A stretch of DNA of 64,000 bases from a virus (lineage: Duplodnaviria; Caudoviricetes): the IMG/VR virus record IMGVR_UViG_3300028591_000175, positions 1-64,000 of that record. The stretch is one strand, 5' to 3'. The position numbers were made by a program, and so were the translations under genes. Numbering within the stretch: position 1 is the first letter of the stretch; every line of letters begins with the position of its first letter. A model generated the notes under the pieces. It ran no database searches, was not told the DNA's origin, and worked only from the letters and a program-made list of their open reading frames with translations. Shown piece by piece: positions 1-64,000 of the stretch.

Positions 1-1
1 A

Positions 2-331
2 TTACCAGATAAATATAAATATATTCTAATGGTTAATACATATTGTGATTATACTTGTAATTTTATGAGACATTGGAAAGAAGACCCTACCTATATTTGT
101 CCTCGTATGAAAAATGGCTTCAAAAATACAACTTATATACAACCTAAAGATTTAGATATGTTTGACAAATATATTTCAATTTATAAATTACAAGGACGTG
201 AATATCCAACAGAACAAATAGAAACTGAAATCCTTGAATTTATTTTTCAAAATCCAAAATACGCATTTCAAAATGACATATTAAAAACACCAGATTATTA
301 TAATCGTGGTAAATTTTATAAAGGAGGTTAA
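2..331 (+). CDS. 3' part of a hypothetical protein (frame open from window start)
   Basis: Frame of ORF 29..331 has no stop back to position 2; ends just before the AGGAGG RBS of the next gene. Confidence 0.7.
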   Translation, partial: LPDKYKYILMVNTYCDYTCNFMRHWKEDPTYICPRMKNGFKNTTYIQPKDLDMFDKYISIYKLQGREYPTEQIETEILEFIFQNPKYAFQNDILKTPDYYNRGKFYKGG

Positions 332-333
332 AA

Positions 334-3057
334 ATGGCTAGAATAAATAATTTAAGTAATTTTTTAACAGATGTGGCAACAGCGATTAAAAATAAAAAAG
401 GCTCTGAAACACCGATACCGGCAGCAAATTTTGACACAGAGATTACAAATTTACCTAGTCAAGGTGTATATCAACACAAAACAGCTACAGTAGCTGAAAA
501 TGGTACAATAACAATTTTACCAGATACAGGATATGACGCAATCGACCAATTAGATATAACTGTGAATATACCATTGCAACAAAAAACTTATACTTTTACA
601 CAAAATACAACTACTACAATCATACCTGAACAGGGCTACGCTGGATTTAGTCAAGTAGGCTTAGAAATAAATGTACCAAGCAGTCAAATAAATAACCAAG
701 ATAAAACAGTAACTCAAAATGGAACATATACAGCTGATACTGGTTATACTGGTTTAGGTACTGTAATAGTTAACGTACCAAATAACACACCTATAAAATT
801 ATACAATAGTAAAGAAGAAATGATAGCTGATACGACTGAACCAGAAAACGAATATGGCGTAGTTTATTCTCAACAGTTACAACCTATCGCAGAAGGTATG
901 AAAATATCTACTATTTATGTACCATCATCATTTACTTTGACCGAACCTGTTACATCTAGTATATGGCTTGATATGAGGTCAGATGATTATAGTGTAGATA
1001 TATCATTAAATGGTTCTGGTAACAACTTATCCTGCTATTTGCGTGTGCCAGGTAGTCATAATAATATTCGTTGGGTATCGACAGATGGATTGAATTTTAC
1101 ATTAGATTCTGCTGATGATTCGAGCGTGTTAGACACATCATTGGATTTAGGTACAACGCTTACGTGTTTTTCTGAATTTGGTGATTGGCCAATAACAGCG
1201 AATGAAATTTTTAAGACCGGTGGAATGTATTTTGAAGGTATGTACGAGTGGAAAAACGAAAAAGATAATGAATGGTTTGATATTTGCACAGGATTTGAAA
1301 GAAATGACAGTACAAAGGTTATTAGTACGACAAATGTGGAAACATATTTACCAGAATTAACTTTATTTATGGACGAATTTAGACATCACGTAGACTATTT
1401 ACGTGGAATTATTGTTAAGTCCGGTGATAATTACTATTGGCAAGAGATAAGTGGTGCTAATCGTATATATTTTGACGTTTCAACTAATAAATATTACATT
1501 GGAGGTGCGTGGGCTAGCACTAGTTCAACACCTACATATAAAATTTATAGTTTAGATTTAGAGAATTATACATTTACACTATTAGATACCCGTAATTATG
1601 AATTTGCAGCACCAACAACTAGTTCATATAGATATTATTCTGCTGAAATTTATAGCAATGGTGATATTGTATATAATTATGACACCGTTGAGAGTGATGT
1701 TATATCTTTTATAAAAGTTGAAGGGTCTACTACAACTAACGGTTATGACACAAGTAATGTATATTTTGGTCATATTGTATTTTTAACTTGGCACCACGTA
1801 CATACAGAATTTGACTTAGAGTTTCCTCATCAATTACCAGAAGGAGTTACTGCGTTAGGAAAATATGGTCCTGTGATTGGTGACGGAAGTATATACGACC
1901 ATTTAGATTTAGTTTCATATATCACAAGTAAAAATGATACATTTGCGCCTATATGTGCGGATATGAATTTTACTGGAAAAGGATTGAATATAGAAACGTT
2001 ACCGACTGAACATTCAATAAGTTGTGGTATAAGTATATATAACACATTAAATTTGGAAGGTTTAAGCGAGGCCGCTTCATACAATGGAGGTTGTACTGGT
2101 ACACAAAATTATTTTTTGTATTGGTTTAATAATGACGCACCATATAATATAACGATATATAATCTTAAAGGAGAAATTGTGTTTGAAGATAATCCTTTTG
2201 GATTTACAGATAGACCTAGTGGATTAAGATTTGCAGAAAACCCAAATAATATAAATGATATTATTGCTATGTATGGTACAAAATTATGTCATATAAATAC
2301 TAATACTGGGATATATACAGAACCGATAGATATTGGAATGTCTTGCACTGAATTGAGATATGATATAAATGACAATGGAAGATTTTATGCGATATATATA
2401 CCTTATGGTAGTGCAGGATTAAAAATATATGATAGTTCTACTAACAGTATATACACGTATAGTTGTCGTTTTGGTTATAACGACGGCGCAAATGTGTATC
2501 AAGATGACGACTATGTATATACTACAGCTTCAGCAGGAGAAAAATCAGGCTCAAGTGTGGGTGTGAGACATTGCGTATATAATAAATCTACACATCAAAT
2601 ATCAATATTATTTGAAGATAGTACCAATAAAATGCCATTATTATATGATATGTATAACAATAATGTGTATTTTCACAATACATCTAATAATAAGATATAT
2701 TCTGTTTCTGGTACAACTATGACTGAATTTAGTAGTAACACAAGCGGAATAGCTTTTAATACATATAATTGTTTATGTTGTGTATACAACAATAAGATGT
2801 TTATACTTTATGGTAATAAATTATATGATACTGCAACAGGTACATATATGAACATAGTAACTAATTATAACAGAACTACGTACAATGGTATTGGTGTATT
2901 AGATACTGCTTGGACAATATCTTCTAGTGCTGTAAAAAGATTTGTATTTAAGCCTATGTACGATATTATTGCTAACACATCTAATAATTTTATATTAGAT
3001 TTTAATAGTAATAATGGTGGAACATTCCACGACGGTATAATTATTTATAATGGGTGA
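334..3057 (+). CDS. Fibre-like or receptor-binding structural protein (907 aa) located in the head module
   Basis: N-terminal LTDVATAIKNKKG...IPAANF module, three T..NGT....DTGY...V.VNVP repeats, beta-rich Y/N/T/S C-terminus; AGGAGG RBS. Confidence 0.6.
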   Translation: MARINNLSNFLTDVATAIKNKKGSETPIPAANFDTEITNLPSQGVYQHKTATVAENGTITILPDTGYDAIDQLDITVNIPLQQKTYTFTQNTTTTIIPEQGYAGFSQVGLEINVPSSQINNQDKTVTQNGTYTADTGYTGLGTVIVNVPNNTPIKLYNSKEEMIADTTEPENEYGVVYSQQLQPIAEGMKISTIYVPSSFTLTEPVTSSIWLDMRSDDYSVDISLNGSGNNLSCYLRVPGSHNNIRWVSTDGLNFTLDSADDSSVLDTSLDLGTTLTCFSEFGDWPITANEIFKTGGMYFEGMYEWKNEKDNEWFDICTGFERNDSTKVISTTNVETYLPELTLFMDEFRHHVDYLRGIIVKSGDNYYWQEISGANRIYFDVSTNKYYIGGAWASTSSTPTYKIYSLDLENYTFTLLDTRNYEFAAPTTSSYRYYSAEIYSNGDIVYNYDTVESDVISFIKVEGSTTTNGYDTSNVYFGHIVFLTWHHVHTEFDLEFPHQLPEGVTALGKYGPVIGDGSIYDHLDLVSYITSKNDTFAPICADMNFTGKGLNIETLPTEHSISCGISIYNTLNLEGLSEAASYNGGCTGTQNYFLYWFNNDAPYNITIYNLKGEIVFEDNPFGFTDRPSGLRFAENPNNINDIIAMYGTKLCHINTNTGIYTEPIDIGMSCTELRYDINDNGRFYAIYIPYGSAGLKIYDSSTNSIYTYSCRFGYNDGANVYQDDDYVYTTASAGEKSGSSVGVRHCVYNKSTHQISILFEDSTNKMPLLYDMYNNNVYFHNTSNNKIYSVSGTTMTEFSSNTSGIAFNTYNCLCCVYNNKMFILYGNKLYDTATGTYMNIVTNYNRTTYNGIGVLDTAWTISSSAVKRFVFKPMYDIIANTSNNFILDFNSNNGGTFHDGIIIYNG

Positions 3058-3121
3058 AATAGATTTTAATAATGAATATTAGGACATTTAGAAAATTTTA
3101 CAAAAAAAGTTAAAAAACGTG

Positions 3122-3150
3122 TTGACTTCTTGTTCATATTTTGTTATAAT
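3122..3150 (+). promoter_or_regulatory. Sigma-A-type promoter for the capsid/tail operon
   Basis: TTGACT-N17-TATAAT with extended -10 TG; -10 box flanked by inverted repeat TGTTCATATT/AATATGAACA. Confidence 0.8.
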
Positions 3151-3206
3151 ATGAACAGAAATAGATATGTCCTGGGGGCATACGATATTTGGTATGAAAT
3201 TCGGTC

Positions 3207-3291
3207 CAAGTTCGTAGCAAATGGGATGGGTAATATTTCTATATAACGTAACAGTTGTGTAGTTAGACCCATTCGGTTTGCTACGAACTTG
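3207..3291 (+). promoter_or_regulatory. Long RNA hairpin in the major capsid mRNA leader
   Basis: CAAGTTCGTAGCAAA/TTTGCTACGAACTTG perfect 15 bp plus inner helices with G-U pairs; followed by TTTTAGTTT. Confidence 0.7.
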
Positions 3292-3331
3292 TTTTAGTTT
3301 ATAAAAAATATAATTTAAAGGAGGATTTATT

Positions 3332-4252
3332 ATGGGCGCAGTTAATTATGCCGAAGCCTACGAAAGAGCGTTAGCACAAGCATATCCAAACGTATTAAAC
3401 TTTGGTGAATTATATAATGTAGCTAACAACAGAACATATAAGTTCGTAGACGCAAAAACAATTCATATTCCATCAATTTCTGTAACAGGTAGAAAAAATG
3501 TTAACAGAGACGCTATAGATGGAACATTCCAAAGAAACGTAGATAATGAATGGGAGACAAAAACTCTTACATTCTACAGAGAGTGGTCAACAAGTATAGA
3601 CCCAGCAGACGTTATGGATACTAATATGGTATTAACTATCCAAAACGCAACACAAGTGTTTAATGAAACACAAAAATTCCCAGAAAAAGACGCATATACA
3701 ATTTCAAAAATATATACTGACTGGGTAGCTGAAGGAAAAACAGCTGATACAACAGCTTTAACTGTTGATAATATATTAGCAGTATTTGACAAGTTAATGG
3801 AAGATATGGATGAAGCATTAGTACCTTCTCAAGGAAGATTATTATATGTTACTCCAGCCGTTAAAACATTGTTAAAACAAGCTAGCAACATAACTTTATA
3901 CAAAGACGTTGCTTCTCAAGCTAATATTAACAGAGTTGTTGACAGACTAGATGAAGTTAAGTTAATAACTGTACCTTCATTCTTAATGAAAACAGCTTAC
4001 AAATTCGAGACAGGATTTGCACCATCACCAACAGCTAAACAAATCAACATATTCTTAGTACACCCATCTGCTATCTTAACACCTAACAAATACGCATTTG
4101 TTGGTATGGAAGCTCCAGCAGCTGGAACTAAAGGTGACTATATCTATTATGAAAAAGAATACAGTGACGTATTCATATTAAATAATAGAACAGGAGCTAT
4201 TGCATTTAACATAAGTGACGGTTCTTCTCCAGCTCCAGACCCAAGTCTATAA
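3332..4252 (+). CDS. Major capsid protein
   Basis: 306 aa; AVNYAEAY, KTIHIPSI, WETKTL..YREWS.SIDPADV, ETQKFPEKDAY motifs typical of Bacillota phage capsids; precedes neck and tail genes. Confidence 0.85.
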   Translation: MGAVNYAEAYERALAQAYPNVLNFGELYNVANNRTYKFVDAKTIHIPSISVTGRKNVNRDAIDGTFQRNVDNEWETKTLTFYREWSTSIDPADVMDTNMVLTIQNATQVFNETQKFPEKDAYTISKIYTDWVAEGKTADTTALTVDNILAVFDKLMEDMDEALVPSQGRLLYVTPAVKTLLKQASNITLYKDVASQANINRVVDRLDEVKLITVPSFLMKTAYKFETGFAPSPTAKQINIFLVHPSAILTPNKYAFVGMEAPAAGTKGDYIYYEKEYSDVFILNNRTGAIAFNISDGSSPAPDPSL

Positions 4253-4280
4253 TAAATTGTAAGTAAAGGAGAAAAAGGTT

Positions 4281-4613
4281 ATGTTATTGTCAAAGTTAAC
4301 ACCGGTCGTACTTTACAACCTTAAATCTACAAGAGGTGCGGACGGTGACTTAATCGAAGAATATGAAGATATATTCCACGCTGACGGAGCTGTGCAGTAT
4401 CTTGCGTCAGATGAAATTGCTCAAAGTGCATACGGTGCTAACCTTGACAAGACATACCGTTTCAAATCTATATACAATGACTTAGAACCATTTTTATTGG
4501 AGAAGACAAACAATTCTCCAGACAACTTAACAAAGTATTTAGTTGAGTGGAAAGGAAATAAGTACGCTGTTGTGAAGGTTACTCCGTTATATATTGATAT
4601 ACAATGGAGGTGA
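4281..4613 (+). CDS. Putative head-closure / head-tail joining protein
   Basis: 110 aa, position after capsid, ends with VEWKGNKYAVVKV like SPP1 gp16-type stoppers. Confidence 0.55.
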   Translation: MLLSKLTPVVLYNLKSTRGADGDLIEEYEDIFHADGAVQYLASDEIAQSAYGANLDKTYRFKSIYNDLEPFLLEKTNNSPDNLTKYLVEWKGNKYAVVKVTPLYIDIQWR

Positions 4614-4617
4614 TTTT

Positions 4618-5253
4618 ATGGCTAGCTCACATTATAGAGATAACTTCGGTAGGTGGCAACAAAAAGTCACTGTGAATATAACTAAAAAGCTAATGAAAGA
4701 AGCCGAAGATATGAGAATAAATATTGAACAGGTTGTAGCTGACAAATTAAAAGAAACACACAAAGCGAATGTAGTTGCTTCATATTATCCAAGAGCCAGA
4801 GGCGAGCAAGAAAAGGTTGAATATAATAAAGCTAAAAAAGCAGAAGAAGCAGAGAAGAATAAAGGTAAATATGGTGAAGATAGAAAAAGATTAAGCCGTA
4901 AAACACTTTCGTATGAGCATACTGGTATTCTTGAAGGAGCCATCGACACTAAAATCGAAAAGAAAAGTAGATATGAAAGTAAAGTTAGTATTATCGTAAA
5001 ACCAGACCCATATCCTAATGACGGTCATAGAGATAAAACTATTACCGCTACACAGGTATATGAATGGTTAAGAGAAGGTACTAACGGTGGTGGAGAATAT
5101 TGGTTTAGAAATAAAGACGGAGAAAGACCGACTGCGTATAACTATCCAACGCCAGCACACTTATTTGAAATGCACACTTCGCTTCAAATGAAAGGTTTTA
5201 TTGATAGCTTAAATCTTAAAGATTATGCTAGAAAACAGAAATATAAAAAATAG
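4618..5253 (+). CDS. Putative neck / tail-completion protein
   Basis: Synteny; YEHTGIL..AI and EGT..P motifs reminiscent of HK97 gp10-like proteins; ATG at 4618 has GGAGG RBS. Confidence 0.5.
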   Translation: MASSHYRDNFGRWQQKVTVNITKKLMKEAEDMRINIEQVVADKLKETHKANVVASYYPRARGEQEKVEYNKAKKAEEAEKNKGKYGEDRKRLSRKTLSYEHTGILEGAIDTKIEKKSRYESKVSIIVKPDPYPNDGHRDKTITATQVYEWLREGTNGGGEYWFRNKDGERPTAYNYPTPAHLFEMHTSLQMKGFIDSLNLKDYARKQKYKK

Positions 5254-5265
5254 GAGGTAGGTTAA

Positions 5266-5649
5266 ATGAGATTAGTGAACAATCTTCGTGTAATGATACA
5301 AAGTAAATTAACCGAAATCGAAGGTTTGGAATCTGGTATCATTATACCTCAAGAAATGGTTGAAAAAGATAGATATTATTTTGGATATGACATTAGAACC
5401 AGTTTGAATAAAAGAGATTTATCTTATGATAATGAACAATATACTATTTCTGTAATTGGGTATTTATCTACAAAAGGTGGTACACAAAAGCAATTTGATA
5501 ATTACCTAGACGCTATATGTGAAAAATTAGGTGAATTAAGATTTAGACCTACAACACAAGATAGTCCTATTACACCAGATACAGGTTATCGTGAATGTAT
5601 GCTAACTGCATACGCGCAAGCAAATACTTTAGAAGGGACATTAAGATAG
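5266..5649 (+). CDS. Putative tail terminator protein
   Basis: 127 aa immediately before the major tail protein. Confidence 0.5.
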   Translation: MRLVNNLRVMIQSKLTEIEGLESGIIIPQEMVEKDRYYFGYDIRTSLNKRDLSYDNEQYTISVIGYLSTKGGTQKQFDNYLDAICEKLGELRFRPTTQDSPITPDTGYRECMLTAYAQANTLEGTLR

Positions 5650-5701
5650 TCCACTGAACTAAATACTTTGTTAAGGAAAATATTTTATAGGAGGTAATAT
5701 T

Positions 5702-6226
5702 ATGGATCCAGATGCAAAAATTCAAGTAGCCACACTTGGTACTGCGTTATATTTCAGTAAAGATAATGTTGGTACATTTATTGGAAACGCAGGCTCTTAT
5801 AATAAATCAGACCTAAATACAGCTTTAGGTGGATATACAAGAGTTTACGGTTTGGCTTCAACACCAGATTTTGGTGGACAACCAAATACAATAGATACAA
5901 CAACATTAGATAATACTAAAGCTGAAACATCAGTTTTAGGGTTACAACCAGCAGCAGAAGTTTCTTACGAAATCAATATGATGAGTTTCAAAGATAACGC
6001 TGGGGTTGCTCACAACCTAAGAAGTGTTAAAGAAATGGCTGACGCTGACCCTAAACAAAAAGCTCACTGGGTAGTTGTTAAAGCCTCAGGAGTAATAATT
6101 GAATATGACGCAACTTGTAGTATAAGCTATACAGCTGACGCTCAACAAGATATTGAAAAATTCAGTATCTATCACGACGTAAGAAGTGATATAAAAGTGT
6201 CATTACCAAATCAAAGTAGTCTTTAA
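5702..6226 (+). CDS. Major tail (tube) protein
   Basis: TPDFGGQPNTIDTTTLD motif typical of siphovirus tube proteins; upstream of chaperones and tape measure. Confidence 0.8.
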   Translation: MDPDAKIQVATLGTALYFSKDNVGTFIGNAGSYNKSDLNTALGGYTRVYGLASTPDFGGQPNTIDTTTLDNTKAETSVLGLQPAAEVSYEINMMSFKDNAGVAHNLRSVKEMADADPKQKAHWVVVKASGVIIEYDATCSISYTADAQQDIEKFSIYHDVRSDIKVSLPNQSSL

Positions 6227-6317
6227 TCAAATAAAACTAAACTTAGGTGGTCAGTTTAGCCAGGTCAATCTTCGGGCGTTTACACCCACCATTTTATTAA
6301 ATAGGAGGATTGAAATT

Positions 6318-6668
6318 ATGGATAATGTAGTAATTATTAAAATAGGTGGAATAGAATATGAATTCAAATTAAAGAGTTCAAGTATTCTATACTTAGAAAA
6401 AAAATTAGGAAAGAATATATTTGAAGCATTCCAAAACCCTGATTTTACAGTTATGGTAAATTTATTCTATGCCTGTGCAAGTAAGGCTTGCAAGGACAAA
6501 TACCCTGACGAAGGGGAATTATTCGACGCATTATTAGAAGAATATGGAATGCAAGAATTAGCAGAAAAATATTTACAAGAAATCGTACAAAAATCAGGAT
6601 TAGTACAAAAACAAGATATTCCAATGACACCCAGTCCAGAAATTAGCGACAAAACTTGGAATAAGTAA
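6318..6668 (+). CDS. Tail assembly chaperone (G-like)
   Basis: KIGGIEYEFKL...LEKKLGK motif; between tube and tape measure genes. Confidence 0.75.
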   Translation: MDNVVIIKIGGIEYEFKLKSSSILYLEKKLGKNIFEAFQNPDFTVMVNLFYACASKACKDKYPDEGELFDALLEEYGMQELAEKYLQEIVQKSGLVQKQDIPMTPSPEISDKTWNK

Positions 6669-7017
6669 ATGGGTTGACGATGATACAAATACGTACGACC
6701 CAATAGCAGGTTTTCACGTTGTTCACGACATATATGTTGAATTAGTAAAACAAGGTTGTGAATTACGAGATTTATATGATTATTCTTGTAAAGAATTATT
6801 GTTTATGTTGAAATATAAACGAGAAGGACTTGCTTATAAAATTTGGCGTATTGGTAGTATGAACCGAGCAGCATTCGGTGCTAAAACCTATCCGGGTAAA
6901 GTAGATGAAGCGCTACCTGAGTTGTTTGAAAAGAAACAAAATGCGCCTATGCCAGATTGGTTAAGGGAGGATTATGAAAAGAAAATCAATAAATCTGTAA
7001 AACATAGTTCTGACTAA
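6628..7017 (+). CDS. Tail assembly chaperone T-like segment, probably reached by frameshift
   Basis: Stop-free frame 6628-7017 overlapping the G gene end, in the +1 frame; no RBS-supported start. Confidence 0.65.
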   Translation, partial: HPVQKLATKLGISKWVDDDTNTYDPIAGFHVVHDIYVELVKQGCELRDLYDYSCKELLFMLKYKREGLAYKIWRIGSMNRAAFGAKTYPGKVDEALPELFEKKQNAPMPDWLREDYEKKINKSVKHSSD

Positions 7018-7059
7018 CGTTTTACAGGTTAATAAATTAGGTTGTAGGAGGTAGTAAAT

Positions 7060-10000
7060 ATGGGTGAAGAAATAGAATCTCTTTATGCGTTATTGGGTAT
7101 TAAACCCGACGAAGCCAGTGCTGCTGACGCTGTTAGTAAATTAGTTAAAGCAGTACAATCAAAACTAAAATCATCTGTTTATGGTGGTAAAGATGGAGTT
7201 ATCACACTTCCTGCAACATTAGAAGGTAAATTCAAAAACGGTAAAGAGATAAACCAAGATATAAAAGACGCTTACGCCGCCATTTACAAAACTGCAAAAG
7301 AGATGGCTGACGAAAGCGTCTCTTTGACGTTAAAAGACATAGAAAATTTTAAGGCTCAGATTGACAAGTTTGGTAAGAAAACCGCTAAGTATAAAGGTAG
7401 TGACGTTATCGCAAATGCGAATAACAATTTAAGACAAACCTTAGGCGATTATCAGGCTTTTGTGAACGACCTTAGAAAAGAAGTAAGCGTGCAACAAAAA
7501 GCACAAACAAAACAAGCCCAAAAAGCAAAAGCACAAGCTAAAGCTAAAACCAAAAAATCTAGTTATTCAGATATATCAGACGAAGAAATCAATGACGCAA
7601 TAGCAAAAGAAAATGCTAGACAAGCTAAAATAAAAGCGTGGAGAGATAAACAAGCGTCTGACATAGCCTCAAAATTAGATTATAAATCAGGCGGTATTGA
7701 CGCTGGTAAGACTAATAGTTATTCATTAAATGCGAGTGAATTTAGTGAATATGAAAGTCAATGGGCTAGAGAATTAGCGAAAACTATAAAAGAAACATAT
7801 AAAACAACCGTTGATAAACAATGGATAGATAAAGAATATAAACCTAAAACAGGTGTGAAAAGTCGAGCTACTTCAAGAGAAGAACATTTGAATTTCTTAT
7901 CTAACGCTGCGTTTGGTGATTTAGCCGATTTAATACATAAATCAGAACAAGGTGATGAAGACGTAACATTTGATAAAATAGTTGAAGCTATTGGTGTGTT
8001 AAGGACTATAATGGAAGAAAACGGTAAAGATATGGCTACCATAGCGCAAACGGTTATAAATGCGACACAAAGCAGATATGACGATAATCCAAGACGTAAA
8101 AATGCTGGTGTGAACAGAGAAGAAGGCACCGAAAAAGGTGTTGGAAAAGGACACGAGAGAACACAAGCATACCAAGCCTCAATTCAACAATTATTAAAGA
8201 AAATGCTTGGGGAAGTTGGTACTATCAAACAAAAAGAAATTGAAGCTAATAAAACTGCGGTTAAGATGACCAACGCTTATGAACAAGCAAAATCAAACGC
8301 TAAAACTTCAAAAGCCTCAGCAGATACAAAAGCACTAGCACAAGAGTTAAAAGGTGAGAAAGCTAGAGACGAAAAAAGTTATATTCAAGATGTACGTGAA
8401 AGCAGTAGAGAAGCTGTAGCGGATACTGCTGAAGGACAGAAAAATCAAGCAATGCTTGATATTGAAAAAGAAGACGTTGGTACTGGTTTCAACACAGACG
8501 CTAAAGCAGACGCGTTGATAGACGCGGTGAGACAAAAACCAAAAGGTGAAACTGAATTTCCAGCTGAACAAGTCAAAAATGTATTAGCGAATTTAGGTCA
8601 AGCAAAACAAACGGATGGAAAATGTCCTTGTCAGGCTATTCTTGAAGGTATTAGAGACGCAGTACAATCTATCAATAGTAAAATTCAAGGTAAAGTAGGA
8701 AAAGCTCCTACTAAGCACTATGTGAAGAAAAAAGGCGGAGGTAGTAGTGAAGACGGAGGAGACAATGGTGCAATTCATTTAATGTCAGAAGAAATGAAAC
8801 GTATGCCGATTGCAATACAGAAAGCGTTAGCAAAAACAGGTCCAAAAGCTATTCAAACAACTATGTCTAAAGCCTTAGTGCCAATAGCAAACACAGAAAA
8901 AACATTGAAAGACGTAATCAATGGTGTATCGAAAACTGACTTGAACAATAGACGTTTGACAGAGTTAAATGAAAAAACTGCAGCAATGGCAGAAGAACGT
9001 AATAAGAAAAAACGTCCTGCACAAGATGTCGCAAAAGACGTTATTGCGCCAGACAAAGCTCCAGATAAACAAATAACAAAAGCCTTTGCAGACGTAATAA
9101 AAAACGCATTTCCTACTGGCTCTGCTGTAGATAGAATAATGTCTGCTACCGCAGAAGAACAAGCTAGAATGCGTGCAGAGCGTATTCAAAAATATGGTTT
9201 GAATAGAGGTAGAGATTTAACAGACACCGGTGACGTAGCACAAATCAGACGTACAAAAGAATTATTTGGTTGGAACTATAAAAGTGATAAAGATAATAAA
9301 AATTTATTCCAAGACGTACAATTAACACCACACGTAGATATTGATACTGACGCAATAATGAAAAGTTTGAACAAAGTATTATCTGGCTCAGAAATGTTTA
9401 AGGCTCAAACCGGTGGTGTATGGAGAAATATATTAGGGTCAATGACTGGATATATTGGTATGCCTTCACTTGAAAAATCAAGAGCGGAAGCCGAAGGATT
9501 AAATCAAGTAATGGCTAATGTACGTAACGAAGTTATGAAGTTACTACAAGAAATCCAATCTAAAGAATTCACTTTACACGGTATGGAAGAAAGCGGAGAA
9601 GCCTCATTCACTAGCGACGGTCGTATAACAGAAGGTTCTTCTAGTGCTTCTAAAAAATTATTTGCAGACTTAGAAGAACAAAAAGGTGTGCTTCGTGGAG
9701 TATTAGCTGAAGTTGCTATGGTTGACCAAGTTGTAGGTCAAACAGGAGGAAAAGTCCACGATATAATTAAAAACTTAGGTTTTGTAATGCCTGAGTTAAT
9801 GCAGAATAACACAATATTAAAAAATATAAATGCAGGATTAGATAAGAGTGGTAAAGCTCTTAAATTCCAAACAAGAACAGCAGAAGTATTGAATTATTCA
9901 TTCCAGTTAATGGCTAGACATATAGGGCAAATGATTAAAAACTGGATTATGATGTTAAACCCATTAAGTTTAATAAAACGTGCTTTTCAAGATTTTGCAA

Positions 10001-12459
10001 GTTATGACGTAAAATGGCAACGTACTATGAACGTAATTAAATATAATTTACGTAGAATAGTAAAACCATTTATGGAATGGTTAGCACAGCAATTAGTGAA
10101 TATAATTGGTTTAGTAAATGCTATAATGAAGGGTATTGGTAAAGTATTCGGTAAGAATTGGGATTTATTTGACCAAAGCGCAGCAAGTGCCGAACAAATG
10201 AGGGAAGAATTAGAGCAAGCAGCAAATGTAACCGCAAGTTTTGACGAACTTCACGATATAGGAACAGAAAGTAGTAACAACCCAGCAATGGATTTAATGG
10301 GAGATATATACACCCCACAATGGGAAGGCTTATATGAAATGCTTGAAAAAGTTGGAGAGCTTATAGGAAATATCATCAAAGCTGTTTCAGGCTGGACTTT
10401 CTGGGATTGGTTAAAACTTATTGGTGCAGCATTAGTTGGTTATCTAGCTCTTAAATGGTTATTAAGCCTTTTCGGTAAAGGTAAAAATCCATTACAATCA
10501 GTTGCAGACGGATTAAACTTTTTATGCAAAGCAGTTGGTTGGGCATTACTAATCTGGGCATTCACAGAATTCACAAAAGCCTTAACAGATTTTGTTGAAT
10601 GTATGAAAACCGCTGATTGGGACGACATAGCAAAAGCATTGATAATGTTAGGTGGTGCATTCGCATTATTATTTGCAGGTATTACAGGTGTGCAAGGAAT
10701 GACGAAATGGCTAGGTGTAACAACAGGTGAACTATTTGGAATGTCAGCATTAGTCGGTGTATTTGCACTATTTGTAAAAGCTATCGTACCATTTATTGAA
10801 TGTATAAAAGACCTAGGAGACGAAAAGATTGAAGTTATTTCAGCAAGTCTTATGACGTTAGCTGGAGCATTTATAGCTTTAATTGGTGGTGTAGCAGGAG
10901 TAGAAGGTATTACGAAATTCATAGGTATAATGGGAAGTGAGTTACTTGGTTTATCAGCAGTAATCGGAGCATTAGACCTATTCGTATTAGCAATAGTACC
11001 ATTCATAAAAGCTATAAGTGAAATTGAAGGTGATAAATGGGATACAATTATTCCTATGATAACTGGTTTAGTTGGTGCATTCATAGCACTTGCAGCTGGG
11101 GTTGGAGTAATTAGTAGAGCATTTAGTACAATGGATTGGAAAGCAATCGGTCAATTATATGCAGTAGCTGGTGTATTTGAAGTATTTATGTTAGCATTAG
11201 TACCATTCTTACACGCAATAAAAGATTTAGACTTTGAAACATTATCTGGTGGAACAATGTTAATTGCAGGTGCATTCTTAGCACTAGGTGGAGCGTTAGC
11301 ACTTATGACACCATTCTTGAAAATGTTAGATTGGTCAAGTTTACTAGAATTTGTAGTAATTATGGGTGTAATGGCTGGACTAATTTGGGTACTTCAAGCA
11401 TTCGTTAACGCACTAAAAGATGTATCTACTGAACAGATTTATGCAGGATTGATATTACTCGCTGGAGGTTTAATGGCTATCACAGTTGCAGTTGGAGCAT
11501 TACTAATAATTCTTAGTGCAGCAATTGCTTCTGGAGTTGGAGCATTAGCAATTCTAGCATTAGCAGGGGTACTCGCAGTAGTCGCTCTGGTAATCGTTGC
11601 TTTAGCTGAATTAGTTAGAGCATTAGGCGAAGCTGGAGAAGGTATTAAGAAGATTTGCGAAGGCATTGAAGGAGTAATACGAGCGATTGGTGAAGTTATA
11701 ATGGGAATTATAACTGCTGTAGCAGAAGGCATTGCAACTGTAGTTACCGCAATAGCAGAAGGTATTACTAATATACTAACCCCAATACTAGAATTCATAG
11801 ATAGTGTAATCGGAAAGATAACAGATTTAGCGACAACTATAGTTCGTGAAATTGGAGAAACTATCAGAACTGTAATTCAAACTACTGGAGAAGTAATAAT
11901 CGGTATTATAGATAGTTTAGTAAGTGCTATTCCAAGATTATTAGACGCAATATTAAGATTTGTAAGAGAAATCGGACCAGCAGTAGAAAATTCTTGTGAC
12001 GCAATTATGAGAACTATTACAAAACTAATTAACTTCGTAGTATCAGGTATTGAATATTTAGTAAATACATTAGTTATTGACGCAATCAACGGAGCAATTT
12101 CAACAGTAACGCTTGGTATGTTTAGCAATGTATTTAGTCATATTGAAATTGCGAGATTTGTACCAAAATATGAACAAGGAACTAACTACGTACCTAATGA
12201 CGGATTAGCATACTTACACCAAGGAGAAGCAGTCGTACCTAAAAAATATAATACTCCTTATCAACAAGATAATTCAGGAATGAGTAATGCGATTGATAGG
12301 CTAGCTCAACAAGTTGCTCGTATTAGTGATAAAGTAGAACAAGGAATACCAGTTAAAGGTCAATTCGTACAAAGAGGCTCTGATTTAGTAGCAACAGTTG
12401 AAAAAGCTAATAATAGAATGAAAAATAATGTGTTAAACAATAAAGTTTACGCTAGATAA
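7060..12459 (+). CDS. Tape measure protein
   Basis: 1799 aa, helical A/K/E-rich, long hydrophobic repeats, C-terminal GTNYVPNDGLAYLHQGEAVVPKKYN motif. Confidence 0.92.
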   Translation: MGEEIESLYALLGIKPDEASAADAVSKLVKAVQSKLKSSVYGGKDGVITLPATLEGKFKNGKEINQDIKDAYAAIYKTAKEMADESVSLTLKDIENFKAQIDKFGKKTAKYKGSDVIANANNNLRQTLGDYQAFVNDLRKEVSVQQKAQTKQAQKAKAQAKAKTKKSSYSDISDEEINDAIAKENARQAKIKAWRDKQASDIASKLDYKSGGIDAGKTNSYSLNASEFSEYESQWARELAKTIKETYKTTVDKQWIDKEYKPKTGVKSRATSREEHLNFLSNAAFGDLADLIHKSEQGDEDVTFDKIVEAIGVLRTIMEENGKDMATIAQTVINATQSRYDDNPRRKNAGVNREEGTEKGVGKGHERTQAYQASIQQLLKKMLGEVGTIKQKEIEANKTAVKMTNAYEQAKSNAKTSKASADTKALAQELKGEKARDEKSYIQDVRESSREAVADTAEGQKNQAMLDIEKEDVGTGFNTDAKADALIDAVRQKPKGETEFPAEQVKNVLANLGQAKQTDGKCPCQAILEGIRDAVQSINSKIQGKVGKAPTKHYVKKKGGGSSEDGGDNGAIHLMSEEMKRMPIAIQKALAKTGPKAIQTTMSKALVPIANTEKTLKDVINGVSKTDLNNRRLTELNEKTAAMAEERNKKKRPAQDVAKDVIAPDKAPDKQITKAFADVIKNAFPTGSAVDRIMSATAEEQARMRAERIQKYGLNRGRDLTDTGDVAQIRRTKELFGWNYKSDKDNKNLFQDVQLTPHVDIDTDAIMKSLNKVLSGSEMFKAQTGGVWRNILGSMTGYIGMPSLEKSRAEAEGLNQVMANVRNEVMKLLQEIQSKEFTLHGMEESGEASFTSDGRITEGSSSASKKLFADLEEQKGVLRGVLAEVAMVDQVVGQTGGKVHDIIKNLGFVMPELMQNNTILKNINAGLDKSGKALKFQTRTAEVLNYSFQLMARHIGQMIKNWIMMLNPLSLIKRAFQDFASYDVKWQRTMNVIKYNLRRIVKPFMEWLAQQLVNIIGLVNAIMKGIGKVFGKNWDLFDQSAASAEQMREELEQAANVTASFDELHDIGTESSNNPAMDLMGDIYTPQWEGLYEMLEKVGELIGNIIKAVSGWTFWDWLKLIGAALVGYLALKWLLSLFGKGKNPLQSVADGLNFLCKAVGWALLIWAFTEFTKALTDFVECMKTADWDDIAKALIMLGGAFALLFAGITGVQGMTKWLGVTTGELFGMSALVGVFALFVKAIVPFIECIKDLGDEKIEVISASLMTLAGAFIALIGGVAGVEGITKFIGIMGSELLGLSAVIGALDLFVLAIVPFIKAISEIEGDKWDTIIPMITGLVGAFIALAAGVGVISRAFSTMDWKAIGQLYAVAGVFEVFMLALVPFLHAIKDLDFETLSGGTMLIAGAFLALGGALALMTPFLKMLDWSSLLEFVVIMGVMAGLIWVLQAFVNALKDVSTEQIYAGLILLAGGLMAITVAVGALLIILSAAIASGVGALAILALAGVLAVVALVIVALAELVRALGEAGEGIKKICEGIEGVIRAIGEVIMGIITAVAEGIATVVTAIAEGITNILTPILEFIDSVIGKITDLATTIVREIGETIRTVIQTTGEVIIGIIDSLVSAIPRLLDAILRFVREIGPAVENSCDAIMRTITKLINFVVSGIEYLVNTLVIDAINGAISTVTLGMFSNVFSHIEIARFVPKYEQGTNYVPNDGLAYLHQGEAVVPKKYNTPYQQDNSGMSNAIDRLAQQVARISDKVEQGIPVKGQFVQRGSDLVATVEKANNRMKNNVLNNKVYAR

Positions 12460-12473
12460 AAGGAGGTAAGAAT

Positions 12474-13004
12474 ATGAGTCATTCACATTCAGGGCTATGC
12501 CCAAAAGTAAATTCATTTGCACCATTGCTAATTATAAATGGAGAAAACTTTTATTTCCACGACCCATATGGAAATCGTCTAACTGAAGATTATTCAGAGT
12601 ATGACCCAGTTAATCCATATTATAATACAGTAAATAACCCAGCAATCGGCTATAATGAATTATCTGAACAATTAGTTAAATCTACAAGAAATGCAAATGG
12701 TCAAGTTATTGCACAAAAAATAAATCGTAGACTTAACAAATTCGACGGATTAACGTGGCCATATTTATCACGTTATGATGTGAATTGGTTAAAAAAACAA
12801 ATTGCAAAGTTTGAATGTGAAATATGGTATTGGGACGACGAGTATGAACAATTTATAAAAAGAAGATTCTATTGGGGTGACTTTAGCGCCACCCCTTGCG
12901 AATGGGAAACTATAAAATATACAGCTGGAGGAAATTATTTATACGCAAAACGCCCAATATGGTATAAAGACGTTAAATGCAATTTGATAGATATGGGATA
13001 CTAA
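12474..13004 (+). CDS. Putative distal tail protein
   Basis: Directly after tape measure; STRNANG...FYWGD...YKDVKCNLID pattern. Confidence 0.6.
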   Translation: MSHSHSGLCPKVNSFAPLLIINGENFYFHDPYGNRLTEDYSEYDPVNPYYNTVNNPAIGYNELSEQLVKSTRNANGQVIAQKINRRLNKFDGLTWPYLSRYDVNWLKKQIAKFECEIWYWDDEYEQFIKRRFYWGDFSATPCEWETIKYTAGGNYLYAKRPIWYKDVKCNLIDMGY

Positions 13005-13024
13005 AAATAGAAAGGAGGTAAGTT

Positions 13025-15169
13025 ATGGCGGTTCATAGAGATACATATGGAAATTTGGATAGAGTTGATTTTGAAAATCACTTAAAAGCTAGGACTAGAA
13101 AAGAAGGTTACGTTGATATAATAATGTATACACCAGATACAAATATTCAAGTTAGTAGTGTAACTTCAACTGATAAATTGAGTATTTGTAATATAGACGC
13201 TGTCACAGATTTAGATAAATATAACAGTGGAACAGTTGCAACACTAGAAGAAAACTTATGGCTATTAGACGGTAGATTTATTGTGTATCAAGGCACACCA
13301 ATTGACGGATATGTTTCAGAAAGTGTTTCTGATGAGAATGGAGAATTTGAAACTAATCCTAAAATAAAAGTAAACTTAGCTCACGTAAGTAATATTGAAA
13401 ATTTTTCAGTAATGCTAAACCCTGCTGTACCTAGCGCTTATCCAAAAAGCATTATAGTTCACTGCTATAACGCAAGTGACACAGAAGTTGCTACATTCAC
13501 AGAAAGAATTGAATGGGAGGATACAAGTGGGTCGCATATACTTGAAACTTTACCTTCTGTTAATTTTGAAATAAATACAAATAATATTAGTTATTTAGAA
13601 ATAGAATTTGTTAAAACTAGATTTAGACACAGAAGAATTCGTGTAAGTACAATAATGTTTGGTAAAACAATTTATTTAGACCAAGACGCTGTGTTAAATG
13701 TAGACTTTGATGATAAAACTTCGTACGTATGTGATACGTTACCTTCAAGGACATTTAGTTTTGACGTAAACAATTATGACGGATTTTATAACATAGATAA
13801 TCCAGAAAACGGTTATATAAACTTAACTCGACAAACTAGAATTAGATTTAGAAATGGATATAATGTATTTGGTTATGAATATAATCAAGACGGTACTGTA
13901 AAAATGGAAGATGAATTTGAATATACTACGGTTGAACAACAAGTGTATGACGACGAAGGAAACCCAGTTGTAGACGAAGACGGAAATCCAGTTACACATT
14001 ATGTAGGAGTTGCCACAGTAAAAAGAGCAAACGCTTTTCCAGTAATCAATTATGAATTAGGTGAAGGTGTTGAAATTGAATGGGATAGTTGGAAAGAATT
14101 AAGACTTATGGACGTATCAGCAAATGCAGACGAAAGTGCGACGTTTACCTGCGGTTCACTTTTAGACGTAATGGAAGAAACTTATACAACAGATATATAC
14201 CCTAATGATGAGCGTAGAGTAGCCGAAATAGTAAATGACATATTAGTTTACGAAGGTTTTGATTTGAATTCAGTTGAATTTTCAACTGACGTTAATGGTA
14301 CTAATTTCGGTGATTATCGTATCAATGTGCCTATTCCAGAAGTAACTTGTAAAGAAGTATTACAATTACTAGCTTTCTCAGTAGGAGCTACACTTTTAAT
14401 AAAAGATAACGGACATATTAAGTTTGCTAATTTGAATATATCAGACCCTACTACATTCACAAATTCATATACTTGGCACTATACAGATTTTGAAAGTATC
14501 CCTGCTGCAGAGCAATTAGATACAGTCAACAATTTATCACAAATATCAATGCCAAAATATTATGCTCAGTTAGAACAAAAAGGTGATATAGATAATTTCG
14601 TAGCAAATAACTCAGCCATAACTACTGGTAATGTATATAGTAATTGTAAAGTTATAACTACCGCCACTTGCACATCTGTAAGTAACGAGGTAACTTATAG
14701 TGACGCATATGTAATAGGAGCGAGACTTTCAGACGAAAATTCACAATCTGTTTTACAAGCTGTATCACTTGGTACTATTAGACTTTACAGTAAACGCGGA
14801 CTTATTTCATTGATAGGTTTTTCAGGTGGAGAAGAAGTTAAAGTTGAAATTATAGGATACCCAATAGAAATAAAAACTATACAAGAAAGAAATGTTACAA
14901 GTGATAGTTTAGTATTAAACACACAAGTAATGCAATATGATATAACAGTGAACAATACTTCAGAATATATTAAACGTAAATATTTAGAATGGTATAAAAA
15001 GAAATTCAAATACACATATAACGGTAGAGGAGAACCATTGGTTAACGCAGGAGATTATGGAGTAATTCAAACACAGTTTTCTGCGGAAATGCCGGTTTAT
15101 ATATTAAGAAACCACTGGACTTTTGATGGTACGTGGGCAGGAGATATGGAGGTGATTGCACTTGACTAG
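13025..15169 (+). CDS. Tail tip / baseplate hub protein
   Basis: 714 aa after Dit-like gene; ATLEENLWLLDG and RGEPLVNAGD motifs. Confidence 0.6.
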   Translation: MAVHRDTYGNLDRVDFENHLKARTRKEGYVDIIMYTPDTNIQVSSVTSTDKLSICNIDAVTDLDKYNSGTVATLEENLWLLDGRFIVYQGTPIDGYVSESVSDENGEFETNPKIKVNLAHVSNIENFSVMLNPAVPSAYPKSIIVHCYNASDTEVATFTERIEWEDTSGSHILETLPSVNFEINTNNISYLEIEFVKTRFRHRRIRVSTIMFGKTIYLDQDAVLNVDFDDKTSYVCDTLPSRTFSFDVNNYDGFYNIDNPENGYINLTRQTRIRFRNGYNVFGYEYNQDGTVKMEDEFEYTTVEQQVYDDEGNPVVDEDGNPVTHYVGVATVKRANAFPVINYELGEGVEIEWDSWKELRLMDVSANADESATFTCGSLLDVMEETYTTDIYPNDERRVAEIVNDILVYEGFDLNSVEFSTDVNGTNFGDYRINVPIPEVTCKEVLQLLAFSVGATLLIKDNGHIKFANLNISDPTTFTNSYTWHYTDFESIPAAEQLDTVNNLSQISMPKYYAQLEQKGDIDNFVANNSAITTGNVYSNCKVITTATCTSVSNEVTYSDAYVIGARLSDENSQSVLQAVSLGTIRLYSKRGLISLIGFSGGEEVKVEIIGYPIEIKTIQERNVTSDSLVLNTQVMQYDITVNNTSEYIKRKYLEWYKKKFKYTYNGRGEPLVNAGDYGVIQTQFSAEMPVYILRNHWTFDGTWAGDMEVIALD

Positions 15170-18100
15170 AGAATGGATAGAACCAATTTATGATAGAACT
15201 TTAGGAAGTGTAAAGGCTGTCCAAATAGACCCAGACCAAGAAAATCCTAAAGGTGCTTGGAATGATACGGACTTGAACAGATTAGAGAAAAACACTGCAT
15301 ACTGTGCCGAATGGATGGTACAACAAAAAATAGTACGTACTGCACCAGATATTGAAGTTTATGAAAATGATTATTGGCAAAAAAATATGGTACCTACTAA
15401 AACAGATATAGACAGAATTGTAAGTAATATAAAACAATTAGTAGATTTATCAAAAAACAATCCTGCTATTGCTGACCAATTACCTAACATATATGCAAGC
15501 GCAACACAACCTAACTATGTACTAGCCAACCAATTAGAATTTGCATTATATTTAATGCACGACCAACCAAAACTACCATTAGATTATTGGACTGTAGAAA
15601 TAGCAAATGGTATTATAACACAAGTTGTTAGGGACGACGGTACAACTGAACGTATAAACGCTAGTACAGCATTAGTTGCAGAAGACGAAGTGGTAACAAT
15701 AAAAGGTGTGCCATATGGTGAATATGCTCAATATCAATCTTTTAGAGATTGGAGTGGTACAGCGCAAGATTTATTGTTACTACAACCAGATAGTGAACAC
15801 CAAGAAGCTACATTCATAATGCCTTATAGAAATGTTGCTTATAGTGCTAATTTTGAAACTCATATACCAAGAACTTTAACAATTACGAATGGTTATATTT
15901 CAGTTAGTAAAGACCCAACCGCTAGTAGTGGTCCAAGTACAGGGACATACTTTGCAGGACAAGAAATTATGATTATTGCAACAGTAGCACCATTTGGAAT
16001 GGAATTTTATGAATGGCAAGGAACAGAAGACGCTTTACGTCAAATAGTAGGTGTAACAAACGCAGAAGACCCTTCTGTATCAATACTTACAATGCCTGAT
16101 TGTGACGTAGAATTAAACGCATTTTATAGAGACGCAACAGGACATTATCTAACAGTAAATGGTGGTACAGGTGGAGGTATCTATAAATACGGTACAAACG
16201 TATATATCTCTGCTACAGTACCAAGTCATTACAAATTTTCATATTGGTCAGGCAATACAAGTTATCTAACTGATATACACAGCTCATATGGGTCATTCAA
16301 AATGCCAGATAACGCATTAAGTTTTACCGCACATTTTGAATATGTATATTCATATAACGAAGTACAAGTAATTGACGGTTTAATTACTGTAAATAATGCA
16401 AATGTAGCACAAGCTAGTGGATTAAGACAAACAAATTCATATACGTTAGTGCCTACCCCACCAGATAGTTCACAAGGTATTTTGAATTGGACTATAGAAG
16501 GTCAAGGTAGTATTGGTACTGACGCATTAGGAAACCATACTAACACATTTACTGTTGGTGATGGAAACGCTATTATTACAGGACATTACGCACCAATAAG
16601 AACCATAACTGTTACTAATCAAAATAATGCTGGAGGAACTTCAGTAAATCAATTAGTACAAGGACGTAAGCAAAGATTTACAACAAGCTCATCTACTGGA
16701 GATTATAGATTTAATGGTTGGTATGAAAATGATACAAGAATTAGTACAAGTACAACATTAGATATTACAGCTGGAGCTAATGATAGAACTATCGAAGCAA
16801 GATATGACTTTTATCCAACTTATACAGTAACATTAGTGAACAGAAACAACGGTGGTCAAACTACTACTTCACGAGTTTTATCAGGAAATTATTGGAGTAG
16901 TTCGACTAATGAAGAAGTGGGAGATTACTTATTTGTAAGGTGGTTAAAAGACGGAAATCAAGTAAGCACTTCTACAAGTTATGGATTTTATGTATCAGGT
17001 GATACTACTATTACAGTTGAATATAGACCAAAAGAAACATATCATTTAACTGTTGTAAATGGCACAGGCTCAGGAGATTATAAAGAAAGACAATCTGTAA
17101 ATATTTCAGCAGATACAAGTTTGGGAGACTTTTCAAATTGGTCTACTTCTAGTATTTATAGTATTGGAAATTCATATAGTGCTAATACTACAGTTAAATT
17201 AGGTAGAGCAGACGGTACGGTTACAGCTAATTATAATATGAGAAAAATCACAGTAATAACTAATTCAGGAAGTAACACATATAACGTAAGGCAAGGTGAT
17301 TATATAACAGTAAATTCTGGTACAGCTCCAGATACATACGAATTTAATCATTGGTCATTAACTTCTGGAGACGCAGAAATTGCTAATACAAACTCATCTT
17401 CAACCAGAGTGTATGCAAGAACAAGTGATAGTACGATAACGTGTAATTATTCCGCTATCCCTTGGTTTACTGTAACAATGGTTGACGGTGAACTTCAAAA
17501 TGGAGATACTTGGGTAAATAGCGCAACAATTTTACGTGATTCATTAAATAACATCAGAGTAAAACAAGGTGCTGTACCTTATGGTCATCAATTCTTACAA
17601 TGGGAAATTTATATAAACGGTGTATTACAAACAACTACTCAATATGTTGAAATTTATAGCCCATTAGCAGAAACAACAAGGCTTTCAAAATTGAGAAGTG
17701 ATTGTACGATTAAAGCCACATTCTATGTACCAGACACAACTCAACAACGTACACTTACCGTACACAGAAAAGACGGTTCAACTACTCAATATACAAGACC
17801 TATTGGAGACCAAGTAACGGTACACGCAAGTTACCCAGACCAAGGTAAAGAGTTTTATGAATGGACTGGAGATTTAGCTTATGCTAGTACAAGTGCTTTA
17901 GTAACACCTATTCAAATGACAATACCTTCTGTGAATATTGAAATTACAGAAAACTATATTGACGAAGGAGCTAGACCAAAAGTAACCTTACATAGGTCAG
18001 GTATATATGGAGAAATGAAATACACAACTTCTTCTACTGACCCAGATACAGGAGAAGAAACTATAACTGAACATTGGACGTCAGAGCCTCACGATTACTA

Positions 18101-19028
18101 TGTTGGAGACGAAGTAGAAATCAGAATGACTGCATATCCAAACGAATATTACTTCGGTGGTTGGTCTGCATACACATATTCTTCAGAAGAAGATTTGACA
18201 GATATTATAAGTAGAACTAACCCACCAGATTTTCCACATACCACAACATTAACTATGCCAAAAGTAGCAACTGTATTTGAAGGTGGTCTTGTTAGAAAAG
18301 GTGACGTACAAATTGTATTAGAAGATGGTTTGACTGGTCTTGACCAAACGACAGCTACAGTGTATGAAGGTAAAAAGGTGGATATTAGATTTGGTAAAGA
18401 AGATACTTCTACTGTTAAATACACATTCACAAGATGGACGGTACTTCCTGGAAGTTACACACCAATTACTCAAATTGAATTATGGGACGGAGGTATGTTC
18501 AACCCTCTTGTACCAGGTACTTATGATAATCCAATTTATATTAAAATGCCGGCTACAGCAGTAGGATTAAAAGCTAATTATATATCTTCATATAAATTAA
18601 GTTTATCAAATGCTACGATTGACGACACAGGAGAAACTTCTGGATTTTATGAAGCTGGTGAAACGGTTAATATCACAGCAGATACAATTTCAGGAATGAC
18701 ATTCCAATACTGGGAGGGAGACACAGACACAATCGCAAATATATATGACCCAACTACAACCGTCACAACAGTAGCAGGTTCGACAACATTACGTGCTGTA
18801 TATTCAACAGATAGTGAACGAAATGACATTGGTTACACAGCATTAAGTTTAAGTGATAGCACTACAGTTGATAACGCAAATATAAATGTAATTTCAGGAA
18901 CTATTCAAAATGGATTTATATTAACAGATAGTGTCGGACATATCTACGTAATAGTGAATATAAATAATAACATAAGTACAATCGTGAGATTAACTAAGAT
19001 AGATAGAGGAGGTAATATTTATGGCTAA
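15156..19028 (+). CDS. Large tail fibre / adhesin with tandem InlB B-repeat-like beta domains
   Basis: Repeated units Y.LTV.NG.G.G.Y..G..V.I.A...F..W.G...MP...A.Y; start may be TTG at 15162 behind GGAGGTG. Confidence 0.7.
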   Translation: MHLTREWIEPIYDRTLGSVKAVQIDPDQENPKGAWNDTDLNRLEKNTAYCAEWMVQQKIVRTAPDIEVYENDYWQKNMVPTKTDIDRIVSNIKQLVDLSKNNPAIADQLPNIYASATQPNYVLANQLEFALYLMHDQPKLPLDYWTVEIANGIITQVVRDDGTTERINASTALVAEDEVVTIKGVPYGEYAQYQSFRDWSGTAQDLLLLQPDSEHQEATFIMPYRNVAYSANFETHIPRTLTITNGYISVSKDPTASSGPSTGTYFAGQEIMIIATVAPFGMEFYEWQGTEDALRQIVGVTNAEDPSVSILTMPDCDVELNAFYRDATGHYLTVNGGTGGGIYKYGTNVYISATVPSHYKFSYWSGNTSYLTDIHSSYGSFKMPDNALSFTAHFEYVYSYNEVQVIDGLITVNNANVAQASGLRQTNSYTLVPTPPDSSQGILNWTIEGQGSIGTDALGNHTNTFTVGDGNAIITGHYAPIRTITVTNQNNAGGTSVNQLVQGRKQRFTTSSSTGDYRFNGWYENDTRISTSTTLDITAGANDRTIEARYDFYPTYTVTLVNRNNGGQTTTSRVLSGNYWSSSTNEEVGDYLFVRWLKDGNQVSTSTSYGFYVSGDTTITVEYRPKETYHLTVVNGTGSGDYKERQSVNISADTSLGDFSNWSTSSIYSIGNSYSANTTVKLGRADGTVTANYNMRKITVITNSGSNTYNVRQGDYITVNSGTAPDTYEFNHWSLTSGDAEIANTNSSSTRVYARTSDSTITCNYSAIPWFTVTMVDGELQNGDTWVNSATILRDSLNNIRVKQGAVPYGHQFLQWEIYINGVLQTTTQYVEIYSPLAETTRLSKLRSDCTIKATFYVPDTTQQRTLTVHRKDGSTTQYTRPIGDQVTVHASYPDQGKEFYEWTGDLAYASTSALVTPIQMTIPSVNIEITENYIDEGARPKVTLHRSGIYGEMKYTTSSTDPDTGEETITEHWTSEPHDYYVGDEVEIRMTAYPNEYYFGGWSAYTYSSEEDLTDIISRTNPPDFPHTTTLTMPKVATVFEGGLVRKGDVQIVLEDGLTGLDQTTATVYEGKKVDIRFGKEDTSTVKYTFTRWTVLPGSYTPITQIELWDGGMFNPLVPGTYDNPIYIKMPATAVGLKANYISSYKLSLSNATIDDTGETSGFYEAGETVNITADTISGMTFQYWEGDTDTIANIYDPTTTVTTVAGSTTLRAVYSTDSERNDIGYTALSLSDSTTVDNANINVISGTIQNGFILTDSVGHIYVIVNINNNISTIVRLTKIDRGGNIYG

Positions 19029-19281
19029 TAATATAGGTACAATAAGTACAACAAAATTATCAAGAACGATAGGTAATTCAACAACGATTACAGACGCTTC
19101 ACAATTAACGGCTATTTCAGGATTTGTTGATGTAGGATTTATGGGATTTGACGCAGACGGGACAATGGGGATATGCACCTCCTTCACCCGTGACCAACAA
19201 GACAACCCAACTTATGTTTTCAGAACTTGTAGTTTGAATACAGAAATTGACATTCAAAATATTTTGGCACAAAGTTATTAA
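19021..19281 (+). CDS. Small tail-associated hypothetical protein
   Basis: GGAGG RBS, overlaps previous stop; resembles the C-terminus of the preceding protein. Confidence 0.65.
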   Translation: MANNIGTISTTKLSRTIGNSTTITDASQLTAISGFVDVGFMGFDADGTMGICTSFTRDQQDNPTYVFRTCSLNTEIDIQNILAQSY

Positions 19282-19645
19282 AAAGTGAACAGAAAATTGT
19301 CCAATTTTGGAAAGTTAAAATTAAAAATCTTAAAAATGATTTCTACCTACATATTTTATGATTATGTAACCTAAACGACGCGCCAGAATAGCCGTAAATC
19401 GTTTTTATATGTTAGAATAATAAAGTTATACTCCTAAAGGGTAAAATCGCTGTATGGGCATTTTAGAGCGTTATAACACCATATGGCTGTTTTACCCCTA
19501 TTTTTTATACTGTTTGTCAGAATTTTGACAGGGTTCGACAAAAAATGACAAGCTACGACAACAAAAAGTGAACAGAAATCAGATTGAGTCATTCTAAGAC
19601 TCATCTCTGCGTCTTAAAACGGTCCGTCCAAAAACTGTTCACTTT
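19281..19645. repeat. Motif-rich intergenic region (AAAGTGAACAG x3, phased YGACA x4, hairpins)
   Basis: Motifs at 19281, 19564 and 19635 (reverse); GACA ending at 19530, 19540, 19550, 19560; hairpin 19439-19497 followed by T-run. Confidence 0.65.
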
Positions 19646-19678
19646 CTCATTAAATGATTATAAAATGGGGGAATTAAA

Positions 19679-20131
19679 ATGAGTAGTAATAAAAATGCGA
19701 AGCAAGAATTGATAAGAAGATATGGAGCAGAATGTTTTATTGAAAAATTACATTTGAGAAAAGATACTACACCCAGAAGATACACAAGCAAAGGTCAAAA
19801 GAAACGAATGAAACAATTAACATATCATCATATAAGAATGAAAAAGGACGGAGGAAAAGCTACAGTTGAAAATGGAGCATTACTATCCGCAGAAAATCAT
19901 TCGTGGTTTCACCAACAAAGTCCCCAAGCACAAGGATATATGAACGCAATATTTCAAGAATATAAAAAACAAGTAGATGAATGCACAGTTGTATTTGTAG
20001 ACGAATTGGATTTACCATTTGAAGTTAGAGCTATAGATTTTAGTATTGATGAGAGAGGAAGATTTAATCGTGCAAAAGAAAAAAGAGAGACACAAAAAAT
20101 TATAGACGAATATTATGACCAAGAAAAATGA
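19679..20131 (+). CDS. HNH endonuclease
   Basis: LTYHHI...GGKATVENGALL...H motif. Confidence 0.75.
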   Translation: MSSNKNAKQELIRRYGAECFIEKLHLRKDTTPRRYTSKGQKKRMKQLTYHHIRMKKDGGKATVENGALLSAENHSWFHQQSPQAQGYMNAIFQEYKKQVDECTVVFVDELDLPFEVRAIDFSIDERGRFNRAKEKRETQKIIDEYYDQEK

Positions 20132-20154
20132 TACCGGCTTTTACACCGGTATCA
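20129..20154. terminator. Probable bidirectional terminator between convergent genes
   Basis: TGATACCGG / CCGGTATCA inverted repeat. Confidence 0.65.
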
Positions 20155-20162
20155 AATTTATA

Positions 20163-20597
20163 TTAAGCAAGAGTTAACCATACATTTCTAAAGTTATTGT
20201 TTGTTTTGATTTCCATATTAACTTTAGTTCCTACTAATGAATAAGCGTTATCTGTTATAACTGCAATATCATTGCTACTAACGTCTACACCTAATTCTTT
20301 TAATTGAGACACAGTTCTAGCAATAGCTGAACGTGTTTTTTCTAAATTTTCTCCAGCTAGCATTAAGTGTCTAAATTCTTTCTTTCCACCTTCAACTGCT
20401 ACTGTAATACTAATCATAGGTTTACCACTATTTTTTGAATTTTTAGCTTCAACCTTTTCGATTTCTCCTACATATTCTCCGTCTGCAAGATTTTCAAAAT
20501 TGTTTGTGTAGTCTTCTATTTTATCTACTCCACCCATTTCTTTGAAAATTGCATTTAATTCTGATAAATCTTCTTTGTCAATTCCGTTGTTTGCCAT
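20163..20597 (-). CDS. Putative single-stranded DNA-binding protein (DUF669-like)
   Basis: FENLADGEY.GEIEKVE.K.SK.SGKPMI motif; adjacent to Sak4-like ATPase. Confidence 0.65.
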   Translation of the reverse strand: MANNGIDKEDLSELNAIFKEMGGVDKIEDYTNNFENLADGEYVGEIEKVEAKNSKNSGKPMISITVAVEGGKKEFRHLMLAGENLEKTRSAIARTVSQLKELGVDVSSNDIAVITDNAYSLVGTKVNMEIKTNNNFRNVWLTLA

Positions 20598-20624
20598 AAT
20601 TACATTCCTCCTTAAAAATATTTA

Positions 20625-21365
20625 TTAACCTATAACTGAACGTCTTTTAGGTTTTTCTTCAGCTTCTGCTGGTTTAGCTGTATCAGCCACTGTGTCTTTT
20701 TCACCACGTACGATTTTTTCTGCGTCATATAATTTTTTGAAGTTTTCGTCAAAATCTTTTTTAGTAAGTGGGATTGCTGTTTTCTTTATTGGTAATCTCG
20801 AACCACCAAACTCGTCATCAGAATTTGAAATGTGTAATTCGTATTTTGCTGTACCATCTTCACTTATTGATTTAACTGTTCTAGCAATTATACCCATAAG
20901 TCCTGACATTTGGTCTCTAAGTTTTTCTTCAAATACTGGTTGGAATTTAGAGATTTCTCTACCGAATTTATTTTTCTCTATAATTTCTTGCTCGTGTGAG
21001 ATAAACATTACATTATCAAAAGCATTTGCAATAGAGAATATACTTTCCCATAAGAAACTTCTAAGCATTGTATAACCTTTATAAGCAATTTCTGATTCGT
21101 GTTCAACACCATTCTTATCACACCAATAAAATCTTAAATAGTCAATTAAGTATGAAGTTGTATCTACTATTACCCATTCAGGTTTTATTGTTTTTAATTT
21201 TGCAATAGCGTCATTTAACTCTTTATAGTTTCTAACTCTTAATATTTTATCAGGAGCAAATGTGTATTCTGCGTTACCGTCAGTTGAGATAATATACGCA
21301 TTTTCAAATTGACTTGCGAATGTTGTCTTACCAGACATTACCTTACCATAAATCCATAATTTCAT
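20625..21365 (-). CDS. Sak4-like / AAA_24 ATPase (recombination)
   Basis: IYGKVMSGKTTFA Walker A, VIVDT Walker B, FISHE. Confidence 0.8.
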   Translation of the reverse strand: MKLWIYGKVMSGKTTFASQFENAYIISTDGNAEYTFAPDKILRVRNYKELNDAIAKLKTIKPEWVIVDTTSYLIDYLRFYWCDKNGVEHESEIAYKGYTMLRSFLWESIFSIANAFDNVMFISHEQEIIEKNKFGREISKFQPVFEEKLRDQMSGLMGIIARTVKSISEDGTAKYELHISNSDDEFGGSRLPIKKTAIPLTKKDFDENFKKLYDAEKIVRGEKDTVADTAKPAEAEEKPKRRSVIG

Positions 21366-21508
21366 ATCCTGTATCCTCCTTTCTATTAAATTAAAAATAG
21401 ACCTCTTTGAAGGTCTACAGGATTATTTATATCAGTAAAAAATTACTAACTATTCTGTTATTGCGTTTAATCCTGTAAACGACTTACTTGTTCTCTATTT
21501 ATGTTTGT

Positions 21509-21537
21509 ATTATATATTATAAAAAATAAAAAGTCAA
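21509..21537 (-). promoter_or_regulatory. Sigma-A-type promoter for Sak4-SSB
   Basis: TTGACT-N17-TATAAT on minus strand; -35 lies in the 12-bp inverted repeat AAAAAGTCAATA/TATTGACTTTTT. Confidence 0.7.
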
Positions 21538-21560
21538 TACCTTTATTGACTTTTTCTAAA

Positions 21561-21908
21561 TTATTTTATTTCACTTAATCTACGTCTAACCTCATTAAAT
21601 AAAAATGCTAGAAAGTTGCTACTTACACCTAGTTTTTCTCTATAATATCCTGGGTCAGTATCTGGAATATTTATATTAAATCCATAAGCACCAAACCCTA
21701 CGACACCAACTAATAAATCTCGGCTAGTAATACCTCTTTGATGAGTACCAAAATCATTAGGATTGTATGCAAATAATACGTCATATTGTGAATATTCTTC
21801 TTCTATTTGAATATTCATAAATAGACTACCTCCATTAAGTAATGCCGCGACAATAATACTAGCGTAGCCGTCAATTTTATTTTTTATTTCTTCGTCTATT
21901 TCCACCAT
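21561..21908 (-). CDS. Hypothetical protein
   Basis: 115-aa ORF with GGAGG RBS. Confidence 0.7.
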   Translation of the reverse strand: MVEIDEEIKNKIDGYASIIVAALLNGGSLFMNIQIEEEYSQYDVLFAYNPNDFGTHQRGITSRDLLVGVVGFGAYGFNINIPDTDPGYYREKLGVSSNFLAFLFNEVRRRLSEIK

Positions 21909-22197
21909 TGTTATCCTCCTTTTTTAATTTGGTTACTCTACCACCAACGATATAATTTCCTGTTTCGGTACGGGGTACATAAATACTCCCTGACTTTTTT
22001 AGGTCACGTTTCTTTCTTAAAAATCCTTGCAATTTCATATACATTTTATAGGCTTGCGCTGGTGTTGCGTCAAAAAATTCAATTTTATGAAGCATATCAA
22101 CAATTCGTCTATCATATTGTGAAATTAGTTCGTTGTTATTCTTTAGTTTTTCTTTTTCTGAATATACAACACCAGGAGTTTTATTTATCCTGTTCAC
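21877..22197 (-). CDS. Hypothetical protein
   Basis: 106-aa ORF, GTG start with GGAGG RBS. Confidence 0.65.
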   Translation of the reverse strand: MNRINKTPGVVYSEKEKLKNNNELISQYDRRIVDMLHKIEFFDATPAQAYKMYMKLQGFLRKKRDLKKSGSIYVPRTETGNYIVGGRVTKLKKEDNNGGNRRRNKK

Positions 22198-22408
22198 TTG
22201 TATTATCCTCCTCTAATTTTAATGGCTCGTCTGGATACAAATTATTATATCTATTAACTTGCTCCTTAATTGCTTCGCCCATTTGTTCCCAAAATTTTTT
22301 ATCTTCTCTGTTTCTTCTGATTTGACATATTAACATATGTACTAATACTACAATTTGTAATACTAATAAAGCAATTAACAAAAATTTTATAGTTAAATCA
22401 ACCATCAT
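22181..22408 (-). CDS. Small single-pass membrane protein
   Basis: N-terminal hydrophobic helix; RBS GAGG. Confidence 0.65.
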   Translation of the reverse strand: MMVDLTIKFLLIALLVLQIVVLVHMLICQIRRNREDKKFWEQMGEAIKEQVNRYNNLYPDEPLKLEEDNTSEQDK

Positions 22409-22427
22409 TTTACCTCTTTTCTATATA

Positions 22428-22782
22428 AGGAGTATGGCGGTTTTATCGTTTATTCCGCCTGCAACCCCGCCACCTGAAGCGACGTAGAGGTCACGCTGTG
22501 CGCCTCCGTATGGGACCGTTATCACGACGCCAGCCAACAAAGATAGTGCCTGTGTGGAAGAACACTTATCTGCCCATCTTCAATATGGAGCTACCATATT
22601 CCTCGTGCGTCACAGGGGCTATTCCCTAGAACAGAAATGTGACGTCTCGCTACTAGCCACGCTAAACTCCCTTTTGTTAACGTCACTAGGGACCAGCTGA
22701 CGTGCATAGATAAATATGCAATCTAAGCAATACACTTGCCCCTCTACTTTTACTTAGGCGGAATAGTGCGAATCTTCTCCAA
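22428..22782 (-). ncRNA. Large (about 350 nt) pseudoknot-rich non-coding RNA
   Basis: GC-rich, ORF-free; 10-bp closing helix 22451-22460/22756-22765, many internal hairpins, long-range 7-bp pairing 22484-22490/22741-22747; co-oriented with tRNAs. Confidence 0.7.
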
Positions 22783-22804
22783 GGGTTTATGGTTTTCCTT
22801 CCAA

Positions 22805-22891
22805 TGGCGCCGTGGTGAGGTGTCGAACCCCCACGCTTTCACGTGTACGTGCTTTCAAGGCACGGTGTGACTAGCCGGTCACAACCACGGC
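22805..22891 (-). tRNA. tRNA-Ser(TGA) with non-canonical 8/4 fold
   Basis: GCCGTGGT/ACCACGGC acceptor, CGTGC-CTTGAAA-GCACG anticodon arm, long variable arm, GGGG-TTCGACA-CCTC T arm, ends GCCA. Confidence 0.8.
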
Positions 22892-22900
22892 ATAAATGAG

Positions 22901-22994
22901 GCGAGTTGAGGGTCTATACCCCGAGATTACCTACCCTCTTTCATTCATAATATTATATCCTAGAATTCAATTATGAATATATCGGGATACTCGC
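22901..22994 (-). ncRNA. Structured element starting immediately after the tRNA-Lys CCA
   Basis: GCGAGT/ACTCGC, TATCCCGA/TCGGGGTA, ATTCATAAT/ATTATGAAT and crossing GAGGGT/ACCCTC helices. Confidence 0.5.
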
Positions 22995-23070
22995 TGGTGG
23001 GTCGTGTTGGACTCGAACCAACTACCCTTACATTAAAAGTGTAATGCTCTACCTGATGAGCTAACGACCC
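22995..23070 (-). tRNA. tRNA-Lys(TTT)
   Basis: Cloverleaf, TTACA-CTTTTAA-TGTAA, GTTCGAGTC T arm, ACCA end. Confidence 0.92.
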
Positions 23071-23145
23071 ATATACAATAGAGAACAGTCAAACTCTATC
23101 ACCCATACCAGTATCTATGTGGATACATAAATCGACTGTTTTTAA

Positions 23146-23232
23146 TGGTGGGCGGAGAGGGTATCGAACCCACTCGGGCCGTTAGACACGAGATTTACAG
23201 TCTCGCCCCGCTCCTTACGGGTCTACCCGCCC
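23146..23232 (-). tRNA. tRNA-Tyr(GTA)
   Basis: CGAGA-CTGTAAA-TCTCG, variable arm, GTTCGATAC, ACCA end. Confidence 0.9.
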
Positions 23233-23237
23233 ATATA

Positions 23238-23456
23238 TTAACAAAGACCAAACTCTTTGCGTTTTTTATTTATAACTTCAACTACGTCTCTAACAGTTTC
23301 TTCTTCATATTGTTCTCTCCAGATTTTTTCACGTTTCCAGAAATGCTCTGCGTTTATAGTTTCACAAACACCGATACAATATATAGCTGTTTTCATACTC
23401 CAGCAACCGTCACAAGCTCGTTGATTACACCAATCTACAAATTCTTTATATTTCAT
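23238..23456 (-). CDS. Hypothetical protein
   Basis: 72-aa ORF coupled to upstream stop. Confidence 0.7.
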   Translation of the reverse strand: MKYKEFVDWCNQRACDGCWSMKTAIYCIGVCETINAEHFWKREKIWREQYEEETVRDVVEVINKKRKEFGLC

Positions 23457-23752
23457 TTTTTTATTTCCTCTAACTTTTTTATTAACTCGTCTATATCGTC
23501 GTCAGTGATACAAATTTCACATAGTCTATATTCTTTACCTCTAATTGCAAACCATATCATTTTAAGTCTCTTTTTGAATTTATCCCACATTTTGTCTTGC
23601 TCACTATAAAATTTTGAAGTTGTAATTGTAATATAATAGTCATTAGGTAGTCCTACCTCTTTATATTTTGTTACATAAATACCTTCATTACAACCACAGT
23701 CGCAATTAACTATGACTAATTTTTCTTTCTTTGTTTCTCCTGATACTACCAT
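23453..23752 (-). CDS. Hypothetical protein
   Basis: 99-aa ORF with GGAGG RBS, CDCGC motif. Confidence 0.7.
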   Translation of the reverse strand: MVVSGETKKEKLVIVNCDCGCNEGIYVTKYKEVGLPNDYYITITTSKFYSEQDKMWDKFKKRLKMIWFAIRGKEYRLCEICITDDDIDELIKKLEEIKK

Positions 23753-23772
23753 AATAACCTCCTAAAAATTAT

Positions 23773-23862
23773 TGGCGGTGACGGTAGGATTTGAACCTAC
23801 GGTACGTTTCCGTACGCCGCGTTAGCAGTGCGGTGCATTAAACCAAGCTCTGCCACGTCACC
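23773..23862 (-). tRNA. tRNA-Ser(GCT)
   Basis: CCGCA-CTGCTAA-CGCGG, long variable arm, GGTTCAAATCC, GCCA end. Confidence 0.9.
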
Positions 23863-23867
23863 ATATT

Positions 23868-23942
23868 TGGTAGCGCTATCCAGAGTCGAACTGGACACCC
23901 CAGGATGAAAACCTGGTGACTTAACCGACTGTCCCTAGCGCC
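23868..23942 (-). tRNA. tRNA-Glu(TTC)
   Basis: CCAGG-TTTTCAT-CCTGG, GTTCGACTC, ACCA end. Confidence 0.9.
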
Positions 23943-23964
23943 ATATGAAGGGGCTAACCGACCC

Positions 23965-24298
23965 CTATTTTCTTTTATGGAATTTAGCCCAATCATTTAT
24001 TGCGTCTTCTAAACTCCAATCGTGTAACGTTCTCCAACCGTCTTACTCCATTTGCTAAATCTTTTTGGTCTTGTTCCCAACGGTCAATCGCGTCTTGTTT
24101 TGTTTCTAAAAATTTGAATTCCCATAAATCCCAACTGTCTAATCCTAAAGATTTATAGTGTCTACCGTTACCAACTTCAATATTAGGGTTTTTTAGTTTC
24201 CTTCTGATTTTACGGTTAGCATATTGCTTTCCTTTCTTCATTGACCTACCCCATAAAGCCATTCTTGAAATTGGGAAGTGTTTATAACTTCTACTCAT
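23965..24298 (-). CDS. MSRSYK-type hypothetical protein with +1 frameshift at CGG (24040-24038)
   Basis: Zero frame stops at 23993; +1 frame after AGA-C gives GWRTLHDWSLEDAINDWAKFHKRK*, ending at a hairpin. Confidence 0.6.
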
Positions 24299-24362
24299 TT
24301 TATCGCCTCCTTAGGCACGAAGCCCTAGAAGACGCTACCTATTTTATTCATAATAACTCCTC

Positions 24363-24653
24363 CTAACCTATAGCATATCCAACACTACTAACAGCTTTTA
24401 CGAAATCCGGTTGTTCACATTTCATATATCCACTTGTTGGTTTGTGATATTTATACCAAGTTGGGTGAAAGTCATATTGATATAATCCTTCTGGTATATT
24501 TTCAATAACTGCATAATCATAACAAGTTTCCCATATATCACAAGCGTTATACAATACTGCGTTTTCAGCTTTTTCAAATGTATCAAAATAACCTACACAT
24601 CTTGTATCGTGAATTTCACCTTTTTTAGTTTCGATTGTTGTTACGAAATACAT
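24363..24653 (-). CDS. Hypothetical protein
   Basis: ATG at 24653 with AGGAG RBS (MYFVTTIE); the longer track start lies in non-coding structure. Confidence 0.7.
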   Translation of the reverse strand: MYFVTTIETKKGEIHDTRCVGYFDTFEKAENAVLYNACDIWETCYDYAVIENIPEGLYQYDFHPTWYKYHKPTSGYMKCEQPDFVKAVSSVGYAIG

Positions 24654-24676
24654 AGTTATTCTCCTTTTTAATATAA

Positions 24677-24873
24677 TGGCTGGGGTGAAACAACTAACCC
24701 TCCCCAGCAGTGATTGTCGGTATTTACCCACTGCTCGTGTATGCTCTAGGTAAAGTTTGTTACCACATATCAGGGCTTTCAATAATCTCGTGCATACAGA
24801 TTACGGCTTATCGTTACTCTAGTTGATTTGTTGTGACTGACCCTCACAACTAGGTGACAGCGCCACGGCTATC
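24677..24873 (-). ncRNA. About 195-nt structured RNA downstream of tRNA-Thr
   Basis: GTTGTGA/TCACAAC, TAATCT/AGATTA with loop GTATGC pairing to GCATAC, GGTAA/TTACC, AGCAGTG/CACTGCT, GCTGGGG/CCCCAGC. Confidence 0.55.
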
Positions 24874-24949
<76 letters not shown>

Positions 24950-24957
24950 ATATACAA

Positions 24958-25054
24958 TGTTATATTCAATCTTTCCTATAGCGGATTTTCACCACTCCCC
25001 CACGTCAATTAAGATAGTAGTCGCAGAATCGAACTGCTCGAGTTGAATATAACA
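24958..25054 (-). ncRNA. Permuted tRNA-like (Y-RNA/YrlA-like) element
   Basis: 12-bp terminal stem TGTTATATTCAA/TTGAATATAACA enclosing T arm GCAG-TTCGATT-CTGC placed 5' of a D-loop-like GAGTGGT. Confidence 0.5.
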
Positions 25055-25103
25055 AAGTTTGGTGATTAACACCAAATAAAAATGTTCATACGCCCTTTCG
25101 GGC

Positions 25104-25177
25104 TGGCTCGGGAGCCTAGACTCGAACTAGGAATATATCGGTCAAAGCGCTATGTGATACCATTTCACCACTCCCGA
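25104..25177 (-). tRNA. tRNA-Gln(TTG)
   Basis: T1-A72 acceptor, CTTTGAC loop (one stem mismatch), GTTCGAGTC, GCCA end. Confidence 0.85.
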
Positions 25178-25180
25178 ATG

Positions 25181-25645
25181 TTATTTGTATGTTACATTAT
25201 TTAATACATAAGACATTGTTGAATTTGAAACATTAAAACGTTTCGCAAGTGAAGTCAAACCATATTCTTTATCCCTAGGTTTATACATATCTCTACACCA
25301 TTGTACCTGCTCTTTTGTGAGTTTAGCGTTATAAGATTGTTCACCACGACCTTGATGTGACCAACGCTCTGCTACCCATTCAAGATTACTTGCTTCATTA
25401 TTCAAAGTATTACCGTCAATATGTCTAACCCAAGTGTAACCCATAGGATTTGGTACAAAAGCCATAGCAACTAAACGAGCTACTATATAATATTTTGCTT
25501 TTCCTCTAGCTCCTAAAGATAAATTCACCATTAGACAATTACTTTTATCAAGTTTTTGTTTTAATATTTTTCCAGTTTGTTTATTTCTAACGTCTCCATA
25601 TTTTGAAACTTCATAATTTGAACAAACGCTACATTCTTTCCACAT
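25181..25645 (-). CDS. NUMOD4-HNH homing endonuclease inserted among tRNAs
   Basis: WK...YEVSKYGDVRN, ARLVAMAFVPN, HIDGNTLNNEASNLEW, C-terminal HTH. Confidence 0.85.
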   Translation of the reverse strand: MWKECSVCSNYEVSKYGDVRNKQTGKILKQKLDKSNCLMVNLSLGARGKAKYYIVARLVAMAFVPNPMGYTWVRHIDGNTLNNEASNLEWVAERWSHQGRGEQSYNAKLTKEQVQWCRDMYKPRDKEYGLTSLAKRFNVSNSTMSYVLNNVTYK

Positions 25646-25670
25646 TCTAACTACCTACCTACTAATTTTT

Positions 25671-25746
25671 TGGTTGCGGGAACAGGACTCGAACCTGTGA
25701 CCTCAAGGTTATGGGCCTTGCGAGCTGCCAACTGCTCTATCCCGCG
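25671..25746 (-). tRNA. tRNA-Met(CAT), initiator-like
   Basis: CGCGGG start with C1:A72 mismatch, CAAGG-CCCATAA-CCTTG, ACCA end. Confidence 0.88.
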
Positions 25747-25766
25747 ATATATTATGAGTGGGGCAA

Positions 25767-25849
25767 AGCCGAGGGAGGACTTGAACCTCATCTACCCGCG
25801 CGGACTTTCACCCGTGACGTTACCCACTATACGTCTTTTAACCTCAGCT
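25767..25849 (-). ncRNA. tRNA-like RNA without canonical anticodon loop or encoded CCA
   Basis: AGCTGAGG/CCTCGGCT 8-bp acceptor-like stem, GACGT/ACGTC D-like arm, GAGG-TTCAAGT-CCTC T arm. Confidence 0.55.
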
Positions 25850-25852
25850 ATG

Positions 25853-26020
25853 TTAATTGAATATTGATTTTATTTTATATAATTTTTCTGGGTGTGCTTC
25901 ATAATGATTTTTTTCGCAATATTTTTTATAACATTTTTCGTCGCAAAAATGTTGATTATACTCATTTACACTTCCCCATAAAATTATTTTTTTACAATTT
26001 TCACAAGTATAGGCTAACAT
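25853..26020 (-). CDS. 55-aa putative zinc-binding protein (below the ORF-track cutoff)
   Basis: MLAYTCENCKK...HFCDEKCYKKYCEK; AGGAG RBS. Confidence 0.65.
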   Translation of the reverse strand: MLAYTCENCKKIILWGSVNEYNQHFCDEKCYKKYCEKNHYEAHPEKLYKIKSIFN

Positions 26021-26029
26021 ATTTTTCTC

Positions 26030-26644
26030 CTATCTATACCAAGATTTTTTCTTTTTTATAATACTTCCTAAGTCCTCTGTATTTGGTAGTGTAACATCTT
26101 CGGGCGTTATATCGTTTACACTATTGCCAGGTTTTAATTCAATATAATGAATTACATTTTTGTCGGATAACTTTATTACTACACTACCAAAGGCAGGACT
26201 TTTCCCTGTTTTACCTAACCCACTTTCAAAATTTATTCTACCCTTAGGCACATATAACTCACATTTACAATGTAAGTCGTGAAATCTAGCGGTAGTTAAA
26301 AATTCAATAGGGAATAAAACATATATAGTATTGTGAGCTTTATTATAAGTCTCAACTGCCTTTGCTAAAAATTTGTGTTTATCTGTAAATGGAGGGTTAA
26401 TCCAGATACGATTATATTTTGTCCAGTCTTGTGCAAGACCGTCTGTCTCTATTGTATCATAATGAGGTACTCCGAATTCAAGTGCTTTTCCTTCGCACGT
26501 TGCTGGGTCATAGTCAAATCCGTCAGGATAGAAAAAGTCTACTACATATTTTGGTGTATAATATTCATTATCTTTGCTAAATACTACGCTCGCTTTTGCC
26601 ACGTCTTTTTCCCCCTTCTTCACATATAACATTTGCCCAGCCAT
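26030..26644 (-). CDS. DNA N6-adenine methyltransferase (phage Dam-like)
   Basis: EYYTP, FDYDPA, DGL.QDW, IWINPPF, GRINF motifs. Confidence 0.85.
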   Translation of the reverse strand: MAGQMLYVKKGEKDVAKASVVFSKDNEYYTPKYVVDFFYPDGFDYDPATCEGKALEFGVPHYDTIETDGLAQDWTKYNRIWINPPFTDKHKFLAKAVETYNKAHNTIYVLFPIEFLTTARFHDLHCKCELYVPKGRINFESGLGKTGKSPAFGSVVIKLSDKNVIHYIELKPGNSVNDITPEDVTLPNTEDLGSIIKKKKSWYR

Positions 26645-26647
26645 TGA

Positions 26648-27295
26648 CTACCTCTCCTTTGAATATTTTAGACTATCTAATAAGCCTTTAATACAATCTA
26701 AATCCTCAAAATGTTCTTCTTTTAAGAATAACATAATCAATCCTTTTTCATTTGCTTTTTTTAATCTTCTACGTATCATTTCTTTGTATCGTGCGTTACT
26801 AATTGATACAGATTTAATATCAATAGTTATTAGTATTCCGTCGTATTTATCTAATAATTTTGCTTGTACGGGTATACCTTCTAACGCACTTCTGTCATTT
26901 GGTGCGTATGAAATATCGTTTTCTTGTAACCAAGTAAATAATTGCTCTGTGTATTTTCTAATATCTTTCTGTTCATAAGACGCTACATATTGTCCAAGTT
27001 CTGGATATTTTTGAAAATACCCTGGTGACAATCTTGTCTTACCTGCTACTTCTGCTAATTCTTTTCTTGTTACTAATCGACCTTGAGCTTTAGCCCATTC
27101 AATTAGTTTTTCTCCGTCGTTTAATACAGTATGAGACCCTTTAACCATAGCGTCGTGTCTCAGTTCTATATCATTTCTTTCTAAGATACGTCTGACGGTT
27201 GTTGGATATGTACCGAAGGCACGTGCTATCGCGTTCAAGGATTGACCATTTTCATATGCTTCGATTATTCCTTGTGGTTCTATTTTTGCCTTCAT
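26648..27295 (-). CDS. HTH DNA-binding protein with degenerate nuclease-like C-terminus
   Basis: YENGQSLNAIARAFGTYPTTVRRIL HTH; second HTH-like RKELAEVAG. Confidence 0.6.
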   Translation of the reverse strand: MKAKIEPQGIIEAYENGQSLNAIARAFGTYPTTVRRILERNDIELRHDAMVKGSHTVLNDGEKLIEWAKAQGRLVTRKELAEVAGKTRLSPGYFQKYPELGQYVASYEQKDIRKYTEQLFTWLQENDISYAPNDRSALEGIPVQAKLLDKYDGILITIDIKSVSISNARYKEMIRRRLKKANEKGLIMLFLKEEHFEDLDCIKGLLDSLKYSKER

Positions 27296-27296
27296 T

Positions 27297-27704
27297 TTAT
27301 ACCTCCTTTACCGCGTCTTCATATATCTTTCTGTTATCGTCGTTTAAGTCACATAGTCTTATGTTATCTAGTGCTACCGCTCTATCTCCTAATATCTCAT
27401 CAACTTTTTCTTTCGGTATATTTTTCTCTGCCATAATTACGTCTAATAATGTATTTTTTCTACCAAAGAATTCTGAGTCTAATAAGTCATATGCTACGTC
27501 AATAAACTCTTTGTGAAGTTTCTTACCAAAGAACCTAAACATATCTGCAATATAAGGTGAGCGTCCTTTACCTAAGTATGTACTCTCGCCATATAACACA
27601 CGTCTATATGAAGTTATTTGCATTTCTGGATAGCCATATTCAGTTTTGAATTCCCTATATAGGTGAGCTTTATTTAGCGCCCTATATTCGGACAAGTCTT
27701 TCAT
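27297..27704 (-). CDS. Hypothetical protein
   Basis: 135-aa ORF in operon. Confidence 0.65.
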   Translation of the reverse strand: MKDLSEYRALNKAHLYREFKTEYGYPEMQITSYRRVLYGESTYLGKGRSPYIADMFRFFGKKLHKEFIDVAYDLLDSEFFGRKNTLLDVIMAEKNIPKEKVDEILGDRAVALDNIRLCDLNDDNRKIYEDAVKEV

Positions 27705-27768
27705 AATTACTTCTTCCTTTCTTTTGATAAAGTCTATAATATAATTATATAATATTTTACGGAATTAG

Positions 27769-28200
27769 TCAAGAGGTTTCTTGTTGTTTTTTATCTACCA
27801 TATTAACGTCTCCACCGTCTAACATATATAATAAAATAGATAACCAATAAGTAGGTTTGTCTGGGAACCATAGTCCATATTTGGCTTTTACTTTCACACA
27901 TAATGCTAAGTGTCCTACGTCGTCTACGTCTCTTGTTGAAGTGTCGTTATCAATCCATAATTCTAAACGATTATCTTTACCAGCACGAAATCGAGGCAAC
28001 ATTCCCCACTTACTTTCACACAATACTATATCTATATCATCAAAACCATAATATTGCAACTTTGAAGTAATCCATTTTGGGTTACGGTCAATTTCTTTCA
28101 TACCGTGATAAACCATTTTAGGAAATATAACTTTATTAAATAACTCCCACGCAAGATATAAACCGCTTATTACACCTAACACTGTAACAAAATCGGTCAT
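27769..28200 (-). CDS. Membrane-anchored hypothetical protein
   Basis: N-terminal transmembrane helix. Confidence 0.65.
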   Translation of the reverse strand: MTDFVTVLGVISGLYLAWELFNKVIFPKMVYHGMKEIDRNPKWITSKLQYYGFDDIDIVLCESKWGMLPRFRAGKDNRLELWIDNDTSTRDVDDVGHLALCVKVKAKYGLWFPDKPTYWLSILLYMLDGGDVNMVDKKQQETS

Positions 28201-28973
28201 TATTCTTTTCCTTCTTTCTTCGCAAGTTCAGCTCTTTTCTTTAATAAATAATCTTTAACTGTTTGCGACATTGCTGTATTTTTTGTTTTGAAGTGATGAC
28301 TGTCTAAGTGTCTTAAATGTTCAACACATATTTTGTCACTTGCATATTCTTTGTATCCAGCTTCATATAGTGCAATATAAAATGCTACATTTGGTATTGC
28401 TATTTCTGGGTATAAAGGACATTTATCTTCATCTAATATGGTGTATGCACAATATCCTCCCCAATTTTCTGGGTGAATATCTTTATATGAAGTTATAGGT
28501 GTAGTACCAGCTGTAAAATTATTATTATTTTGATTAACATAAAACTTAAACATACACGCTGTATTTTCTGTTGCTTTACTAAGTTTTAATAATTCATTTA
28601 CGGCAGCCTCCTCTTTTATTGCGTCGTCAATAGGGAAATACCAGAATACTTTTTGGTCATCTGGATACATAGTTCTAACTTTTGCTCTTAATCTATTTCT
28701 TGTTGAATACATAATATTATCTTGATTATATTTATGTTTATCACTCACTAAAACTAATTTTTTACCCGTTACGTCGTATAATTTTTGTACTTGCTCCTCT
28801 GTTGTAAATCCTTCAACGTCATTAGCATATACAATTACAGGGTCTGCTATATCTGTGTAATTTACACCTACTCTTATCAATTCTTTGAATAATCTTATAT
28901 AATTATCTACAAAGACGTCTACATATCTTTCTAAATAACCACTCCAACTAACACTACCAAAACAATATTTCAT
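28200..28973 (-). CDS. Possible divergent GT-A fold glycosyltransferase
   Basis: FWYFPIDD acidic motif after a hydrophobic strand, WGGYCAY, C-terminal HLRHLDS. Confidence 0.4.
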   Translation of the reverse strand: MKYCFGSVSWSGYLERYVDVFVDNYIRLFKELIRVGVNYTDIADPVIVYANDVEGFTTEEQVQKLYDVTGKKLVLVSDKHKYNQDNIMYSTRNRLRAKVRTMYPDDQKVFWYFPIDDAIKEEAAVNELLKLSKATENTACMFKFYVNQNNNNFTAGTTPITSYKDIHPENWGGYCAYTILDEDKCPLYPEIAIPNVAFYIALYEAGYKEYASDKICVEHLRHLDSHHFKTKNTAMSQTVKDYLLKKRAELAKKEGKE

Positions 28974-28975
28974 AA

Positions 28976-29341
28976 CTATTCTTCCTTTCTTTTTCGTAAT
29001 TTTTCTAATACGTAATCAATCCCTCCGAAGTTATTATCGTCTATATATTCATTACAAAAAATCTTTCGTGGGTTATTACCAAACCAATCCTTCATATGAG
29101 GTAGATTATCGTTCACTGCGTTGAATTTAATTCCGTGGTCTTCACACCACATAAGCGCACCTTCTAATGCAATTCCTTCACGCATAGTCACAAGCACTAA
29201 ATAAGCACCTTTTCTTTGTTCTTCAAGTATGTAATCTATAACCTCTTGGATAGGTTCTCCTATATTAGGATAAGGGGACACTATTGTAGCCAGTGTCCCG
29301 TCAAAATCAACACCTATTATTCTATTTCTTTTCTTCTTCAT
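28976..29341 (-). CDS. HAD-family phosphatase
   Basis: IIGVDFDGTL motif I, TMREG, PRKI..YIDD. Confidence 0.8.
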   Translation of the reverse strand: MKKKRNRIIGVDFDGTLATIVSPYPNIGEPIQEVIDYILEEQRKGAYLVLVTMREGIALEGALMWCEDHGIKFNAVNDNLPHMKDWFGNNPRKIFCNEYIDDNNFGGIDYVLEKLRKRKEE

Positions 29342-29678
29342 TAACAGGTTCCTCCGCTTTCTTTTTTCTGGTACGTTTCGGTTTTCTTTTCATAAATAAC
29401 ATTTCTTTGTTATCAAAATAAACTTTATCATTACCATTATCTTTTTCGTCTCCTTCAAATTGAGGACGCATAAAAGATATATAAGCGGTTCCGTATTTTT
29501 GCACACATTCTCTTGTACGAGCTAATTTTTGACAATCATTTTTGAAACCTAAATTTATATAATCTAAATCTTCTTTTTTATCGTCAGGTAGATTTTCTAA
29601 ATCAACTTTTACTTCAAATGCGTCAGCCACTTCAAACTCGTGCTTTTTTGTTCTGTGTAAATAAACTCGTAGTATCAT
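29322..29678 (-). CDS. Hypothetical protein
   Basis: ORF between RNA ligase and HAD genes. Confidence 0.65.
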   Translation of the reverse strand: MILRVYLHRTKKHEFEVADAFEVKVDLENLPDDKKEDLDYINLGFKNDCQKLARTRECVQKYGTAYISFMRPQFEGDEKDNGNDKVYFDNKEMLFMKRKPKRTRKKKAEEPVNEEEKK

Positions 29679-29679
29679 T

Positions 29680-30792
29680 CTATTCTCCACCTTTCAATAA
29701 ATATTTATTAGACACAACTTTGAATGAATAGGTCATATCTTCTGTTCTAAATACGACACCTTCTGCGATTTGATTTGGTGAAGCGTCTTCAAAATATTTT
29801 CTGTATTTTATATCGTCAACATATTTCAATAATTTTTCCACAGTATTATCCACTGTTTCCTCAGGGTCAAATTTGAATTTATCTTCTGCGTCAATTAGAG
29901 GTACGTGCTTTAGACCGAATTCTTCACATAATTTTAACATATATAATAAGTCACATTTTACATAGCTTCCATTTTTACCAGTTTTACTTACAAAAGCATT
30001 GAATATAAACCATTCTTTTTCTTTAAGTCCTAATTTATTTCCTTGAATACCTGGTCCACATAATTCTCCTTGGAATGCTACATATATACCATTTATAGCT
30101 TTATAATTTTCAAATTTTTCTTTAGCTTCGTTTTCAAAATATTTATTAACTGTAGTAGTATACATATTTTCGTCTTTATAAAATTGATTTCTACCACCTA
30201 TTAAAAATGCGTCGTCAAATAATCCAACTGTGCAAGAAGTACCGTCAAGTTTTATTGAGCTATACCAATCATCTTGTTCACTATTCATATATGTTGGTAA
30301 AACGTCTGCTGCACAAACTTGAATTCTCTCCTCATCAGTTTTTGGTATATACCATTCGTGATGAATTATATCGCCTAATGCTCCGTTTGAAACCGGTGGT
30401 TCATATTTTTCTATTTTTAATAATTCAGTTAAATCTTCACCTTCTGGATATTCAGTTCTAAAATCTATTTCACCATTTATCTGTACCATTAAATCTTTTA
30501 TTTGCTCATAAGGTATTACTAATCCTTGAGAAATTTGATTTCTAAATTTATGTGTAGAAATCTTATACTTATTTAATTTTTGTGACCAAGAAGAACCCTT
30601 TAAGAATTCAAACGCTGGAATATCGGGAAGTAAGCTATCAATTTCAAAATAAATAACTTTGTCTCCTACTCGATATTCTCCTTTTCTGGCCACACAATCC
30701 CAGTTTAAGATTTGAACAATCTCTATTCTATCTGCACCCTCTATCGGCTTTATCGCCTTGACAGTCTGCACACTTGCTAACTTTCTGCTCAT
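29680..30792 (-). CDS. ATP-dependent RNA ligase (DRB0094/Rnl2-like with N-terminal OB-like domain)
   Basis: MSRKLASVQ..IKPIEGADRIE, YFEIDS, KLDGTS (motif I), QGELCGPGIQGN, EGVVFR, SFKVVSNKYL. Confidence 0.9.
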   Translation of the reverse strand: MSRKLASVQTVKAIKPIEGADRIEIVQILNWDCVARKGEYRVGDKVIYFEIDSLLPDIPAFEFLKGSSWSQKLNKYKISTHKFRNQISQGLVIPYEQIKDLMVQINGEIDFRTEYPEGEDLTELLKIEKYEPPVSNGALGDIIHHEWYIPKTDEERIQVCAADVLPTYMNSEQDDWYSSIKLDGTSCTVGLFDDAFLIGGRNQFYKDENMYTTTVNKYFENEAKEKFENYKAINGIYVAFQGELCGPGIQGNKLGLKEKEWFIFNAFVSKTGKNGSYVKCDLLYMLKLCEEFGLKHVPLIDAEDKFKFDPEETVDNTVEKLLKYVDDIKYRKYFEDASPNQIAEGVVFRTEDMTYSFKVVSNKYLLKGGE

Positions 30793-30892
30793 TTTTTAAT
30801 CCTCCTTCTCTATAATGGTCACAACCAGGACACCCCATTTTTTCCACTCTACAGTGGTCTATATCATATCCTGTACCCGTACATATTCTCAT
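30728..30892 (-). CDS. 54-aa Cys-rich protein overlapping the ligase start
   Basis: GGAGG RBS; MRICTG...CRVEKMGCPGC; 7 Cys. Confidence 0.55.
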   Translation of the reverse strand: MRICTGTGYDIDHCRVEKMGCPGCDHYREGGLKNEQKVSKCADCQGDKADRGCR

Positions 30893-30913
30893 TATAAATA
30901 CCTCCTCGTAATA

Positions 30914-31108
30914 TTATTTTACTAATTCACGACTAAGATTATTTACAAATTCATTGATTTTAGTTTGCATATATTCTGCGTCTTCCATTTTCGTACAACT
31001 AATAGTAGGTAAATTAAGTTGATAATTATTGCTACCTAATATAGTAATGTTGTTTGAAAATGTAAGATGTATTGATTTATCTTTTCCTTCTAATGTAGTC
31101 ATAGTCAT
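30914..31108 (-). CDS. Hypothetical protein
   Basis: 64-aa ORF, GGAGG RBS. Confidence 0.6.
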   Translation of the reverse strand: MTMTTLEGKDKSIHLTFSNNITILGSNNYQLNLPTISCTKMEDAEYMQTKINEFVNNLSRELVK

Positions 31109-31329
31109 TACATACCTCCTTCTCTATCCAATGGTGGACCAAAACCAAGTTGTGTTTTAGTCCCAGATATATTGGCTAATCGTTCATAGACTTCTAATTT
31201 TGCTTTGGCTACAGCTAATTCATTTTTTAGTTGTGCGTTTTCATTTTCTAGTGTAAACACTCTATTCATTACAATATTTTCTATTTTGTCATACGCGTTG
31301 TTTTCGGTTTCTACTTTACGAGTAGCCAT
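31108..31329 (-). CDS. Coiled-coil hypothetical protein
   Basis: LENENAQLKNEL heptads. Confidence 0.65.
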   Translation of the reverse strand: MATRKVETENNAYDKIENIVMNRVFTLENENAQLKNELAVAKAKLEVYERLANISGTKTQLGFGPPLDREGGM

Positions 31330-31349
31330 TATATCCTCTCCTTAATCTA

Positions 31350-32153
31350 TTATTTATTCATATTGAATAGCACAGTAGGGTCGTCGCTAAGCATTGTTGT
31401 AGGGAATTGACCATTCCATTTTTGTATCATTTCTCTTTGTATTTCTAATCTTAGTTGTTCTAATGATTTATCAGTTACAGATTGTGATTGTAACTCTCTT
31501 ACTTTTGCTTCTGCCTCTGCTGTATTTATTTTTTGTTCATTTTGAACTTTTATAATTTCAAGTTGAGCTTTTTCAGCCTCAGCTTTTTGTTGGTTTGTAG
31601 TTTTAGCTTCAATAGCTTTATTGTATTCGTCTGTAAAGTCTATATTTTCTAGGTTTACAGCACTAATTAAGAAATATTCGTCAAGTCTTGCATTTAATTC
31701 TTCTGTTATTTTAGCAGCAACTTCTGCTCTTTTTGTTATCATTTCTTCTGCTGTAAATTGAGCCATACTAGCTTTAAGACTAGATTGTAATGCAGGGTTT
31801 AATATTACGTCGTTATAATGCTCTCCTACTTTTGCGTATAATTCTGTTACTTTTTCAGGTTTAATTTGATAGTTAATTGACATTGTTATATTTACAATTT
31901 GAAGGTCTTTTGCACTTCCTTCAACAGTATTTGAATATTTTTGTGTTCTAATATCTACGTCGTGTACGTCTTCAACGAATGGTTTAATCCAATGAAAACC
32001 TGCGTCTAAATATTTATCTTGAACATTTTGATACAATGTTACAACTCCTATGTGTCCTGTTGGTACTATTGTTGTACCTGCAAAAAATATAATCATTCCT
32101 ATAAATAATACTACTACTCCGATTACTAGAGCCATTGTTTGTTTTCTACTCAT
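31350..32153 (-). CDS. SPFH / prohibitin (band 7) membrane protein
   Basis: TM helix, VPTGHIGVV, SAKDLQ, FTAEEMITKR, YNKAIEAK, IQKWNG. Confidence 0.9.
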   Translation of the reverse strand: MSRKQTMALVIGVVVLFIGMIIFFAGTTIVPTGHIGVVTLYQNVQDKYLDAGFHWIKPFVEDVHDVDIRTQKYSNTVEGSAKDLQIVNITMSINYQIKPEKVTELYAKVGEHYNDVILNPALQSSLKASMAQFTAEEMITKRAEVAAKITEELNARLDEYFLISAVNLENIDFTDEYNKAIEAKTTNQQKAEAEKAQLEIIKVQNEQKINTAEAEAKVRELQSQSVTDKSLEQLRLEIQREMIQKWNGQFPTTMLSDDPTVLFNMNK

Positions 32154-32179
32154 AATTTCAATCCTCCTATTAAATTCAA

Positions 32180-32404
32180 TTATTTTTTAAGTTCTTTTAA
32201 TTCTGTCTCAAGTGTTTCAATCTTTTTATACAATCTATCGACTAAATCATTAAGCATTTTGTTATCACTTTCTTGTGATTTGATTTGTCTTTCTTGCATT
32301 TGAATTTTAACTTGTGATGGTACGTCTTCCTTATATTTATAAAACGCATAAGATAGAGCAATACCAATAATTACACCAATCATAAATACTGGAAACATAG
32401 CCAT
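32180..32404 (-). CDS. Small membrane protein with coiled coil
   Basis: N-terminal TM helix then heptads. Confidence 0.65.
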   Translation of the reverse strand: MAMFPVFMIGVIIGIALSYAFYKYKEDVPSQVKIQMQERQIKSQESDNKMLNDLVDRLYKKIETLETELKELKK

Positions 32405-32406
32405 AA

Positions 32407-32634
32407 TTATTCCTCCCCGTTATCTAAAATATCTGTCAACGCGTTAATTTCTTCTGGAATTCTTGCAATAGCCACTAATGCGTCACCTGTTTCAGCACTA
32501 CCTAATGTGTCACGAAGATTTGCAGTTAATGTTTTCAATGTATCGTGTATTTCAGCAAGTGTTGAATTTAACGTCTTCATTTCTAGTAACTTTTTTTCTT
32601 CAATATGTAACAATTTGCTTTCAAACGGTGTCAC
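32407..32634 (-). CDS. Hypothetical protein
   Basis: 75-aa ORF, GTG start with GGAGG RBS. Confidence 0.6.
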   Translation of the reverse strand: MTPFESKLLHIEEKKLLEMKTLNSTLAEIHDTLKTLTANLRDTLGSAETGDALVAIARIPEEINALTDILDNGEE

Positions 32635-33152
32635 TTTAGATACCCTCCTTTCAATAAATAATCTAGTGTCACGGGTTTATAATTATATAACATACACCCT
32701 ACGTTATATCTATTTATATCAGGTCGGTTATCTGGTTTGTGTGTATGACCGTGTAAGTGAATACTTCCGTGTTCTTTACAATTCCAGCTTTCTATTGGAT
32801 AATGTGATAAAATTATAAATTTACCGTTTATCTTTAGCTCTTTATAGTGAACCATCTCCTCGAAGTATCTAGGATTAAATGCTTGCTTGTTTATATATGT
32901 ATCGTGATTTCCAATAATTAAATGTTTTTTTCCGTTTAATCGACTTAATACATCTGTTATTAAAAATGGTGTCATATATGAATTTTGAAACGCAAAATCT
33001 CCTAAAATATATACTTCGTCGTTTGGTTTAACTACCTCATTCCAATTTTTAATAAGACCTATAGTCATATCTTCTACTGTCTTCCAAGGTCTATCTTCAT
33101 ATTCAATAATATTTTTATGACCTAAATGTAGGTCGCTTGTAAAATAAATCAT
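32631..33152 (-). CDS. Calcineurin-like metallophosphoesterase
   Basis: FTSDLHLGH, ILGDF, GNHD, SHYP, HGHTH. Confidence 0.9.
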   Translation of the reverse strand: MIYFTSDLHLGHKNIIEYEDRPWKTVEDMTIGLIKNWNEVVKPNDEVYILGDFAFQNSYMTPFLITDVLSRLNGKKHLIIGNHDTYINKQAFNPRYFEEMVHYKELKINGKFIILSHYPIESWNCKEHGSIHLHGHTHKPDNRPDINRYNVGCMLYNYKPVTLDYLLKGGYLK

Positions 33153-33406
33153 TATCTTTCTCTGACTGAAAGCAAGTGTTCAATCGCTGTTTTTATTTCT
33201 TGTCCTGCTTCAGCTTTCCCTTCTTTTTCTATTTTATTTATAAAGTCCTTTAACATAGTTACATAGAAAGTGGTGTCAGTATCTTCGTCTAAAATTTTAC
33301 CTAACATTTTATAAACCCTGCGTACACGTCTACGAGGTATAAAGTTTTGAAGTTGCTCTCTCATATTATGATTTTCTTTTTCTAATTCTTTTAATTTGTC
33401 TTCCAT
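33152..33406 (-). CDS. Hypothetical protein
   Basis: 84-aa ORF in operon. Confidence 0.65.
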   Translation of the reverse strand: MEDKLKELEKENHNMREQLQNFIPRRRVRRVYKMLGKILDEDTDTTFYVTMLKDFINKIEKEGKAEAGQEIKTAIEHLLSVRER

Positions 33407-33407
33407 A

Positions 33408-33581
33408 TTAGCTTCCTTTCTTTATTCTCCAAGGACAACGTTTGTGCATTTTATCTGGGTTACTATCGTCAAACGTAGTCGCAGTGTAAATTCTTTCTTC
33501 TGGTTTATTAAATTTAATATTACGTTCACAATTACTATCTTCGCATTCTGTAGCACAATAGCTTTTATCATACATACTCAT
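33408..33581 (-). CDS. Small Cys-containing hypothetical protein
   Basis: MSMYDKSYC..C...C. Confidence 0.55.
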   Translation of the reverse strand: MSMYDKSYCATECEDSNCERNIKFNKPEERIYTATTFDDSNPDKMHKRCPWRIKKGS

Positions 33582-33889
33582 AGTCCTACTAGCCCCTCTT
33601 TCCATACATAGTCTTTTACGTCTTGCAAACTTTTAGCAATAATAAAATGTCCTCCGGCTTTTTTAATTCTCGCTCCCTGTGCTAATTGAATTGCACTGGG
33701 TTTTCCTCCTGGGTCTTTAACTTCTATACCGAAGAACAATCCTCCCCAACAACATAATAAGTCTGGTATACCTGTTTCTTGATATAAGTCTCCACCGTGA
33801 ATTTTATAGCATAATCCACCCAGACTTGTTATGTATTCTTTAATTTCATTCTCAATAGCTTTTTCTTTATGTGGTTTATAATTCCCCAT
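33578..33889 (-). CDS. VRR-NUC nuclease
   Basis: EKAIENEI, GIPDLL, GIEVK.PGGKPSAIQ. Confidence 0.88.
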   Translation of the reverse strand: MGNYKPHKEKAIENEIKEYITSLGGLCYKIHGGDLYQETGIPDLLCCWGGLFFGIEVKDPGGKPSAIQLAQGARIKKAGGHFIIAKSLQDVKDYVWKEGLVGL

Positions 33890-34241
33890 TTTTATATAAC
33901 CCCTCTCTTAGTCTAAGCATTAAATCATCAGCACATTTACATATAACTGGTCCAGCAACACTCATAAAATCTGCCGTTTCTTCTTCGTTTTTACAACAGT
34001 CTTGTTGACCTGTTTCCCATAAATAAACGTGTGTAAGTTCGTGCCTTAATGCTTTTCCTAAAAGAAAGCCGTCTAAATCTTTATCAATATAAATAGTTTG
34101 TGAAATATATTCTGTTATTCCGTGTAGTCTAGCCTCTTGGTCGATTGGTCTATTTTCATAAAATATTCTGTTCATTTCGTCTCTATCTTTGAAGCATAAA
34201 GTCCAAATATTTTTTGGATTAACTGGTGATACAAATTCCAT
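33876..34241 (-). CDS. Zincin-like metallopeptidase-domain protein
   Basis: LRHELTH HExxH motif, later EE. Confidence 0.6.
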   Translation of the reverse strand: MEFVSPVNPKNIWTLCFKDRDEMNRIFYENRPIDQEARLHGITEYISQTIYIDKDLDGFLLGKALRHELTHVYLWETGQQDCCKNEEETADFMSVAGPVICKCADDLMLRLREGLYKNGEL

Positions 34242-34242
34242 A

Positions 34243-34437
34243 TTATTTATCCTCCTTTTTGAATAATAAACTTCTTATCACACTTGCTAATAAACATAGC
34301 GCAAATGCTTGTAAGTAGCTTAAATGAAAGGATAAATGGAACGCCCAACATACAAAATTAACAACAGCCCATAGTGGAAACGCCCATAATATACCACAAA
34401 CAACTAAAATTAAAATAAGTGCAATTATTTTTCCCAT
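34243..34437 (-). CDS. Small two-TM membrane protein
   Basis: Hydrophobic throughout; AGGAG RBS. Confidence 0.65.
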   Translation of the reverse strand: MGKIIALILILVVCGILWAFPLWAVVNFVCWAFHLSFHLSYLQAFALCLLASVIRSLLFKKEDK

Positions 34438-34518
34438 TCTTCATTTCTCCTTTGTGCATATCATATCACAATCGACCTAAATCGTCAATGGGTTTGTTGT
34501 CTATTTCATAAATAATTT

Positions 34519-35256
34519 TTAGAATGGAATATCCTTGTCAATAAACCCTCCTGTATAAGTCCAATCTCTAACGGTTGTATACTCATTATTAGGGAATTCA
34601 ATAGCAACTAATTCAAGATATAATTCTCCATAATCAGCAGGGTCTAAAATTCTTAAATTAACTCCTGGTGAATCATTTATTTCTATCTGTTCAGGAAGCG
34701 GTCTACCATATTCATCAAAACGAGCAATAATTGGCATTTTCTTTCCATACATTCTAGCTCGTTTACTAGCTTGAATTATGTTTTTCCTTACTGCGGGCGT
34801 CATACTGCATTGAAACTCTTTTATATGAATAGGTGCAACTTCCATCATTAACCTACCTTTTACAGCAGACAAAGTAACGAGTATTCTTTCTGGCAATAAA
34901 TCAGGTGTATCTTTAATACAGCATACATACTTTCCTTTGAAGTTTTCTACATTTACCTTCACTTTTGCCTCCTCCTCTTTTCCAATTTGTTTCATAAAAT
35001 CTTCATAATCTAAAGTGGTTGAATAAGGTTCCCAATGTTTAGGTGGATAATATACAGTTCTTGCGTCGCCAGTGAAATCTGTATAAGTCAAAGAAGTTCC
35101 TGGGTGTGTTGTAGTTATAAAACGTCTCGTATTATCACCTAATGAAGTGGTTTCTATTGTATAAGGACTTAAATCTATTTCGGGATATGGTGGTATTATA
35201 GTAGTTCCAAAGGGAGTATGATATATCTCGGGTTCTTCTTTTTTCTTTTTTGACAT
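34519..35256 (-). CDS. Hypothetical protein
   Basis: ATG at 35256 with AAGGGGG RBS. Confidence 0.65.
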   Translation of the reverse strand: MSKKKKEEPEIYHTPFGTTIIPPYPEIDLSPYTIETTSLGDNTRRFITTTHPGTSLTYTDFTGDARTVYYPPKHWEPYSTTLDYEDFMKQIGKEEEAKVKVNVENFKGKYVCCIKDTPDLLPERILVTLSAVKGRLMMEVAPIHIKEFQCSMTPAVRKNIIQASKRARMYGKKMPIIARFDEYGRPLPEQIEINDSPGVNLRILDPADYGELYLELVAIEFPNNEYTTVRDWTYTGGFIDKDIPF

Positions 35257-35258
35257 AA

Positions 35259-36623
35259 TTATTCCCCCTTTTCTAACCATTCTTCAAACATTCTATCATC
35301 AAAATCTTTGCCTTCTTTTAAGTTTCTATAAATAGCTGGCTCAACAGAATTCATAATTTGAAGATAATAATACACAGGTTGTTTTGTTTGACCAATTCTA
35401 TCTATACGGCCTTTTGCTTGTTCAAAATCTATATGATTTTCTGGTGGTGAGAAGAATATAGCAATATTAGTTTTAGCAAAATCATTAAGACCTGCTCCTC
35501 CTGCTACTACATTTACAATAGCAACACAATCATCTTGCTCATACCAATCTTTTAAGTCTTTATGCGCTCCGTCATAAATAACGCAATGTCTTTTTTGTTT
35601 ATCACATAATGCTTTTATAATATAAGTTTCAGTTACAAAGTTAGTGAATACAACAATACGACCTTCGTTTCCATCTAAAAAATCTTCTAACCATTGCAAT
35701 TTTGGGTTATCTTTTAAGTATTTATCAAATATAAATCCACTACAACTTTCACGCATATAAATATGGTGCAAGGTTGGTCTATTAGCGATTATTATATCCT
35801 CGTTAAGTAATTTATCGTCTCCACTTTCTAAAGCGCTTAAAAACGATTTCTCGTCCATTCTAGGCCATACTTTTTTCTCCTTAAAATATTTCATATCAGA
35901 AGTCATTTTGAATAACTGTGGTATTTCGATAGGACGGTCATATTCGCTTTCATATTTTTTATAATAAGTATAATCATTTACAGCCTCGTCCATTTTTTCA
36001 GTTTCTCTATATCCTACTATTTCATTGAACGGAAAACGAGCTTTTCCTGCCCTAACTAAATTCCAGTTTTGAGCTTCAATACAAAATCTTTGCTTAAAAT
36101 CTTTTGGTTTAATATTAAATAATGGGTGTCCTAAGGCTTTGTATTGTGGGTATAAATCTATATATTTTTTATTTTGTGGTGTAGCACTAAGCACTAACAT
36201 ATAAGGTTTATACGTTTCACTCAATGCTTGTATAAATTTACTTTGTTTACTATCATAAGTCTTCATTTTATGACCTTCATCTACTATTACTAAAGCGTCT
36301 ACCATTTTGCATACATATTCAATTTTGGCTTTATTCTTTTCTCTCCAAGCACTTTGAAAACTAGATACAAATTTCATTTCTATTTCAGGTACTTCGTATT
36401 CTAAATCTCTTTTCCAGTCGTCTACTTTTGAAACTGGGCATATTACTACTACACCTTTTATCATATGATTTTTATATAATTTTTCAGCAACAGAAAGGGA
36501 GGTTACAGTCTTCCCTGTACCTGTATCAAAACCTAAATAAGCTCCTCGTTGGTCTGTATTACTCATTCTATAATATATGTCGTCTGCTGTAACTCTTTGA
36601 TACACATATAAATCAGTTTTCAT
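35259..36623 (-). CDS. SNF2-like SF2 helicase
   Basis: LYVYQ, DTGTGKT, IVDEGH, SATP, QAKGRIDRIGQ; start at 36623 with GGAGG RBS. Confidence 0.9.
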   Translation of the reverse strand: MKTDLYVYQRVTADDIYYRMSNTDQRGAYLGFDTGTGKTVTSLSVAEKLYKNHMIKGVVVICPVSKVDDWKRDLEYEVPEIEMKFVSSFQSAWREKNKAKIEYVCKMVDALVIVDEGHKMKTYDSKQSKFIQALSETYKPYMLVLSATPQNKKYIDLYPQYKALGHPLFNIKPKDFKQRFCIEAQNWNLVRAGKARFPFNEIVGYRETEKMDEAVNDYTYYKKYESEYDRPIEIPQLFKMTSDMKYFKEKKVWPRMDEKSFLSALESGDDKLLNEDIIIANRPTLHHIYMRESCSGFIFDKYLKDNPKLQWLEDFLDGNEGRIVVFTNFVTETYIIKALCDKQKRHCVIYDGAHKDLKDWYEQDDCVAIVNVVAGGAGLNDFAKTNIAIFFSPPENHIDFEQAKGRIDRIGQTKQPVYYYLQIMNSVEPAIYRNLKEGKDFDDRMFEEWLEKGE

Positions 36624-36918
36624 TAGACTGAGCCTCCTTCTTTCTCTTATAATAATCTCTATAATATTTTTGTCTTTCTTTTTTGTTTTTCTCATAATGC
36701 TCTTTATAATATTCTTTTCTTTCGTCTTTATGCTCCTTGTAAAATTTTTCATAATTGTCTTTCTTTTCTTTCTGTAACTCTTTACTTTCAGCATAATGTT
36801 TGTTATTACGAGCTTTTATTCTGTCTTTATTTTTCTCATAATATTCTTTGAAGTACGCTTGACGTTCTTCTTTCTTTTTTCTATAATATTCGCGTTGATA
36901 CGCTTTTCTATCACTCAT
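36613..36918 (-). CDS. Low-complexity Y/K/E/R-repeat protein
   Basis: Repeats of K.Y.KEYYEKNK; GGAGG RBS. Confidence 0.65.
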   Translation of the reverse strand: MSDRKAYQREYYRKKKEERQAYFKEYYEKNKDRIKARNNKHYAESKELQKEKKDNYEKFYKEHKDERKEYYKEHYEKNKKERQKYYRDYYKRKKEAQSNEN

Positions 36919-37352
36919 TATTTACCTCCTATATCTTCTAATTTTACAGTCGCTGCAACTTGTGTAGTTTTGGTAAATTTCTTCGCGATTTCAGGCTCCT
37001 CCTCTTTTAGCTTTTTGCTATCTATTGTACTTCTTGTACTAGGAGAAACATAAGTTAATTTTGCTCCACCTACTATTACATTCTTTGGTAAGTTTTGTGT
37101 TTCGTGTAATTTAATGACTTCTGCTTTTAATGGTTCATACACTTCTTTGAATTCTGCCTCCGCTTTTTTCATAGCTTGGTATTTATCATAAAATTCATCA
37201 GACGTACAACCCATAGCTTTACGTAGAGCTTCAGCAAAGTCAGATATTACATCACCAACTGCCTCGTCTTTTGTTTCTTCTTCCTCTACGTCTACATACA
37301 TTTCAGTAATTTCAAATGTTTCTTCGTCAATTTTAATTATTTTCTTTTTCAT
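36918..37352 (-). CDS. Hypothetical protein
   Basis: 144 aa; TIDSKKLKEE.PEI..KF.K motif common in phage replication-region proteins. Confidence 0.65.
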   Translation of the reverse strand: MKKKIIKIDEETFEITEMYVDVEEEETKDEAVGDVISDFAEALRKAMGCTSDEFYDKYQAMKKAEAEFKEVYEPLKAEVIKLHETQNLPKNVIVGGAKLTYVSPSTRSTIDSKKLKEEEPEIAKKFTKTTQVAATVKLEDIGGK

Positions 37353-37714
37353 ATTTTATGCTCCTCCCAATGATTTTTTATTCTTTGATACACATTACGA
37401 GCAGTCAATCCACCCATAACAGGCTCGTCTCCATACTCGTATCTTTCCCAAGGAGTAAAACCTCCCATTATTTCTAGTCTATCTTTCTCGGCTCCAAATG
37501 TGCCAAAACCTTCAATCACGCTTATCCATCTATGTTCACTATCGAATACAGGATAACAGATTTGATAATGCTCCACTAGGTCGGGAGCTACTTTTTTAAG
37601 TTTTTCTAGTTTGTCTTCGTCGTAGCCCCAACCTTCATTCCAACTGAACGGAATTCCTGCGTCCTCAAGCATTTTCTTTAACTTAAATATTTCTTTATAT
37701 TTTTTACTTTTCAC
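37349..37714 (-). CDS. Hypothetical protein
   Basis: 121-aa ORF, GTG start with GGAGG RBS. Confidence 0.65.
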   Translation of the reverse strand: MKSKKYKEIFKLKKMLEDAGIPFSWNEGWGYDEDKLEKLKKVAPDLVEHYQICYPVFDSEHRWISVIEGFGTFGAEKDRLEIMGGFTPWERYEYGDEPVMGGLTARNVYQRIKNHWEEHKI

Positions 37715-37717
37715 GTA

Positions 37718-38599
37718 TTATTCCTCCGTTTTAGTAATAAATCCTTGAATTCCTTTTTGTGTTCTTTCAAATGCTCTAGCTTGATTTGCTTTATTTAATT
37801 CTAATTGTCTTCTCATTCTTTCTTCTTTAACTAAATGAGCTATTGAAATTTTATCTTCTAACTTCATATTATAGTTATATACATTTTCAACTTCTCTTTC
37901 ACAGTCTGTATTTAATACCCAAGGTGTTGCATTATAAATATATTTCTCTACACTATAAGCAAGTCTTTTCTTATCAACTTCTGGATAATCAAAGTAATAA
38001 ATAACAGTCTGCATAAGTGTTACTAAACTTCCTGGTATTTTCTTCTCATCAATACTTTCTAATAAAGGTTTGATAAATTCTAGTCTAGGTATGGCGGCCT
38101 CATATTGCTCCTCTGTTAATTGTAAAATACCTTCTTTTATATCTCTGTGTTTTGATTTTGATACTCTATAAACTGCTGTTGAAATTATATCTAAGTTTCC
38201 GTTTGCATATTTACTCATAAGTCTTAATAATCTTTGATAATTTTCGTTTCCTTGTTCTGCGTATGATTTGATAAAGTCTGGTAATTTCCAATTTACCATA
38301 TTCATATTCATATAAACACATTCTTTTGTACCTGCTCCTGGGGCTATGATATACTCCACTGGCATTTTTAATCTTTGAAGTGCTGTAAGTCTACCTTGAC
38401 CGTCGATTACTTCCATATTTTCATTTACTACGATAGGGTTATGTATCCAACCTATTTTTTGAATACTATCTACTATCTTTGAAATTCTACTCTCTGGTAT
38501 ATCTCTATTTCCTACTAATCTTTTGAATATTGAATAATCTCTTGTAGTGTATACATTATATGCTACACTTCTTTCTTCTTCTTTTCCAAATAAATTCAT
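37718..38599 (-). CDS. ParB/Srx-like N-terminal domain protein
   Basis: GNRDI...PIVVNENMEVIDGQGRLTA. Confidence 0.8.
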   Translation of the reverse strand: MNLFGKEEERSVAYNVYTTRDYSIFKRLVGNRDIPESRISKIVDSIQKIGWIHNPIVVNENMEVIDGQGRLTALQRLKMPVEYIIAPGAGTKECVYMNMNMVNWKLPDFIKSYAEQGNENYQRLLRLMSKYANGNLDIISTAVYRVSKSKHRDIKEGILQLTEEQYEAAIPRLEFIKPLLESIDEKKIPGSLVTLMQTVIYYFDYPEVDKKRLAYSVEKYIYNATPWVLNTDCEREVENVYNYNMKLEDKISIAHLVKEERMRRQLELNKANQARAFERTQKGIQGFITKTEE

Positions 38600-38631
38600 T
38601 TTTATTTCCTACCTTTCTATCTACTTAAATT

Positions 38632-38748
38632 TTAATAATCTTCTCCTTCGTTTCCTTCAATCATTTCATCATAAAGTGTTTCTTTTTCTACTTCTGTCAT
38701 ACTATCTGGGTCAATATCATACAATATTAGGTCTAAAAACGGGTCCAT
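38632..38748 (-). CDS. 38-aa acidic peptide
   Basis: MDPFLDLILYDIDPDSM...; GGAGGTG RBS, coupled to upstream stop. Confidence 0.55.
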   Translation of the reverse strand: MDPFLDLILYDIDPDSMTEVEKETLYDEMIEGNEGEDY

Positions 38749-39005
38749 TATTCTTCACCTCCTGTAACAGACGGTGTATATCCGTTTGCTATAAGCCAGT
38801 TATAACTTCTTTCATATTGCTCTAAACTAATTTTAGTGTCTGGCATTAAATACATATTACAAATAGCTTTGTGCATACCTGCTAGAAATACATTCTCGTC
38901 TTCTGGTATATCTATGTCATACTTTTTACAATATGCTTTCATTTTATCTGGGTCTCCACTCGCAAGTGCTTCGTCTCTATCTTTTCTGAATTCTTCTAAA
39001 TCCAT
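38748..39005 (-). CDS. Hypothetical protein
   Basis: ATG at 39005 with GGAGG RBS. Confidence 0.7.
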   Translation of the reverse strand: MDLEEFRKDRDEALASGDPDKMKAYCKKYDIDIPEDENVFLAGMHKAICNMYLMPDTKISLEQYERSYNWLIANGYTPSVTGGEE

Positions 39006-39026
39006 ATTATTACCTCCTTTATAAAC

Positions 39027-39055
39027 ATTATACACAACTTTTAGTAGTTTGTCAA
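39027..39055 (-). promoter_or_regulatory. Consensus sigma-A promoter
   Basis: TTGACA-AACTAC...-TATAAT, 17-nt spacer. Confidence 0.8.
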
Positions 39056-39064
39056 TACTTTATC

Positions 39065-39346
39065 TTAAACTTCTCTTATTTTTTTATACTTATATAAAAT
39101 GTCATATTCTTCTTCGGTAAAATATCCACAAAAATACATAAGCTCTAAATAGGTGAATAATCCGTCAGAAGCATTCGCTATTTTTCGTAATATTTTAGGT
39201 GAAGGAGGTTCTGCTGTTGTGAAGTTAATATATTTTGATAAATACGTCCTGTCTACACCTGCTATTTTAGCGAGTTTTGTCACAGACCCATAGTAATCAC
39301 GTAATGTTTTTAATATATTAGCAAATGATATTCTTTCAAACTTCAT
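39065..39346 (-). CDS. XRE-family HTH regulator
   Basis: SVTKLAKIAGVDRTYLSK...PSPKILRKIA. Confidence 0.8.
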   Translation of the reverse strand: MKFERISFANILKTLRDYYGSVTKLAKIAGVDRTYLSKYINFTTAEPPSPKILRKIANASDGLFTYLELMYFCGYFTEEEYDILYKYKKIREV

Positions 39347-41331
39347 TATTCCACCTTCTTTTTTCTTGTTTTTCTTTCTGGTTTTACCCCTAAAAAGTCG
39401 TTAATACGTTTTTGAGCTTCTGCTATATACCACTCATAATCTATATTATCTAACTCTCCTATTTTCTTTCCACGTATGTCAGTGTTAATTATCAATACGT
39501 GTTCTGGTGTACCTTCAACTTTATCAAGTGAGCCTATTTCTTTATCTCTTTTATGTTTGAATAAACCACCAAGAGATTTGTCTACGCTCGGAAATATCCT
39601 GTTCACTTTCTGTACTATTTCGTCTCCTGAATCTTTTTTCCAAGTTGGGGTGTCGTACATATTCCCTAGCTTTTTAATCATTTGATAATCAGTTGCTGGA
39701 TTTTCTGGGTTACAAATAGTAGTCCTAATATCTACTCCATTTAAGAAATATTCAACTACAGCTTTGGCAAGGATTGATAGCGTATCCTGTTCATTACCGT
39801 CATCATATTTCGTCACATACGCTCCTTTAACTTTTACCTTTCCACTACTATCTTTGAATACATAGTTGTTAACGTCTTTTTCGTATAAGTTGTCAGCAAC
39901 AGTTTTCTCTAAACTAAATCTCCAATCTTTTTCCCAACCTTTACATATTCTGTCTATGATTTCTTCTGCGTCATCAGTTAATAATTCTAATGCAATACCA
40001 TCAGTGTTTGATTGAATTAGTTTGAAATACTCATAGTAGCCATCTGCTCGTATACCCACGTTTTCACCTTCTGCTAACGCCCAACTAGGTTTTAATCTGG
40101 CTTGAGGCTCAGCTCTATGAAGTCTGTAAATTAAATCTAATAAAGATAATTGTCCTAACATACACATTTTAGTATTATATTCAGGGTCATATATTTTTTT
40201 GAATTTATCTTTCATACAGCCAGAAGTCGTGTTCAATATAAGTTTATATCTTGCTGCTTGGTCTTTTAATGCTTTCTTTTCTTCTTTACTCAATCCTTCG
40301 TCGTGCATTTTAGCTTTTATATCCATACGAACTTGAACCATATTTCCAAATGCTTCGACACCACGTTTATCAATTTGTCTTGACAATAAATCCCATTGTA
40401 CTAATATGTTAGGATATAGTGAAGATACGTCTACCCAAATAATTTTCTTTCCGTCTTCTGGTCTACATATATAATTTTTAATTCCTCCGTGTACTCCTCC
40501 AAGTGCAAATGTATGCTCTACTCCTAATATATCTATATTCATACTTAATTTTGTTTTGTCACATTTTTTAGTGTCCCATTTATGTTTTTCCAACTCACGT
40601 AAGGCTTCCAAGAAAAATTCAAATACTGTTTTTATCTCTGGTACGTCCCAATTACAAGGTAATGTTGATAATTGAAAATTCTTTCTTGCTCTAGTATTTA
40701 CTCCTCTATTCTGTGATAATAATATAGTCTCTGTTAGCTTTGCGTTTGTTTTACATACATAATTTATAGGTAGTCCAAATTCTTTTACAAGTAACATTTT
40801 AGTTTTGAATGTATTTTTTCTTTGCTTAAATCTTTCTAATGTACCAAATAAATCTGCTCTATTATATTTTGCAACGTCGTCTTTTTCTTCTTGTGTTAAT
40901 TTTCTATCTATATCAAATGGTACAACACTCTCTACGATACTCATTCCAATAAAACCTTCTAGTTGTTTTAATGAGAAAAATGAACCGTCCCCCATAACGT
41001 CATAACTTAAAATCGGTGATTGATAAAAGTCTGTAATGTCGTATTTCCCTAATACATTGAATACGGGTATATCATAATCCTGTGCGTGAATAACAGAATT
41101 GCTACACGCAAAAACTCTGTCCTCGGTACTTAATTTCCCAGTCAGAATTCCGTGTAGCAATATATGGTCGTAATGCGCAGAGTTATAACCTACCCAAATG
41201 TTTTCTAAATTCTTTCTGGTGAACGATTTGATTTCATCAATATCCCACAACTGGGTAACTACCCCGGTCTCCTCATCTAAAACTCCAAGTAACGTGTCGT
41301 GTTTGAATACCTCAAAATCGTATAGTAGCAT
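39346..41331 (-). CDS. Family B DNA polymerase with 3'-5' exonuclease
   Basis: YDFEVF, GYNSAHYD, DVSSLYP, KLILNTTSG, QSNTDGI, DVNNY. Confidence 0.9.
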   Translation of the reverse strand: MLLYDFEVFKHDTLLGVLDEETGVVTQLWDIDEIKSFTRKNLENIWVGYNSAHYDHILLHGILTGKLSTEDRVFACSNSVIHAQDYDIPVFNVLGKYDITDFYQSPILSYDVMGDGSFFSLKQLEGFIGMSIVESVVPFDIDRKLTQEEKDDVAKYNRADLFGTLERFKQRKNTFKTKMLLVKEFGLPINYVCKTNAKLTETILLSQNRGVNTRARKNFQLSTLPCNWDVPEIKTVFEFFLEALRELEKHKWDTKKCDKTKLSMNIDILGVEHTFALGGVHGGIKNYICRPEDGKKIIWVDVSSLYPNILVQWDLLSRQIDKRGVEAFGNMVQVRMDIKAKMHDEGLSKEEKKALKDQAARYKLILNTTSGCMKDKFKKIYDPEYNTKMCMLGQLSLLDLIYRLHRAEPQARLKPSWALAEGENVGIRADGYYEYFKLIQSNTDGIALELLTDDAEEIIDRICKGWEKDWRFSLEKTVADNLYEKDVNNYVFKDSSGKVKVKGAYVTKYDDGNEQDTLSILAKAVVEYFLNGVDIRTTICNPENPATDYQMIKKLGNMYDTPTWKKDSGDEIVQKVNRIFPSVDKSLGGLFKHKRDKEIGSLDKVEGTPEHVLIINTDIRGKKIGELDNIDYEWYIAEAQKRINDFLGVKPERKTRKKKVE

Positions 41332-41343
41332 AGGTTTTCCTCC

Positions 41344-41469
41344 TTATTTATATATTATACTTAAATCAATATTATTCATATAACAATATTCTCTGATTAA
41401 GGCGTCTCTTTCGTGTATATCTTCTGGTTGAAGATAACTAAGAAGTCTGATTAAATCTTGAAAACTCAT
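41344..41469 (-). CDS. 41-aa hypothetical protein
   Basis: GGAGG RBS; fills the gap before polB. Confidence 0.55.
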   Translation of the reverse strand: MSFQDLIRLLSYLQPEDIHERDALIREYCYMNNIDLSIIYK

Positions 41470-41479
41470 ATTATACCTC

Positions 41480-41743
41480 CTAGATAGCCCAAAAATTCAA
41501 TATAGTTTTATCTTCTAATATATTTCTTAAATATGTTTTTAATACTGGCTCTGGTCCACTTATAAGTTGTCTATGTCCTCGAGCTTTGTTACATATTTGT
41601 ACTATTGAGCTTTCGCACATATCACTATGATACTCAATACTACCAATACTACTAGGTAAAAGATTATACTTTTCATTTATTAAATCACATAAATCATCTA
41701 CACTAGCGTTTTTCTTATCACTATTTACTTTTTTTCTTCCCAT
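41480..41743 (-). CDS. Hypothetical protein
   Basis: Likely start MGRKK at 41743. Confidence 0.6.
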   Translation of the reverse strand: MGRKKVNSDKKNASVDDLCDLINEKYNLLPSSIGSIEYHSDMCESSIVQICNKARGHRQLISGPEPVLKTYLRNILEDKTILNFWAI

Positions 41744-42188
41744 CGTCTGGCTCCATTCCAAAAACTTTTTGAATAGTTTTCTTTTTCTTTTCAAATACTT
41801 TTTGAGCCTGTGCGTCACTTTTATATTTATCACTTGCGTAGTCCTCGATTGATTTCATAGCAGTTTCATATATACCTTGAACAATATCTATCTTTTGGTC
41901 TAAGTATTCAGGCTCGTCCTTATAACATTCTAATATATTCCCCAACTCGTAAACCATTTCCGTAGCGAGGGTGTCCATTGCGATTAGTGTACCCTCTTGA
42001 AGTTTACGATTAAATTCTTTCCCCATACGCATTAGTTCTGCGTTATATTCTTTAGTTAATCTTTCTTCTGTCATTTTGATAGCTCTTTGTATACCCTCTT
42101 GATACATTTCAGGGGTCATACTTTCATAATACTTCTTGATAGCAAAATCTTCACTCGCTTTTTGTAACTTTTTCCAGGTACTACTCAT
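41721..42188 (-). CDS. Hypothetical protein
   Basis: 155-aa ORF. Confidence 0.65.
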   Translation of the reverse strand: MSSTWKKLQKASEDFAIKKYYESMTPEMYQEGIQRAIKMTEERLTKEYNAELMRMGKEFNRKLQEGTLIAMDTLATEMVYELGNILECYKDEPEYLDQKIDIVQGIYETAMKSIEDYASDKYKSDAQAQKVFEKKKKTIQKVFGMEPDDGKKKSK

Positions 42189-42190
42189 AA

Positions 42191-42424
42191 CTATACATCC
42201 TTTCCAAACATTTTAGGGTCGTCTAAATTCTTTTGTAAGAATTCAACCATTGCATTCATAACATCTTGTCTTTGTGAATTTGAGATATATAGCATTTTTT
42301 TATCGTCACCTTCTCCAAATTCATAAGCAAGTAATGCAAACCCAAAATTCTCTGGAAGTTTAGCTTTAATATCTTTTGCTATGTCTTGTAATACCGCATT
42401 AGCTTGTTCTTCTCTTTCTGTCAT
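42191..42424 (-). CDS. Hypothetical protein
   Basis: GFALL..F...YISN..R.D motif. Confidence 0.65.
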   Translation of the reverse strand: MTEREEQANAVLQDIAKDIKAKLPENFGFALLAYEFGEGDDKKMLYISNSQRQDVMNAMVEFLQKNLDDPKMFGKDV

Positions 42425-42692
42425 TCTTTTCACCCCTTTCTAATTTCTTAAATCTACCTAATTTATCTTTAGGGCGTCGACTACTTTCAATTTTGTGCCA
42501 ACAACCGCAAGACCTATAATTACTATATGGATATATAAACTGGTCTTTTCGTAACAATATTATATTACCACAATCACATTCACATTTCCATACACTACGA
42601 CTTTTACCGTCTTTTCTATATTCCATATGACTAAATCCCAAAACAGTTAAATATCCATATCTGTTCCCAGTTATATCAATCAACTTTTGCAA
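42399..42692 (-). CDS. Homing-endonuclease-associated Cys module without a nuclease domain
   Basis: IDITGNRYGYLTV...WKCECDCG...SCGC, normally N-terminal to HNH/AP2 domains. Confidence 0.65.
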   Translation of the reverse strand: MQKLIDITGNRYGYLTVLGFSHMEYRKDGKSRSVWKCECDCGNIILLRKDQFIYPYSNYRSCGCWHKIESSRRPKDKLGRFKKLERGEKNDRKRRTS

Positions 42693-42694
42693 TT

Positions 42695-43999
42695 TTATTT
42701 CTCCCTTCCATCTTCACTACCGTCATTTTTTAATTCGACAATAGTAGTTTTCTTAGGGTCTTCGTGTAAATTTCTATCAGCCATCCATTGTTTGAACATA
42801 TTATAAGCTACGTCTTTGTCTGTTGCATAAAATACTCTTGTAAACGGACGTCTAGTATTGAATATAGTAGATATACTATCAGTAGTAATTTGATAACGTT
42901 TCATTGTACTATCTATTCTATCCCCCGCAAGTAGTATCTTATCATTAGGGTCTTGTGTATAAGCATTCCAAGCTCTTTGCATTTCTATAATAGTATTTGT
43001 TTGATATAGTTTTTTCCAAAAGAATATAGCACCTTTTAATACACGTCTCCAAGTTAAAAAACCTTTGAATTTTATATCGTCTGCTTCTTGAAAACCGTTA
43101 AATTCCCAGTCGTGTTGTAATTTTCTTTCTACTACATTCAAGGCTTGCTCTAAATCAAGCATTGCTTGTTGACTGTTAGATTTTGCAATAGTCATAAATA
43201 TATCTTTTAATTTATCAGTATTTACAAGCACGTCTAATACGTCCTCTAAACTCTCGTCTGGTATTTCGCAACCACATTCTCTTAATATTCTAATAAAACT
43301 ATCTTGGTCAGATAATGGGTCTAACGCTTTCTTTATAGGTTTCATCATAGGGTGTTGCTCTACCTCGCCCCCATTAGCTTTTGAAGAATAATAAGTATTA
43401 TTATCAGGCACAGTTAATTCTGGTTCTGGCTCTACTGGTTTTTCGTGTCTTTTATTTTGTCCTTCTATCGCTCTATCTATTCTCCATTTTTCTTCATCGG
43501 ATAAATCTAAATAACGAATATATGCTTTTCCTCTAGCTTTCATATTAGCTTTTCTTCTCGTACATCTTACACATACTCCGTGTGAATTTAATTCTTCTAC
43601 TTCTTTTCCGCAGTCTACACATATTTTTTGGTTTGTTTCGGTCTCCATTTTTCTTCTCTCCTTTTTCTTCTCCCTATATCTTAATATTTCGGGTTTAATG
43701 AATTGAGTTATAGGCTTAAATTTATCTTTTACTTCTAATACCGTAATCGCTACGTGTGTACCTTTATTATATATAACTTCAATGTCCCCGTCTGTAATAT
43801 ACCCTATCTGGTTTGATTTTCTGGTCGTATAACAACAGTGTCTATATAATGCACAATCATAAATTAAATCGTCTTTTCCATACCACTTGACACTACTTCG
43901 CATAATATTATTACTATTATATTTCATATCCACGTCTTTTCTTTCTAATAATCTTTGTCGTGCGTGGGGCGACAATTTCATATCTTTTGGTAACTTCAT
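42695..43999 (-). CDS. Multidomain hypothetical protein with zinc finger
   Basis: LSPHARQRLLER N-terminus, CVDCG...CVRC; start at 43999 with AGGAG RBS. Confidence 0.65.
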   Translation of the reverse strand: MKLPKDMKLSPHARQRLLERKDVDMKYNSNNIMRSSVKWYGKDDLIYDCALYRHCCYTTRKSNQIGYITDGDIEVIYNKGTHVAITVLEVKDKFKPITQFIKPEILRYREKKKERRKMETETNQKICVDCGKEVEELNSHGVCVRCTRRKANMKARGKAYIRYLDLSDEEKWRIDRAIEGQNKRHEKPVEPEPELTVPDNNTYYSSKANGGEVEQHPMMKPIKKALDPLSDQDSFIRILRECGCEIPDESLEDVLDVLVNTDKLKDIFMTIAKSNSQQAMLDLEQALNVVERKLQHDWEFNGFQEADDIKFKGFLTWRRVLKGAIFFWKKLYQTNTIIEMQRAWNAYTQDPNDKILLAGDRIDSTMKRYQITTDSISTIFNTRRPFTRVFYATDKDVAYNMFKQWMADRNLHEDPKKTTIVELKNDGSEDGREK

Positions 44000-44119
44000 A
44001 ACTTCTCCTTTCTTATATAATATTGGGGGCAAAGGGTATTGTTTCATAAGTTATAGAAGCGGTCTCACACTTCTAGTTCCTACCCCTTGCATAAGGATTT
44101 CCTGCGTCCCTACATTTAT

Positions 44120-44148
44120 ATTATACAACAATATTATCAACAAGTCAA
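44120..44148 (-). promoter_or_regulatory. Leftward promoter of the replication arm
   Basis: TTGACT-N17-TATAAT on minus strand. Confidence 0.75.
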
Positions 44149-44308
44149 TAGGTTTGTTGTCTTTTTTCTAAAAAATTTTTGCGCTCGTGTTTTGTGTAAA
44201 GTCGAGCGTTATTTTAGTTAGTTTACATAACTCTGAAACCCTTGAGCCTACTGCGACAGCGGGTTTTCTAAGGACAAGAGATTTTTTGTCTAAATTTCGT
44301 AAAATCTA

Positions 44309-44337
44309 TTGAAAAAAATCATAAAAAATGATATGCT
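44309..44337 (+). promoter_or_regulatory. Rightward promoter
   Basis: TTGAAA-N17-TATGCT with extended TG. Confidence 0.6.
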
Positions 44338-44373
44338 ATGTATGAAATATGAAATGAGAAATAGGAGATTGAA

Positions 44374-45054
44374 ATGAAAGATTATAGCGATAGCGAATTT
44401 TTTGACGCTCCTTATAGGGGTGTCACTAGCGTTCTGAATGCAATTTTTGGTAATAAATTTGAAAAAATGGATATTCCAGAGAGAATATTAAAAGCCGCAG
44501 GAGAAAGAGGTACTGCGGTACATAAATATATTGAAGATTGGTTAGGTTGGTATGACCGTAGGTTTAAGCCAGAAGACGAGTTAGAACCTCACTTAGGTCT
44601 TGAATATACACAATATGAAGCTCGTTTCAAAGAGTGGTTAGAAGAAAGAATAGACTGGGATATACACCCACTATACACAGAGCAACGTATTATAAATAAG
44701 AAGTTAGGTGTAAAAGGAATAATAGATTGTATCGCTGTCGTAAATGATAAAATATGTATGATAGACTGGAAAACAAGTAGCAACTTAGACGAATGGTCGA
44801 CTGAATGTCAGCTTCAATTATATTATATGATGTTATTAAAAGGTAATAAAGAGCAAAGAGACTTAGCAAAAAAGATAGACGAATTAAGATGTTTGAGCCT
44901 TACTAAAACTGGTTATCGTTGGTTTAAGTTTTCAATAGATAAAAAACTAGGTAATGCTATATTAGAATTATGGAATAAACATTTTAGAGAAATAGCAGAG
45001 GCAGAGAAAGAAAAAGAAAGAAAAGGTATAGTAAGGGAGCCAGTGATATTATGA
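44374..45054 (+). CDS. PD-(D/E)xK exonuclease (Cas4-like)
   Basis: GVTSVL, RGTAVH, GIIDC, IDWKTS, QLQLY. Confidence 0.85.
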   Translation: MKDYSDSEFFDAPYRGVTSVLNAIFGNKFEKMDIPERILKAAGERGTAVHKYIEDWLGWYDRRFKPEDELEPHLGLEYTQYEARFKEWLEERIDWDIHPLYTEQRIINKKLGVKGIIDCIAVVNDKICMIDWKTSSNLDEWSTECQLQLYYMMLLKGNKEQRDLAKKIDELRCLSLTKTGYRWFKFSIDKKLGNAILELWNKHFREIAEAEKEKERKGIVREPVIL

Positions 45055-45380
45055 AAGTAAAAAATGTTAACTTAGAATGGTATGTACTTCGTTGGGATTT
45101 TAATACTAAAAAAGTAATAAACTATAATATATTACAATGGAGAAAAGAAGATATAGCAAACGAAGTAAGAAGAAAAAGTATTCATAATAAAAGTATATTA
45201 AGAGAATACTTAAAAACAGCATTTATGTATGATTACTGGAGCAAAACAGAATGTGAATTTTATATTTCTGATTTGCACGGAGACGATTATGAAAAGATTG
45301 ATATATGGAGACAAATTGAACCGAATTTAGACCATATAGTTGAGTATGTAAATTCAAAGATGGAACTAGGACTAGAGTAG
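45051..45380 (+). CDS. Hypothetical protein
   Basis: 109 aa; YWSKTECE..KIDIWRQI. Confidence 0.7.
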   Translation: MKVKNVNLEWYVLRWDFNTKKVINYNILQWRKEDIANEVRRKSIHNKSILREYLKTAFMYDYWSKTECEFYISDLHGDDYEKIDIWRQIEPNLDHIVEYVNSKMELGLE

Positions 45381-45391
45381 GAGGTGTATGT

Positions 45392-46249
45392 ATGGCGGAG
45401 GTCGTTTACAGTAGTATGAAACGAGACGATACCATAAATCCTTACAGTCATAGAAAATTCACAAAAGCAGATTGTATGGAATGGTTAGATAAGTTGGAGG
45501 ACGAAAGTGTTAATTGCTGGATAATAGACCCGCCCTACAACGTCTTAACAGGTAATATGAAGAACAAAAATGGAGCAGCAATATTCCATTCACGATATAC
45601 AGCACAGGTCTCTCCTAGTGAGAGTGACTTAGAAAAAGGTATGGTAACTCCTAGATTTGAAGTTGCTATTCCGTGGGAAGAAAAATCTAAATTAGAAGAC
45701 TATAAGAATTATTGCTATACTTGGTATTGTAAAGCTCATCAGAAACTAGCAGAAGATAGTTTTATGTTCATCTTCTGGAGTATGAAATATTTATATTTGG
45801 CGTATCAATTATTTGACGTCAATCGAGTTATATTTTGGCAACAACCGAATATGATAAGCAGTATAACAGGTGATTTTAGTTATGATATAACACCAATTAT
45901 AGTAGTAAGAAAAGGTAACGCAAGATTAAATAAAAAAGCAAAACTATGGGATAAGACAAGTGTGCTGAAATTTGCTAAACCCCAGGGAAATTATAGGGAC
46001 GATAAACTCGCCCACCCTTGTCAAAAACCTAGAAAATTATTAGAGCATTTGGTATGGCTATCAGACGCAGACCAAGAAGGTTGTGTCATTGGAGACTTCT
46101 TCGCAGGTTCGGGAAGTCTCTTACGAGCAGTGAACCAAGCGGACGTTATTCTTTGCGATATGAATGACGAATATTACGATAAATTCTTTGACACCTATGT
46201 AACTGATATGAGAGTTTATAAATGTGAAAAAGAAAAATGGATAAAATAA
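45392..46249 (+). CDS. DNA N4-cytosine/N6-adenine methyltransferase (beta class)
   Basis: DPPY followed by HPCQKP and DFFAGSGS. Confidence 0.88.
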   Translation: MAEVVYSSMKRDDTINPYSHRKFTKADCMEWLDKLEDESVNCWIIDPPYNVLTGNMKNKNGAAIFHSRYTAQVSPSESDLEKGMVTPRFEVAIPWEEKSKLEDYKNYCYTWYCKAHQKLAEDSFMFIFWSMKYLYLAYQLFDVNRVIFWQQPNMISSITGDFSYDITPIIVVRKGNARLNKKAKLWDKTSVLKFAKPQGNYRDDKLAHPCQKPRKLLEHLVWLSDADQEGCVIGDFFAGSGSLLRAVNQADVILCDMNDEYYDKFFDTYVTDMRVYKCEKEKWIK

Positions 46250-46277
46250 GTAAGTAGTAGAAAGGTAGGACGATAGT

Positions 46278-46607
46278 ATGTTAAAAATAACTAAACTTGA
46301 TTTTGAATTAGGAAAGAATACAGAAAAAATCCCTAATGGCTTATGGTATGTAGTCGCAGATTATGTGAAAAGAGGGGAGGATTCTTATGATAGGGCGAAA
46401 CGTAGATTTGCAGTCACCACTATTGTATCTGAATTGAACGAGATACGTGAGCGTGATGACGTTGAAGAAACTGACTTTCGTCTTATTTTAATGGCTGAAA
46501 TAAATCAGATATATGCTAACTACAAGAACCTGACCATCTTTGAACAGGATATAATAAGATATATCGCTGAAATATTCAAAGTTCTAACAGATGGAGGTGT
46601 TTTATAA
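46278..46607 (+). CDS. Hypothetical protein
   Basis: 109-aa ORF in operon. Confidence 0.65.
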   Translation: MLKITKLDFELGKNTEKIPNGLWYVVADYVKRGEDSYDRAKRRFAVTTIVSELNEIRERDDVEETDFRLILMAEINQIYANYKNLTIFEQDIIRYIAEIFKVLTDGGVL

Positions 46608-49015
46608 TGAGCAAAACAATAGAGTTTACTTTCTGCGAGTTGCCTGAAACACCTCGTGAATTTAATATTGAAAAATTCAAAGAACACGACCCAGAGCAAA
46701 TAAAATTATATAACGATAGTAAAGCACCTAGACGTAAAAAATTATTAAGTTATGACGATTTGAAAATAGATAGTGGTGACGGTCCTAACTACGCCAGAGT
46801 TGTACCTGATGATTGCGTGTTCATAGATTATGATAACGCTACTGAAGCAGCTGAAATGTATGAAATCATTATACGTTCTAAACTAAAATGTTTAATATTA
46901 GAGACAGTAAAGGGTTATCATTTTTTATTCCGTAAGCCTGATTTTTATAAAAAAGAAATGACTAGAGCTACTAACTGGTTTGGTTATACGTTTGATACCA
47001 AAGGTCCTGGTAGTGTTCAAATTATAAAAGTATGTGGTATGGAGCGTGACGAAAGAGCTAGTTGGAGACCTAGTGAGTTAATCGCACCTAAAGCTATAAA
47101 CATTGAAGATTTGGATATACTTCCATACTGGTTATGGGGAAAGTTAAAAGATACTGAATTACATAAAGGCGGAAAGACTGGTGATAGGACAAAAGAAGAC
47201 GCTGTAACGTATACGCTGAAAGATAATCCGTTCACAACTTTGATGAAGATGACTGAAGGGTCACGACATAATTTCATAGTTGAGCGTTGTAGTTATTTTG
47301 GTTTAAGTAATGGCTTTGAAATGAATGAGTTTAAGGATTTAATTCAAGCTATACACGACCAATATCTAGTTAAAATTGGTACAGCAATGAGTGATAGTGA
47401 CTTATTTGGAGACCTACCTAAACGTTGGGAAGAATATGGAGCAATGTTATCTTCCGAGGGTTGGGATTATGACGAAAAAGAAAGACATTGGAAAAAAGTA
47501 AAATCAAAAGACGATAAAAAGATAGACGAACGTAGAGCAGCCGAGTATTTATTCAAACAATTTGACTTCTATGGCACAGGAGCAGGAGATGATGGACTTT
47601 TCAAAAAATTATTTTATAAAGAGTTGGAAGGTCCTTATGATTATAAGACCGATTTGACCGTACCAAGACAAGCGTTGAAAGACCATAGTGAACAGAATTT
47701 CAAAGAAACATATTTCAAAGAAGTGGAGGTGCAGTTAATGCAAATGTGTGCAGCGAATAGCAAAATAATAAGACGTAATGACACTTATGTAATTTGTAAA
47801 AATAAAATATTATCTTGTATAGCGCCAGACGCATACGACTTTTCTTGGCTTGGCACAAGACCTCCAACAGATGTTATATTTAGGTGGAATTGGTATCCTA
47901 GAGAATGGGTTGAAGAACACGAAGAAGATTTGGGTAAAAATATAACTTGGTTTATATCTCAATTATCAAGAAATTCAAAAGGTATTCCTCAACCTATGGT
48001 TCAAGATTGGCTTTGGGTAATAGCTGGGGCTAGTATGATACCCGCTAATCAACTTCAAAAGATAGTAATACTTGCAGGTGGAGGACAAAATGGTAAATCT
48101 CTTTACACCTCTCTAATTAGATTATGTTTGGGTGAAGATATGTTTAACGAAAGTAAAATATTTGATAGTAACCCTCACGATAATAAGTTTTGGGGTGAAG
48201 ACTTAGACCACGGTATTTTATGCGTAATAGACGACTTAAATAGAGTATATAACAGAGACGCATTTTCATATATTAAAGGTGGTGTAACTGGTACAGATAC
48301 AGTTTATATAAATGAAAAATTCAAACCCAAAAAGAAACTAGACGTACTACCTCAGATTATTGCTTGTACTAATTTTGAATTTGAACTATATGATAAATCA
48401 GAAGGTATGCGTCGTAGGGTAAAAATACTACCTACTGAATTCCACGTTGATGACTCAGTAAAAGATGAGCTATTGCAATGGAAGCTGGTATTGAACACAA
48501 TGGATAATGCGGCAGTTGCAGAATACAGAATGAAAGAGAGTGCTTATGGAGACAGAGGTACTAAAGTTATGAAAATGCACACAAGAGAGACTGGTGTATT
48601 AGATAGTTTAGACCACGGAAGTTTGGCTTGGTTTGCGAATAAAGCTAGATATATGTATATAGATTGGATGTTAGGAAAATTAAAACTAGAAGATACTGAC
48701 GATATGAGAGAAAAATTAGAAGGTACTTTCTCTGGTGGATTTGACGCCGAGCTAGAAGAATTCCTAGAATGGTACGTGGTTGAACGTAAAGAAGATATTT
48801 GGACAAAAGAATTATATTTAGAATATCAAGATTGGCACAGTGAAATGGCAACAGGAGACCAAGCTATGAAAGAAAAAGCATTTTCAATGAAGCTAGGTAA
48901 AACTATAAGTAAACTAACTGAAAAGGGCTACGAGCTTGAAATGAGAAAAACTAGAAATGATAAAGGTATGAGCTTAAATAGATTATTTATAGGAAAGAAG
49001 GACGAAGAAAAATGA
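46607..49015 (+). CDS. Primase-SF3 helicase (D5-like)
   Basis: FIDYD...TVKGYHFLF primase motif, EGSRHN, GGGQNGKS Walker A, VIDD, CTN, GMRRR. Confidence 0.88.
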   Translation: MSKTIEFTFCELPETPREFNIEKFKEHDPEQIKLYNDSKAPRRKKLLSYDDLKIDSGDGPNYARVVPDDCVFIDYDNATEAAEMYEIIIRSKLKCLILETVKGYHFLFRKPDFYKKEMTRATNWFGYTFDTKGPGSVQIIKVCGMERDERASWRPSELIAPKAINIEDLDILPYWLWGKLKDTELHKGGKTGDRTKEDAVTYTLKDNPFTTLMKMTEGSRHNFIVERCSYFGLSNGFEMNEFKDLIQAIHDQYLVKIGTAMSDSDLFGDLPKRWEEYGAMLSSEGWDYDEKERHWKKVKSKDDKKIDERRAAEYLFKQFDFYGTGAGDDGLFKKLFYKELEGPYDYKTDLTVPRQALKDHSEQNFKETYFKEVEVQLMQMCAANSKIIRRNDTYVICKNKILSCIAPDAYDFSWLGTRPPTDVIFRWNWYPREWVEEHEEDLGKNITWFISQLSRNSKGIPQPMVQDWLWVIAGASMIPANQLQKIVILAGGGQNGKSLYTSLIRLCLGEDMFNESKIFDSNPHDNKFWGEDLDHGILCVIDDLNRVYNRDAFSYIKGGVTGTDTVYINEKFKPKKKLDVLPQIIACTNFEFELYDKSEGMRRRVKILPTEFHVDDSVKDELLQWKLVLNTMDNAAVAEYRMKESAYGDRGTKVMKMHTRETGVLDSLDHGSLAWFANKARYMYIDWMLGKLKLEDTDDMREKLEGTFSGGFDAELEEFLEWYVVERKEDIWTKELYLEYQDWHSEMATGDQAMKEKAFSMKLGKTISKLTEKGYELEMRKTRNDKGMSLNRLFIGKKDEEK

Positions 49016-49170
49016 AAAAGATAATTTTATTGTGCGTGATTTGGTTGTGCGGAGGGTTTCTATCCGCACTTCTAAAAAATCTAAAAGTGAACGACCGGAT
49101 TTATTTACGGCTTACATTTTACAATCGGCTATTTTAGTTGTTTAATAATGTATTGGAGGAGGGTGAATAT

Positions 49171-49728
49171 ATGCCTAGAGGTAAAAGTAAACGAGGAAAA
49201 GAAGAAGTCTTTGACGCAGAAGAACTAATTGGTAGTTTTATGAAAGGTGATAGACTTACAGACGACGAGAGATATAAAAAGACAGTTGATAATATATACA
49301 GAAAATTAAAACCTATTTGGCTACAAGAATGTAAAGACGCAATGTGGTTATTACAAGACGACTATGTTAAAACAGTTGCTGATATAATTTATTTGGACGA
49401 CCAGATGGGGGGTAATTTAGACCCGACCTCACTTAGTACGGAAAAACAAAATTTATTAGGTTGGAAGCAAGTTCAATCTGTAATAGAAAAATACAGAGCG
49501 CAGGATTATAGTTTGGTTGACCAAGACGGAATTAAAGCGATATTAAGTAGTATTATAAAAAACAAAAACGCTCGTGACGCTGATAGATTAAAAGCAATAG
49601 AAATGTATACTGGAATGTACTCAGGAGAAGGTATTGAAGGTGTTACATTTATCAATGATTTATACAAAGGAAAGTTTAAGCCAGACAGTAGTGACGAAGA
49701 TGAAGATTTGGACGAAGGTGATGAATAA
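49171..49728 (+). CDS. terS: Putative terminase small subunit
   Basis: DADRLKAIEM..GMY...VTFINDL C-terminal pattern; upstream of TerL. Confidence 0.6.
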   Translation: MPRGKSKRGKEEVFDAEELIGSFMKGDRLTDDERYKKTVDNIYRKLKPIWLQECKDAMWLLQDDYVKTVADIIYLDDQMGGNLDPTSLSTEKQNLLGWKQVQSVIEKYRAQDYSLVDQDGIKAILSSIIKNKNARDADRLKAIEMYTGMYSGEGIEGVTFINDLYKGKFKPDSSDEDEDLDEGDE

Positions 49729-49745
49729 AAAGTGAACAGAAAGAG

Positions 49746-51167
49746 GTGTTTAGCTTGAAAGTATTAAGTTTGTTTTCAGGAATTGGTGCATTTGAATTAG
49801 CACTTAAACGAATAGGTATAGACGTAGAGCTTGTGGGGTTTTCAGAAATTGATAAGTATGCTACAAAATCTTATTGTGCAGTACACGGTGTTTCAGAAGA
49901 TTTGAATTTGGGTGACGTTAGTAAAATAGATTTGGACGAGCTTAAAAAGCTGGGCGATATAGATTTAATTACCCACGGTTCACCTTGTCAAGATTTCAGT
50001 ATTGCTGGTAGACTTGCTGGAGGAGACAAAGGCTCTGGTACTAGGTCGTCGTTAATGTGGTGTACGGTTGATATAGTTGAAGCGGTAAAACCTAAATATG
50101 TGGTTTGGGAAAATGTTAAAAATTTATTAAGTGCTAAAAATAGACATAATTTTGACGGTTATTTGGAAATTATGGATAAACTCGGCTATAATAGTTATTA
50201 TAAAGTGTTAAATTCAAAAAACTATGGCATTCCTCAAAACAGGGAGCGTGTGTTCACTGTATCAATTAGAAAAGATTTGGGGTTGAATTATGAATTCCCA
50301 CCAGAAATTGAATTGACTAAAAAACTTAAAGACGTATTAGAAGAAAGTGTTGACGAGAAATATTATTTAAGTGATAAACTAATCGCTGGACTAATAGCAA
50401 ACACTGAACGACAGAAAGCGAAGGGAAATGGATTTGCATTTGAAACTACTGACGGAGACTGTGTGGCAAAGACTGTAACTACTAGAGTTGGAGCGTGTAG
50501 GTCGGGAGATAACTATATTCAAGTTGTAGGTAAATTAGATATAAAAGGACACGATTGCGTTAAGCGTGTTTACTCTGGGGAGGGTATTGCTCCCACCCTT
50601 ACTGATATGCAAGGTGGTAATCGTCAACCTAAAGTTTTGATTGATGAACCAGTTATTGCAGCAAGTCGTGGTCGAAATCCTGATAATCCAGGTGATAGAA
50701 CTCCTGGTATTCCAACTGAACAGAGATTGGAAATAAATAAACAAGGAATTAGTAACACTATTACAACAGTACAAAAAGATAATTACGTCATAGAGCCTTG
50801 TTTGAAAATAAAAGAAGCCACGAAAGCTGGATATAAAGAGGCTTACGCAGGAGACGGTGTTAATATCTCTGGAAGAATGAAGTATCAAAGAGGTAATGTT
50901 CAAAAAGAAATGACACAGACACTAATGGCAAATGGAAGTGAGAGGGGTGTTGTTACCCCGGATATGCGTATTAGAAAACTTACACCAAGAGAATGTTGGC
51001 GTCTAATGGGATTTGGAGATGAAGATTTCAATAAAGCACAGGCTGTGCCTACTTCGGACACGCAATTATATAAACAAGCAGGTAACTCGATTGTAGTGAA
51101 TGTGCTAGAAGCGGTGTTCAAGAATTTATTTGGAGTGGAAAAAGAAAAGAAATCGTGGTATAAATAG
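49746..51167 (+). CDS. DNA cytosine-5 methyltransferase
   Basis: LFSGIG, GSPCQDFS, ENV, PQNRERVF, LTPRECWRLMGF, YKQAGNS. Confidence 0.93.
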   Translation: MFSLKVLSLFSGIGAFELALKRIGIDVELVGFSEIDKYATKSYCAVHGVSEDLNLGDVSKIDLDELKKLGDIDLITHGSPCQDFSIAGRLAGGDKGSGTRSSLMWCTVDIVEAVKPKYVVWENVKNLLSAKNRHNFDGYLEIMDKLGYNSYYKVLNSKNYGIPQNRERVFTVSIRKDLGLNYEFPPEIELTKKLKDVLEESVDEKYYLSDKLIAGLIANTERQKAKGNGFAFETTDGDCVAKTVTTRVGACRSGDNYIQVVGKLDIKGHDCVKRVYSGEGIAPTLTDMQGGNRQPKVLIDEPVIAASRGRNPDNPGDRTPGIPTEQRLEINKQGISNTITTVQKDNYVIEPCLKIKEATKAGYKEAYAGDGVNISGRMKYQRGNVQKEMTQTLMANGSERGVVTPDMRIRKLTPRECWRLMGFGDEDFNKAQAVPTSDTQLYKQAGNSIVVNVLEAVFKNLFGVEKEKKSWYK

Positions 51168-51179
51168 TGAAGAAATGGG

Positions 51180-52619
51180 GTGATTAGTATTAGTAGACGA
51201 AAAATGAGTGATATTATTTTGCCGAATTACTGGGACTTACTCGAAGACGGAATAGGTGAACAGCTGGAGAGAAGTAGGAAAATGTTTTTACGTGGTGGAC
51301 GTTTCTCTGGTAAATCTTATTGGGCAGCTCATCATATTATTTTAACACTATTAGCTCTTGCTGCTGTTCACAAAGACGGCGAACCTTGGGCGTGTTGCTT
51401 GGCACTAAGAAAATATAATAATACATTAAGAACCTCTGTATATGCTGAAATTGCTAATGCTATAATCAATTTAGGAGTTGAAGATAAGTGGCAAATGCTT
51501 ACTAACCCTATGGAGATTAGATTAAAGGGAACTAAATCTGTAATTAAATTCGCTAACTTAAATACTGCTGAGGACTATGGAAAAGTTAAATCTATCAAGT
51601 GGCCCGGAGGTTACTGTAGGCTAATATGGTTTGAAGAAGCTGACCAATTTCAATCTAAACACGACGTAGACCAAGTATTACTTTCTTTATATCGTGGTGG
51701 TGACATATTTGAAACTATATTCACGTACAACACACCATTCTCACCTTCACACTGGCTTAATATTGGTTGGAACAATGCGAAAGAAATGGCAATCGAAGAA
51801 GTAGATAGAGATGAAGATAGAGGCGACAGAAAAAGATTAAGCGAAAAGGTTTACTTCAAACACGTTAACTTATATGATATTCCAAGAGGTATCGTACCAC
51901 AACAGGTTTATGATATGGCTGAAGCAATGAAAGAAGAAAATGAACAGGAGTGGAAGCACGTAATAATGGGAGAGGTTGGAGACCCGGCTACTATGGTATT
52001 CCCACTACTTAGACCTGTTAGAGTTGGAGATATTGATACGTCGGAATTTGGTAATGGTCCAGAGTGTTGGCGTTGGCTTGTTGGTATGGACTATGGTTAT
52101 AGACCTGACCCTACTGTATGTGTAGTTGTAGGTTATAATAAAGTTAAAAAGATATTATTTATAACTGACGAAGTCAGAGGTATCGGTTGGTCAGAAGACG
52201 GTATTTATATGAACGTTAAAGAAATGCTATCGAGAGGTGGCGGACTATTTGATAGGTCGGTTAATATATCGTCGTTAATAAACTCTGAAATAGATAATAG
52301 AATTATCGACGGCTTGAGAAGCAAGGGGTTGAACATATACCCGGTTAAGAAAGTATCGGGTTCGAGAGACGTTAGTTATCAATTTCTTACTGGTGGATTT
52401 GGTGACGTTAAAGAAATCTGGATTGACTCAGAGAGGTGTCCTGGCTGTTGGGCTGAGTTTGTAGGTGCTGAATTTTTACGTAGAGATATTGGTGGAAAAG
52501 AAATAATTATTCAAGAATGGCCTAGTGTTAATGACCACGGAATAGACGCAACACGTTATGCGACAGTAGATTTATGGTCTGGTAGAGCTGTTACTGGAAG
52601 TAAGAGAACTTTATTATAA
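51180..52619 (+). CDS. terL: Terminase large subunit (PBSX-like)
   Basis: GGRFSGKS, WFEEA, TYNTP, GMDYG..DP, DHGIDATRY. Confidence 0.92.
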   Translation: MISISRRKMSDIILPNYWDLLEDGIGEQLERSRKMFLRGGRFSGKSYWAAHHIILTLLALAAVHKDGEPWACCLALRKYNNTLRTSVYAEIANAIINLGVEDKWQMLTNPMEIRLKGTKSVIKFANLNTAEDYGKVKSIKWPGGYCRLIWFEEADQFQSKHDVDQVLLSLYRGGDIFETIFTYNTPFSPSHWLNIGWNNAKEMAIEEVDRDEDRGDRKRLSEKVYFKHVNLYDIPRGIVPQQVYDMAEAMKEENEQEWKHVIMGEVGDPATMVFPLLRPVRVGDIDTSEFGNGPECWRWLVGMDYGYRPDPTVCVVVGYNKVKKILFITDEVRGIGWSEDGIYMNVKEMLSRGGGLFDRSVNISSLINSEIDNRIIDGLRSKGLNIYPVKKVSGSRDVSYQFLTGGFGDVKEIWIDSERCPGCWAEFVGAEFLRRDIGGKEIIIQEWPSVNDHGIDATRYATVDLWSGRAVTGSKRTLL

Positions 52620-52632
52620 TGGAGGTGATTTT

Positions 52633-52800
52633 ATGGGCGGTTATCATTGGGAGCAGATAGTAATGATGTTATTAGATAGAATAGAAAATATGAAGGCTCA
52701 CGAAGACGAAATGAACCATATGATAGACGATTTACACGCTGAAAACGTAAGACTTAATCAATTATTAAGAGATAAGGAATACGAAGGAGGAGTAAAATAA
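52633..52800 (+). CDS. 55-aa coiled-coil protein
   Basis: GGAGGTG RBS; MGGYHWEQ... Confidence 0.6.
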   Translation: MGGYHWEQIVMMLLDRIENMKAHEDEMNHMIDDLHAENVRLNQLLRDKEYEGGVK

Positions 52801-52802
52801 TT

Positions 52803-53160
52803 ATGATTGGTGATATGCTGAACAATAATAAGAGGCGTGATGTGTGTACCCGCTTGGACCAGCAAATGTATTTGGGAAAAAAGTATAGGCAAGATAAAAA
52901 GTCTCGGCTACTACGTTTGTACGAGTGGGGAGCGAAAAAGACTTCACGTGGCTATGTGGGAAGCAGAAGCGGGGATAACTGTTCCCCCGGGGTGCGTAAT
53001 ACACCACGTGGACTGGGTTAAGACGCATAATGTGATTGAAAATCTGGTCTGTGTGACTGTAAGTGAACACGAGAGGATACACAACACTCCCGGTGGGAAA
53101 GAATTTGGAATTAAATTAAAAAAAGAACGCGGAGTGGGATTACCACCCGGCGTAATGTAA
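52803..53160 (+). CDS. HNH endonuclease with +1 frameshift at CGG (52905-52907)
   Basis: RBS-backed start at 52803 encodes ...MYLGKKYRQDKKS; +1 frame continues GYYVCTSGERKRLHVAMWE...IHHVDWVKTHNVIENL. Confidence 0.7.
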
Positions 53161-53542
53161 GTGCGTATGCTAGTCGTACGCATATTTCTTTGTTCATTTC
53201 TAAGGTCTGATTTTTATACCCGGTCTGCTTAAATATATAAAATATCTCGTCGCGTAATACGTCTGGGTATTGATAGTTGTATTGACGTATTAGACCTTGT
53301 TTATATATCTTGGGTTGTTTCAAATGATAGTCTATGGCTATATCAATATACCCGGTATCTTCATATCGTGGAATTGGTAAGTCTCGAACTGAATACAATA
53401 AGTCTGCTAGTGCGTATGACGTTAACTGGTGATGATGTTTGGCGTATTCGTGCCACTTATCATATAAGTCTGTGGGTATTCTGAAAAACCTAAATAAATT
53501 AGACATATCTTCTGGGGTTAATTGGTATTGGTCATCTTCCAC
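53111..53542 (-). CDS. Hypothetical protein (ends at 53140 if the CGG at 53149 shifts +1)
   Basis: 143-aa ORF, GTG start with AGGAG RBS. Confidence 0.65.
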   Translation of the reverse strand: MEDDQYQLTPEDMSNLFRFFRIPTDLYDKWHEYAKHHHQLTSYALADLLYSVRDLPIPRYEDTGYIDIAIDYHLKQPKIYKQGLIRQYNYQYPDVLRDEIFYIFKQTGYKNQTLEMNKEICVRLAYALTLRRVVIPLRVLFLI

Positions 53543-53543
53543 T

Positions 53544-53783
53544 TTATATTAGCTCCTTTCTTTTATAATATGTGTTTGTGTCGTTAGTTAGTGTTGGTGC
53601 GCCTGTTGGATTTTCTGGGAGAACTGGTTTTATGAATTCGCTTGGTGCTGATATTGGGGCCGGTACGTGTAAATGTAATAAGTAGCATATCTCTGCCCCG
53701 ATTGTCCTGTAATCTCTTTCTGCTTGTTCTTTTAGATAAGAATATGTTTCATCATCTAGTGTGACTGTTAATCTTTGTGACAT
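53544..53783 (-). CDS. Ribbon-helix-helix (Arc/CopG-like) DNA-binding protein
   Basis: MSQRLTVTLDDETYSYLKEQAERDYRTIGAEICYLL; GGAGG RBS. Confidence 0.75.
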   Translation of the reverse strand: MSQRLTVTLDDETYSYLKEQAERDYRTIGAEICYLLHLHVPAPISAPSEFIKPVLPENPTGAPTLTNDTNTYYKRKELI

Positions 53784-53899
53784 ATTTTTTACCTCCTTTC
53801 GATTGTTTATAAAATTGTTGAATTGTTTATAAATGTATGTACCAAAATGATGATATTTGACTATATTATGATAACACATTATAGTAATGTTTGTCAAGT

Positions 53900-54538
53900 G
53901 TTATGAGTTGCAACCACGAAACATAAAATGGTCACTTTTTTACTACGAACGGACGTGTGTTGCTCTGAGCAAAGCAACGTTAAAAAATGCAGTGATTGCA
54001 AGGGTTTGAGCGATTGCGTTGATTTGCTTTTTGAAATCTCGGTTAGGCATATATTTTTACACATTGCTGACTTTATCTATCTACTAAAAAATATATACTA
54101 ATAATAGATTTATCAACAGCAGAGCAACATCACAGTATATCATTGTTGGTAGAGTAGGGATAGACCCCGTTGCTCTGCGATTGCTCTGCTTTTATGCAAG
54201 ACCATATCATTCAACTGAACAGAAAACCGGGATAAATTGCGGCTTAAATAAAAAACGGCTCGTTGATTTGCTTTTTTATAAACAATTTTTAGCAGAGCAA
54301 CACCTAGAAAACAGAGCAACGCAGACCTCAAAAAATTCATTCTCAACACCAAGAAACCTGTTGTCCAAAGTGAACACCCGTGGGGTAAAATTGAAGTATG
54401 CTGGGGTAAATTTAATGCACACAAAAAATTAAAATTTTCTGTCGAACCGTGTCGAAAGTGAACAGAATTCACGGATATAAAAAAATTACCGGGGAGTGTG
54501 AATATCTCCCCTGGCATTCCGTCCGGTTGTTCACTTTT
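53900..54538. repeat. Non-coding repeat-rich region (origin or terminus candidate)
   Basis: CAGAGCAA x6 in both orientations, AAAGTGAACA x3, GGGGTAA x2, TGTCGAA x2. Confidence 0.65.
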
Positions 54539-54761
54539 AGCTGATCATCTTCCCTGATGAATTAAATTCAAAGCTCGTTAAAAATTCACTATTATAGTTT
54601 TCTTCGTCCCAAGTTTCAATTTCTACTTCTGTAGTATGCTCGTAATCGTCAATTTCGATAGTCCATAGTAAGTTTTTGTCTGTTTGAAGATATGCAAGCA
54701 ACTCATCAAACCCTAATTTAGCTTTTTCATTTAGTAATTCATAATAATTCATAGAATTCAT
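54537..54761 (-). CDS. Acidic hypothetical protein
   Basis: 74-aa ORF with AAGGAG RBS. Confidence 0.65.
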   Translation of the reverse strand: MNSMNYYELLNEKAKLGFDELLAYLQTDKNLLWTIEIDDYEHTTEVEIETWDEENYNSEFLTSFEFNSSGKMIS

Positions 54762-54791
54762 CTCCTTTCTGAATAAAATAAGTGAACAGGA

Positions 54792-54992
54792 TTAAAGTCC
54801 TGCGATATAATTATTATAATTATCGTAACCCGCTTCTAACATTTCTTGATATTCGTTATCAATAAACTCATATACACTTACAGGCTCTTGTCCTGCTCTT
54901 AAATCTTCGTCTTCGTCAAACCAATCTTGAATATATTGGTCATAACATTTAATTATTTGCATAAGCTCTTTCTTTGAATATTTGTTTAACAT
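54792..54992 (-). CDS. Acidic hypothetical protein
   Basis: 66-aa ORF with AAGGAG RBS. Confidence 0.65.
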   Translation of the reverse strand: MLNKYSKKELMQIIKCYDQYIQDWFDEDEDLRAGQEPVSVYEFIDNEYQEMLEAGYDNYNNYIAGL

Positions 54993-55158
54993 CTAAATCA
55001 TCTCCTTTTTTTATTTTATATCATTCCTGGCATTCCCTTCACTGTAAAAAGTGAACAACGCCGGGGTAATTTTAATACACGCCGGGGTAAAATACTCACA
55101 CACGCGACACACATATAAGAACATTTGTTCTGAGCATAGGCTCAAAAGAGAGGAAGCT

Positions 55159-56034
55159 CTAGGCTTCCACGTCTTTTTTAGTAACAAACAGTCTATAATT
55201 TTTATGTCCTTTGTAGCCCATAATCACACCTTGATTGCTTACTGCTAACCATTCACTCGCTCTTAATGGCTCGATATATAATTGCTTTGCGTCGTGAATA
55301 CTGCAACCTAATACATTGGCTACTGCACTTGTAGATAATCTTCCTCGCTCTGCTACTCTTTGCATTATTAGAAATTCTTTATCGCTTAAACCAGTTGCAC
55401 CGTTAATAGCAAACCTTGAGTCTAGAAGACTGTTCACTTCTGCTTCCCCTGCTGTTTTTAATTTTTCGGATTTAATTGCTGACTTCATAGACTTGGCAAG
55501 AGATAATGCTGTACGAGGTACACCCTTAGCTGCTCTTACAATACTTGGTAATGCTTCTTCGTCTAGGTCTGGATTAACATTGTGTACGATTTGTTTTAGT
55601 TCGTCCTCAGTATAATTTTGAAGTTCTACAAACTTACAACGATTAACAAATGCTTCTGGTAAAGGGCTTAATATATTTGTTGCGAATACAAACCTTGCCT
55701 TTGGTAATTCTAAGTCCATACATAAATCTGTATCGTAAAATGTACCCTTATCAATTATTTTGTAAAGTCCTTCAAGTACCTTTGGTTGAAGACTGTGTAT
55801 TTCGTCGAAGAATAATATGTCCCCGTCTTCAGCTTCTTTGATTGGCTTCAACATACTGTTCAATCTGTCCCCTCTCATTTGAGTCGTATCAACTGTCTTT
55901 GCTCCTAAACTTTCAGCAAACATTGTCTTACCATATCCTGATGTACCATAGATTAGAAGCGGTTGTGTTTCATATTTGTACCAGTCTGTTATTGCTCTCT
56001 TGGCTCTGTCTTGTCCTACTATCTTTTCAAACAT
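55159..56034 (-). CDS. RuvB-like AAA+ ATPase
   Basis: IVGQ, YGTSGYGKT, GDILFFDEIHSL, FAT..LPEAFVNR, KGVPRTA, C-terminal winged-helix-like IEP.L. Confidence 0.8.
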   Translation of the reverse strand: MFEKIVGQDRAKRAITDWYKYETQPLLIYGTSGYGKTMFAESLGAKTVDTTQMRGDRLNSMLKPIKEAEDGDILFFDEIHSLQPKVLEGLYKIIDKGTFYDTDLCMDLELPKARFVFATNILSPLPEAFVNRCKFVELQNYTEDELKQIVHNVNPDLDEEALPSIVRAAKGVPRTALSLAKSMKSAIKSEKLKTAGEAEVNSLLDSRFAINGATGLSDKEFLIMQRVAERGRLSTSAVANVLGCSIHDAKQLYIEPLRASEWLAVSNQGVIMGYKGHKNYRLFVTKKDVEA

Positions 56035-56058
56035 ACCAATTCCTCCTTTCTTCCATAT

Positions 56059-56087
56059 ATTATATCATAATTATTGTAGTATGTCAA
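56059..56087 (-). promoter_or_regulatory. Consensus sigma-A promoter
   Basis: TTGACA-TACTAC...TG-N-TATAAT, 17-nt spacer. Confidence 0.8.
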
Positions 56088-56152
56088 TACTGTATCATTC
56101 ATACCTGGCATTCCAGGTGATGTAATCCTGTTCACTTTAATCCTCTCCTTTC

Positions 56153-56674
56153 TTATCCTTCCCAGAGTCTCTTTGCCCACGCTGCTGGGTTTGGTTTTAG
56201 TTCATCTAAACTCCAGCGTGTCCATTCTTTTGTTTTTGAGTCATACTCTAATCGACCACAGTTTGCACCCCAGTCCTCATCTGCCCATTGTAAATCTAAA
56301 TCATATCCTAGTTCAGCGAGCTTCATTGCTACTGGTCCTGCAAATGACCAAGCTGTTTGAAAGTACATTATTATATATGTCTTACCTGTATGTGTGTATC
56401 CGTCGTATGCACCCCATTTTGTATTCCAGTATTTGTTTCGCCAAGCATACCAGTCAAACCAAGGTCTATCTTTTACTTCTGCTACGTGGCTGTCCTTGTT
56501 CACTATACAATCTGCTGGACAATCTTTTTTGAGTCTAGGCTCTGGTATAATTAAATCGAAATCTATTATTCTATCTCCTTCTTCTGTAATCATTGTCAAT
56601 TTATCTAATATATATTGAAGTTTATCTTGTGGTATGTGTGAAATCTTCCATTTATTCATTACGTGATTTGGCAT
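56153..56674 (-). CDS. YubB/DUF1281-like ferredoxin-fold protein
   Basis: MPNHV.N, DF..IIPEP, WY.WR...W.TKW, FQTAWS. Confidence 0.75.
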   Translation of the reverse strand: MPNHVMNKWKISHIPQDKLQYILDKLTMITEEGDRIIDFDLIIPEPRLKKDCPADCIVNKDSHVAEVKDRPWFDWYAWRNKYWNTKWGAYDGYTHTGKTYIIMYFQTAWSFAGPVAMKLAELGYDLDLQWADEDWGANCGRLEYDSKTKEWTRWSLDELKPNPAAWAKRLWEG

Positions 56675-56675
56675 A

Positions 56676-57065
56676 TTATATTACCTCCTTTTTAGTTATT
56701 GATATAGTATCGTGTAATCTTGTAAAGTCTCCGTCTTCGTATGTCTCGAAAGAAGCGGTCCCTGCTTCCTCATCAATCTGTTCACTTTCGGATATTTGAT
56801 CCTCACTGATCCACTCCCTGATGTCTGACCTGGCAACTCTGACCAGATTTTTATAACTGTTCAGTGCGTCCCCGAAGCTGGCGTATACTTCTGTGTGATG
56901 AGTAAATTCATAATCCCAACTACCTTCTTCCTGGATTACATATACGAATTCAGGATTAAGCTCGTGAAGCACATTGTGAACAACCTTCGCTAAATGATTT
57001 TCTTTTGTGGCTAGTGCCTTTTCTACATAAGTTAATCTTTCAATATCTTTTTTTGCTATTCTCAT
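56676..57065 (-). CDS. Hypothetical protein
   Basis: 129-aa ORF with RBS. Confidence 0.65.
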   Translation of the reverse strand: MRIAKKDIERLTYVEKALATKENHLAKVVHNVLHELNPEFVYVIQEEGSWDYEFTHHTEVYASFGDALNSYKNLVRVARSDIREWISEDQISESEQIDEEAGTASFETYEDGDFTRLHDTISITKKEVI

Positions 57066-57079
57066 ATCATTACCCCCCT

Positions 57080-57490
57080 TTATATTTCTGGTATTACTCT
57101 AACACCTATACAATTCCAGTCACTGGTTGTATGGTTGTTTCTGTTTTTCTTGAAGTTATATATTCTGTCATAGTCATCTGATAACACATCTAGTGGCTCA
57201 TTCTTTGGATGAGCTGTAATGTTCACTACTGTTGCAAGGAATGATTTGATTAAAACACTGCGTTGTTGTGTTGGCTTTGGTAGACTTTCAGTGTTGTCGA
57301 AGTTTAGAATAAAATAATTGTCTTCGTCTTGGATAACTATGTACCCTTGTAATAAATCATTCCATACTGCTTGGCTAAAACTGAATATCATTTTATGTAC
57401 TACTTTTCTTTCCTCGTCTTCACATACTAGCTCGGCTAGTCCTCTCCAGCCTCTGTTCTTGTTGATTCTTATTCTTTTAATTTCTTTCAT
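57080..57490 (-). CDS. Hypothetical protein
   Basis: 136-aa ORF with AGGAG RBS. Confidence 0.65.
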   Translation of the reverse strand: MKEIKRIRINKNRGWRGLAELVCEDEERKVVHKMIFSFSQAVWNDLLQGYIVIQDEDNYFILNFDNTESLPKPTQQRSVLIKSFLATVVNITAHPKNEPLDVLSDDYDRIYNFKKNRNNHTTSDWNCIGVRVIPEI

Positions 57491-57510
57491 TTCTATCTCC
57501 TACCTTTCTA

Positions 57511-57840
57511 TTATGCTAACCCATAGATTATATCTAATAAATCTACTGGTTGCTTACTTTCTTTCTTTTCTTCTTGTTTAACTTTTCTTTGGTCTCTTAT
57601 TGGTTTCTTCATTGGCATTGCTAATTTTCTTAATTGCTCTTTAACTTCTTCGCTTACTTTTAATGTCCATTTCTCTTTAAGTGTTACTGCTCCGTCTGTT
57701 TCGTCAAACTTGTAGCCATCTGCTTCTAGTATTCTTAATAGTCCTGGTGTTATTCTTCCTAAGTTAATTTCTGCCATTGTGTCTGTGTTTTGAAGGTACA
57801 CATTTTCACTTGTACCTGTTTCTTTGTTTACTCTATACAT
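57511..57840 (-). CDS. Hypothetical protein
   Basis: 109-aa ORF. Confidence 0.65.
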   Translation of the reverse strand: MYRVNKETGTSENVYLQNTDTMAEINLGRITPGLLRILEADGYKFDETDGAVTLKEKWTLKVSEEVKEQLRKLAMPMKKPIRDQRKVKQEEKKESKQPVDLLDIIYGLA

Positions 57841-57841
57841 A

Positions 57842-59332
57842 CTAATACCCCCTTCCTGTATAGATAATTTGAATATTTGGATTTATTTTTTGTACTGCCT
57901 TTAGCCATTCTTCTGAATGTCCTACTAAAACTGTTCTCTTTAGTTGTTTGATCATATCAACTGACCAGCTTATTCTACCACCACCGTCTGTTACTCCTAT
58001 TGGACTGTATCCTAACTGTTCAGCTTTGAAGCACATCTCGATTGTACGATCACCGTCGTCTGAATAACCACTGTCTGCTGATATTTTCATAAAGTCTGCA
58101 AATGTACCTTTGAAGTAGTCGTCGTCTCTACCTTCTGGGTCGTGGCAACGTCTCATTACATTACGTGCTTCTTCATTATATGCGTAACCACTAAACCATA
58201 CTGTTGGTGTCTTTAATGCTTGTGGAATTGCTTTGCCTATAATTTCTTTGAATGTGTCCATATCTCCACCCATACTACCACTTGCATCAAAGCATAAGTA
58301 TAAACTTGCGTGTCCTTTCTTTGACCCTTTGAAGATAGTATGTTGTCCTGTCTGCATATAACTTGGTGTCTTGTAACTTCTTACTTTTGTATCTGTAACA
58401 AGTCCGTTAAGTGTCTTTGTTATTCTTGCTAGTCTTAATTTAACATTCTTTAATCTGTTGATTTCTTCTACCCACTTGTTACCTTCACTCTCTGTTATAA
58501 ACTCTTTGCTGTCTATGTCGTCAAGTTTTGACCAGTCTGTTTCGTCGTGATGTCCAGGTGCTTCAGGTTCTGGCTGTTCACTTTCAGGTTCTGTTGTAAC
58601 TTCACTCGTATCTTTACCTGTCTTTTCTCTTGGGGTGCTGTCGTGTCCCCCTTCTGCGTGTGCTTTGTCTGTACTTGGTTTCTTCTTTTTGTCTTCTTTC
58701 TTCTCGTCTTTGTCTTCCTTTGGCTCGTCTTCTTTTTTATCTTTGTCTTTTCCTTTGCCTTTGCCCTTACCTTTTGATTTGCTGTCTTCTTCTTTTTCTT
58801 CTGTTTCTTCGCTGTCGTCTCCTTCTCCTTCGCCTTCCTTCTTGTCTTCGTCTTCTCCGTGTTTGTGTCTTGCGTATTCGTCTAGCATTTCCTCTAGGGT
58901 ATAGTGTTTGAATGTGTATGATAATGAATTACGATCCCTGAATTGGGCTAGGTTGTTCACTGCTGTATCTACTAGCTCTGGAAATTTCTTGCTCATCCAG
59001 TCGTGTACTAATATGTCCATTATAATATTGACTTCGTCTTTTGTTACGTGGAATTCGTCCATTGTTTCTTCTTCGTTCAATTCTTCCAGGTATCTAAAAA
59101 ATCTGTTGTGGTGTTTCAACTCTAGGTGCATTCTTTCGTGCCACAATAACCACTTTAGCATATTGTCGTCATATGCTGGTAGTATCTTGAATAAATTGTC
59201 TTGGGTGTTTAGGAAGATACGGTCGCCGTCTGTATAGGCAACTGCTCTCCCTATGTCTGTTACATATGCTCTCTCTAGCATAATGGCTGTCTCTGTATCA
59301 TAGTGTGTACTTGATAAGAATGGATTTACCAT
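57842..59332 (-). CDS. Metallopeptidase-like plus vWA domain protein (DUF2201-like)
   Basis: AYTDG, HERMH (HExxH), charged linker, CFDASGSM MIDAS, VTDG. Confidence 0.8.
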   Translation of the reverse strand: MVNPFLSSTHYDTETAIMLERAYVTDIGRAVAYTDGDRIFLNTQDNLFKILPAYDDNMLKWLLWHERMHLELKHHNRFFRYLEELNEEETMDEFHVTKDEVNIIMDILVHDWMSKKFPELVDTAVNNLAQFRDRNSLSYTFKHYTLEEMLDEYARHKHGEDEDKKEGEGEGDDSEETEEKEEDSKSKGKGKGKGKDKDKKEDEPKEDKDEKKEDKKKKPSTDKAHAEGGHDSTPREKTGKDTSEVTTEPESEQPEPEAPGHHDETDWSKLDDIDSKEFITESEGNKWVEEINRLKNVKLRLARITKTLNGLVTDTKVRSYKTPSYMQTGQHTIFKGSKKGHASLYLCFDASGSMGGDMDTFKEIIGKAIPQALKTPTVWFSGYAYNEEARNVMRRCHDPEGRDDDYFKGTFADFMKISADSGYSDDGDRTIEMCFKAEQLGYSPIGVTDGGGRISWSVDMIKQLKRTVLVGHSEEWLKAVQKINPNIQIIYTGRGY

Positions 59333-59334
59333 AA

Positions 59335-60261
59335 TTATTTACCTCCTTTCACAATACTTGCAACTTCTTCCTCTGATAATATCTCTTTGAATTTCTCAAT
59401 TAGTTCTTCTTCTGTTGATATTGTCTCTGGCCCCCACGCTACTATTCCGTCTTCTTGAAATCTCTCATAGGCTGTTCTTACATTCTTGATTAAGTCTGCT
59501 GGGTCAATGCTTTTCATTCCTTTCTGCATATCAACTAACTTCTGTGTTAGTGCTGTGCCTAATTTAGCCCTTAATCTTAATGGATTTTTCTCAAACTGTA
59601 ACATTTTAAGTACGTGGTCCATATTTCTTGGGTTGATTTTACTGTCTTGCATTGCTTTGATATACTTGGCAACTTGTGGAATGTTTTTCCATTTCTTCTT
59701 TAAGTAGTCCATTGCGTCTTTGTCACTGTTTACTAATTGGAATACGTCAAACCTGTCTAGTAATGGTCCAGGAAGTTCGTTCAAGTAAACTGTACCGTCT
59801 GTACCGTCACTCAAGTTACCTGCTGCAACTATTTGTGCAAACTCTAGTGAATGTCCACACCATTCTCTTTGTGCTGGGTCTATATGGCAAGGTCCATATA
59901 AACAGTTCATAACCTCTGTTGGAGCTTGGTTGATTTCGTCAAAGAATAGTATATAGTTTTTACCTTTGACCTTAAACATTGGAGCTAGTGCCTCATTTAA
60001 TAATAGTGTGAAGTATTCTGTTTTCTTGTCACTGCTAACTTGTGCATATGGTACACCACCAATAAACTCTGGTATCATTGTAGCAAGTGGAAAGACTAAT
60101 AATGTTTTACCTTTATCTTCTGCAAACTTTCTAACTATTGAAGATTTACCTATACCTTTGTTACCAAAGACAAGTGTATTTTCTTCGTCTTCTAATAAAG
60201 CGTAGAAATCGCTTTGACGTATTTCTGGCACGTCAATACCGTCAATTTTCATTGTACTCAT
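59335..60261 (-). CDS. MoxR-like AAA+ ATPase
   Basis: GNKGIGKSS, ILFFDEINQA, VAAGN, PLLDRF, NPRN. Confidence 0.85.
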   Translation of the reverse strand: MSTMKIDGIDVPEIRQSDFYALLEDEENTLVFGNKGIGKSSIVRKFAEDKGKTLLVFPLATMIPEFIGGVPYAQVSSDKKTEYFTLLLNEALAPMFKVKGKNYILFFDEINQAPTEVMNCLYGPCHIDPAQREWCGHSLEFAQIVAAGNLSDGTDGTVYLNELPGPLLDRFDVFQLVNSDKDAMDYLKKKWKNIPQVAKYIKAMQDSKINPRNMDHVLKMLQFEKNPLRLRAKLGTALTQKLVDMQKGMKSIDPADLIKNVRTAYERFQEDGIVAWGPETISTEEELIEKFKEILSEEEVASIVKGGK

Positions 60262-60334
60262 ATATGTACCTACCTTTCTACACGGTATCAGTTAGATTAA
60301 AGGCTACGCCTTGTCTGATAACCGTTCACTTTCT

Positions 60335-60363
60335 ATTATACTACTTTTCCAGTAGTATGTCAA
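60335..60363 (-). promoter_or_regulatory. Consensus sigma-A promoter
   Basis: TTGACA-TACTAC...-TATAAT, followed 2 nt later by AAAGTGAACGG. Confidence 0.8.
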
Positions 60364-60443
60364 TAGTTTATCATTAGTTTTTTGTTATTGGGATATGATA
60401 GTATCTCGCCCTGGTTTCATACTATTTTTAAGGGCTTGCTTGA

Positions 60444-60716
60444 TTAGTTGCTTTCCATTTCCTTCTTGGTCATTGTTTTGAAGCCGTGTTGATATAGGAA
60501 GTCGTTGATATGTCTAGCTGTCGTTGGTGAATAATAGCCGTTCACTTTTACTGTTGGGCGACCGTCTTCTGTTGCGATCCCGTCTGTAATTTCTGCAACT
60601 ATTGTTGAATAGCTCATTAGTAAAATGTGTCCTTTGTCGTCGCGATATACATTAGCTTTTTTGTAGAATGATTTTCTGCTATCATATTGTGGTTGTAATT
60701 CGTAAAGGAATTCCAT
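60444..60716 (-). CDS. Phage hypothetical protein
   Basis: KSFYKKA...L.SY.TIVA...YS.TT.RHI. Confidence 0.7.
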   Translation of the reverse strand: MEFLYELQPQYDSRKSFYKKANVYRDDKGHILLMSYSTIVAEITDGIATEDGRPTVKVNGYYSPTTARHINDFLYQHGFKTMTKKEMESN

Positions 60717-60718
60717 TT

Positions 60719-60991
60719 TTACTCCCTCCCCTCTCTTATTATTTTATTACATAATTGTACTACTTCGTATAGGTCTGTGTCTTGGTCTAGCTCTTGGCTG
60801 ATTTTACAATGCTCTTTTATATACCCTGTTGTTAATTGATATATTCCACTGTCGTCTATGAAGGTGTATTTGCCTATTCCGTCAGTCCCTCCATATATAC
60901 TGACTTTTCTCATTGTTAAGCCTTGCCAGGTTGTTGTTACCACTAAAGGCATACCCTTTTCAAGATTATTTAATAATTTAATGGCGTCCAT
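60719..60991 (-). CDS. Hypothetical protein
   Basis: 90-aa ORF with GGAGG RBS. Confidence 0.65.
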   Translation of the reverse strand: MDAIKLLNNLEKGMPLVVTTTWQGLTMRKVSIYGGTDGIGKYTFIDDSGIYQLTTGYIKEHCKISQELDQDTDLYEVVQLCNKIIREGRE

Positions 60992-61033
60992 TTTATACCC
61001 TCCTATTCTTGGGGTAGGGGTCTAGCCCCTCCC

Positions 61034-61405
61034 CTATTTTATATTTGCGTTTTTACTTGCTGCTTTTAGTTGTGTTTTATTTAAGTTTGTGAATTTGTCA
61101 GTTATTAGCTCTCTTTTGCTTGTTGTGTAAGCTGTTGCTTGTAACTTAATTGTATGATTTACTGTTGTTTCTTTTGTTGGTGGAAATTTCTTTGCGATTT
61201 CTTCAACTGCTTTCTTATATTCATTTGAATATATTGTTTTAGTATAGTTTTGTCTTTTAATTATTAAGTCTTTGCCTTTGTTAATTTCTGCAATTTCTTC
61301 TTCTGTTAAGTTTCTAATTTCTTCCTTTGCATTTTCAATAATTTCGTTATAATATTCTACCATTGCAACTGCCATTGCAATTTCTTCAATTCTTGATTTT
61401 TCCAT
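61034..61405 (-). CDS. Hypothetical protein
   Basis: ORF with AAGGA RBS. Confidence 0.65.
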   Translation of the reverse strand: MEKSRIEEIAMAVAMVEYYNEIIENAKEEIRNLTEEEIAEINKGKDLIIKRQNYTKTIYSNEYKKAVEEIAKKFPPTKETTVNHTIKLQATAYTTSKRELITDKFTNLNKTQLKAASKNANIK

Positions 61406-61494
61406 ATTTATCAATTCCTTTCTATTTAATTTTATTTTAATTTTATGACGGCTTTCAGTAGGGTTTCAGCCGTTTTTACCTACTATTTGTCGAA

Positions 61495-61803
61495 TTAAAA
61501 TAGATAGCTTTCGATTGTTTGCTTTTGTATTGCAATACTTTCTTGATTTAATGCAATTTTCAATTCTTTTGCTATTGTTTCGACTGTTTGTTTATCTGTA
61601 AATAGTAACTCAATTATTAAAGTGTTTTCTATTACTACATTGCCGTTATTGTGTTTATAAATTCCTTTTGATTGTGTTACTGTTGCACCTTCAACATAAT
61701 TAAGTAAAATATTATTTGTTAAGTTATAAGCTGATAAAGTATCAATTTTTTGTGTTTTTGTGTCTTTATCGTTTAGACCTACATATAAAATATACTTATC
61801 CAT
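61495..61803 (-). CDS. DUF3574-like small protein
   Basis: KYILYVGLNDKDTK.Q...GAT....G.Y....LNQESI. Confidence 0.6.
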   Translation of the reverse strand: MDKYILYVGLNDKDTKTQKIDTLSAYNLTNNILLNYVEGATVTQSKGIYKHNNGNVVIENTLIIELLFTDKQTVETIAKELKIALNQESIAIQKQTIESYLF

Positions 61804-61973
61804 AATACCACACTCCTCTCTATTTAATGATTAGCCATTACCTGTTACATATACATTTCAGTAATGCAACTATACTTGTATATTCTTAATGTATATACAT
61901 ACATAACAAAAGTATTTTATGAAATGTATTTACTATAAGTAAATACGTTTTTCTTTTTGCTTTTGTTAATTCT

Positions 61974-62002
61974 ATTATACTATTTTTTTGGTAGTTTGTC
62001 AA
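61974..62002 (-). promoter_or_regulatory. Consensus sigma-A promoter at the head of the early block
   Basis: TTGACA-AACTAC...-TATAAT, 17-nt spacer. Confidence 0.8.
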
Positions 62003-62221
62003 TATCATATCATTACTTTTTTGTAATCTAGGATCAAATCCTGAAAAAGGCTTGCTTAGTATATCTCCAGACCAAGCCAGGTTGTGTGGCGACCCACAAA
62101 ACATATATCCAAATAAATCGGACAACAACCTTGTTGTCTATTTTATCACATTGTTCAACCTTAGTCAAGTGTGGTTTTCGAGCGGTTGCTCGAAAAAGTC
62201 AAGAAAGTTGTTGTACTCCAC

Positions 62222-62250
62222 TTGCAAATTTTGTTCAGTTAAGATATAAT
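62222..62250 (+). promoter_or_regulatory. Portal promoter
   Basis: TTGCAA-N17-TATAAT; -10 flanked by TTTGTTCA/TGAACAAA. Confidence 0.7.
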
Positions 62251-62282
62251 GTGAACAAATGAAGAAAGGAGATAAATTTTTT

Positions 62283-64000
62283 ATGATTAAAATATCAAAA
62301 AACATAAAAGACGAATACAATGACGGTAAATTACAAGATTTATTGTCAGAAGTCGATAAAGTCCTTTCAAAACGTGCGGAAATCAATGACCGTTATTTAA
62401 GAGGAGTAACCAGCACAGACATAGTTTCAGGCACAACAGTCCAAGTATTTTTCGAGAAATTTATCACCGACTTAGCCTCTGGTTATCTATCTGGAGAAAT
62501 TACATACAACGCAGAAATCGTAGATGAAAGTGAAGAACCAGCATATCGTCTACTTCACCCATCAAACACTTCTCCATTAGACCCAGATACAGCAGCACAG
62601 TTGAAGTTTATTATCACAACTCTATCTTCAAAAAATGATGACCCAAAAGTTTTGAAGGCATTATTCCACGACGCAGTCCTTTACGGCTGTTGCTATGAAA
62701 GACAGTTAGACCTTCAACAAACTCAAGCCGACGCTATTGCCGCAGACGACGCTCCAGACACAACAGACCCAAATTATACATATTACCCACTAAGCGCTCT
62801 AAATACCTGCGCCATCTTTCCAACAGACATAAGTGACATCAGCCAACAAAAGCCAATAGGTCTGATTACCAGATACCTATTAGATAAACGTAATAGCGAA
62901 GACAACCAAGAGCATACACTATACTATGTTATTGAATGTAATCCATACACTGGTTTTTATGGTACGTCTATATATGATAAAACAACTAACGAAGACGCAA
63001 CTTCTGAATATAAAAATGTTATCACTCTAAAAGAGGAAAAAGAGTCATCACACACCGTCCCAACATTCACAGCATACGAGCCAGACCCACAGGTCTCAAT
63101 CATCGACCCTATCATCAGCCTAATTACGTCTTACGAGCAGATTATGAACAACTTAAATAATATGTATAACTACAACGATAAAGACGCTAAGTTGAAAATA
63201 TCAGGCTATAGACCAGAAAACCCACTAACAATACCTAATCCAGCGTTTGACCCTGAGAAGCCAATTTCTGCTTCAAATCCCGACAAAATTATCAACCCAG
63301 CTAGAGAAATTGAAGATACCCACCTTGAAAACTCTAAAACATTCTTCGTACAAGAAGGTGGAGACGTAAGCTGGCTACTAAAAGAAATACACGCAGAAGA
63401 CGCTACAAAATACCTTAAATATTATGTAGATTCCATCTTCCAAATAAGCGGTATACCTAATACCAGCGACGCAGCCTTTAACTCAGGAGATATGAACGCA
63501 AGCGCAATAGATAGAAAATTCTATACTATGGCACTAATGTTAGACGACGTAAAACAGGGTGTAACTACAATGATTAAACACAGATGGGCTAACTTCTTCC
63601 AGAGAATAAATCTTATCTCGTCAAATAAATATAATATTGACGACATAACTATCACAATAGGTACAAATCTACCAAGTATGACAGACGAGACTATAAATCA
63701 ACAATTAGCATTAAACGGTATAATTTCTAATAAGACATTATTATCAAATCTTGGATATGACTACGCTACAGAGAAGAAGAACAAAGAAGAAGAAAACGAG
63801 ACATTATGGGAGACAGTTGCTCCAGATACACAATTTGTGTCACCAAATGACGTTGACAATGCTCAAGACTTATCTTCTCGAGGCAATACTAATGCAAAAA
63901 CTACAACTACAAGCACAACAGCAAATCAAACAAATAATCAAATAGAAAATCGTACAAAGCCTACAACACCAACAGTTAAAGATAAAACCGATAACATTCC
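62283..64000 (+). CDS. Portal protein (SPP1 gp6-like), truncated by the window end and absent from the ORF track
   Basis: ATG at 62283 with AAGGAG RBS; FEKFITDLASGYLSGEITY, YGCCYE, GDVSWLLKEI, IFQISGIPN, NASAIDRK. Confidence 0.85.
   Translation, partial: MIKISKNIKDEYNDGKLQDLLSEVDKVLSKRAEINDRYLRGVTSTDIVSGTTVQVFFEKFITDLASGYLSGEITYNAEIVDESEEPAYRLLHPSNTSPLDPDTAAQLKFIITTLSSKNDDPKVLKALFHDAVLYGCCYERQLDLQQTQADAIAADDAPDTTDPNYTYYPLSALNTCAIFPTDISDISQQKPIGLITRYLLDKRNSEDNQEHTLYYVIECNPYTGFYGTSIYDKTTNEDATSEYKNVITLKEEKESSHTVPTFTAYEPDPQVSIIDPIISLITSYEQIMNNLNNMYNYNDKDAKLKISGYRPENPLTIPNPAFDPEKPISASNPDKIINPAREIEDTHLENSKTFFVQEGGDVSWLLKEIHAEDATKYLKYYVDSIFQISGIPNTSDAAFNSGDMNASAIDRKFYTMALMLDDVKQGVTTMIKHRWANFFQRINLISSNKYNIDDITITIGTNLPSMTDETINQQLALNGIISNKTLLSNLGYDYATEKKNKEEENETLWETVAPDTQFVSPNDVDNAQDLSSRGNTNAKTTTTSTTANQTNNQIENRTKPTTPTVKDKTDNI

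What the first reader, a model, noticed from the sequence alone, without database searches (positions are those of the whole stretch)
22428..22782. About 350-nt ornate non-coding RNA at the 3' end of the tRNA island
Seen on the minus strand: closing helix TATTCCGCCT/AGGCGGAATA and hairpins TAAGTAA/TTGCTTA, TGCATA/TATGCA, CGTCA/TGACG, CGTCACA/TGTGACG, AATATGG/CCATATT and AGTGTT/GGCACT. There are at least three crossing pairings: loop GTAGAGG with distal CCTCTAC, loop TCCCT with AGGGA, and GTGGCGG with 3' CCGCCAT. GC content is far above the genome average and there is no ORF. Established: GOLLD and ROOL are large pseudoknotted RNAs found beside phage tRNAs. Inference: this is a compact relative of these or a new class.
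Basis: partly seen in the sequence, partly recalled or inferred. Interest (0 to 1): 0.72.

Follow-up and report, generated by a model that had tools for sequence, protein, structure and literature searches.

The report
New pseudoknotted RNA ending phage tRNA operon
The flagged stretch is a real gene for a stable, intricately folded non-coding RNA of about 370 bases that closes the tRNA gene cluster of a group of ruminant-gut phages; it matches no catalogued RNA family and its job is unknown.

Summary
The RNA lies on the minus strand at about 22804-22436. It has an optional 102-nt 5' domain and a 267-nt conserved core.

Thirty distinct core variants were recovered from uncultured phage contigs. 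On 29 of them, 90.6% of cells in my 76-pair model pair, against 37-52% for slid controls. Forty-two pairs carry compensatory changes.

The core has helices H1-H7 and three pseudoknots. Two of these (PK2, PK3) are new here and covary.

GTAGAGG/CCTCTAC is only partly supported.

No Rfam 15 family matches, including GOLLD, ROOL, RNase P, tmRNA and group I introns, even at E<=10.

Contigs from four ruminant-gut metatranscriptome studies cover exactly this stretch at depth 10-25, while the flanking ORFs read 0-3.

The RNA always follows the last tRNA. Five unrelated genes follow it, so it is not a leader. More distant relatives with tRNA arrays lack it.

Function is unknown. The best guess is a trans-acting RNA in the GOLLD/ROOL niche.

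This scan has noted other uncatalogued tRNA-array RNAs on other DNA. A sequence look-up found no look-alike stretch outside this window.

The parts
22703..22804 (-). Optional 5' domain (102 nt) that starts at the first base after the CCA of tRNA-Ser. Its first hairpin is UGG[AAGGAAAA]CCA at 22790-22803.
   Evidence: Alignment A1. The domain is reduced to its first hairpin in L009 and L019, absent in L011, and replaced by an unlike sequence in L014, L012 and L018. The first hairpin covaries by eye: UGG/CCA, UAG/CUA, GAC/GUC. The insert hairpins exist in 6 of 18 sequences.
22668..22702 (-). H1 hairpin (22698-22702 with 22681-22685) plus pseudoknot PK1. In PK1 the loop UCCCU (22688-22692) pairs with AGGGA (22668-22672) across an A-rich linker UUAACAAAA.
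   Evidence: H1 has column 3/20 as AU 17, UA 12. The four central PK1 pairs are invariant in 29 of 29. The fifth pair, U-A, holds in 21 of 29.
22604..22661 (-). Three-way domain made of H2 (22658-22661 with 22604-22607), H2b (22639-22644 with 22608-22613), H2c (22624-22626 with 22614-22616) and pseudoknot PK2. In PK2, GCUA (22654-22657) pairs with UAGC (22618-22621) in the invariant H2c loop AAUARCC.
   Evidence: H2 is 100% paired. H2b is 90.5% paired with 4 compensated pairs. H2c is 100% paired with 2 compensated pairs. PK2 is 100% paired, with column 59/101 as UA 18, CG 10, UG 1. PK2 was found by the helix scan.
22582..22600 (-). H3 hairpin, 7 bp, with a near-invariant loop UAGCU. The loop contains the self-complementary AGCU.
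   Evidence: 100% paired, 6 of 7 pairs compensated. Loop letters are invariant or nearly so in 29 variants. The exceptions are UAACU in L025 and UAGCC in L046.
22510..22577 (-). Pseudoknot PK3, which encloses the variable hairpin H4 (22541-22571). AUGGG (22573-22577, between H3 and H4) pairs with CCCAU (22510-22514, in the loop of H5).
   Evidence: At least 4 contiguous Watson-Crick pairs lie at the homologous place in 29 of 29 variants, in 13 distinct duplex versions (AUGGG/CCCAU, ACGGG/CCCGU, AAGGG/CCCUU, UGGAG/CUCCA, AGAG/CUCU, AAGAGG/CCUCUU and others). By column, 4 of 5 pairs are compensated.
22495..22534 (-). H5, formed by 22531-22534 with 22495-22498 and 22526-22529 with 22501-22504. 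It carries the pyrimidine-rich loop used in PK3.
   Evidence: 97.4% and 100% paired, with 3 compensated pairs in each half.
22461..22494 (-). H6 (GUGACCU 22488-22494 with GGGUUGC 22461-22467). It encloses a hairpin of variable length, H6b (22480-22484 with 22468-22472), which carries inserts of up to about 60 nt in relatives.
   Evidence: H6 is 100% paired, with column 312/389 as GC 22, CG 6, UA 1. H6b has 4 compensated pairs. Two invariant G-U pairs fix the strand as minus.
22436..22459 (-). H7 terminal hairpin (GGCGG 22455-22459 with CCGCC 22436-22440) with a conserved A-rich 14-nt loop.
   Evidence: GGCGG/CCGCC changes to GCCGG/CCGGC, GACGG/CCGUC and GACGAG/CUCGUC. The loop letters A, UAAA and C are invariant.
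22805..22891 (-). tRNA-Ser (tga), the last of eight tRNAs and the immediate upstream neighbour in the same transcription direction.
   Evidence: RNA-library contigs of two studies bridge the tRNA/RNA border (22475-22879 and 22445-22867).

Best explanation
This is the gene for a stable, trans-acting, multi-pseudoknotted non-coding RNA of an uncatalogued family. It is about 370 nt long in this phage, with a 267-nt conserved core. It is the terminal gene of the phage's tRNA operon.

Shown:
- The fold is kept by selection on the minus strand.
- The stretch is abundant in RNA libraries while its protein-coding neighbours are not.
- It always follows the last tRNA of the array, and the gene behind it varies.

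Inferred:
- It is transcribed with the tRNAs from their promoter.
- It is freed when the tRNA 3' end is processed.
- It then works as a folded RNA rather than by base-pairing to a message.

Most likely role (inference, roughly one chance in three): the same still-unknown role as the GOLLD and ROOL RNAs, which occupy the same place in other phages. That role would be support of the phage's tRNA or translation take-over, or protection of it against host attack on tRNAs. It may act as a homo-oligomer joined through the invariant self-complementary AGCU in the H3 loop.
For: Structure:
- On 29 distinct core variants, 90.6% of 2138 cells pair, against 37.5-51.7% with partners slid by 1-3 columns.
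- 42 of 76 pairs carry a change on both sides. 0 of 500 shuffles reach the observed pairing or covariation.
- RNAalifold on its own predicted 56 pairs, 28 of them compensated.
- Strand: invariant and frequent G-U pairs would be A-C on the other strand. The minus strand folds at z -2.0 against -0.42 for the plus strand.

Expression: contigs of four metatranscriptome runs from four studies cover 22475-22879, 22445-22867, 22453-22789 and 22454-22753 at depths 24.9, 10.6, 20.1 and 17.1. Depth at 21500-22171 and 23180-24000 is 0, and the ORF just downstream reads 0-3.

Context:
- 29 of 30 variants have same-strand tRNAs within 2.5 kb upstream. 0 of 30 have one downstream. In 22 of 29 the last tRNA ends within 110 nt of the core start.
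- The window has one copy.

Not a known family:
- No Rfam match at gathering score in the window.
- None at E<=10 on the region.
- None over the RNA in 13 variant loci at E<=0.5.

Not coding.

Not a leader: five unrelated gene families follow it, in 13, 7, 4, 3 and 1 of the 28 variants that have an ORF downstream.
Against: - No function was tested, and no partner is known.
- The family is narrow: one clade of about 75-kb ruminant-gut phages, with 30 distinct core sequences. Five more distant relatives (91-100% complete) have tRNA arrays but no such RNA. It is therefore not needed for a tRNA array to work.
- One relative (L022) keeps only PK1 plus the 3' half. The molecule is modular and could be cut into pieces.
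- The RNA data are assembled contigs. They show neither strand nor ends. Contig ends near 22445-22454 coincide with the place where strains diverge in sequence, so they may be assembly breaks.
- Oligomerisation through the AGCU loop is a guess from an invariant palindrome.
- The sequences are related, so shuffle controls overstate significance.
Confidence: 0.72

Rival explanations
1. The stretch is not one RNA but a chain of separately working pieces. These would be a tRNA 3'-trailer element (the 5' domain), one or two small structured RNAs, and a terminal processing or terminator hairpin (H7).
For: - The 5' domain is optional or replaced in 6 of 18 homologues.
- L022 lacks the middle domain H2-H4 but keeps PK1 and the 3' half.
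- In one RNA run a contig runs into adapter sequence at 22753, inside the 5' domain, which hints at a discrete end there.
- In some relatives H7 is followed by a U-run.
- Earlier agents of this scan found that similar 'large RNAs' behind phage tRNAs were chains of small ones.
Against: - PK3 ties the H3/H4 junction to the H5 loop, and it covaries in 13 versions. The middle and 3' parts therefore fold together.
- The modules keep the same order and spacing in 29 variants.
- A single RNA-library contig spans 22453-22789, that is most of the 5' domain and the core up to H7.
- The 5' domain cannot take an HDV-like fold. Its first hairpin starts at base 2, and no ribozyme family matches.
Confidence: 0.13
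2. It is a very divergent member of a known large RNA class (ROOL, GOLLD, RNase P RNA, tmRNA or a group I intron) that the models fail to recognise.
For: - It has the same genomic place and habitat as ROOL and GOLLD: beside phage tRNA islands, with ROOL first found in rumen data (passages read in PMC5737381 and bioRxiv 10.1101/2024.12.08.627333).
- Like GOLLD it has a conserved 3' part and a variable 5' part.
Against: - No match to any of 4227 Rfam models at E<=10 with permissive filters on the 651-nt region.
- None in 13 variant loci.
- ROOL gives no match in the whole record at E<=10. That search's 14 control genomes also gave no match, so it proves little on its own.
- ARAGORN finds no tmRNA.
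- The RNA interrupts no gene, so it is not an intron.
- At 369 nt it is well short of about 580 nt (ROOL) and about 800 nt (GOLLD).
Confidence: 0.05
3. It is a cis-acting leader (riboswitch, or a processing or translation-control element) for the gene that starts 0-41 nt behind it.
For: - The next ORF starts close behind the RNA, within 41 nt in 27 of 28 variants and at 117 nt in the other.
- A possible alternative pairing of GGAGU in the PK1 3' strand with ACUCC behind H7 could act as a switch. This was seen by eye and was partly predicted by RNAalifold.
Against: - The downstream gene belongs to five unrelated families: a small membrane protein, a second membrane protein, a putative thymidylate synthase (named by eye from its N-terminal sequence, not tested), and two others.
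- RNA depth drops from 10-25 on the RNA to 0-3 on the ORF.
- The complexity is far beyond known leaders, and the element keeps its place relative to the tRNAs, not to the ORF.
Confidence: 0.05
4. It is a DNA-level element (replication origin, recombination or packaging site) next to the recombination genes, or a small protein gene.
For: It lies just upstream of the Sak4-like annealing protein and SSB-like genes.
Against: - G-U pairs are kept on one strand only.
- Compensatory changes occur in hairpins and pseudoknots.
- The stretch is strongly enriched in RNA libraries.
- There is no conserved ORF.
Confidence: 0.02

Closest known systems
ROOL RNA (Rfam RF03087)
   Same: It is a large structured non-coding RNA with several pseudoknots, of unknown function. 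It is encoded by phages and prophages, often beside tRNA islands, and was first found in cow rumen data. It is very abundant as RNA (passages read in PMC5737381 and 10.1101/2024.12.08.627333). Our RNA also sits at a phage tRNA island, comes from ruminant-gut phages and is abundant in RNA libraries.
   Different: There is no covariance-model match. Our RNA is 369 nt with a 267-nt core, against an average of 581 nt. It has far fewer multistem junctions. It has many invariant letters (66 invariant columns in 29 variants), whereas ROOL has few. Its distribution is one phage clade, not three phyla. Nanocage formation was not tested.
GOLLD RNA (Rfam RF01998)
   Same: It lies beside tRNAs in phages and prophages. 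[quoted passage not shown] Our RNA likewise has an optional 5' domain and a conserved core.
   Different: There is no model match. GOLLD is over 800 nt and has a different secondary structure.
Stable non-tRNA RNAs of the phage T4 tRNA cluster (species 1 and 2, rnaC/rnaD)
   Same: Recalled, and also named in earlier notes of this scan. These are small stable RNAs encoded at the distal end of a phage tRNA cluster, made from the same precursor, with function still unknown.
   Different: They are much smaller (about 120-140 nt, recalled) and are not known to be pseudoknotted. No sequence was on hand to compare, so homology was not tested.
Theta (HDV-like) ribozymes behind phage tRNAs (Kienbeck et al. 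2024, PMC10879173; passages read)
   Same: They start within a few bases of a phage tRNA 3' end in mammalian-gut Caudoviricetes, and are proposed to cut the tRNA 3' trailer.
   Different: Theta ribozymes are minimal nested double pseudoknots whose P1 helix starts at the cleavage site. Our 5' domain begins with a 3-bp hairpin at base 2 and cannot take that topology (inspection). No HDV-type family matches. The conserved core is four times larger.
Other uncatalogued structured RNAs in phage tRNA arrays noted by this scan (e1-5739308, e1-6100388, e1-6057085 and others)
   Same: Same kind of place, covariation-supported, absent from Rfam, function unknown (AI notes that I did not check).
   Different: The sequence look-up found look-alike stretches in no window but this one. 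Sizes and folds differ. No end-to-end joint was seen here (table 5), unlike the circular RNA of e1-6057085.

Membership tests
ROOL (RF03087) | Match to the Rfam covariance model at or above 99.1 bits | tested here: not met
   No match at gathering score in the window. None at E<=10 on 22300-22950 or in the whole 77-kb record. The control genomes also gave no match, so one search is the stronger test.
ROOL (RF03087) | [quoted passage not shown] | tested here: not met
   369 nt in total. There is one clear three-way junction (H2/H2b) plus a series of hairpins. Three pseudoknots are present, but in a different arrangement.
ROOL / GOLLD (shared trait) | Encoded by phages or prophages, often next to tRNA genes | tested here: met
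   The RNA follows the last tRNA in 29 of 29 variants that have upstream sequence. The record is a 99% complete virus genome.
GOLLD (RF01998) | Match to the Rfam covariance model; more than 800 nt | tested here: not met
   No match. Length is 369 nt.
RNase P RNA / tmRNA / group I intron | Match to the family models; a tRNA-like domain for tmRNA; interruption of a host gene for an intron | tested here: not met
   No Rfam match at E<=10. ARAGORN reports no tmRNA. The RNA lies between a complete tRNA with CCA and the start of an ORF.
HDV-like / theta ribozyme (5' domain only) | Nested double pseudoknot whose P1 begins at the first base after the tRNA | tested here: not met
   The first hairpin (bases 2-4 with 13-15, covarying) leaves no P1 strand in front of it. 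No HDV-type family matches. The published consensus is in a figure that I could not see.
Riboswitch or cis-regulatory leader | Consistent association with one downstream gene family | tested here: not met
   Five unrelated downstream gene families in 28 variants.
Self-assembling (homo-oligomeric) ornate RNAs | Forms defined dimers or cages in vitro | not testable with these tools
   The only lead is an invariant self-complementary AGCU in the H3 loop.

The most novel reading that the evidence does not exclude
The RNA is a new functional class. It could be an RNA that self-assembles through its invariant palindromic loop into a multimer, as GOLLD and ROOL do with unrelated folds. Or it could be a catalytic or scaffolding RNA that works on tRNAs together with the phage's own RNA ligase and phosphoesterase to counter host anticodon nucleases. 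The ligase is present in 4 of 5 relatives that carry the RNA and in 0 of 5 that lack it.
Probability: 0.12. Interest if true: 0.9.

Novelty: new variant of a known kind. Interest (0 to 1): 0.63.

Why it matters
Large, intricately folded RNAs with many invariant letters are rare in bacteria and phages. The known ones are ribozymes, ribonucleoprotein cores, or the still-unexplained GOLLD and ROOL cages.

This would be a third, unrelated and much smaller fold in the same genomic place, the end of a phage tRNA operon. That argues the place itself selects for some RNA-based function.

Several features make it a tractable model for finding out what tRNA-island RNAs do:
- a compact 267-nt core;
- three pseudoknots;
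- a natural 'mini' variant in one relative (L022);
- abundance in the ruminant-gut RNA runs laid here.

It is also a good target for structure determination.

Tried and rejected
**Searches and tests that led nowhere or ruled something out**
- blastn (distant mode) of the region against 50,697 deposited phage records found no match.
- Three exact-pattern scans of IMG/VR found only the same phage group. Two extra hits (L042, L043) lie in coding sequence and are chance.
- The genome-collection scan gave one true hit, a 75-kb contig binned into an uncultured Clostridia MAG, and one chance hit.
- Model R1 found nothing in 150 other genomes sampled from that MAG's order. The host remains unproven.
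I built two half-models instead, R1 for H1-H3 and R2 for H5-H7.
- A single-sequence test of PK3 against shuffles was uninformative. I replaced it with a test at the homologous positions.
- A raw all-against-all column covariation list was too noisy. I replaced it with a stacked-helix filter.
- A sigma-70 promoter and terminator scan showed nothing above shuffles near the RNA.
- Read laying reported no joints, so I have no sign of a circular form.
- Contig ends at 22445-22454 cannot be read as RNA 3' ends. They are ends of assembled contigs, and they fall where strains differ.

**Papers**
- Five literature searches found no description of this RNA.
- Fremin et al. 2023 (PMC10690425; passages read) list 8,495 unnamed candidates from IMG/VR in supplements that I could not open. 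This RNA may be among them.
Full report
**What is there**

The window is the first 64 kb of a 77,231-bp, 99% complete uncultured virus record of about 30% G+C.
- Eight tRNA genes lie on the minus strand between 25746 and 22805.
- They are interspersed with an HNH endonuclease and small ORFs. An adenine methylase gene lies just upstream of the array.
- Directly behind the last tRNA (tRNA-Ser tga, 22805-22891) lies a stretch of 0.46-0.51 G+C. Its ORFs are at most 48 aa.
- It is followed at 22408 by a 75-aa membrane-protein ORF, and then by Sak4-like and SSB-like recombination genes.
- The minus strand folds with z = -2.0 against shuffles, the plus strand with z = -0.42.

**It is not a catalogued RNA**
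- cmscan against all 4227 Rfam 15 families gave only six tRNA matches in the window at gathering score.
- With permissive filters and E<=10 on 22300-22950, it gave only three sub-threshold hits, E 0.47-8.4, on the plus strand or outside the conserved RNA: U6, cow-rumen-1 and twister-P5.
- ROOL gave no match in the whole record.
- ARAGORN reports no tmRNA.
- In 13 loci with divergent variants, all 43 matches at E<=0.5 are tRNAs or lie outside the RNA.
- blastn against 50,697 deposited phage genomes found nothing.

**Homologues**
- The Sak4-like neighbour brought in 24 IMG/VR loci. blastn found the RNA in 20 of them at 68-98% identity.
- Patterns written from conserved columns found the same contigs plus one more in IMG/VR. 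Two extra hits were chance matches in coding sequence.
- The same approach gave one 75-kb contig of an 'uncultured Clostridia' MAG and 26 metagenome loci.
- nhmmer confirmed 62 of the 71 loci then held, including 21 of the 26 metagenome loci. The 60 full-length matches (scores of 100 bits or more) collapse to 30 distinct core sequences.

**Fold**

RNAalifold on 18 full-length sequences predicted 56 pairs, 28 of them with compensatory changes.

I then wrote a 76-pair model with three pseudoknots and counted it on 29 distinct cores.
- 90.6% of 2138 cells pair, against 37.5-51.7% when partners are slid by 1-3 columns.
- 42 pairs have a change on both sides, in 309 cells.
- 0 of 500 shuffles reach the observed pairing or covariation score.

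The shuffle control ignores relatedness, so the slid controls and the many independent pair types are the sounder evidence.

The helices, with window coordinates:

| Element | Strands (window coordinates) | Note |
|---|---|---|
| H1 | 22698-22702 / 22681-22685 | |
| PK1 | 22688-22692 / 22668-22672 | UCCCU with AGGGA; the four central pairs are invariant |
| H2 | 22658-22661 / 22604-22607 | |
| H2b | 22639-22644 / 22608-22613 | |
| H2c | 22624-22626 / 22614-22616 | invariant loop AAUARCC |
| PK2 | 22654-22657 / 22618-22621 | one pair switches C-G 10, U-A 18, U-G 1 |
| H3 | 22594-22600 / 22582-22588 | 6 of 7 pairs compensated; loop UAGCU |
| PK3 | 22573-22577 / 22510-22514 | |
| H4 | within 22541-22571 | variable |
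| H5 | within 22495-22534 | |
| H6 | 22488-22494 / 22461-22467 | encloses a hairpin of very variable length |
| H7 | 22455-22459 / 22436-22440 | |

PK3 shifts register between lineages, so I tested it at the homologous segments. All 29 variants have at least 4 contiguous Watson-Crick pairs there, in 13 different duplex versions. Shuffled loops reach the observed value in 1162 of 5800 trials.

Frequent and invariant G-U pairs fix the strand as minus.

No ORF is conserved in strand, frame or place.

Counted on the 18 full-length sequences:
- Three hairpins are right: CGTCA/TGACG, CGTCACA/TGTGACG and AATATGG/CCATATT.
- One hairpin is partly right: AGTGTT/GGCACT.
- PK1 (TCCCT/AGGGA) is plausible but invariant.
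- Two hairpins belong to an insert found in only 6 of 18 sequences.
- The closing helix is not maintained. When the AGGCGG strand changes (to GCCGG, GACGG or GACGA), the compensating change is in the downstream CCGCC, not in the 5' CCGCC.
- GTGGCGG/CCGCCAT is not maintained (70.6%).
- GTAGAGG/CCTCTAC holds only in its inner five pairs. Its 3' strand is conserved even where the 5' domain is missing.

The 5' domain (22703-22804) starts right after the tRNA, whatever that tRNA is (Ser, Tyr, Lys or Cys). It is absent in L011 and reduced or replaced in 5 more of the 18 homologues.

**Expression**

The stretch is held by animal-gut sequencing runs, those with a named host being sheep or cattle, six of them on record as RNA. 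I laid four metatranscriptome runs from four studies on 21500-24000.

| Run | Main contig | Depth |
|---|---|---|
| X15 | 22475-22879 | 24.9 |
| X16 | 22445-22867 | 10.6 |
| X17 | 22453-22789 | 20.1 |
| X18 | 22454-22753 | 17.1 |

- Positions 21500-22171 and 23180-24000 have depth 0 in all four runs. The ORF just downstream reads 0-3.
- DNA carry-over therefore cannot explain the signal. The RNA is far more abundant, or far more stable, than the neighbouring messages.
- Two contigs bridge the tRNA-Ser/RNA border, which fits co-transcription.
- Contigs cannot give strand or true ends. The ends near 22445-22454 fall where strains diverge, so I do not read them as 3' ends.
- One contig runs into adapter at 22753, which may mark a discrete end inside the 5' domain.

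**Context and distribution**
- In 29 of 30 variants there are same-strand tRNAs within 2.5 kb upstream. The 30th has only 58 nt of upstream sequence.
- None of the 30 has a tRNA downstream. In 22 of 29 the last tRNA ends within 110 nt of the core.
- Among the 28 variants with an ORF downstream, the ORF belongs to five unrelated families, with counts 13, 7, 4, 3 and 1. This argues against a gene-specific leader.
- A profile of the Sak4-like protein reached 15 more distant phage loci, at 29-58% identity. R1 and R2 gave no credible match in them (the best were R1 at E 0.041 and 0.95), and the 9 of them scanned have no tRNA within 6 kb.
- Five of those phages were searched whole (91-100% complete). 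They have 1-8 tRNAs each, but no match to either half-model.
- In the four I inspected, the array is followed almost at once by an ORF, with no G+C-rich spacer.
- The RNA is thus an acquisition of one clade of about 73-79-kb phages. It is not a general part of tRNA arrays.
- It was not found in 150 other genomes sampled from the order of the one MAG that holds it.

**A natural mini-variant**

L022 matches R1 only over PK1 (546-586) and R2 over 578-679. By eye it keeps H1/PK1, a short H5 with loop UCCCAU, H6 and H7, and it lacks H2-H4. An AUGGGG that could pair with the H5 loop now lies inside H6. The middle domain is therefore dispensable in at least one lineage.

**How it probably works**

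Shown:
- a selected fold on the minus strand;
- abundance as RNA;
- a fixed place at the end of the tRNA operon;
- independence from the downstream gene.

Inferred:
- transcription from the tRNA promoter, since no promoter-like site stands out in front of it;
- release by tRNA 3'-end processing;
- action in trans as a folded RNA.

The many invariant loop and junction letters (66 invariant columns in 29 variants) point to a specific partner or to self-contacts. The H3 loop holds the self-complementary AGCU in 27 of 29 variants, a possible kissing contact.

The phage also encodes an RNA ligase (29680-30792) and a metallophosphoesterase (32631-33152) upstream on the same strand. The ligase is present in 4 of 5 relatives with the RNA and in 0 of 5 without it. 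That link is confounded by kinship and is only a lead towards a role in the conflict over tRNA cleavage and repair.

**Comparison and novelty**

GOLLD and ROOL share the place (phage tRNA islands), the unknown function and, for ROOL, the rumen origin. GOLLD also has a variable 5' part and a conserved 3' part (passages read in PMC5737381 and 10.1101/2024.12.08.627333). Membership in either family fails the model test, and size and architecture differ.

Theta ribozymes (PMC10879173, passages read) share only the position behind a tRNA.

I found no description of this RNA in five literature searches. The unnamed candidates in the supplements of PMC10690425 could not be checked.

Earlier agents of this scan reported other uncatalogued tRNA-array RNAs in other phages. 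The sequence look-up found look-alike stretches in no window but this one.

I therefore rate it a new RNA family within a known kind. It is well supported as a gene, and its function is unknown.

Noticed in passing
window 29680-30792 (-) and 32631-33152 (-): The phage encodes an RNA ligase (Pfam RNA_ligase plus the PHA02142 OB-fold domain) and a calcineurin-like phosphoesterase upstream of the tRNA island. This looks like a tRNA-repair pair. The ligase is present in 4 of 5 relatives that carry the RNA and in 0 of 5 more distant relatives that lack it.
   Followed up: partly
L022 546-679: A natural 'mini' form of the RNA. It keeps H1/PK1 and the 3' half (H5-H7) but lacks H2-H4. A possible new partner for the H5 loop lies inside H6. 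Upstream is a tRNA-like sequence with an insertion that ARAGORN does not call.
   Followed up: partly
window 22892-22994 and 23071-23145 (-): The spacers behind tRNA-Lys and tRNA-Tyr are also G+C-rich and look structured. A similar GCGAG...CTCGY element stands between tRNA-Lys and the RNA in L010. No Rfam family matched 22892-22950, and the rest was scanned only at gathering score.
   Followed up: no
window 22753: In one metatranscriptome run the contig over the RNA continues into sequencing adapter at 22753, inside the 5' domain. This may mark a discrete RNA end or processing site (tables 7 and 8).
   Followed up: no
window 22181-22408 (-): A 75-aa predicted membrane protein with a conserved EDKKFW motif follows the RNA in 13 of 28 variants. 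No Pfam or PHROG family matches it.
   Followed up: partly
window 22805-25746 and loci L002-L027: The order and set of tRNAs differ between phages that are otherwise close (the Sak4-like protein is 71-100% identical). The last tRNA is Ser, Tyr, Lys or Cys. An HNH/NUMOD4 homing-type endonuclease sits inside the island (25181-25645). This suggests frequent reshuffling, while the RNA keeps the terminal place.
   Followed up: partly
window 22429-22433 with 22666-22670: ACUCC just behind H7 could pair with GGAGU, which overlaps the 3' strand of PK1. RNAalifold predicted part of this pairing, with one-sided changes only. It would compete with PK1 in the unprocessed transcript.
   Followed up: partly
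window 23145-23609 (+): A 154-aa ORF lies on the strand opposite the tRNA island and overlaps tRNA-Tyr and the minus-strand ORFs. It is probably spurious.
   Followed up: no
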